In this document: in pieces, positions 1 to 28,842 of the stretch
How positions within the stretch are numbered: position 1 is the first letter of the stretch
Layout of the letters: every line of letters starts with the position of its first letter
Virus record (IMG/VR): IMGVR_UViG_3300020045_002896
Coordinates: 1 to 28,842 of that record
Length of the DNA stretch: 28,842 nt
Strand: one strand, 5' to 3'
Source: a virus
Lineage: Duplodnaviria; Caudoviricetes
Program-made: the position numbers and the translations under genes
The notes under the pieces: generated by a model
The model's database searches: none
What the model saw: only the letters and a program-made list of their open reading frames with translations
What the model was told of the DNA's origin: nothing

Positions 1-2
1 AT

Positions 3-257
3 AAAAACGTCTATCAAACAATCGGTACAGCGTGGGTAAGTCAACACGAAAGCACAATTACAGTGCAGCTTGATACTTTACCAATTAGCAAAGATTGGAA
101 CGGTAAATTATACATAAACAAACCATACGAGAAAAAAGACGAACAAAACAAATACGATAATGATAACAAAATGGTTGAAAAACTTGGCAAGGCTAGGCAA
201 GATGTAGTGCTTGAAGATATTGATGATGACTTTGATTTTAGCAAAGTGCCATTTTAG
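3..257 (+). CDS. 5'-truncated putative single-stranded DNA-binding protein
   Basis: Frame open from the window edge (KNVYQTIGTAWVSQHESTITVQLDTLP...). Ends in an acidic/aromatic tail DIDDDFDFSKVPF typical of SSBs. Confidence 0.6.
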   Translation, partial: KNVYQTIGTAWVSQHESTITVQLDTLPISKDWNGKLYINKPYEKKDEQNKYDNDNKMVEKLGKARQDVVLEDIDDDFDFSKVPF

Positions 258-265
258 GAGGTAAT

Positions 266-334
266 ATGAACTTATGTGACACTAACCAACAAGATGATGA
301 TGAATTTAATAAAGCTATAGATAATATTAAATGA
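266..334 (+). CDS. 22-aa hypothetical peptide (MNLCDTNQQDDDEFNKAIDNIK)
   Basis: Strong RBS AGGAGG upstream; ATGA overlap with the next gene. Confidence 0.45.
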   Translation: MNLCDTNQQDDDEFNKAIDNIK

Positions 335-675
335 TACCAACCGAAGAACAAGAACAAATAGCCGCAGTCCAGTATATGGAACTGCGGCATTTGTCTTATT
401 GGCATACACCAAATTCAACATATACTAAAAGCTGGTCTGTTAAAAATCGCAATACTAGACTAGGCGTAAAAGCTGGCATACCTGATTTATTTGTGATAAT
501 AAACAATAAATTATATGCGATCGAAATGAAACGTGTAAAAGGTGGAGTAGTATCTAGTTACCAAAAAGACTGGATAATAAAGCTAAATAACGCTGGAATT
601 GAGACGATAATAGCTAAAGGCGCACAAGAAGCTATCAATTTTATAGATGAAAAGCTAAAAAATACCACAAAATAG
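331..675 (+). CDS. VRR-NUC domain PD-(D/E)xK endonuclease (Holliday-junction resolvase-like)
   Basis: Motifs E..EQ, HTPN, GVKAGIPDL, IEMKR, and Q..W...L...G. Confidence 0.9.
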   Translation: MIPTEEQEQIAAVQYMELRHLSYWHTPNSTYTKSWSVKNRNTRLGVKAGIPDLFVIINNKLYAIEMKRVKGGVVSSYQKDWIIKLNNAGIETIIAKGAQEAINFIDEKLKNTTK

Positions 676-685
676 CATTTACATA

Positions 686-746
686 TTGCTTATTTATCAA
701 GGTTGTGCTAATATAGATACAAGTTAATCAGTAGAAAAGGATTAAC
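686..746 (+). promoter_or_regulatory. Sigma70-type promoter with hairpin leader, copy 1
   Basis: TTGCTT-17 bp-TAATAT with extended TG, then a GTTAATC/GATTAAC hairpin (723-746). Near-copy at 5153-5210. Confidence 0.7.
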
Positions 747-819
747 AAGAACAGCAAGGATAGCAGAAGCCCACGCCAAACAAAACTTATAAGGCATTGC
801 AACGTTAAAAACATTAACA

Positions 820-931
820 ACTTAATCATCTACGCCTGGCAAGCCAACCTAGTAAAATGTGTAATCCATTTCAAGCTACGTTATGCAAAGTAGCGAAATA
901 GCGTCAAGGCGCTGGGCGCAGGTGATTAAGT
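820..931 (+). ncRNA. Candidate structured RNA (long closing stem with a multibranch interior)
   Basis: 820-840 pairs with 911-931 (21 positions, 3 G-U, 1 mismatch). Inner hairpins at 855-871 and 875-894. Confidence 0.55.
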
Positions 932-946
932 AGATAAAGGAGTAAG

Positions 947-1009
947 ATGTACAGATACAAATTACCATTTATAAAACTATATAAAAAACTAACAAAACAA
1001 AAAGGATAA
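947..1009 (+). CDS. 20-aa basic peptide (MYRYKLPFIKLYKKLTKQKG)
   Basis: RBS AAGGAG 4 nt before ATG; stop 3 nt before the next gene. Confidence 0.4.
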   Translation: MYRYKLPFIKLYKKLTKQKG

Positions 1010-1012
1010 AAA

Positions 1013-1234
1013 ATGAAAAAATCAATCGTAAAAGAAGTAAAACAAGAAGTAGCTGCAAAAAAGGCGGCCGACAAACAACCAAAATCAATTAAATTAACAA
1101 CTTTAATTCTAATAACTGTATCAATGACGATCGGTGGAATTATCGGCATCTACGGCTATAAAACAGTAAATACTTACATTAATAACCAAGTTCAGTCACA
1201 AGTTAAGAGTTACCTAAACGACCAGTTAAAATAA
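1013..1234 (+). CDS. Single-pass membrane protein; N-terminal part of a probable frameshift fusion
   Basis: Basic N-terminus followed by a hydrophobic helix LTTLILITVSMTIGGIIGIYGY; RBS AAAGGA. Confidence 0.8.
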   Translation: MKKSIVKEVKQEVAAKKAADKQPKSIKLTTLILITVSMTIGGIIGIYGYKTVNTYINNQVQSQVKSYLNDQLK

Positions 1235-1289
1235 AAAAGGGTGCGACAATTAACGCTAAAACGCAATTTAAAGCCCTTGTAAGCGTTGA
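1225..1289 (+). promoter_or_regulatory. Putative -1 ribosomal frameshift signal (slippery site plus pseudoknot)
   Basis: G TTA AAA then TAA. Stem 1237-1242/1273-1278 with inner TGCG/CGCA. Loop 1250-1257 pairs with 1282-1289. Confidence 0.65.
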
Positions 1290-1626
1290 AGATGTAAAAG
1301 ACGATATAACTAGTACATTTATAGAACAACCAACCACAGACGTTGAGCAAATAGTCAGAAATGCCGCTAATAAATATGGCATAGACGAAGATAGTTTTGT
1401 CCAGCTAATTCAATGCGAAAGTAGTATGAATAGCGACGCAGTAAACTATAACTATTACGAAAACGGCTATCCGAGTGGATTAGCGCAACATTTAAGCGGT
1501 TACTATCCTGCGAGGGCGTTAAAATATGGATATAGCACAGACGTGTTCGATCCGTATTCTAACGCAAATGTAACCGCAGCGATGATTGCCGACGGATTAT
1601 CAAATTTATGGGAGTGCAAAATATGA
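1231..1626 (+). CDS. Lytic transglycosylase (SLT/lysozyme-like) domain, probably reached by a -1 frameshift from 1013..1234
   Basis: Frame open 1207-1626: IVRNAANKYGID...LIQCESSMN..AVN...SGLAQ...VFDPYSNANVTA. No ATG/GTG/TTG before 1426, which is downstream of the catalytic ES. Confidence 0.8.
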   Translation: MKKGATINAKTQFKALVSVEDVKDDITSTFIEQPTTDVEQIVRNAANKYGIDEDSFVQLIQCESSMNSDAVNYNYYENGYPSGLAQHLSGYYPARALKYGYSTDVFDPYSNANVTAAMIADGLSNLWECKI

Positions 1627-1760
1627 AACAAGATTGGTCACAATTAGACAAAACTAACCTATTAGATGATTGGCTACTAGATTATTCAATCTTTAGCTTA
1701 AAACACACAGTCTGGTCAAACAGATTAGAATTATGGCGCAAATTTTTAAGAAGTAATTAG
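1623..1760 (+). CDS. 45-aa hypothetical protein
   Basis: ATGA overlap with the preceding stop; MKQDWSQLDKTNLLDDW... Confidence 0.55.
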   Translation: MKQDWSQLDKTNLLDDWLLDYSIFSLKHTVWSNRLELWRKFLRSN

Positions 1761-1774
1761 GATTGGATAAAACT

Positions 1775-1915
1775 ATGACAACAGACGCTGAAACATTAAT
1801 TCAAGATATAACTAAGATTTTAATCGAAAACGGTTGTGGCACGCCTAGATTAGTAATATTAGAACTTGCTATCTATATTTTAGAGCGAGATAAGAAAGTT
1901 CTACAAAGTTTATGA
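1775..1915 (+). CDS. 46-aa hypothetical protein
   Basis: MTTDAETLIQDITKILIENGCG...; ATGA overlap with the next gene. Confidence 0.6.
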   Translation: MTTDAETLIQDITKILIENGCGTPRLVILELAIYILERDKKVLQSL

Positions 1916-2196
1916 CAACTAAAACTTTTAATGAAAAGTTAGATGAAATACTAGCGCCTTTTGACGATATAGCATATAGACCAAATAGTAATGACTTTGA
2001 CATAGCCAAGCAAGCTATCATCGACTTAATATGTGAAACAGCAGAAGAAGAGCAGGAAGATGCTATTTTACAGATTGATTTAGCATTTAATGGTGATTTA
2101 GTTATTATGGCAAGAATTAATGATACTTCACGATATATGAATATTAGCAATAAAGACATGTTAGCACTGTTGAAAGAGCAAGCATGGAGACAATAG
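1912..2196 (+). CDS. Hypothetical small helical protein
   Basis: ORF coupled to its neighbours; shares an LDEIL...AKQAI..LI motif with nearby ORFs. Confidence 0.7.
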   Translation: MTTKTFNEKLDEILAPFDDIAYRPNSNDFDIAKQAIIDLICETAEEEQEDAILQIDLAFNGDLVIMARINDTSRYMNISNKDMLALLKEQAWRQ

Positions 2197-2252
2197 TTGT
2201 GGTGTTATTCTTATTATTTATAGTAGTAATACAAATTATTGAAGGAGTATAG
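2184..2252 (+). CDS. 22-aa membrane peptide (METIVVVLFLLFIVVIQIIEGV)
   Basis: Hydrophobic mini-ORF filling the gap exactly. Confidence 0.4.
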   Translation: METIVVVLFLLFIVVIQIIEGV

Positions 2253-2254
2253 TT

Positions 2255-2653
2255 ATGAACTCTAAAGCAACAAGCAGAGTAATAAAGTTTAGGGCGTGGG
2301 ATATTCAAGATAAGATGATGTTTACGCCTGTCGAAATAATATGGAGCGAAAGGACTGGGGAGCGTTTAGATATTAGACGAGCTGGTGGTCTTAATGATTT
2401 TTGGCGTAATGCCGAGCTAATGCAATTCACTGGACTCCTCGATAAAAATGGCAAAGAGATTTATGAGGGCGATATAATAGACGATTTGTGTGGTCATATA
2501 TTTAAAGTGGAAGATATAACACCGATACATAAAGAAATGTATTATGACTTTGACCGATACGATGATTTTATGTCTATGAGTGATGTTGATTATATGGTTA
2601 TCGGCAATATCTATGAACACCCTAACCTATTACAAAAGAAAGGAAATGAATAA
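2255..2653 (+). CDS. YopX family protein
   Basis: IKFRAWD, LMQFTGLLDKNGKEIYEGDII, VIGNIYEHPNLL. Confidence 0.92.
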   Translation: MNSKATSRVIKFRAWDIQDKMMFTPVEIIWSERTGERLDIRRAGGLNDFWRNAELMQFTGLLDKNGKEIYEGDIIDDLCGHIFKVEDITPIHKEMYYDFDRYDDFMSMSDVDYMVIGNIYEHPNLLQKKGNE

Positions 2654-2859
2654 TGAGTGATATAAGTAACGACCTAGATAATATAATACTAGCACCTGCC
2701 AACTGGAAATATGACGACTATAAGGAAGCGAAGAAATCGGTTGTAAGTCTAATTATACGGGAACTTAAAAATATACCACTTGATTTTGAAGAGTCAGCGT
2801 TAGAACCTACCGAAATATATGTTAGTGAGAGAATGCACGAATTAGAGAAACTGTTATGA
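2653..2859 (+). CDS. Hypothetical small helical protein
   Basis: Translationally coupled ORF. Confidence 0.7.
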   Translation: MSDISNDLDNIILAPANWKYDDYKEAKKSVVSLIIRELKNIPLDFEESALEPTEIYVSERMHELEKLL

Positions 2860-3125
2860 AACTCGTATATTTAGAGTGGTGTGATGCCATAGCAAACGGT
2901 CTTGAATGGGTTGACGCTGATGTTGCAACAGAATGGGGTAAAAAGTCAGAGTGGATTGTGCGAGAGTGTGGCTGGATTTTAGAAGAAACACCTAAATATA
3001 TTGTAATCGCATCAGTCTGGAAACCAGAAGATGAATTGTGTAGCGAGCAATTCAAACAACTTATGAAGATACCTAAAACTTGGATTATAAGACGAAAGGA
3101 ATTAGATTATGAACACACCAGCTAA
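2856..3125 (+). CDS. Conserved-looking phage hypothetical protein (small beta-rich fold)
   Basis: Pattern LVYLEWxDA...GWILEE...IVIAS...IPKxWI; ATGA overlap. Confidence 0.7.
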   Translation: MKLVYLEWCDAIANGLEWVDADVATEWGKKSEWIVRECGWILEETPKYIVIASVWKPEDELCSEQFKQLMKIPKTWIIRRKELDYEHTS

Positions 3126-3318
3126 CCAAAGTATAGATGAAAAATTAGATACATTACTTCGTATTATCCGAGACGCTGGTGCTGAAGATGACAATCACGG
3201 GGCAGAAGACTGGACTTTTTCAGATAGTAAAATAGTAGAAGCCAAGCAATCCATCAAGCAGTTAATTACTGAGGCAAGGATAGAGTCGCTAATTCATGGC
3301 AAGCTGGAATTGAAGTAA
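3109..3318 (+). CDS. Hypothetical small helical protein
   Basis: RBS AAGGA; DEKLDTLL...EAKQSIKQLITEARI motif. Confidence 0.65.
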   Translation: MNTPANQSIDEKLDTLLRIIRDAGAEDDNHGAEDWTFSDSKIVEAKQSIKQLITEARIESLIHGKLELK

Positions 3319-3384
3319 AAGCATTTGAAGATGCCACCAGAGTTTTTCAAGACAATCTAATCAATATAGTAAGGGGGAAATAAT

Positions 3385-3858
3385 ATGAAGATTTATAAAA
3401 CACAGCAAGAAGTAGAAAAAGATATTAAAGACGGAGTAATAACAATTCAAGGTGATGTTAAATTTGAGTGTTCAATCTCGATTAATGCATCAATTATTGT
3501 CACCGCTGGGAAAATCACCGCTTGGAACATCAACGCTGGGGACATCGACGCTGGGAACATCAACGCTGGGAACATCAACGCTGGGAACATCAACGCTGGG
3601 AACATCAACGCTGGGAACATCAACGCTGGGGACATCAACGCTAGGGACATCGACGCTGGGGACATCTTATATTATGCGTTTTGTGGAGTCTATAATTCAA
3701 TAAAATGTCTATCAATCAAAGCTAAAAGAGAAATACATAGCGAGCCTATTTGTTTAGATGGTGAATTGACTATTAAAAAAGAAGAAGTCGATAATGCCAC
3801 TAAAGAAGCTATGGAATTATTGCAAAAAAATGGCTATAAGATAGTAAGGGGGAGATAA
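3385..3858 (+). CDS. Pentapeptide (N/D-I-N/D-A-G) repeat protein, probable beta-solenoid
   Basis: RBS AAGGGG; about 10 tandem 5-aa repeats. Confidence 0.75.
   Translation: MKIYKTQQEVEKDIKDGVITIQGDVKFECSISINASIIVTAGKITAWNINAGDIDAGNINAGNINAGNINAGNINAGNINAGDINARDIDAGDILYYAFCGVYNSIKCLSIKAKREIHSEPICLDGELTIKKEEVDNATKEAMELLQKNGYKIVRGR
3511..3666 (+). repeat. 15-bp tandem repeat, about 10 units (AACATCAACGCTGGG)
   Basis: Five identical consecutive units at 3556-3630 with degenerate flanking units. Confidence 0.97.
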
Positions 3859-3861
3859 GTA

Positions 3862-4287
3862 ATGAGTAGAGTCATTAAGTTTAGAGCATTTGATGCTGAA
3901 ACTGGTGAGTTTTTATCACCAAAAGGACTATCAAATTGTGCTATGAGTCGCAGTGGCGAATTATATAGAGAAGATAATAGCCGTCCATTTAATAAGTATA
4001 ATAAACAGCCTATATTTTCTCAATTTACTGGGCTAGTTGATAAAAATGGGGTGGATATATACGAGGGCGATATAGTTATTCATCCAATTGGGGTTGGCAT
4101 TGACGAACAACATTGCAACACTGGTGAAGTTAGGTTTATGAGTGGTAGTTTTTGTGTGGCAACCAAAGATTTAGCTGATGGTATTACGTTTGTTATTGAT
4201 TTTTATGAATATACTAGTCCTAAAGAATTTGAAATAATCGGTAATATTTATCAAGATAGTGAGTTATTAGATAAAGGAGCTTTATGA
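3862..4287 (+). CDS. YopX family protein
   Basis: IKFRAFD, QFTGLVDKNGVDIYEGDIV, EIIGNIYQDSELL. Confidence 0.92.
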   Translation: MSRVIKFRAFDAETGEFLSPKGLSNCAMSRSGELYREDNSRPFNKYNKQPIFSQFTGLVDKNGVDIYEGDIVIHPIGVGIDEQHCNTGEVRFMSGSFCVATKDLADGITFVIDFYEYTSPKEFEIIGNIYQDSELLDKGAL

Positions 4288-4538
4288 CAAATCAAAATAA
4301 TGAAGAGCTACGAACTTATATACATAAATGGATAGAGGGTGAGTTTCAGCCAGTAATTGGCGGACACCTCATAGATGCAGATAAATTAATGAAAAAAATA
4401 CAATCTCAAACCAATAAAGCAATAAGTAATGTATTAGATAGGCTAGAAGTAGAAGTTCACCCATTTGATGGCAACGATGATATGGCTGACCTTATTCAGC
4501 AAGAACGAAACAAACTAAAGGAGGCTTCTAATGAGTAA
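4284..4538 (+). CDS. Hypothetical small helical protein
   Basis: RBS AAGGAG; ATGA overlap. Confidence 0.7.
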   Translation: MTNQNNEELRTYIHKWIEGEFQPVIGGHLIDADKLMKKIQSQTNKAISNVLDRLEVEVHPFDGNDDMADLIQQERNKLKEASNE

Positions 4539-4743
4539 TGAACCTAGTAAGGTAGAAGTTAAAAAATTAAAAGGCAAACAAACGACTATTTATATTGGCG
4601 ACTCAAAGTTCAGCGGTATAGATATTACAATCAATAAAAAGAACCGTAGTTTTTATGTCTCTGGTTGGTATGACAGTTTTGTCGGAATAGAGGGTGGCGA
4701 GATATTGCTAGATGATTTTATAAAACTATTTGAGAAAGGTTAA
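4531..4743 (+). CDS. Hypothetical protein
   Basis: RBS AAGGAGG; overlaps the previous stop. Confidence 0.7.
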   Translation: MSNEPSKVEVKKLKGKQTTIYIGDSKFSGIDITINKKNRSFYVSGWYDSFVGIEGGEILLDDFIKLFEKG

Positions 4744-4750
4744 GCCAGTT

Positions 4751-4999
4751 ATGAGTAATGTAGATGATGAGATAGATAAAATAATTGCTAAATACAGGAT
4801 GGGGTTTGTGGTTGGCGATAAAGATATAACCACTTATTATATGGACTTCAAAAAGGAACTCACCACTCTACTAGAACAAGCCGAGAAAAAAGCAAAAATT
4901 GAAGAGCTTAAAATTCTTGAAAAAATTGAGTTTGAAAATATCAAAATAGACATCGGAAAGTACATAAATGACCGCATTAAAGAATTAGAAGATAAGTAA
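4751..4999 (+). CDS. Hypothetical small helical protein (ATG at 4751 preferred over TTG at 4730)
   Basis: MSNVDDEIDKII...AKIEEL...INDRIKELE resembles neighbouring small proteins. Confidence 0.65.
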   Translation: MSNVDDEIDKIIAKYRMGFVVGDKDITTYYMDFKKELTTLLEQAEKKAKIEELKILEKIEFENIKIDIGKYINDRIKELEDK

Positions 5000-5000
5000 T

Positions 5001-5147
5001 ATGATATATAAACTACTACCAATAATTTTTATAATAATGGCGATTGTAACGATCGACAACGATATGAAATTTATATTCTTCATCTCTCTATCTTGGGTAA
5101 GCCTAATTTTAGCTAAATTAGATGATATAAATAATAACTTAAAATAA
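5001..5147 (+). CDS. 48-aa membrane protein with two hydrophobic segments
   Basis: MIYKLLPIIFIIMAIVTI...FIFFISLSWVSLILA; starts right after the previous stop. Confidence 0.55.
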   Translation: MIYKLLPIIFIIMAIVTIDNDMKFIFFISLSWVSLILAKLDDINNNLK

Positions 5148-5152
5148 GACTA

Positions 5153-5210
5153 TTGCTAATCGTTATAGCTTGTGTTAATATTAAAGTATTAATCAAGTAG
5201 AAAGGATTAA
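5153..5210 (+). promoter_or_regulatory. Sigma70-type promoter with hairpin leader, copy 2
   Basis: TTGCTA-17 bp-TAATAT with extended TG; TTAATC/GATTAA hairpin overlapping RBS AAAGGA. Confidence 0.7.
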
Positions 5211-5213
5211 CAA

Positions 5214-5435
5214 ATGCAAATAACGGTTAAAGATACAAGTGTTTTAACGCAACCAATAACAGTTTATAGCCAATGCGACGGATACATAGAAACCTGTAAT
5301 CACGCAGGTGCAGTTGAACAAGACGTTACTGAATATAGATATGACGCAAGCTCAGGCGATTATGAAGAATACAACGTATGTGTTATATGTTGCGACAAAT
5401 GCGACAAACAACTAGTTGGTGAGGAGTGGCTATGA
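5214..5435 (+). CDS. Cys-rich, probably zinc-binding small protein
   Basis: CxH...CDKC pattern with extra cysteines. Confidence 0.65.
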   Translation: MQITVKDTSVLTQPITVYSQCDGYIETCNHAGAVEQDVTEYRYDASSGDYEEYNVCVICCDKCDKQLVGEEWL

Positions 5436-5599
5436 AAATAAACGTCACTCATTTACCTAGCGAATATGTGTTAGTAGAGTATGCACATTGGGAAACAAGG
5501 TCATTAGTTTGGAACGACATAAAAAACGTTATAGATAATGACTACGCAAAATTCGTAACAACTTACCAGTTCATATTATCAGATTGGGAAGAGGTATGA
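5432..5599 (+). CDS. 55-aa hypothetical protein
   Basis: RBS GAGGAG; ATGA overlaps at both ends. Confidence 0.65.
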   Translation: MKINVTHLPSEYVLVEYAHWETRSLVWNDIKNVIDNDYAKFVTTYQFILSDWEEV

Positions 5600-5706
5600 C
5601 TGAAATAGATATAGATAAACTATCAGAGTATCTATCAACATATATGTGTTGGCCAAAAGAAGAGATAAAAATGTTAATTAATGAATATATAGAAAGTGAG
5701 AAATAA
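5596..5706 (+). CDS. 36-aa hypothetical protein
   Basis: RBS GAGG; ATGA overlap. Confidence 0.55.
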   Translation: MTEIDIDKLSEYLSTYMCWPKEEIKMLINEYIESEK

Positions 5707-5707
5707 C

Positions 5708-5971
5708 GTGAGTGGAACTAAAATCGGAGCAAAAAAAACAGCCGCTAAAAACTTAGCAAAAGACCCTAATTTTTATAGGACTATCGGTTCTAAAGGTGGA
5801 AAACACACTGGAGATAAAGGGTTCGCACTAAATAACGACAGAGCAATCGCAGCAGGCGCTAAAGGTGGATCAAAAAGCCGTCGAGGATATAAGTTGATTA
5901 AAGAGACAATGTTTTCATTTCACTATATCCAAACGTCAACTGGCAAGATTGTAAAATTTAAGAAAATCTAA
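5708..5971 (+). CDS. KGG-repeat (stress-induced/GsiB-like) protein
   Basis: SGTKIGAKK...FYRTIGSKGG...GFA...AIAAGAKGGSKSRRG. GTG at 5708 follows the previous stop. Confidence 0.75.
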   Translation: MSGTKIGAKKTAAKNLAKDPNFYRTIGSKGGKHTGDKGFALNNDRAIAAGAKGGSKSRRGYKLIKETMFSFHYIQTSTGKIVKFKKI

Positions 5972-5984
5972 AAGGATTATAAAA

Positions 5985-6095
5985 ATGAGTATAAATTTAT
6001 TAGTAAAAGCTATCAAGCATAAATTAGGAGTTTGCAATAAATCATTAAAAGGCTATAACTGCCATGGTAAGAATAACTATAAGGAGTGTAAATAA
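5985..6095 (+). CDS. 36-aa basic Cys/His peptide
   Basis: RBS AAAGGA; MSINLLVKAIKHKLGVCNKSLKGYNCHGKNNYKECK. Confidence 0.55.
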   Translation: MSINLLVKAIKHKLGVCNKSLKGYNCHGKNNYKECK

Positions 6096-6127
6096 CATTA
6101 CAGCTACCAACAGGTGTATAATAATAC

Positions 6128-6330
6128 AAAACAAACACATTAAAAATTAAGTGTATTGTAGCCCACACTTAATTGAATATCATTTAACGAACGGAGTTTA
6201 CATCTGTAAATCGAAACTAGAGAAGCTTAGTCTAAAGTTTGAATTTGACCGTAGTTTAAGAGAAATAAAACAAGACATTAAGCGACGAACTATATTATAA
6301 AACTAGATAGCCTTAATTGGCTATCTTTTT
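6128..6330 (+). ncRNA. Candidate ~200-nt small RNA
   Basis: ORF-free; TATAAT at 6117-6122; 10-bp perfect hairpin 6145-6174; further stems 6191-6252; ends in a terminator. Confidence 0.45.
6305..6330 (+). terminator. Rho-independent terminator
   Basis: AGATAGCC-ttaatt-GGCTATCT followed by a T run. Confidence 0.85.
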
Positions 6331-6352
6331 ATATACCCAATAACTAAACTAG

Positions 6353-6361
6353 TGATATAAT
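6353..6361 (+). promoter_or_regulatory. Extended -10 promoter (TGaTATAAT) for the packaging operon
   Basis: TGnTATAAT consensus directly after the terminator, 6 nt before an ATG. Confidence 0.6.
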
Positions 6362-6367
6362 ACAACC

Positions 6368-6460
6368 ATGAAACATAATCAAGAGGATTTTGTAACTCCA
6401 AATACTATTATATTGGTGTCTATAGTATTAATAATAATAACAATAGGTGGTATATTGTGA
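6368..6460 (+). CDS. 30-aa membrane peptide, possibly leaderless
   Basis: MKHNQEDFVTPNTIILVSIVLIIITIGGIL; GTGA overlap with the next gene. Confidence 0.5.
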   Translation: MKHNQEDFVTPNTIILVSIVLIIITIGGIL

Positions 6461-6705
6461 ACTCAAGGAAAATAGAAATGACAGATGTATTTAGCGATGA
6501 CGCTATATCAAAGCTAAAAGTAGGCCAAACTTTAACGTTTAATAATAATACCGGCAGCGATCATTATAAAATAGTAAAAATAAAAGACGGTCGTATTTGG
6601 TCTAAACAAATAAACCTATACAAGTCTAACGAATTAGTTATAAACGATATTCCAAAGCCAAGTAAAAAATCTAAGTGGGTAGATAAGGTTACTATAAATG
6701 AATAA
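6457..6705 (+). CDS. Hypothetical protein
   Basis: RBS AGGTGG; overlaps the TerS start. Confidence 0.65.
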   Translation: MNSRKIEMTDVFSDDAISKLKVGQTLTFNNNTGSDHYKIVKIKDGRIWSKQINLYKSNELVINDIPKPSKKSKWVDKVTINE

Positions 6706-7180
6706 ACCTAATGGACGGCCATCAAAATATACTAAAGAACTAGCAGATAAGTTTTGCGAATTAATTGCTAATGGAGACTCATTAAGGACAGCTTGCACTA
6801 ATGCAGATATGCCAGCACCAGCTACTATATTCAAATGGATGAGAGAACATGACAGTTTTCTGAAACAATACGAAAAAGCCACTCAAGAACGTACAGAGGC
6901 TATGGCAGAAGAACTACTTGATATTGTTGATGATGGATCTAATGATTATATGGTTAAAACAGGCAAAGATGGCGCAGAGTCGTGGCAGTTAAACGGTGAG
7001 CATATCCAACGATCAAGACTTCGTGCTGATACTCGTAAGTGGTTAATGGCTAAAATGAAACCTAAAAAATATGGTGATAAACTAGACGTCACTTCGGACG
7101 GTAAAGCGCTACCGCAACCTATATATGGCGGTATTAGCCTAAAAACTGATGATAATAATGCGTCTAGTGATATATTATAG
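6698..7180 (+). CDS. terS: Terminase small subunit (Sf6-like)
   Basis: GRPSKYT..LA..FC..IA.G.SLR..C....MP...T..W, RSRLRADTRKWLMAKMKPKKYGDK; upstream of TerL. Confidence 0.92.
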   Translation: MNKPNGRPSKYTKELADKFCELIANGDSLRTACTNADMPAPATIFKWMREHDSFLKQYEKATQERTEAMAEELLDIVDDGSNDYMVKTGKDGAESWQLNGEHIQRSRLRADTRKWLMAKMKPKKYGDKLDVTSDGKALPQPIYGGISLKTDDNNASSDIL

Positions 7181-7257
7181 AATTATACAATTTTAAAATG
7201 CCAAAAAATATGGCTTTATATAAAAAATAACAAAAAATAACGTCATAGGTGGTATAA

Positions 7258-8442
7258 ATGAATTTTCAGGACGTAACGGCAACCAAGAAGATATTTAACT
7301 TACGCAAGCGCCTAAGGTTCGTATGTGGTGGTACATCTGCGTCTAAGACTATATCAATCCTAGTTTGGATAATAGATCGGGCATTAGCTTACCCACCGGC
7401 TAACAACGGAGAAACTGAACTAATATCTGTAGTCTCTGAATCATTTCCACATCTTCGACTTGGTGCTATGTTAGATTTTGAGAATATTATGAAATCTCGT
7501 GGCTATTGGGTAGATAGCAACTGGAATAAAACAACTTCGACATATACATTTGAAACTGGATCCAAACTAGAATTTTTTTCAACTGATTCCGGCAAAGCAC
7601 ATGGGCCGCGGCGTGATATTCTGTTTGTGAATGAGTGTAATCACGTTGACTATAAGACATTTGACCAGTTAAGAGTTCGTACTAAAAAGATTATATGGGG
7701 AGACTGGAATCCATCAAATGAATTTTGGTACTATACTGAAATAAAAGACAAGGTTGACCATGATTTTATAACACTTACTTACAAAGATAATGAAGCGCTT
7801 GACTATAATATAGTTCAAGACATTGAATCACATAAAATGAATAAAAACTGGTGGGCGGTATACGGGCTAGGCCAACTCGGTGAAGTCGAAGGTAAGATAT
7901 ACAAAAATTGGCAGATTATTGATGACATACCTTACGAGGCAAGACTTGAGCGACATGGGCTAGACTTCGGATACTCTAACGATCCTGCAGCACTAGTTGG
8001 AATTTATTATTATAATGGTGGATATATATTTGACGAAGAATTATATCAAAAAGGTATGAGTAATAAGCGTATTGCTGATACTATAAATAATCTTAGCCAA
8101 GCGTTAGTAGTAGCGGATAGCGCAGAGCCTAAAAGTATTGATGAGCTTAAAGAATATGGGGTTAATGTGTTGCCAGCTAATAAAGGGCAAGGTTCAGTTA
8201 ATCAGGGTATCCAGTATGTTCAAGACCAAAAAATTAGCATCACAAAGCGTTCAATTAACCTAATTAAAGAATACCGTAACTATTTATGGAAAACTGATAA
8301 AGATGGAAATATATTAAAAGTACCAGAGGGAGGGCTTGACCATTTATTAGATGCCGCTAGGTATGGTATGGAAACATTAAGGCCGAAACAAAATACAATT
8401 AAAGTGCCACAATATAGGCCACAAAACTTTATGGTTAACTAA
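7258..8442 (+). CDS. terL: Terminase large subunit, PBSX/SPP1-like family
   Basis: Walker A variant GGTSASKT, GPRRDILFVNE, DWNP, GLDFGYSNDP, DSAEPKSI, DHLLDAARY. Confidence 0.96.
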   Translation: MNFQDVTATKKIFNLRKRLRFVCGGTSASKTISILVWIIDRALAYPPANNGETELISVVSESFPHLRLGAMLDFENIMKSRGYWVDSNWNKTTSTYTFETGSKLEFFSTDSGKAHGPRRDILFVNECNHVDYKTFDQLRVRTKKIIWGDWNPSNEFWYYTEIKDKVDHDFITLTYKDNEALDYNIVQDIESHKMNKNWWAVYGLGQLGEVEGKIYKNWQIIDDIPYEARLERHGLDFGYSNDPAALVGIYYYNGGYIFDEELYQKGMSNKRIADTINNLSQALVVADSAEPKSIDELKEYGVNVLPANKGQGSVNQGIQYVQDQKISITKRSINLIKEYRNYLWKTDKDGNILKVPEGGLDHLLDAARYGMETLRPKQNTIKVPQYRPQNFMVN

Positions 8443-8450
8443 GGGGGGTT

Positions 8451-8696
8451 ATGGATTTAAAATACGGTAAGAAAATCACATACGAGGGTTATTACGATGG
8501 TAAATTAAAAAGTACCAAAGTTGAGTATTCAATTCCAATGATGATACAGGATAAATCACAAGTTATGACCGAGTTATTAAAAGGCTTAGAGTTAATCAAG
8601 AATAAAGAGACTAATAAAGTAACAATTATAATAGAAGCTGACCCTAAGACCCACTATCTAAGATTGTTGACAAAAAACTATACCATAGAATTGTGA
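8451..8696 (+). CDS. Hypothetical protein
   Basis: G-rich RBS; lies between TerL and portal. Confidence 0.7.
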   Translation: MDLKYGKKITYEGYYDGKLKSTKVEYSIPMMIQDKSQVMTELLKGLELIKNKETNKVTIIIEADPKTHYLRLLTKNYTIEL

Positions 8697-8697
8697 T

Positions 8698-8757
8698 ATG
8701 TTATAATACAAACTAACGAGTATGCCTCATTGTAGATTACCGATATAAGGAAATCTA
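8698..8757 (+). promoter_or_regulatory. Extended -10 promoter with conserved structured leader (portal)
   Basis: TGTTATAAT, TATGCCTC box, TAGATT/AATCTA hairpin over the RBS. Near-copy at 27222-27282. Confidence 0.75.
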
Positions 8758-10674
8758 ATGAGCATCTATCTAAAACCCGAAGAACTTATTAAACAATATG
8801 ACGAAGCGACTAAAGTTGCTGATGATTGGTTCAAGCCTTTTAATGAATATGAACGCATTGCTGGCAATAAATTATCTAAAAACTTAGCTAAAAATATGCC
8901 TCGTGTTAATGACGGTTCACTCGCAGCGTCGTTAATTGAAACCCAGATGAACGTTTTGCCATTTATGCAACCTGGCAAGTTCAAGTCGGTTAATTCAAAA
9001 AAAGCATGGTTAGGTGAACTAGCCACTATCATTTGGAATAAGAAAATTGTTCCAAATGCTAATACTCAAACTGACTTCTTCTCTAAAGAACAGATAGCAT
9101 TATATAGGTCAACAAAATATGGCGCACAGCCACGTTACAACTTCTATGTGTCAAATGACAAGTACACTGGTTGCGATTGGTCATTACCTTATGTGCGTAA
9201 CGTTAAGTTAGAGCCGGGCAAATTCTCTGATGAAGATTGTGATTATATATTCTTAGACATTTACTTCACAAAATTACAACTACAAAATATTGTCGAACAG
9301 CAAAAAGCTGAAATTAAACTTGCTAAAAAAGAGGGCAGAACACCTGATAACTCATGGAATATTGATGCCTTAAAGCAACTAGCTGATATGGGTATGACTT
9401 CTAAGGAGTTAGAAGAGCAAAACATCAATGAACGTGATAAACAAGTTTACAGTTCAGGTATTAAGACTACTGTTTGTTTTAACAGAGGTGTTGATGCTCC
9501 ATTTTATATGTTCTCAAAGCATTTGCCAGAGGGAACGTTGCTAAGGGGAGAGAATGATAGTTGGTTAAACCCAGACCCAACAGGTGACTTACCTATCACA
9601 ATGCAATACTGTTATGAGACATTAGAGAGTCCTTATGGTATTGGACGTGTTGAACTTGCAGGCCCAACGCAAAACGTTTTGGATTACATGACGCAAGCCC
9701 ATGTACTTGCTACTCAATTAGGCCTACAGCCTATTACTAAAGCGTCCGGTCCACTTGAGTCTGCTAACATGAATACGATTGTCCACGCACCAAATGCTAT
9801 CTGGCAAACTGGAAATGCTAACTTTGAAATTATGCAGAACACGAACTCTGTATACACACAATTCCCTAGTAACTTTGGCCTATATAAAAGCCAATTACAG
9901 ACGCTACAAGGCCGTACAGATGGTTCAGTAAGCGCTACTAGTGGCAACCCTACATTTTCAAAGACTTCTGCTGGCGTAAGTATGCAACAAGAGCGTACTA
10001 ACTCACAAGACAATTATTTACGCAACAAAGCTGATAAAGCATCTGCTCGTATGGCTGAAAAGATGATGAATATACACATGGCTAAAATGCAAGGCGCTGA
10101 TTTACTAGAGATTGCCGAAGAAGATAAAGCTCGATTGATTAGCGCTGGATATTTTGATGACAACCCAATGACAGAAGATATACCGTCAATTACCGAGATA
10201 CCTATTATCTACGAAGAATTGCGCGATACATTTAAGTTTGAGTATGACCCACGACCAGAATCTAATAATGATGAGAAGAATCGCTGGCTAGAACTAATTG
10301 ATATTGTAGCAAGCAATCCTAATATTTTACCTATGATTCAGCAATCAGGATACGACTTTAATGTTGGTGAAGCATTTAAACGTGTTGCATCAGCTAGTGG
10401 CGCAGAGGGTATGGATAAAGTGCTTACTAAGATGGAGTCAGACAATGCCGCTATTGACCCACTAACCGGTCAACCAATACCAAAACAAATGGGCGGTGAT
10501 ACACCACAAGAGATGCCAGAAGAAGAATTAATTGAACAGCCAGAGGAAATAACAATTGAAGATACTATGGCTATGTATGGAATTGACGAGACACAGGCTA
10601 TGGCAGTTATGGAAGCTAGGTCACAAGGGTTCAAAGAGGAAGAAATAGCACAATTCTTACAAGGAGGCGAATAA
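8758..10674 (+). CDS. Portal protein (podovirus/P22-like)
   Basis: Size 638 aa, position after TerL, PYGIGRVE and KTSAGVSMQQE motifs, acidic C-terminal tail. Confidence 0.8.
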   Translation: MSIYLKPEELIKQYDEATKVADDWFKPFNEYERIAGNKLSKNLAKNMPRVNDGSLAASLIETQMNVLPFMQPGKFKSVNSKKAWLGELATIIWNKKIVPNANTQTDFFSKEQIALYRSTKYGAQPRYNFYVSNDKYTGCDWSLPYVRNVKLEPGKFSDEDCDYIFLDIYFTKLQLQNIVEQQKAEIKLAKKEGRTPDNSWNIDALKQLADMGMTSKELEEQNINERDKQVYSSGIKTTVCFNRGVDAPFYMFSKHLPEGTLLRGENDSWLNPDPTGDLPITMQYCYETLESPYGIGRVELAGPTQNVLDYMTQAHVLATQLGLQPITKASGPLESANMNTIVHAPNAIWQTGNANFEIMQNTNSVYTQFPSNFGLYKSQLQTLQGRTDGSVSATSGNPTFSKTSAGVSMQQERTNSQDNYLRNKADKASARMAEKMMNIHMAKMQGADLLEIAEEDKARLISAGYFDDNPMTEDIPSITEIPIIYEELRDTFKFEYDPRPESNNDEKNRWLELIDIVASNPNILPMIQQSGYDFNVGEAFKRVASASGAEGMDKVLTKMESDNAAIDPLTGQPIPKQMGGDTPQEMPEEELIEQPEEITIEDTMAMYGIDETQAMAVMEARSQGFKEEEIAQFLQGGE

Positions 10675-10997
10675 TGGATGATTCAGCACTTTACACAGGC
10701 GTAGATAGTGATCCAAACGGTGTTTTTGGTAATGAGGAAGTCAATCAAGACACTGAAAAAATATTACAAGAGCAAAAAGCTCTAATTGGTGAATTAACAC
10801 CTAAATTGCAAAGTTTAATTGACGCAATTGAAACAGAGCGCCAATTATCTATTCAATTTATCGCTGACTATGTAGATAATACTAGCGACGATGACCAAAT
10901 TATGCGTGGTGAGCTTAAAGCAGCAGCTCGCTATCGTAAATATTTAGATACATTAAAGACTAAATTCACTCTAGCCCTTAACGAGGTTAAAAAGTAA
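10674..10997 (+). CDS. Hypothetical helical protein of the head module
   Basis: RBS AGGAGG; coupled to the portal gene. Confidence 0.75.
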   Translation: MDDSALYTGVDSDPNGVFGNEEVNQDTEKILQEQKALIGELTPKLQSLIDAIETERQLSIQFIADYVDNTSDDDQIMRGELKAAARYRKYLDTLKTKFTLALNEVKK

Positions 10998-11224
10998 TGG
11001 AATATAAAGATGAGGCGATAGAGTCAAAACCAGAATATGAATTTGATTTTGATTCTATGCCAATTCTTAGCAATATAACCCATTTACACCAAGATGGTAA
11101 TTATTTAGTTGGGATTACAGAGGGTGGAACTAGATTTAGGCAACGCATACCGTCAGATAAAATGCTAACGAAAAATGATAAAGGAGAGTGGGCGATAGTA
11201 CCATTGAGAGGTAGTCTCGGATAG
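10997..11224 (+). CDS. Hypothetical protein
   Basis: RBS GAGG; TAATG overlap. Confidence 0.7.
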   Translation: MEYKDEAIESKPEYEFDFDSMPILSNITHLHQDGNYLVGITEGGTRFRQRIPSDKMLTKNDKGEWAIVPLRGSLG

Positions 11225-11335
11225 TCACGCAACCCAATGGGCAGACTATCCAAGATTGCTCCCCATGCAATAGATTCATCTACTAACAGATAGAGGTTCG
11301 CTACCTATTCAACAGCAGTAAAAAATGGAGATTAT

Positions 11336-12064
11336 ATGGAAGAAGACTCAGTACAAGACCCAATATTAAGTGTATTGGAAGATACAGAAACAGAGGTTAG
11401 TGTTACTGAAAATACTGACACTAACGACGCAACAGATACAGAAAATAATACTGAAACCGCCGAAGTTAATGAATCAGCAGAGGGCGAGACCGCAGAGCTA
11501 AGTTCAGATGATTCGGAAGAAACAGACGAACAGGTTGAGCTAGACCCTAAAGAGGAAGCTCGTAGGCGCTATGAAGAAAGGCAAGCTTTTAAAGAGGAAC
11601 AACGTAGCCGTATTCAAAATCAAAACAAAGACTATGTCGATGAAGCAGAGAACGATTACGACCAACGACTTCGTGCTATGGAAGTACAACGCTATCAAGA
11701 AATCGTTGAAAACACACAAGAAAAATTAGTAAACGAATTCGAGAGAGCAAAGACCGATCCGTCACTACAAATCTTTAACCCAGACAGCCAAGAGTTTAAT
11801 CAAAAGGCGTATGACAAAGCAATAAGAGATTATAACGCTGGTTATATAACTTACGATAACAGAGGTAATATGGTTGGAGTTAAAGGATCATTATTTAATC
11901 ATTTAACAGAGACAGCAGAATTATTACAGGGTGCAGTCAAATCAGGCGCTATCCAGCAAGTACGAGCAGGCAGGCAAATGAGGTCAGGCGCAGACATCAA
12001 ACCAGCAGCTCCACCAAAGGCTACAGCTAAAGACCCAATCCTCGATATTTTGAAGTCTGACTAA
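11336..12064 (+). CDS. Capsid scaffolding protein
   Basis: Very acidic low-complexity N-terminus, coiled coil, immediately upstream of the MCP. Confidence 0.75.
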   Translation: MEEDSVQDPILSVLEDTETEVSVTENTDTNDATDTENNTETAEVNESAEGETAELSSDDSEETDEQVELDPKEEARRRYEERQAFKEEQRSRIQNQNKDYVDEAENDYDQRLRAMEVQRYQEIVENTQEKLVNEFERAKTDPSLQIFNPDSQEFNQKAYDKAIRDYNAGYITYDNRGNMVGVKGSLFNHLTETAELLQGAVKSGAIQQVRAGRQMRSGADIKPAAPPKATAKDPILDILKSD

Positions 12065-12080
12065 AAAAGGAACAAATCAC

Positions 12081-12926
12081 ATGGCTCAAAATTATGCAGC
12101 AGCACATTTGAAAGTTGTCGATGAAAGAGTATATCTTGAATCATTGACAATGGACGCATTTAAAAGCGATATTCGTCTAGAATTTAACGGCAAAAATAGC
12201 GTTACTATCTACAACGTAAACACAGTATCAGAAGTTGACTACAACCGTTCAGAGATTAACGGTAGCCGTTTTGGTCAACTAACAGAAGTTGGAACAGGTA
12301 CACAAACCTTGACACTATCACAAGACAAGGCATTTAACGCAGCTATCGACCGTGGTAACTATGAAGATAGCCAAATGGTCACTGAAGCCGCTTCATTTGT
12401 TAAACGACAAGTTCGTGAAGTATCAGTACCAGCAACCGACGTATACAACCTAGGCGTACACACAGCTTACGCTATCAGCAACACTCAAGGTGTTATTGGT
12501 GGTACAGCAGTTGCTTACAACACAATCTACTCATTAATTCTTGCTCAAAATGCAGCACTTGATGAATTGAAATACCCAGCAGCAGGTCGTACTCTTTGGA
12601 TCACTCCAACGAATTACAACCTATTGAAACGTGACCCAGAGTTCATGAAAGCTTGCGACACAACTGTTGCCGACCTTAAAAAAGGTATTATCGGTGAAGT
12701 TGATGGCTTGACTATCAAGAAAGTACCAAGCTCAATGCTTGTAACTAAGTTCGAGTTCATGATTACCTGTAAGGGTGTATCAGTAGCAATTAACAAGTTT
12801 AATATGATCCGTACACTAGACAACGATTCAAACATCGACGGCTGGTTGGTACAAGGCCGACGTTACCATGACTGCTTTATCTTAGGACAAAAAGCAACTG
12901 GTATCAGAATATACACGAAAGCTTAA
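12081..12926 (+). CDS. Major capsid protein (HK97 fold)
   Basis: SVTIYNV..VSEVDYNR, QTLTLSQDKAF..AID, LDELKYP..GR.LWITP..Y.LL, GIIGEVDG, GRRYHD.F; strongly biased codon usage. Confidence 0.9.
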   Translation: MAQNYAAAHLKVVDERVYLESLTMDAFKSDIRLEFNGKNSVTIYNVNTVSEVDYNRSEINGSRFGQLTEVGTGTQTLTLSQDKAFNAAIDRGNYEDSQMVTEAASFVKRQVREVSVPATDVYNLGVHTAYAISNTQGVIGGTAVAYNTIYSLILAQNAALDELKYPAAGRTLWITPTNYNLLKRDPEFMKACDTTVADLKKGIIGEVDGLTIKKVPSSMLVTKFEFMITCKGVSVAINKFNMIRTLDNDSNIDGWLVQGRRYHDCFILGQKATGIRIYTKA

Positions 12927-12945
12927 TAATTAAAGGAGAATAAAA

Positions 12946-13230
12946 ATGCAAGAGACAAACGGTGATGGACGAAAGATTAACCCAAGCGGTTGGTACAGGC
13001 AAAAAGAAACTGGCGCAGAAATGTTACTGGAGAATACGACCCCAGAGTATGGCTCACCAATGATTGACGCTTTTGTCAGATGCGGTTGGGTAAAAATAGA
13101 CGCTCCAACTCAAGTACCTCAAGCAACTCCAGCCGAAGATGCCTATACTGAATCAATCGCCTCAAATGGCGTAACTCAGTATAGGCTCAACGGTAAATTA
13201 ATATCAAAAGAACAATTTAACAATAGATAA
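12946..13230 (+). CDS. Hypothetical protein of the head module
   Basis: RBS AAGGAG; follows the MCP. Confidence 0.7.
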   Translation: MQETNGDGRKINPSGWYRQKETGAEMLLENTTPEYGSPMIDAFVRCGWVKIDAPTQVPQATPAEDAYTESIASNGVTQYRLNGKLISKEQFNNR

Positions 13231-13251
13231 TAAGTAAAGGAATTTAATACT

Positions 13252-13677
13252 ATGGCAAACCCAGCCAATTCAACAGCTTATACACTACCTGATGGCCGTA
13301 AAGCCGTCAACGTAACAGAAGCTAAAACCCTAACACTTGATGACAGTGGATACGTTCAAAACGTTATTTACGCTAACGGTGCAGTTGTTTTACCAGCTAC
13401 AGCAGTAGTCGGTACATTTACAATTCGTAACGGTGGCGTACCAAAGAGCGGCTCAACAGCTGGTTCAGGCGCAGATGGCAACTTCATCAAAGTTACTCCA
13501 AACGCATCAGACAAAGTAACTGGTGGTGTTGACGGTACAGTAACCGACGGAAAACCATTTGAAAACACGGCAGCAACAGCTAAGGTTGGTGATGAAATTA
13601 CTATCACTAATACTGGTGCAACTGACGGTGGATTCGTAAACGGTCTACGCGGAATTTGGGTACGAAATAACGCTTAG
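13252..13677 (+). CDS. Putative capsid decoration or other virion protein
   Basis: G/T/A-rich beta protein (TLTLDDSG...VVLPATA.VG.FTI) with MCP-like codon usage. Confidence 0.55.
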   Translation: MANPANSTAYTLPDGRKAVNVTEAKTLTLDDSGYVQNVIYANGAVVLPATAVVGTFTIRNGGVPKSGSTAGSGADGNFIKVTPNASDKVTGGVDGTVTDGKPFENTAATAKVGDEITITNTGATDGGFVNGLRGIWVRNNA

Positions 13678-13789
13678 TTATTACCCTAACCTGAACACGT
13701 TATAAAACTGTTCACCTTAATAACTTAACCAATCACTACTCATAGATACGACTAATTCATTAATGGGTGATGATTGAGGAGACAATAAA

Positions 13790-14257
13790 ATGGCAGATAA
13801 TTTTACAAGAGGTCAAGTAGCAGAAGCAGCAGCAGGAATTGGCGCTTACGCAAGCAAAACAATGACTTTCGCAGGGGGTACTACTAATGACCCAGGTGAC
13901 TTCGATGGAACTGGAAACCCAGCAACATTATTCACTGTTACCGGTACAGTTATGATGAAGTTGTTTGCAACTTGTAACACTACATTACAAGGTGCAACCG
14001 CAACAGTTGAAGTTGGAACTGCACTTAGTACAATTGGATTAATACCACTTACTACAGCAACAAACATCGCAATAAACGAAATTTGGCATGACGCAACTCC
14101 TGACGCAAGTATCGAATTAGCTACAATTGCTACAGAAAAAATTGTTAGACAGAACGTTATCCAAACAGTTCGCACTGCAAACATTACATCTGGCGCTTTA
14201 ACATACCACTGTATATGGAAACCTATTAGCAATGACGGATTGGTAGTGGCTGCTTAA
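13790..14257 (+). CDS. Putative virion structural protein (beta-rich)
   Basis: RBS GAGGAG; T/A/G-rich composition. Confidence 0.55.
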   Translation: MADNFTRGQVAEAAAGIGAYASKTMTFAGGTTNDPGDFDGTGNPATLFTVTGTVMMKLFATCNTTLQGATATVEVGTALSTIGLIPLTTATNIAINEIWHDATPDASIELATIATEKIVRQNVIQTVRTANITSGALTYHCIWKPISNDGLVVAA

Positions 14258-14258
14258 T

Positions 14259-15257
14259 ATGGACAAGCGGGCTAGTTTAAGGCAACATTTTGATAATGAT
14301 AAAGCAAATAAAGAGGCTGATATTAAATATGACAAAATGCACTCCGAAAAATTAGCTCGCTTTGATTCTGTTGAGGAAACTATTGCAAATGCTTTTGGTT
14401 CATTACTCAACTTTATGGACAAAAAAATAAGTAAAGTTGAATTAACTAACCAATTGGACTCAATCCGTACACCAGACACCGAAAAAGTCGTTGATGAGCT
14501 AAAGAATCTATCAAAAATGGTATTAAGTACCAAAACAGACCAAAAACCTGTTATAGACGCTTTAAATGCTCTTAAACGTGAAATAACACTTTTACCTGCT
14601 AAAATACCACAACCAAAAGACCAAAAAGACAGTATTAAAGTATCTAATCTATCAGAAGTCAAGCTTGATACGACTAGTTTAGAAAAAGCAATAAAGGCGC
14701 TAGACTTAAAAGTCGAAGCTCCGATTATTAATATTGATAAACCAGATTCTTATAAAGATGAATTGAAAAATATACTTAAAGCAATTCAGTCAATTGTAAT
14801 ACCAAAAATTTATATACCAGAACAATTACCGACTGATACATCTAAAATTGAAAAGAAACTTGATGAAAGTAATAAACATTTAAAGACTATATCAGAGAAA
14901 AAATTTGGCGGTGGCGGTGGCGGTGGAAATGGATCGCCATACACTGATACTAATGGAATAACTAAAAATGTTATACTAACAGCCGACGGTAAAATACCTG
15001 TAGAAATAAGCCAAGAACAAATAATAGAACTATTAAACCAGATAGTCGATGAAAATTCGATACTTAGAGGATTATTATATACTATAGCTAACCCATCTTA
15101 TGTTGATAAGTCGGCTAACCAAATGAGGGCTCAAGTAACTGGTTCATTAACGACAGTTACTAACTTAACTAATCTTGGGTCATTTCCAGCAGACCATTTA
15201 CAGCGTATGGACAATATGACAGCTTGGGCAACAAATAATAGAAGTTTAATAGCGTAA
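14259..15257 (+). CDS. Hypothetical protein with Lys-rich helical N-part, Gly7 linker and distinct C-module
   Basis: 332-aa ORF; poly-Gly at 14907-14927. Confidence 0.7.
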   Translation: MDKRASLRQHFDNDKANKEADIKYDKMHSEKLARFDSVEETIANAFGSLLNFMDKKISKVELTNQLDSIRTPDTEKVVDELKNLSKMVLSTKTDQKPVIDALNALKREITLLPAKIPQPKDQKDSIKVSNLSEVKLDTTSLEKAIKALDLKVEAPIINIDKPDSYKDELKNILKAIQSIVIPKIYIPEQLPTDTSKIEKKLDESNKHLKTISEKKFGGGGGGGNGSPYTDTNGITKNVILTADGKIPVEISQEQIIELLNQIVDENSILRGLLYTIANPSYVDKSANQMRAQVTGSLTTVTNLTNLGSFPADHLQRMDNMTAWATNNRSLIA

Positions 15258-15266
15258 AGGGGATAT

Positions 15267-16904
15267 ATGAGCAATAATTTTAAAAAAGTAATAGATAGAC
15301 AAATGTGGGTGCAAGTAGCTCCTACTCCTAACGCTCACGCTGCTGGTATGAGCCTTGCAGTTGATTTAAGAAATGATGTATCTCGCAACCCATTTGTTTA
15401 TCAATTAGCCTCTTCGACCGTATTAAATAGGTATAATTTCATATCTAAAGCTTGGAACTTTATGCAATCACCAGGACTAGGCGGTACGTTTGGCGCTGGA
15501 ACTGGTGCAGTATTCGCTCCGTCACAAAGCCTAACTGGTAGTATTGGAGTTGGTTCGTCAACTACTTCTATAGTTACAACAACTGTTATGACGGCAGTCG
15601 GTGTAAATATGCTAGCAAACAGAGGTGGTTCTGGTGATTATGGCTTTAAAATAATGATTAAAGGTAATGCTGCTGGAAGTTCAGGGAAAATTGAAGAACG
15701 TTGGATAATTGGCAACACTGGCGGAACAACTCCTACGTTAATCCTAGATACTCCGCTTACATTTACTCCTGCAAACGGTGATACCTATGAGATATTATCT
15801 GGTAGGTTATTTATGCTTAACGCTGGTACGTTGGCAGCAACGTCATTTAGGTCATTTGAAGTTGCCACAAACTTACTAGCTTCGCTATCAAACACTAACT
15901 TACCGGCTACAGTAGCAACTGATTTTTCAGGTATTGCGCTTGATGAACAGTATGTTCCATACAATAGAAAACCAGGTGAGGGATTTGTTGTTGGAGCTGG
16001 AACTTATGACCTAGAGTGTTCCTGTGGAGTTAAGAATTGCCTTACTGCAACTGCAACGGCAGCAAGTTCAATTTCTGGTCAGGCTAGTGGCGGTGATTTT
16101 GGCGTATTAACTAATGAATATCGAAATTTCCAAATTAGAATCGTAGAGGATACAGCTATCCCAACTGCAGTTGGTCAACGACGAATTGTTGCATCACATA
16201 CAGGTGGAACTCTAGGCTCTTATGTAACACCTGTTTACACATTAGGTAGTGCTTGGGCGGTTCAACCATCGGCTAATGCAAAATTCGTTATTGAATATCC
16301 AAATTTATTGTTAGTTTGGTCAAGTGCGACGGCAGTAACTTATACATACAATTATGGTACTGCAACGATAAATAATGGAACTAACTCAATTGCAAATAAT
16401 GCATGGCACGTTACTTATTTTGGAAACAGAGGTGGCAATATGGCTGCTGGTTGCACTACGTTTGCTTCGTTTGGCATCCAACCTGATGCTGGTAAAAATG
16501 CTAGACACTCATTTATATATTCATTTAGAGGTGGTGCATCTACATTAGACGTATTAGATATTTCCGGTGGAACTACTGGCGCATGGTCTAACGCTGTTGT
16601 TTATGATGGTTTAGTATCACTAACAACAGGTTCATGCGGAAAATATGCGCCATTTGATAATGAGGGCAAATTTGGTTACCTAAACTCATATACTGCATCA
16701 GCGATTAACCAAATATACAGATTTGACGTTAAAAACAGGGTGTTAAGTCCATTTACGCCTACTGATTGGATTCAGTCTGGTACTGCTGCTGCTGGTGACA
16801 GAGTAGCTACTTATTGTGCAATAGATGGTGATGAAAAATACACAGTTGGATTTTTAATGGCTCATACATCAACAATTAGCCAAGAGATTGTGGTACAAAT
16901 GTAA
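15267..16904 (+). CDS. Large beta-rich putative virion appendage or adhesin protein
   Basis: 545 aa rich in G/S/T/A with propeller-like spacing of aromatic strands. Confidence 0.55.
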   Translation: MSNNFKKVIDRQMWVQVAPTPNAHAAGMSLAVDLRNDVSRNPFVYQLASSTVLNRYNFISKAWNFMQSPGLGGTFGAGTGAVFAPSQSLTGSIGVGSSTTSIVTTTVMTAVGVNMLANRGGSGDYGFKIMIKGNAAGSSGKIEERWIIGNTGGTTPTLILDTPLTFTPANGDTYEILSGRLFMLNAGTLAATSFRSFEVATNLLASLSNTNLPATVATDFSGIALDEQYVPYNRKPGEGFVVGAGTYDLECSCGVKNCLTATATAASSISGQASGGDFGVLTNEYRNFQIRIVEDTAIPTAVGQRRIVASHTGGTLGSYVTPVYTLGSAWAVQPSANAKFVIEYPNLLLVWSSATAVTYTYNYGTATINNGTNSIANNAWHVTYFGNRGGNMAAGCTTFASFGIQPDAGKNARHSFIYSFRGGASTLDVLDISGGTTGAWSNAVVYDGLVSLTTGSCGKYAPFDNEGKFGYLNSYTASAINQIYRFDVKNRVLSPFTPTDWIQSGTAAAGDRVATYCAIDGDEKYTVGFLMAHTSTISQEIVVQM

Positions 16905-17434
16905 TGGCATACTTACCTAATGAAGATAGGCTAACAAAAGCTCTCAATCATATAGATTGGGAGCATCACATGGTGCATCGTAAAAAAACTTTTACAGTCA
17001 GTTATATATCATTGGCAGTTGCTAATAATGGATATTTAGATATTCATTTAACTGGATTTAAAAATGATGCTCACACAAAAATTACATTTTCATCAGAGGG
17101 TAAGGCTTATTTTAAAACATATTCAGGTACTACATATACTAGTGCTGGAACAGCGTATACTCCATTTAATAGGTGTATTTGTTCGACTACAGCGGCCACT
17201 ACTATAGTTGGTATAAACCCAACTATTAACGTTTTAGGTAGTTTAAGAGGTAATGATTTTGTTGGAATAACAGGAGCAGCTGTAATTAGGGCTGGCGGTA
17301 CTGGTGGTGAAAGTATTGAGACAATTATAAACCCAGGCTATGATTTACTTTTAAGATTACAAAATGTAAGCGGCACTACTGCTGATTTAAATATGGTGAT
17401 TAATTTTTATGAATTGTCACCAGACGAAGATTAA
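16904..17434 (+). CDS. Hypothetical beta-rich protein
   Basis: TAATG overlap with the previous gene. Confidence 0.7.
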   Translation: MAYLPNEDRLTKALNHIDWEHHMVHRKKTFTVSYISLAVANNGYLDIHLTGFKNDAHTKITFSSEGKAYFKTYSGTTYTSAGTAYTPFNRCICSTTAATTIVGINPTINVLGSLRGNDFVGITGAAVIRAGGTGGESIETIINPGYDLLLRLQNVSGTTADLNMVINFYELSPDED

Positions 17435-17447
17435 ATAACATAAATAG

Positions 17448-17533
17448 TGTTATAATGTAACCAACCACATTGTTGGACTCCATCTTACCAAAATAAGGAA
17501 ATGGCATTAACTTATTTAAATGGAGTAAAAACA
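17448..17533 (+). promoter_or_regulatory. Extended -10 promoter with structured leader (ejection-protein operon)
   Basis: TGTTATAAT; TTACC..ATAAGGAAAT shared with the portal leader; ACTCCAT/ATGGAGT stem. Confidence 0.6.
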
Positions 17534-18682
17534 ATGGGATTTCTCGAAGATTTAGCAAAGACAGCAACTAGCGCAGCGCAAGGCGTAACTGGCGCAGTAG
17601 GTGGCGTAGTAGATTATTTAGGTACGGCCGCTAACTTACCAGAACTTGGTATTTCAGAGATGTTAGCTGGTGGCCAAAATACGGCCAATACCGATAGATA
17701 TGATATTAACACTGGACAACCGCTACAGCTAACTAGTAGCCCCATTTCTGGCACTACTAGCACATTTTATAACTTAGCTAAAAGTACATCGCCAACAACT
17801 GTTAGTGCAACGCAACCAACAGCAACGTCTAATATAGACGGTGATGTATTAGGCGCTTCGGACTATAATACTTGGCTAGCAAATCAACAAGCAGCACAAG
17901 CAGCACAAGAAGCACAACAGTTAGCAACCAACAAATCTAACGAAGTAGCTAGTTACGATGACCAAATATCTAATCTTGAAAGACTATTAGGATACGCTGC
18001 AACTAAAAGACAGCAAGGTATCCAAGGCATAGATGAACAATATGCAAATACTAAAGCACTACAAGAGCAAGCTTTTGAAAAACAACGCTTACAGAATATT
18101 CAAAACCAAGAAAAAGGTTATGGAGAAGTTGGAACTTTTGCCAACACATCAATAAATAACCTTAATAGGCTACTACAAGGCGCTAACGCTGGCCGTTCGA
18201 GTGTTGGACAAATATTAGCACCATTTATGGTAAATAGGTCAGCTGAAACACGTCGCAAGGCCGTAACTGATACTGCTGGCGAAAACTTAGCAAATATTGA
18301 GTCAACAGCTGGTACTACGTTCCAAGATTTGTCTAACCAACGCAAGAAGAGTTTGCAAGATTATGAAGCAAGCGTATTAGGCTCACAAAATGAACTTGAG
18401 TCTCAAAAACGACAAGCTATTATTAACCGTGGCCTTGCAAGCGGACAAGGATATGAGCAAGCTCGTGCTGGCGCATCTGCATTAGACGCAAGTATGAACG
18501 ATAGGTATACTCAGTTAGCTGATTTGTTTAGTAAATACAAGCCAGATTATTCAGTTAAAGAAGCACCTGCACTAAGCACATATCAAGTAGACCCTGCTAA
18601 AATTAATGCACAGTCACAATCTACAAATGACTACTACTTGAATATGCTAAAGCGCAAAAAAGAACTTAACCAAGGAGTTTAA
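17501..18682 (+). CDS. Putative internal virion/ejection (pilot) protein; alternative start at 17534
   Basis: A/Q/G/S-rich helical protein with no Cys; MGFLEDLAK..GAVGG N-terminus typical of pilot proteins. Confidence 0.6.
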   Translation: MALTYLNGVKTMGFLEDLAKTATSAAQGVTGAVGGVVDYLGTAANLPELGISEMLAGGQNTANTDRYDINTGQPLQLTSSPISGTTSTFYNLAKSTSPTTVSATQPTATSNIDGDVLGASDYNTWLANQQAAQAAQEAQQLATNKSNEVASYDDQISNLERLLGYAATKRQQGIQGIDEQYANTKALQEQAFEKQRLQNIQNQEKGYGEVGTFANTSINNLNRLLQGANAGRSSVGQILAPFMVNRSAETRRKAVTDTAGENLANIESTAGTTFQDLSNQRKKSLQDYEASVLGSQNELESQKRQAIINRGLASGQGYEQARAGASALDASMNDRYTQLADLFSKYKPDYSVKEAPALSTYQVDPAKINAQSQSTNDYYLNMLKRKKELNQGV

Positions 18683-18690
18683 TAACCATT

Positions 18691-21600
18691 ATGGCATACA
18701 CCTTTAAGCAGCGTTCTGACGGTGGATTTGACTTTTATAGTGGTAACAAAAAGACTACGATTGAAGATTATGCCAAGAATACTGGCGTTAATCAAAATGC
18801 ACTTAGATCAACACTTGCACAGCGTGGCGATCCACAATCACAACAGATTATTAAACAGTCATCTATTGATAAAATTTATAAAGCAAAATTACCAACAGCT
18901 ATAAACCAAGAGTCAAAAAGTGTTGATTGGTTAGGGAAATTAGTTAGCGACAGAGATTGGAAAAAACGTGCCGAGAATACAGCTCGTAACCAGGCTATTA
19001 GTGAATACACAAGCAAAACAAAAGACTATACATCACCAGTAGTAAAGAATTACCTAGGCCAGACATCTGCGTCTGCTAATCAATTATCACAAAATGCTCG
19101 TAAGGCAGTAGATTACGGTAATAAAACTTTTACTAATATGAAAGAAGTCGCACAAATTGGTGGATATGTGCCTGGATTTGGAGCGGCTATAACAGCAGCA
19201 CCAGCTATTGTACAAGGTATTGCAAGCCGTACCAGCAATAAACAATTAGCAAATGACATAAATAATATTCGTTCGCAAGTTGATTTTAATATGTCATCTT
19301 CTGATTTTAATAAATTAGATAAAGATACCCAAAACAAAATGAGAACTATGCAGAATATTGGAGTTGCTTTGTCGCCGTTAGATTTCTTAGGCGCTGGCGG
19401 AATAGTTAAGTCTGGTATTGGCGGATTAACTAAAAGCGCTACAAGAGAAGCTTTAACTAAAGGCGCTATCAGCCAAGCAACAAAAACTGCTTTAAAGCAA
19501 TCATTTAAAAGTGCCGCTAAAAGTGCTATAACACCAACATTAGCTGGTGGCGCTATAAGCGCTGGAGCACAACAATATTTAACTGGTAAAATTGACCCAT
19601 TGCAGGTAGCTAAAGACGCAGTTACAACTGGAGCATCATCTCTGCTACTTAGCCCATTAAGTGGTAGTTCGCCAACGCTATCATCATTTGGAAGAACAAA
19701 AGAGTTAGCTAAAAGTTTAGACGCAACCACAGACACAGCACAGCGACGTAATATTATTCAGCAAATAAAAGACAATAACCAAGCTAATATAATTGCTAAA
19801 ATTCCGCAAATTCTTGATACCAAACCAAAATATGACGTTAATAAAGTAAATCAAAATGAAGCATACACACTAACTGATTATGCTGAAATGATTAATCCTA
19901 GCTCAAAGTTTTTAAAAGATACAACCAACCCTGCCACAATTACAGCTATTAACGAACTTAATAGACAGGCTCGCAATGCAGCACAAACTGCTGGTATAGA
20001 TATCATAACTGGAACGCCATTTGAACGACAAAATAGAATAATAGACTTTATTGAACAATATGAAAATGCACAAAATCCAATAAAAGCAGAGACTAATGTT
20101 CGTCAATTAACGCCAGAACAAGTAAAGGCACAGTTGAAGCGTGAACGAGAGGGTGGATTTGCTAAAATACCTGGCGGTGATAAGACTAAGGTAACTACCA
20201 CAAAACAGGAACAACTAGACGTAATAAATAAATTAAACCCTATGACCGACGAATATCATACAGGTATAAGGTCGGTTAATGATATAAAGACATATAAAGA
20301 AGCATTTAACGACCCAGAGTCATTTGCATACCCTGATTTTAGCAAAGTAGATGGCAGAAGAGCTGTTGATACTGGTAAAATTACAATATATAGTTCAAAG
20401 CCATTAGATAAAATTAATGCACAATTTGTCACCCCATCTAAAATGGGAGCATCTGATTATGCTAGTGGCGGTAAAGTCTATTCAAAAGAAGTTAGCGTAA
20501 ATGACGTAGCATGGATAAATGGCGATGAGGGCCAATTAGTCGGTAGCACCAAACCTCGCTCCGACTCTGGATTTGCTAAAATACCTCTCCCTAAGAAACT
20601 AGCAGACTTTGCTAGTAGAAATCTAGATGAAGCCCCACAAGTAGCTAAGACAGAAACACTAAAGAACAACTGGCGAGAAATAGATAATCTAAAGTTCGGT
20701 AAAGACGATGCTGTCAACGCTGATATGCTTCTAGAAAAACAGAGCATTATGCGAGAGATCGCTAGGGTGTCTAGGTCAGATAAAGAGCTGTCAGATATAT
20801 TGGACCGAGCAGAGACATTTAAAAATGGCGGTTACTTAGGCGATAATGCCAACCTAGTATATGACGTTAGCAAAAACCCTGCTGCTTCAAAAACTACTCA
20901 AAGTAGAGCCAAAGAACTCTATGATAGTATTACTACCCCTATAGTAACTAAGACACCGACTACTAGCCCACTAGAGCAGATACAACCTAAAAAAACAAAA
21001 GAGTTAAGTCAAACGATAAACAATATTATATACAGAGATTACCCAGAATTAACTCAAGTTGATATTGATAGTCGATTCCCAGACGGAATACCAAAAATTA
21101 AACCTAGTAGTATAATAGAGGTCACTGGCCTATCAGCTACCGAAGCAGGTATCCCACCGCGTTATTTATCAGAAACTAATGGCAAAGCATTAGACGAAGT
21201 AGCTGTTGATATGCAATATAAAACAGATGGTGGCGAATTAACATTAACAGGCGATGACGTACTAGAAGCTATAAAATCAGAGTTAGATTCTAAAAAGATA
21301 TTAAGAGAAAATCCAAGTAGAATAGCAGAATTAAGGCGAGACCCAACAATAATAGCTGAAGCTCAAAAAGTAATTGATGATGAAAGAAAATATATTACTA
21401 CACAAGACGATGTGTACCAGCCAACTAAAGAAGATTACGATTATTACAATAAAGTTATTAGTGAACAATCTTTTGGGGAAAAAGTAGCAGATGCCATATC
21501 TCCGCTGAAACAATTAGAGGTTAAAGCTCCTGAAATAATTAAAACTACACCAAAAAAAGTTACTAAAGCAACGCCACAAGCTCGTGGATTCGTTGAATCA

Positions 21601-24309
21601 GTCCAAAACGCACCAATAGTCGACAAGGCCGTTAAAAAATCTGTAGCAGGCTTATACACGCCAAAAACTAACGATACTTTAATGGCAGAGGCTAAGGCAC
21701 TACTTACCGAAGGTGGAATAATAGATTTCAAGTCAACGAAAGACCTAGATAAAAAAGTAGCCGCAACAATGCAAGAAGCAATGAATCAACAGGCTGCTGG
21801 CAATCATCAAGCCGCTGCTGACTTATTCAATAATCTATCAGAACATGGAACTGAACTAGGTCGTGGCGTACAAGCCTTTTCGCTACTTAAAAATATGTCA
21901 CCAGAGGCCGTATCACTATCTGTAGCTGGAAAGATTAAGAAATACAACCGAGACAACCCAACTCGAAAAATACCAGAACTAAATGGTGAACAGCAAAAAA
22001 TGGTAGTCGATAAAATGACAGAAATTGACTTATTAAAAGACGGCCGGGAAAAGAATATAGCTTTAAATGAACTAGAAAATATGGTTAGCGATTTTATACC
22101 GTCAACAATAGTTGATAAGGCTTTAACAGTTTGGAAAGCTGGGTTATTAACATCATTACGAACACATATAAGGAACTTTGTTGGTAACACTGTACATGGA
22201 ATTGCTGAAATAGCTAAAGACGTACCTGGAGTTGGAGCTGACATATTAATGAGCGGAAAAACTGGACAACGAACTTTAACAGCTACAACCAAAGGTATCA
22301 GCGAGTTTGCGTCAAAATCAACTATCCAACAGATGAAAGATATCATAACAAAAGGATATGATCCAACTGAAATGGTACAGAAGTTTGACTACAATAGAAT
22401 TACTTGGGGTAAAAATCCTGTTGAGCAAGGATTAAAGAAATACACAGACACAGTATTTAATTTACTAGGAGCTGGCGATAAACCATTTTATAATGCTGCA
22501 ATGGCACGTTCTCTCTATAATCAAGCTGGAGCTACTGCAATAAATTCTGGTAAACGTGGAAATAAAGCATTTATTGAAAGCTTAGTAAAAAATCCAACTG
22601 AAGATATGATTAAAATAGCTATCGGTGATGCCAACGTTGCAACATTTAAGGACAAAAACGCAGCTACTAGAGTAGTTGGCCAATTAAAACAAGCGCTAAA
22701 CACTACAGAAGCAGGTAAACTTATCGGCGGAATAACAATGCCATTTACAGGTGTACCAACATCTATTTTAGGACAGATTGTAGAATATTCACCAATTGGA
22801 TTAGTAAAAGGTATAGATAAAGTTGGACAAGTTATGTCTGGTGAAGTACCAGAGCTACAGCGATTAGCAGCGCAAGAAGTTGGGCGTGGAGTTATTGGAA
22901 CTGGCGTATTTGGGCTAGGCGCTTATTTAGCTAGCCAGGGATTAATTACCGGTCAACCTAAAGATAAAGAAGAAGCTAGACAATGGGAACTTGAAAATAA
23001 ACCCCGCAACTCAATTATGATTAATGGAAAATGGCGCTCACTAAATTCAATCGGACCGGAAGCAGTAGTATTCTTAGCTGGTTCAAAGTTAAACGAAGAG
23101 TTAAATAAAGAAGATGGTTCAGCGGCAGATTACGCACTAACACTAGGTAAAGACTACCTAGACCAATCATTTGTTAAGGGGTTGCAATCACCTATTAATG
23201 CACTTACTGACCCTGCTAGATACGGCAAATCATACGTCGGTAGCACAATATCATCAGTTATACCAAATATAATTAAAGACGTTGGTAAGGCTTTTGATCC
23301 ATTACAAAGAGAAGCAAACACTGTATTAGATTATGCCAGTAGCACTGTACCTGGATTACGAAATACTATGTTACCTAGACGCGATGCGTTAGGCAATACA
23401 ATGGCGCAAGAGCCAACTGGAGCAGGGGCTTTTATAGATATATTTAACTCTAAAACTCCTATTAAAAACACTGTTGTTGACGAATTAAATAGACTATATG
23501 AATCTGGCCAAAAAGGGTCAACACCATCTAAAATGGCTGCTAAGACGTCAGTATTAAGTCAAGCGATCGAAATGACACCAGAGCAACTAGATAAGTTTGA
23601 ACAAGCAACTGGCGCTAATATCCAACAACAAATGAAAGATATAATCGCAACTCCTGAATACCAACAGGCCGATGACGCAACTAAAAAGGATATTTTAAGC
23701 TCAATAACTAACGACATTAGAGAGTCTGGTAAATTGGATGTATTATCTGGTGGCGATATCGGAACTAACCTAAATCTATCAGCTGATAATAAAATAAAGT
23801 TACAAAAAAGTATATTTGAAAAATCAAATGAGAACTTCCTAGAAAAAGACGGCACTATATATACTCGCAACAATGACGGAACAGCTAACGCAACTCCTAA
23901 GATTAAATATGAATATGACTTAAATAAGGCAACTCTAGCACAATTTAAGTCAGACGATAATATTGACGGTTGGCTAAAACAGGCAGACTTACAGATTAAA
24001 AATATCTACAGTCAAATGCAAGATAAAAATATAACTCCAGTTGAATCAATTAAACTACAGACCGAATTAGATAGTTTACTTAGGAATAAATCTAAATATG
24101 AGGGATATGGTGGGTTCACTAAGGGTTCATCTAGTAGTTCGGGTAGTGCTAGTAGCACTAAGCAAATGACAATAGATAGTTCAACTTTAGATACTACTAA
24201 TGAAACTATTAACAAATTAAACAGTTTGCTAAGAGGAACACAAGATTATACTAGGCCAACTATTCGTAAGGCTCAATTAAAGAAAATAACAGTTAAAGGA
24301 GAAAAGTAA
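18691..24309 (+). CDS. Giant internal virion/ejection protein, polyvalent-like, with an ART-like domain
   Basis: 1872 aa, no Cys, A/G-rich helical segments, modular centre, C-terminal region resembling large polyvalent phage proteins. Confidence 0.7.
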   Translation: MAYTFKQRSDGGFDFYSGNKKTTIEDYAKNTGVNQNALRSTLAQRGDPQSQQIIKQSSIDKIYKAKLPTAINQESKSVDWLGKLVSDRDWKKRAENTARNQAISEYTSKTKDYTSPVVKNYLGQTSASANQLSQNARKAVDYGNKTFTNMKEVAQIGGYVPGFGAAITAAPAIVQGIASRTSNKQLANDINNIRSQVDFNMSSSDFNKLDKDTQNKMRTMQNIGVALSPLDFLGAGGIVKSGIGGLTKSATREALTKGAISQATKTALKQSFKSAAKSAITPTLAGGAISAGAQQYLTGKIDPLQVAKDAVTTGASSLLLSPLSGSSPTLSSFGRTKELAKSLDATTDTAQRRNIIQQIKDNNQANIIAKIPQILDTKPKYDVNKVNQNEAYTLTDYAEMINPSSKFLKDTTNPATITAINELNRQARNAAQTAGIDIITGTPFERQNRIIDFIEQYENAQNPIKAETNVRQLTPEQVKAQLKREREGGFAKIPGGDKTKVTTTKQEQLDVINKLNPMTDEYHTGIRSVNDIKTYKEAFNDPESFAYPDFSKVDGRRAVDTGKITIYSSKPLDKINAQFVTPSKMGASDYASGGKVYSKEVSVNDVAWINGDEGQLVGSTKPRSDSGFAKIPLPKKLADFASRNLDEAPQVAKTETLKNNWREIDNLKFGKDDAVNADMLLEKQSIMREIARVSRSDKELSDILDRAETFKNGGYLGDNANLVYDVSKNPAASKTTQSRAKELYDSITTPIVTKTPTTSPLEQIQPKKTKELSQTINNIIYRDYPELTQVDIDSRFPDGIPKIKPSSIIEVTGLSATEAGIPPRYLSETNGKALDEVAVDMQYKTDGGELTLTGDDVLEAIKSELDSKKILRENPSRIAELRRDPTIIAEAQKVIDDERKYITTQDDVYQPTKEDYDYYNKVISEQSFGEKVADAISPLKQLEVKAPEIIKTTPKKVTKATPQARGFVESVQNAPIVDKAVKKSVAGLYTPKTNDTLMAEAKALLTEGGIIDFKSTKDLDKKVAATMQEAMNQQAAGNHQAAADLFNNLSEHGTELGRGVQAFSLLKNMSPEAVSLSVAGKIKKYNRDNPTRKIPELNGEQQKMVVDKMTEIDLLKDGREKNIALNELENMVSDFIPSTIVDKALTVWKAGLLTSLRTHIRNFVGNTVHGIAEIAKDVPGVGADILMSGKTGQRTLTATTKGISEFASKSTIQQMKDIITKGYDPTEMVQKFDYNRITWGKNPVEQGLKKYTDTVFNLLGAGDKPFYNAAMARSLYNQAGATAINSGKRGNKAFIESLVKNPTEDMIKIAIGDANVATFKDKNAATRVVGQLKQALNTTEAGKLIGGITMPFTGVPTSILGQIVEYSPIGLVKGIDKVGQVMSGEVPELQRLAAQEVGRGVIGTGVFGLGAYLASQGLITGQPKDKEEARQWELENKPRNSIMINGKWRSLNSIGPEAVVFLAGSKLNEELNKEDGSAADYALTLGKDYLDQSFVKGLQSPINALTDPARYGKSYVGSTISSVIPNIIKDVGKAFDPLQREANTVLDYASSTVPGLRNTMLPRRDALGNTMAQEPTGAGAFIDIFNSKTPIKNTVVDELNRLYESGQKGSTPSKMAAKTSVLSQAIEMTPEQLDKFEQATGANIQQQMKDIIATPEYQQADDATKKDILSSITNDIRESGKLDVLSGGDIGTNLNLSADNKIKLQKSIFEKSNENFLEKDGTIYTRNNDGTANATPKIKYEYDLNKATLAQFKSDDNIDGWLKQADLQIKNIYSQMQDKNITPVESIKLQTELDSLLRNKSKYEGYGGFTKGSSSSSGSASSTKQMTIDSSTLDTTNETINKLNSLLRGTQDYTRPTIRKAQLKKITVKGEK
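20154..20586 (+). repeat. Exact 19-bp direct repeat TGGATTTGCTAAAATACCT at 20154-20172 and 20568-20586
   Basis: Both copies encode GFAKIP; spacing 414 nt keeps the frame. Confidence 0.92.
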
Positions 24310-25187
24310 TGACTGGTCAAGAATTATTAAACGCAGTATATACGGCATACAGGGGTAAAGGCCAAAGTAAAACTCCTCTATGGGGAAGTGAAAAGGCTAA
24401 TATCGTACTAGCAATTTATAACCGTAAAAAGAACGAGTGGGCTACTGATTCAGACCAGACTTGGGTATCTAATTTTAGTATGATATCGCCAAACGAGCCT
24501 GGAATAGTCGCTACTACGGGAACAACTATTTTAACTGGTACTAATACATTTTTCACTGATTATCAAATTGGCGATAAAATTACAGTTTATGGAGAGACTG
24601 AACGAATAATCGACTCTATTACAAGCGATACGTCATTAACCGTATCTGTAGCATTTAGCAACACTGCGTCATCACTAACATTTACTCACAGTATAATTAT
24701 TAAGACTGGCATACAAAGCTATAAACTACACCGTAATTTTTTAACACCATCAGATAAAGTTTTAGTAACTTCTGGGACTCAAACTTATGAATATGGATTA
24801 TCTAACCCACAAGAACGAGTTGCAGCAACCTATTTATCTGGTAGAAATCCAAAAGTTATTACTTTTGTAAATACTATAGAATCAACTAATCAATCTGTTG
24901 GTGGAGTATTATCTGTACCGGCTTATTACAAGCCAGATGATATAGTAAACGCTACTGATTTAGTCGCAGTCGATAATCCAGAGTGGGCTGTATATGTTGT
25001 CGCTAGCGAATTAGCTCGCAACGATCCTGCAAAAGAAGATCAATTTTCAACACTACTTGGAATTGCCAACGATCTATATATCAAAATGGTATCAGCTAAC
25101 TTTAATATCGGGTTCTTACAAGGCGGAACTGTTTATAATAATATGCCGCAAATAAGTCCTGATTTAGATATAGATTGGACACTTTAA
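24309..25187 (+). CDS. Putative head-tail adaptor (tail tubular A-like) with an inserted beta domain
   Basis: MT..ELLNAV helical N-terminus, helical C-terminus, position before the nozzle-like gene. Confidence 0.55.
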   Translation: MTGQELLNAVYTAYRGKGQSKTPLWGSEKANIVLAIYNRKKNEWATDSDQTWVSNFSMISPNEPGIVATTGTTILTGTNTFFTDYQIGDKITVYGETERIIDSITSDTSLTVSVAFSNTASSLTFTHSIIIKTGIQSYKLHRNFLTPSDKVLVTSGTQTYEYGLSNPQERVAATYLSGRNPKVITFVNTIESTNQSVGGVLSVPAYYKPDDIVNATDLVAVDNPEWAVYVVASELARNDPAKEDQFSTLLGIANDLYIKMVSANFNIGFLQGGTVYNNMPQISPDLDIDWTL

Positions 25188-25188
25188 A

Positions 25189-27201
25189 ATGTATACTCCA
25201 CGACCAACCGCAAAACGACGAAAAGAAATAAACATTACACAAGGTAGTGCAAGTGGTCGAGGATTTAAAAAAGGTTATTTGTCTTTTGTAACAGATTCTC
25301 GTATGCCTTTTGACGCATTGTCTGACCTTACTAACATGACACTTGACCAAGATAATTTGCCACGACCTCGCGAATCACTTGTATTATTTGGTGGACAACC
25401 ATTAGGCGAGATGATAGGTATTGGAACGTTTATTAAGATTGTGTCTGGCTTACCTGAAAAATGGGATATATCAATGCAAGTTATAGGTGGAGTTGGTAAA
25501 ATATGTATTCGTAAAGACGGTGATGCTTGGGTAGCTATAGTTGATGATGACAATTCGTATTCTTCAACAGCTGTCGTAAACTTCTGTCAATCTGGTAAAA
25601 GAGTATACATATCTAACGGCGCTGATTCGATGACTTATTACGATATTGATGCTGGAACGATAGTAAAATATACCGCACTTGCGACTCCATCAAAACCAAC
25701 AGGAGCGGTAACTGGTATGGTTGGAACGGACTTTACTTATTATTATAAGATAACCGCAAATAATGAGGTTGGCGAGTCTGCATCATCGCCAGTTGAAACA
25801 ATACAAACAAATACTGTTCGAGGTTCTAGCACTTGGTCGACGGCTTCTAAATATGTGACATTAACTTGGAGTGCAGTTGCAAGCGCAAGCTCGTATAACG
25901 TCTATATAGGGCTTGAGCTTGGCAAAGAGCAATATCTAACTACAGTAAATGCCTTAAAGTATATTGATGACGGCCAATTCGATCCTAATGTATTTAAAAT
26001 TGCGCCAGATGGTAACTCAACTGCCGGTCCAAAATTAACTACAATGATTAACAAAGATGGCACACTTTACGGTGTTGGTGATGCCGATAATCCTGAAAAC
26101 CTTTGGTATGATGGTGGCGATACGGCAGTTGGTGACTTCTCGCCGTTTTCTGGTGGTGGTTATGTTGCTATAAATTATGGTGGCGATACTACACCACAAG
26201 CTGTTAAGGCATTTCGTACTGGTAAAGGTGACCCTGCCGTAAGCACACTATCTAGCGGTATAGCTGGAACTGGAAAGATGCACCATATTATATTTACGCA
26301 ATCTAGTTTTGATGGCTATACGTTCATGATTCCTAACGTTCAAGAGGCTAACGGACAGGCTGGAACAGTATCAGCAAGGGCGGTAGTTGAGATAAACAAC
26401 TCACTTTACTACCCTACTGGACAAGATTTTAAGAGTACAGGAACGTCAGCAAATATTCAGAATATTTTATCTACTAATTCAATATCTAACGATATAATCC
26501 CAGATGTTCGTATGCTTACATTATCAGCTATGAAAAATGCTTGCGGATTAGTTTACGAAAGTAAGATTTATTGGGCACTACCAGTTTCAAACCAAACAAA
26601 TAACCAAATATGGGTAAAAGATATGTCAAGGGGTGGTATTTGGATTATGCCCTGGACTATATCAGCGAAATTTATGTGGCTATCTGAGAATAATACAACT
26701 GGTAAAATATCATTTTGCATTTATGACGGTACAAATATTTTAGAATTTTCACGTTCAGTGTACACGCAAGATAACGGAGTAGCTTTTGCAACTCGCGTAG
26801 CTCACGAGGGTTTAACCTGGAGTGATAGCGGAATGACTATGGGCGCAATCCAAAATCAGCGATTTAAGTTATTGCAACCAAGTGGCACAGTAAATGTTTT
26901 ATCATTTGGACTAGATGAAGATGGAGCGGTAAATACACTTGCAACCGATTCGTTTACACAAATGGCATCATTTACAGGCTATGGACAATTATTTTATTCA
27001 GACGGATATTCTCAATACTCTGACGATGTTGGAGTTATTAACTTTACGTCAACACAAGTAAAAGTTGTTAATTTAGAAGTTGATGAGACGCTAAACCAGA
27101 TAGGTTGGGAAATTAGAACAGACAACATAAATTGTGATTATTATTTAAGCACAGTATTAACGACTGGTATAGAAATACCTCGCAGTTACTTTGGAGATTA
27201 A
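25189..27201 (+). CDS. Putative tail nozzle/DNA stabilisation protein (tail tubular B/P22 gp10-like) with FN3-like insert
   Basis: 670 aa beta-propeller-like; YYYKITA....GES..S and LTWSAV..A.SYNVY motifs. Confidence 0.65.
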   Translation: MYTPRPTAKRRKEINITQGSASGRGFKKGYLSFVTDSRMPFDALSDLTNMTLDQDNLPRPRESLVLFGGQPLGEMIGIGTFIKIVSGLPEKWDISMQVIGGVGKICIRKDGDAWVAIVDDDNSYSSTAVVNFCQSGKRVYISNGADSMTYYDIDAGTIVKYTALATPSKPTGAVTGMVGTDFTYYYKITANNEVGESASSPVETIQTNTVRGSSTWSTASKYVTLTWSAVASASSYNVYIGLELGKEQYLTTVNALKYIDDGQFDPNVFKIAPDGNSTAGPKLTTMINKDGTLYGVGDADNPENLWYDGGDTAVGDFSPFSGGGYVAINYGGDTTPQAVKAFRTGKGDPAVSTLSSGIAGTGKMHHIIFTQSSFDGYTFMIPNVQEANGQAGTVSARAVVEINNSLYYPTGQDFKSTGTSANIQNILSTNSISNDIIPDVRMLTLSAMKNACGLVYESKIYWALPVSNQTNNQIWVKDMSRGGIWIMPWTISAKFMWLSENNTTGKISFCIYDGTNILEFSRSVYTQDNGVAFATRVAHEGLTWSDSGMTMGAIQNQRFKLLQPSGTVNVLSFGLDEDGAVNTLATDSFTQMASFTGYGQLFYSDGYSQYSDDVGVINFTSTQVKVVNLEVDETLNQIGWEIRTDNINCDYYLSTVLTTGIEIPRSYFGD

Positions 27202-27221
27202 TATGAAAAAAATAAGTAAAA

Positions 27222-27282
27222 ATGTTATAATACAAATCAAAGATATGCCTCGACGAAGATTATCGAATAAGGAGATAATCTA
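27222..27282 (+). promoter_or_regulatory. Extended -10 promoter with conserved structured leader (tail fibre)
   Basis: TGTTATAAT, TATGCCTC box, perfect AGATTATC/GATAATCT hairpin with AAGGA in the loop. Confidence 0.75.
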
Positions 27283-28179
27283 ATGGCAGCATCACAAAAT
27301 GATTTATTCAAAAAAGTAGCAGCTAGCACTGTAACTACTTTGTCAGCGCCAGGTAAAGCGCTTGGAGCAACATCGCTAAATGTCGGCTCAACAACTAATT
27401 ACCCAATTGATACCGGTATTATTATTGCCATTAGAGTAGTTGACACTTCTGGGAATCTTGTGGCTGGAACATATACAGAGTGGTCAGCAACAGTGACTTC
27501 AGGGACTTCACTAGCAATTAACGCAATCCCAGTTTATGGTTCAGACCAAATATATTCATCAGGATCAACAACACAGGTGTTTATCCCGTTATCATCTTAT
27601 GCCCGTAATGCATTAGTTGATGGGATCCTTTCCCAACATAAACAAACAGGCACTCACTCTAATATAACAGCTGATTCAATCGTAGTAGCTGACGGTGGAA
27701 CAATTGAAAACGATACAGTTAATGAGGCTACAACAGATAACGGTGTAACGATAGATGGTTTAAATATTAAAGACGGTAAAATAACAACTGATAAAGCAGT
27801 TGGATTACCTGAAATTGACGGCGGGACTACTAGAGGCACTCTAATCACAGACGCATCAGGAAATGTTACCTCATCAGCTGCAACAGCTGGAAGAGTTGTG
27901 CTGGGTAATATGCAAATCCTATGGGGCACACAAACTAGTGGAACTATCGGAACTGCTGCTTATAGTGAAGCATCAAACGTTATTTCATTTTCTAATGCGT
28001 TTTCGGCAGCGCCAGTAGTTACTGCTACAATGTCGGATATCGGTGGAACTGTTGGTGAATATCTAGCTGTTAGCGCATCTTCTACGTCATCAGCAACAAT
28101 TATATGTGGCCATACTAATACAGCTGGGGCAACAAGCACTCCAACAATAAGATGGATGGCTATTGGCTTAATAGCATAG
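27283..28179 (+). CDS. Tail fibre/receptor-binding protein with gp53-like C-terminal domain
   Basis: S/T/G-rich; LGNMQILWG...ISFSNAFSAAPVVTAT...WMAIG C-terminus. Confidence 0.75.
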   Translation: MAASQNDLFKKVAASTVTTLSAPGKALGATSLNVGSTTNYPIDTGIIIAIRVVDTSGNLVAGTYTEWSATVTSGTSLAINAIPVYGSDQIYSSGSTTQVFIPLSSYARNALVDGILSQHKQTGTHSNITADSIVVADGGTIENDTVNEATTDNGVTIDGLNIKDGKITTDKAVGLPEIDGGTTRGTLITDASGNVTSSAATAGRVVLGNMQILWGTQTSGTIGTAAYSEASNVISFSNAFSAAPVVTATMSDIGGTVGEYLAVSASSTSSATIICGHTNTAGATSTPTIRWMAIGLIA

Positions 28180-28188
28180 TTAATTTTT

Positions 28189-28560
28189 ATGACAACTCCC
28201 TCCCAACAAGAACTAGAGCAACCAGTCAAAGGCTACCAATTACTAGCCGTATCTAACGAGTTGTCACAAGTAAACAAAAAACTAGATACTTTAATCACTC
28301 AAACTAGAGGACTCGTAACTCTAGACCAGTTAAAGGAGCTAGAAACCGATTTAAAATGTTATGTCGACAGCGAATTAGCAAAAGCTGTCGATAATCATAA
28401 TACTGATATTTTATCGATAAAGAATAAGTATGAGCCAATCAGAAAAGGCTTAGATGTTGCAGGTAAAGCAGCGACGATCGCAGCAATCGGAACGGTTGTC
28501 GGTGGAACTATAGGCCTAGCCGCACAAATTATAGTTTTCTTCTTAAAAGGAAACCTATGA
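28189..28560 (+). CDS. Coiled-coil protein with C-terminal TM segment (holin/XhlA-like candidate)
   Basis: Hydrophobic C-terminus; position after the tail fibre. Confidence 0.5.
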   Translation: MTTPSQQELEQPVKGYQLLAVSNELSQVNKKLDTLITQTRGLVTLDQLKELETDLKCYVDSELAKAVDNHNTDILSIKNKYEPIRKGLDVAGKAATIAAIGTVVGGTIGLAAQIIVFFLKGNL

Positions 28561-28694
28561 CAACTAAACGCTTGCTTATAATAATGATAATTCTAATAAT
28601 CTTAATGATATCCACAAATATTTTAGTATTCTATGAGTTATCAAATAGCAATTTTGATATAGTTGACGACATAAATAGTATAATAAAAATATAA
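28557..28694 (+). CDS. 45-aa membrane protein
   Basis: RBS AAAGGA; ATGA overlap; LLIIMIILIILMISTNILVF. Confidence 0.55.
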   Translation: MTTKRLLIIMIILIILMISTNILVFYELSNSNFDIVDDINSIIKI

Positions 28695-28708
28695 AAATAG
28701 GGGGGCGT

Positions 28709-28801
28709 ATGGAAATACTACTATTCGGTGCAGGTATGATTGCAGTCGGAGTATTCTTAGGTGAAATACTAGCCGAAGCATTTATTGATAAATTTTTTTA
28801 A
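28709..28801 (+). CDS. 30-aa membrane peptide
   Basis: G-rich RBS; MEILLFGAGMIAVGVFLGEILAEAFIDKFF. Confidence 0.55.
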   Translation: MEILLFGAGMIAVGVFLGEILAEAFIDKFF

Positions 28802-28810
28802 GGAGGTTAT

Positions 28811-28842
28811 ATGGCGACAAAAGTAGCAGTTGATAGGTGGTT
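28811..28842 (+). CDS. 3'-truncated gene start (MATKVAVDRW...), product unknown
   Basis: Perfect RBS AAGGAGGT before ATG. Confidence 0.6.
   Translation, partial: MATKVAVDRW

Follow-up and report, generated by a model that had tools for sequence, protein, structure and literature searches.

Annotated phage frameshifts are almost all those of tail chaperones (2,397 of 2,476 in the accessible part of PMC10274946), and the accessible part of PMC5009743 names tail chaperone, capsid and tail cases. The term ‘transglycosylase’ has no use in the former text portion; ‘holin’ and ‘endolysin’ have none in the latter. The frameshifts of lambda G/GT, T7/T3 gene 10, Lactobacillus A2 and Listeria (PMC5009743, same portion) yield a short and a C-terminally extended product in a fixed ratio and are conserved despite low protein similarity, both of which hold, at the level of predicted products, for the split phage gene family described here. 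The cases reviewed in that portion build virion or tail-assembly proteins, whereas the split phage gene pairs a membrane anchor with an enzyme predicted to lyse peptidoglycan, and frameshifting thus appears to dose a wall-cutting membrane enzyme. Signals of the IS3 family (PMC4066793, accessible part) share with our loci a four-base A-site motif and a pseudoknot 5-8 nt downstream. According to the same source Z_ZZN tetramers shift only when a strong stimulator is given, and with the IS3 pseudoknot frameshifting amounts to 0.26-5.6% in E. coli, the stimulator-dependent A_AA.A being the weakest of six tetramers. The split phage gene differs from these signals in that it is an envelope gene instead of a transposase gene, in that its P-site codon is nearly always NYA, and in that an upstream SD-like element (4-20 nt before the site) was found in 0/32 split loci. 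No report of a frameshifted phage transglycosylase was found in the literature searched; supplements (e.g. GeneTack cluster tables) and subscription papers could hold one. The mechanism is of a known kind; what appears to be new is the class of gene, the family of N_NYA_AAA sites and the group of hosts.

The window, i.e. the whole stretch of DNA analysed here, is an entire virus record of 28,842 bases in which terminase, major head and tail-fibre genes are present. The split gene sits on the + strand among small genes, with a VRR-NUC nuclease gene before it and YopX genes after it. It differs in position from the tail chaperone gene G/GT, which lies between the major tail and tape measure genes and encodes soluble products; the split gene is located ~5 kb before the terminase and its ORF1 carries a transmembrane (TM) segment. 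Also among the small genes are a pentapeptide-repeat protein and a KGG-repeat (general stress-type) protein, at 3385-3858 and 5696-5971, respectively.

ORF1 (1013..1234, +), the 0-frame product, is identified by sequence and family alignment as a 73-aa single-pass membrane protein with a basic N-terminus, a PKSIK motif, a predicted TM segment at about residues 28-49 (1094..1159, +; hydropathy 2.15) and a short helix. The basic N-terminus points to an N-in/C-out topology. At 1223-1234 the frame ends with CAG TTA AAA TAA, comprising the putative slippery site G_TTA_AAA (1225..1231, +; A_AAA tetramer at 1228-1231), which is backed by the split relatives, and immediately 3' of it the stop codon TAA (1232..1234, +). 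An open -1 frame runs from 1207 to 1626 and encodes a match to the SLT domain PF01464 with an E value of 3.4e-7 (30.3 bits, cut-off 21.3). From 1207 to the CES motif it is without a standard start codon, the first ATG, GTG or TTG following at 1426. A slip at 1228-1231 would join the 73 residues of ORF1 to 131 residues of the -1 frame (linker plus SLT domain; 1231..1626, +), which gives a predicted fusion of 204 aa. An earlier note, made from the letters of this DNA, had claimed this ORF end, an open -1 frame with an SLT-like domain, a catalytic ES motif upstream of any standard start and a fusion of ~204 aa, and each of these four points was confirmed, as were all its coordinates. It is highly probable that programmed -1 frameshifting joins the TM ORF and the SLT domain.

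Our case for frameshifting is built on relatives. Loci L001-L068 from four scans were combined with the window; after 11 duplicates had been dropped, and with 6 missed by the motif pattern, 52 distinct loci were available, namely 33 split, 11 continuous, 2 host RpfB-like and 6 uninformative ones (mostly cut short upstream). Split calls were automated for 32 loci and made by eye for L035, in which ORF1 is cut by the contig end; continuous calls were automated for nine loci and made by eye for two. All 33 split loci show the TM ORF and the SLT frame overlapping in -1 phase, and the same phase, together with the slippery motif, is seen in four of four further split loci (L045, L046, L099 and L101), L102 being continuous. 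The sole +1 TM ORF observed lies upstream of the continuous locus L011. The earlier note had named homologues that are always continuous as evidence that would speak against a frameshift; this is not what the relatives are like, given 33 split loci among 52. It had also pointed to related phages as the place to find the same split, slippery site and covarying pseudoknot, and all three are present there. Statistics below refer to 32 split loci (L005 was omitted, its junction being identical to that of L004), which form 25 clusters at 70% identity.

The ORF1 proteins of the relatives are only 12-38% identical to that of the window (29-protein alignment). Single-protein searches with ORF1 recovered no relative and homologues were found by the profile alone: built from 29 ORF1 proteins, it matches 375 clusters, and the best 150 of the 375 are all 58-93 aa long. 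ORF1 is without a family in Pfam, PHROGs and the Atlas. The family, with at least 375 sequence clusters, is annotated in databases as a pair of unrelated, truncated genes. Neither the TM-profile matches nor a (weak) search for longer versions contained an in-frame TM+SLT form, and this suggests selection for the ratio or for the short product. In GenBank cultured phages only three distant virion SLT matches were found. Two identical continuous forms, L064 and L065, lie 38 kb apart on one contig of a Saccharibacteria MAG (G004 contig C2, 105345 and 143268); the pair is a tandem or terminally repeated prophage.

Within the last seven codons of ORF1, NYA_AAA occurs in 30/32 split loci and in 14/215 other ORF ends of the same loci (Fisher p 1e-25), and the looser NNA_AAR in 31/32 versus 46/215 (Fisher p 3e-17), both p values being inflated by the kinship of the loci. 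The full form N_NYA_AAA is found in 30/32 and G_TTA_AAA in 13/32. Since the P-site codon varies among TTA, TCA, GTA, CCA and ACA, selection acts on the bases and not on one amino acid. Perfect X_XXY_YYZ heptamers are present in just seven of the 32 loci, as T_TTA_AAA (5) and C_CCA_AAA (2). The window's own G_TTA_AAA is an intermediate type and not a canonical heptamer; the G_UU(A) type is listed among frameshift sites in the accessible part of PMC5009743. Of the classic layout proposed in the earlier note, slippery site, spacer and pseudoknot are retained; the site itself is instead an IS3-like A_AAA tetramer after NYA. The motif also extends to TM homologues outside the profile: [LSVPT]K is found in the last seven residues of 124/136 of these new proteins versus 69/330 other phage ORFs, and of only 22/136 one window further upstream. 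L015, L017 and L038 are exceptions to NYA_AAA, with other tetramers nearby (A_AAG, T_TTT, T_TTA); the AAA codon is absent in L038, and in L017 a stem pair fits better, by eye, with a slip at T_TTT six bases upstream.

Downstream of the site, an H-type pseudoknot finder, whose geometry was set after the sequences had been inspected by eye, gave p <= 0.05 in 27/32 split loci (60 dinucleotide shuffles each), leaving 5/32 without a significant pseudoknot; in terms of sequence clusters this corresponds to 20/25. With synonymous recoding of the -1 frame as control, 22/32 loci are significant. The mean score is -20.1 versus -4.5 in the next 70 bases, and a comparable score at matching offsets was seen in only 1/11 continuous loci. 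Out of sample the finder scored two of four split loci (L099 and L101, but not L045 and L046). Median dimensions are 6 nt for the spacer, 7 bp for stem 1, 6 bp for stem 2 and 10 nt for loop 3, and stem 1 includes the ORF1 stop in 17/27 loci. In a 30-row alignment based on sequence only, 67.5% of cells are paired versus 54.8 +/- 1.7 after shuffling (0/500 as high) and 24-40% in slid controls, with two-sided changes in all 11 pairs; the structure was taken from one aligned sequence, L004, and scores of this type are inflated by kinship among the sequences. With dozens of naturally occurring, covarying pseudoknots and the unusual N_NYA_AAA site, the family provides a test set for bacterial recoding rules, including those of the reduced CPR ribosomes.

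In the window itself the predicted H-type pseudoknot extends over 1237..1289 (+) and is backed by finder score, covariation and synonymous recoding. Its score is better than in 60/60 dinucleotide shuffles and reaches p 0.007 against 300 synonymous recodings, while a nested fold of 1232-1300 is unremarkable (z -0.06); the signal appears only in pseudoknot-aware tests. The stem 1 core (1242-1245/1262-1265, +) is extended either by 1238-1240/1267-1269 or by an outer helix (1237-1241/1274-1278), and stem 2 pairs 1250-1257 with 1282-1289 (+). Stem 2 is strong and stem 1 weak. The outer helix is the more stable extension, with -7.0 versus -1.7 kcal/mol for the family-like stem, but a three-helix version would have only 3 nt (1279-1281) to span ~9 bp, compared with the family's median loop 3 of 10 nt. 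The window's stem 1 therefore has two alternative folds, and the spacer measures 5-10 nt, depending on the fold. All pairings listed in the earlier note (1237-1242/1273-1278, 1242-1245/1262-1265 and 1250-1257/1282-1289) were found in the sequence, and the pseudoknot score of the window is beyond chance. What sets the note's three-helix version apart is the 3-nt loop 3 and an outer stem that is atypical of the family. The window's pseudoknot, notably its outer stem, is atypical of the family.

As to the mechanism, we consider it very probable that the A-site tRNA-Lys would re-pair from AAA to AAA while the pseudoknot ~6 nt downstream holds the ribosome, as in IS3-type Z_ZZN signals. The yield is likely to be low, a few percent of ribosomes; this is inferred from A_AA.A being the weakest of the six tetramers working in E. 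coli. With good confidence the fusion would adopt an N-in, C-out topology, placing the SLT domain on the outer side of the membrane, a setting that would allow its two invariant Cys to pair. The best explanation overall, and the one we moderately favor, is that low-level frameshifting would supply much bare anchor and a little tethered enzyme, whose predicted task is to loosen the wall while the phage grows and not to bring about lysis.

The SLT lytic transglycosylase domain (1354..1596, +) is supported by the PF01464 match, invariant columns, the MltC alignment and the predicted fold. The ES motif is invariant in 43/43 aligned sequences and its Glu (1417-1419, +) aligns with the catalytic position of MltC. 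The structure model has a pLDDT of 86.5 and its top Foldseek rows are MltE, MltC and Slt with probability 1.0, at weak E values (0.01-1 versus lytic transglycosylases overall, 0.01-0.1 for the top rows). With family 1 lytic transglycosylases (E. coli MltE and MltC, Pseudomonas Slt and MltF, EtgA) the phage SLT shares PF01464, the fold (TM by query ~0.6), the MltC-aligned ES motif and a GLxQ-like motif. It differs in being a minimal domain of ~95 aa with two invariant Cys (codons 1414-1416 and 1615-1617, +; invariant alignment columns), and in that its predicted tether is a TM segment, joined only through a frame change, and not a lipoprotein anchor. The SLT half is without a signal peptide of its own. 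A hydrophobic signal-like segment opens all 11 continuous relatives (secreted forms), which implies that the enzyme is normally exported, and the two invariant Cys would suit an exported domain.

A second group of related proteins comprises the RpfB-like proteins of Saccharibacteria (TM, DUF348, G5, SLT; L054 and L067), to which SLT subfamily and membrane anchoring are common. In the host the gene is continuous, with DUF348/G5 spacers, whereas a short linker and the recoding site characterise the phage gene; DUF348 and G5 are absent from both halves of the window's gene and present in L054. Over 98 aa, the SLT domain shares 52% identity with its counterpart in an RpfB-like protein of DUF348/G5/SLT architecture. 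The host protein L054 groups among the phage rows in the SLT tree, in which L060 is labelled continuous although it is RpfB-like. As this tree is poorly resolved (8/41 branches well supported), no order of events is claimed. Rpf genes are enriched in oral Patescibacteria according to the accessible part of bioRxiv 10.1101/2025.03.10.642329.

What the enzyme is for is a matter of lower confidence. Our tentative reading, to which we give somewhat less than even odds, is that a small dose of membrane-tethered enzyme loosens the wall and is made alongside an excess of bare anchor. In this scenario, held equally tentatively, frameshifting would throttle a self-harmful autolysin at a fixed ratio to the anchor and serve local wall loosening in mid-infection, similar to the host RpfB-like protein. 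A scan of 95 ORFs (mainly from 177 candidates, plus some added) in nine related phages and prophages identified late-region endolysin-type domains in five of them: M23 in G007 and G008, an amidase in G010, and CHAP in G011 and G001, with two of the five matches falling slightly short of the Pfam cut-off. The scanned ORFs of G006, G009, G012 and G002 contained none, nor did the window up to its end. Because separate endolysin candidates occur in five of nine relatives, the SLT probably does not serve as the main endolysin. The earlier note had placed the gene far from the lysis genes; this holds in these five relatives, while the window's contig, which is maybe incomplete, shows no endolysin.

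This distribution also bears on the reading as a frameshifted lysis protein, in which the fusion would be a signal-anchor-release (SAR) endolysin or a lysis helper and the short product a holin-like partner or timer. SAR endolysins consist of an N-terminal TM segment followed by a muralytic domain, and spanins can comprise a small TM/helix protein overlapping a second frame. The predicted fusion resembles the former and the layout of the split gene the latter, with the differences that the second frame has no lipobox (by eye) and that in the split gene a basic N-terminus of 15-30 aa precedes the TM segment. Lambdoid phages keep their lysis genes between NinG-type genes and the terminase, and the split gene is likewise located between NinG/VRR-NUC genes and the terminase. 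In many members the TM segment is rich in Gly, Ala, Ser and Thr, and the lack of an endolysin in the scanned ORFs of the window and four of the nine relatives would also fit. Nevertheless, the M23, amidase and CHAP candidates, as separate genes, follow the tail genes in G007, G008, G010, G011 and the G001 prophage, and matches to holin and spanin families are no better than chance among 29 TM proteins. We regard a lysis role as unlikely.

Less likely again is superinfection exclusion or receptor masking, whereby the abundant short protein would block DNA entry and the rare fusion would alter the wall. A small single-pass phage membrane protein that is present in prophages, and whose gene is preceded by a strong ribosome-binding site and a structured RNA, would suit such a role. 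The gene, however, is aligned with the recombination and YopX genes of the lytic direction and does not stand apart as a moron, a wall-cutting enzyme is no obvious block to entry, and no paper joining these terms was found in the literature searched.

Explanations that dispense with frameshifting fare worse. In one of them the SLT domain would be an independent gene, translated by coupling from its own GTG, TTG or non-standard codon, with the RNA structure having another role, e.g. in mRNA stability. Databases do call SLT-only proteins of ~80-130 aa, and a GTG or TTG precedes CES in 30/32 split loci. These candidate starts, however, vary in position from 5 to 58 codons before CES, and neither the window nor L048 has one. 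The -1 frame is always open back beyond the slippery site: over 1028 summed codons from the ORF1 stop to the first standard start it contains 0 stops, compared with 8.2% in the other two frames. One weak promoter-like site is present at 1203-1232, but promoter matches are below chance (1 versus 4.8 expected), and the product would be without an export signal. Two independent genes are thus improbable. An assembly or sequencing indel, a pseudogene or RNA polymerase slippage, for which the window offers short A runs at 1228-1231 and 1233-1238, is hardly credible, because phase, motif and structure recur in 25 clusters and many independent assemblies including isolate genomes, which excludes assembly error, no in-frame TM+SLT form was seen, and most relatives have only four A's while polymerase slippage normally needs a longer A run. 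Stop-codon recoding was ruled out as well, the SLT domain being in a different frame and ORF1 ending with TAA or TAG.

The host of the window phage is likely a member of the Saccharibacteria, as suggested by matches of its head, portal and tail proteins and by locus L063. The major head protein has matches in 4/401 genomes of a class holding a Saccharibacteria MAG (best 48%) and in 0/301 genomes of a Micrococcaceae sample; the portal and tail proteins have matches in a prophage region of that MAG, on a contig of 279 kb, and L063, a split locus, is found in another Saccharibacteria MAG (7-kb contig). The split cassette is also present inside prophages of two Micrococcaceae chromosomes, Paeniglutamicibacter (L062, G001) and Arthrobacter (L066, G002), both with siphovirus-type genes. 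These two prophages and that of L007 (G005) are ~40 kb long with ~50% GC, set in chromosomes or flanks of 65-69% GC. In genomes the cassette is rare (SLT profile matches in 3/401 and 1/401). Its presence in these prophages and in probable Saccharibacteria phages may reflect exchange between phages of the epibionts and phages of their actinobacterial hosts. The cassette links Saccharibacteria phages, the RpfB-like wall enzyme of their hosts and actinobacterial prophages, and because two cultured Micrococcaceae carry it, it is testable without growing CPR cells. A more far-reaching scenario, which we consider doubtful, is that Saccharibacteria phages captured the catalytic domain of the host RpfB-like protein and use frameshifting to present it as rare enzymatic heads of a bare-anchor oligomer, so that the infected epibiont would open the actinobacterial wall and draw nutrients for the phage, the cassette moving between epibiont phages and low-GC actinobacterial prophages together with an undescribed structured RNA.

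That RNA, a structured non-coding RNA supported by covariation and model search, is located at 816..935 (+) of the window and consists of a long stem (~22 bp), a T-loop-like hairpin and a variable arm. A model from seven loci found five more distinct loci (L038, L005, L007, L020 and L001) among 67 sources; it always lies upstream of a split gene and in 0/11 continuous loci. In the alignment fitted to the model 96.5% of cells pair and 25/29 pairs change on both sides. No Rfam match was obtained for it. Between this RNA and ORF1 the window has a tiny ORF of 20 codons with a strong ribosome-binding site (947-1009); the equivalent position in L010 holds a longer ORF that starts similarly. Other long hairpins fill the 250 bases upstream of ORF1 in L004, L014, L017, L022, L038, L053 and L066; several are parted by a ATTAACAA linker and some have tRNA-like loops, while ARAGORN identified no tRNA in eight loci. 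These hairpins may be arrays of small RNAs. Elsewhere in the window, a 545-aa structural-region protein (15267-16904) is 79% identical to one in G010, which shares few other proteins with the window, and this suggests a recent module swap.
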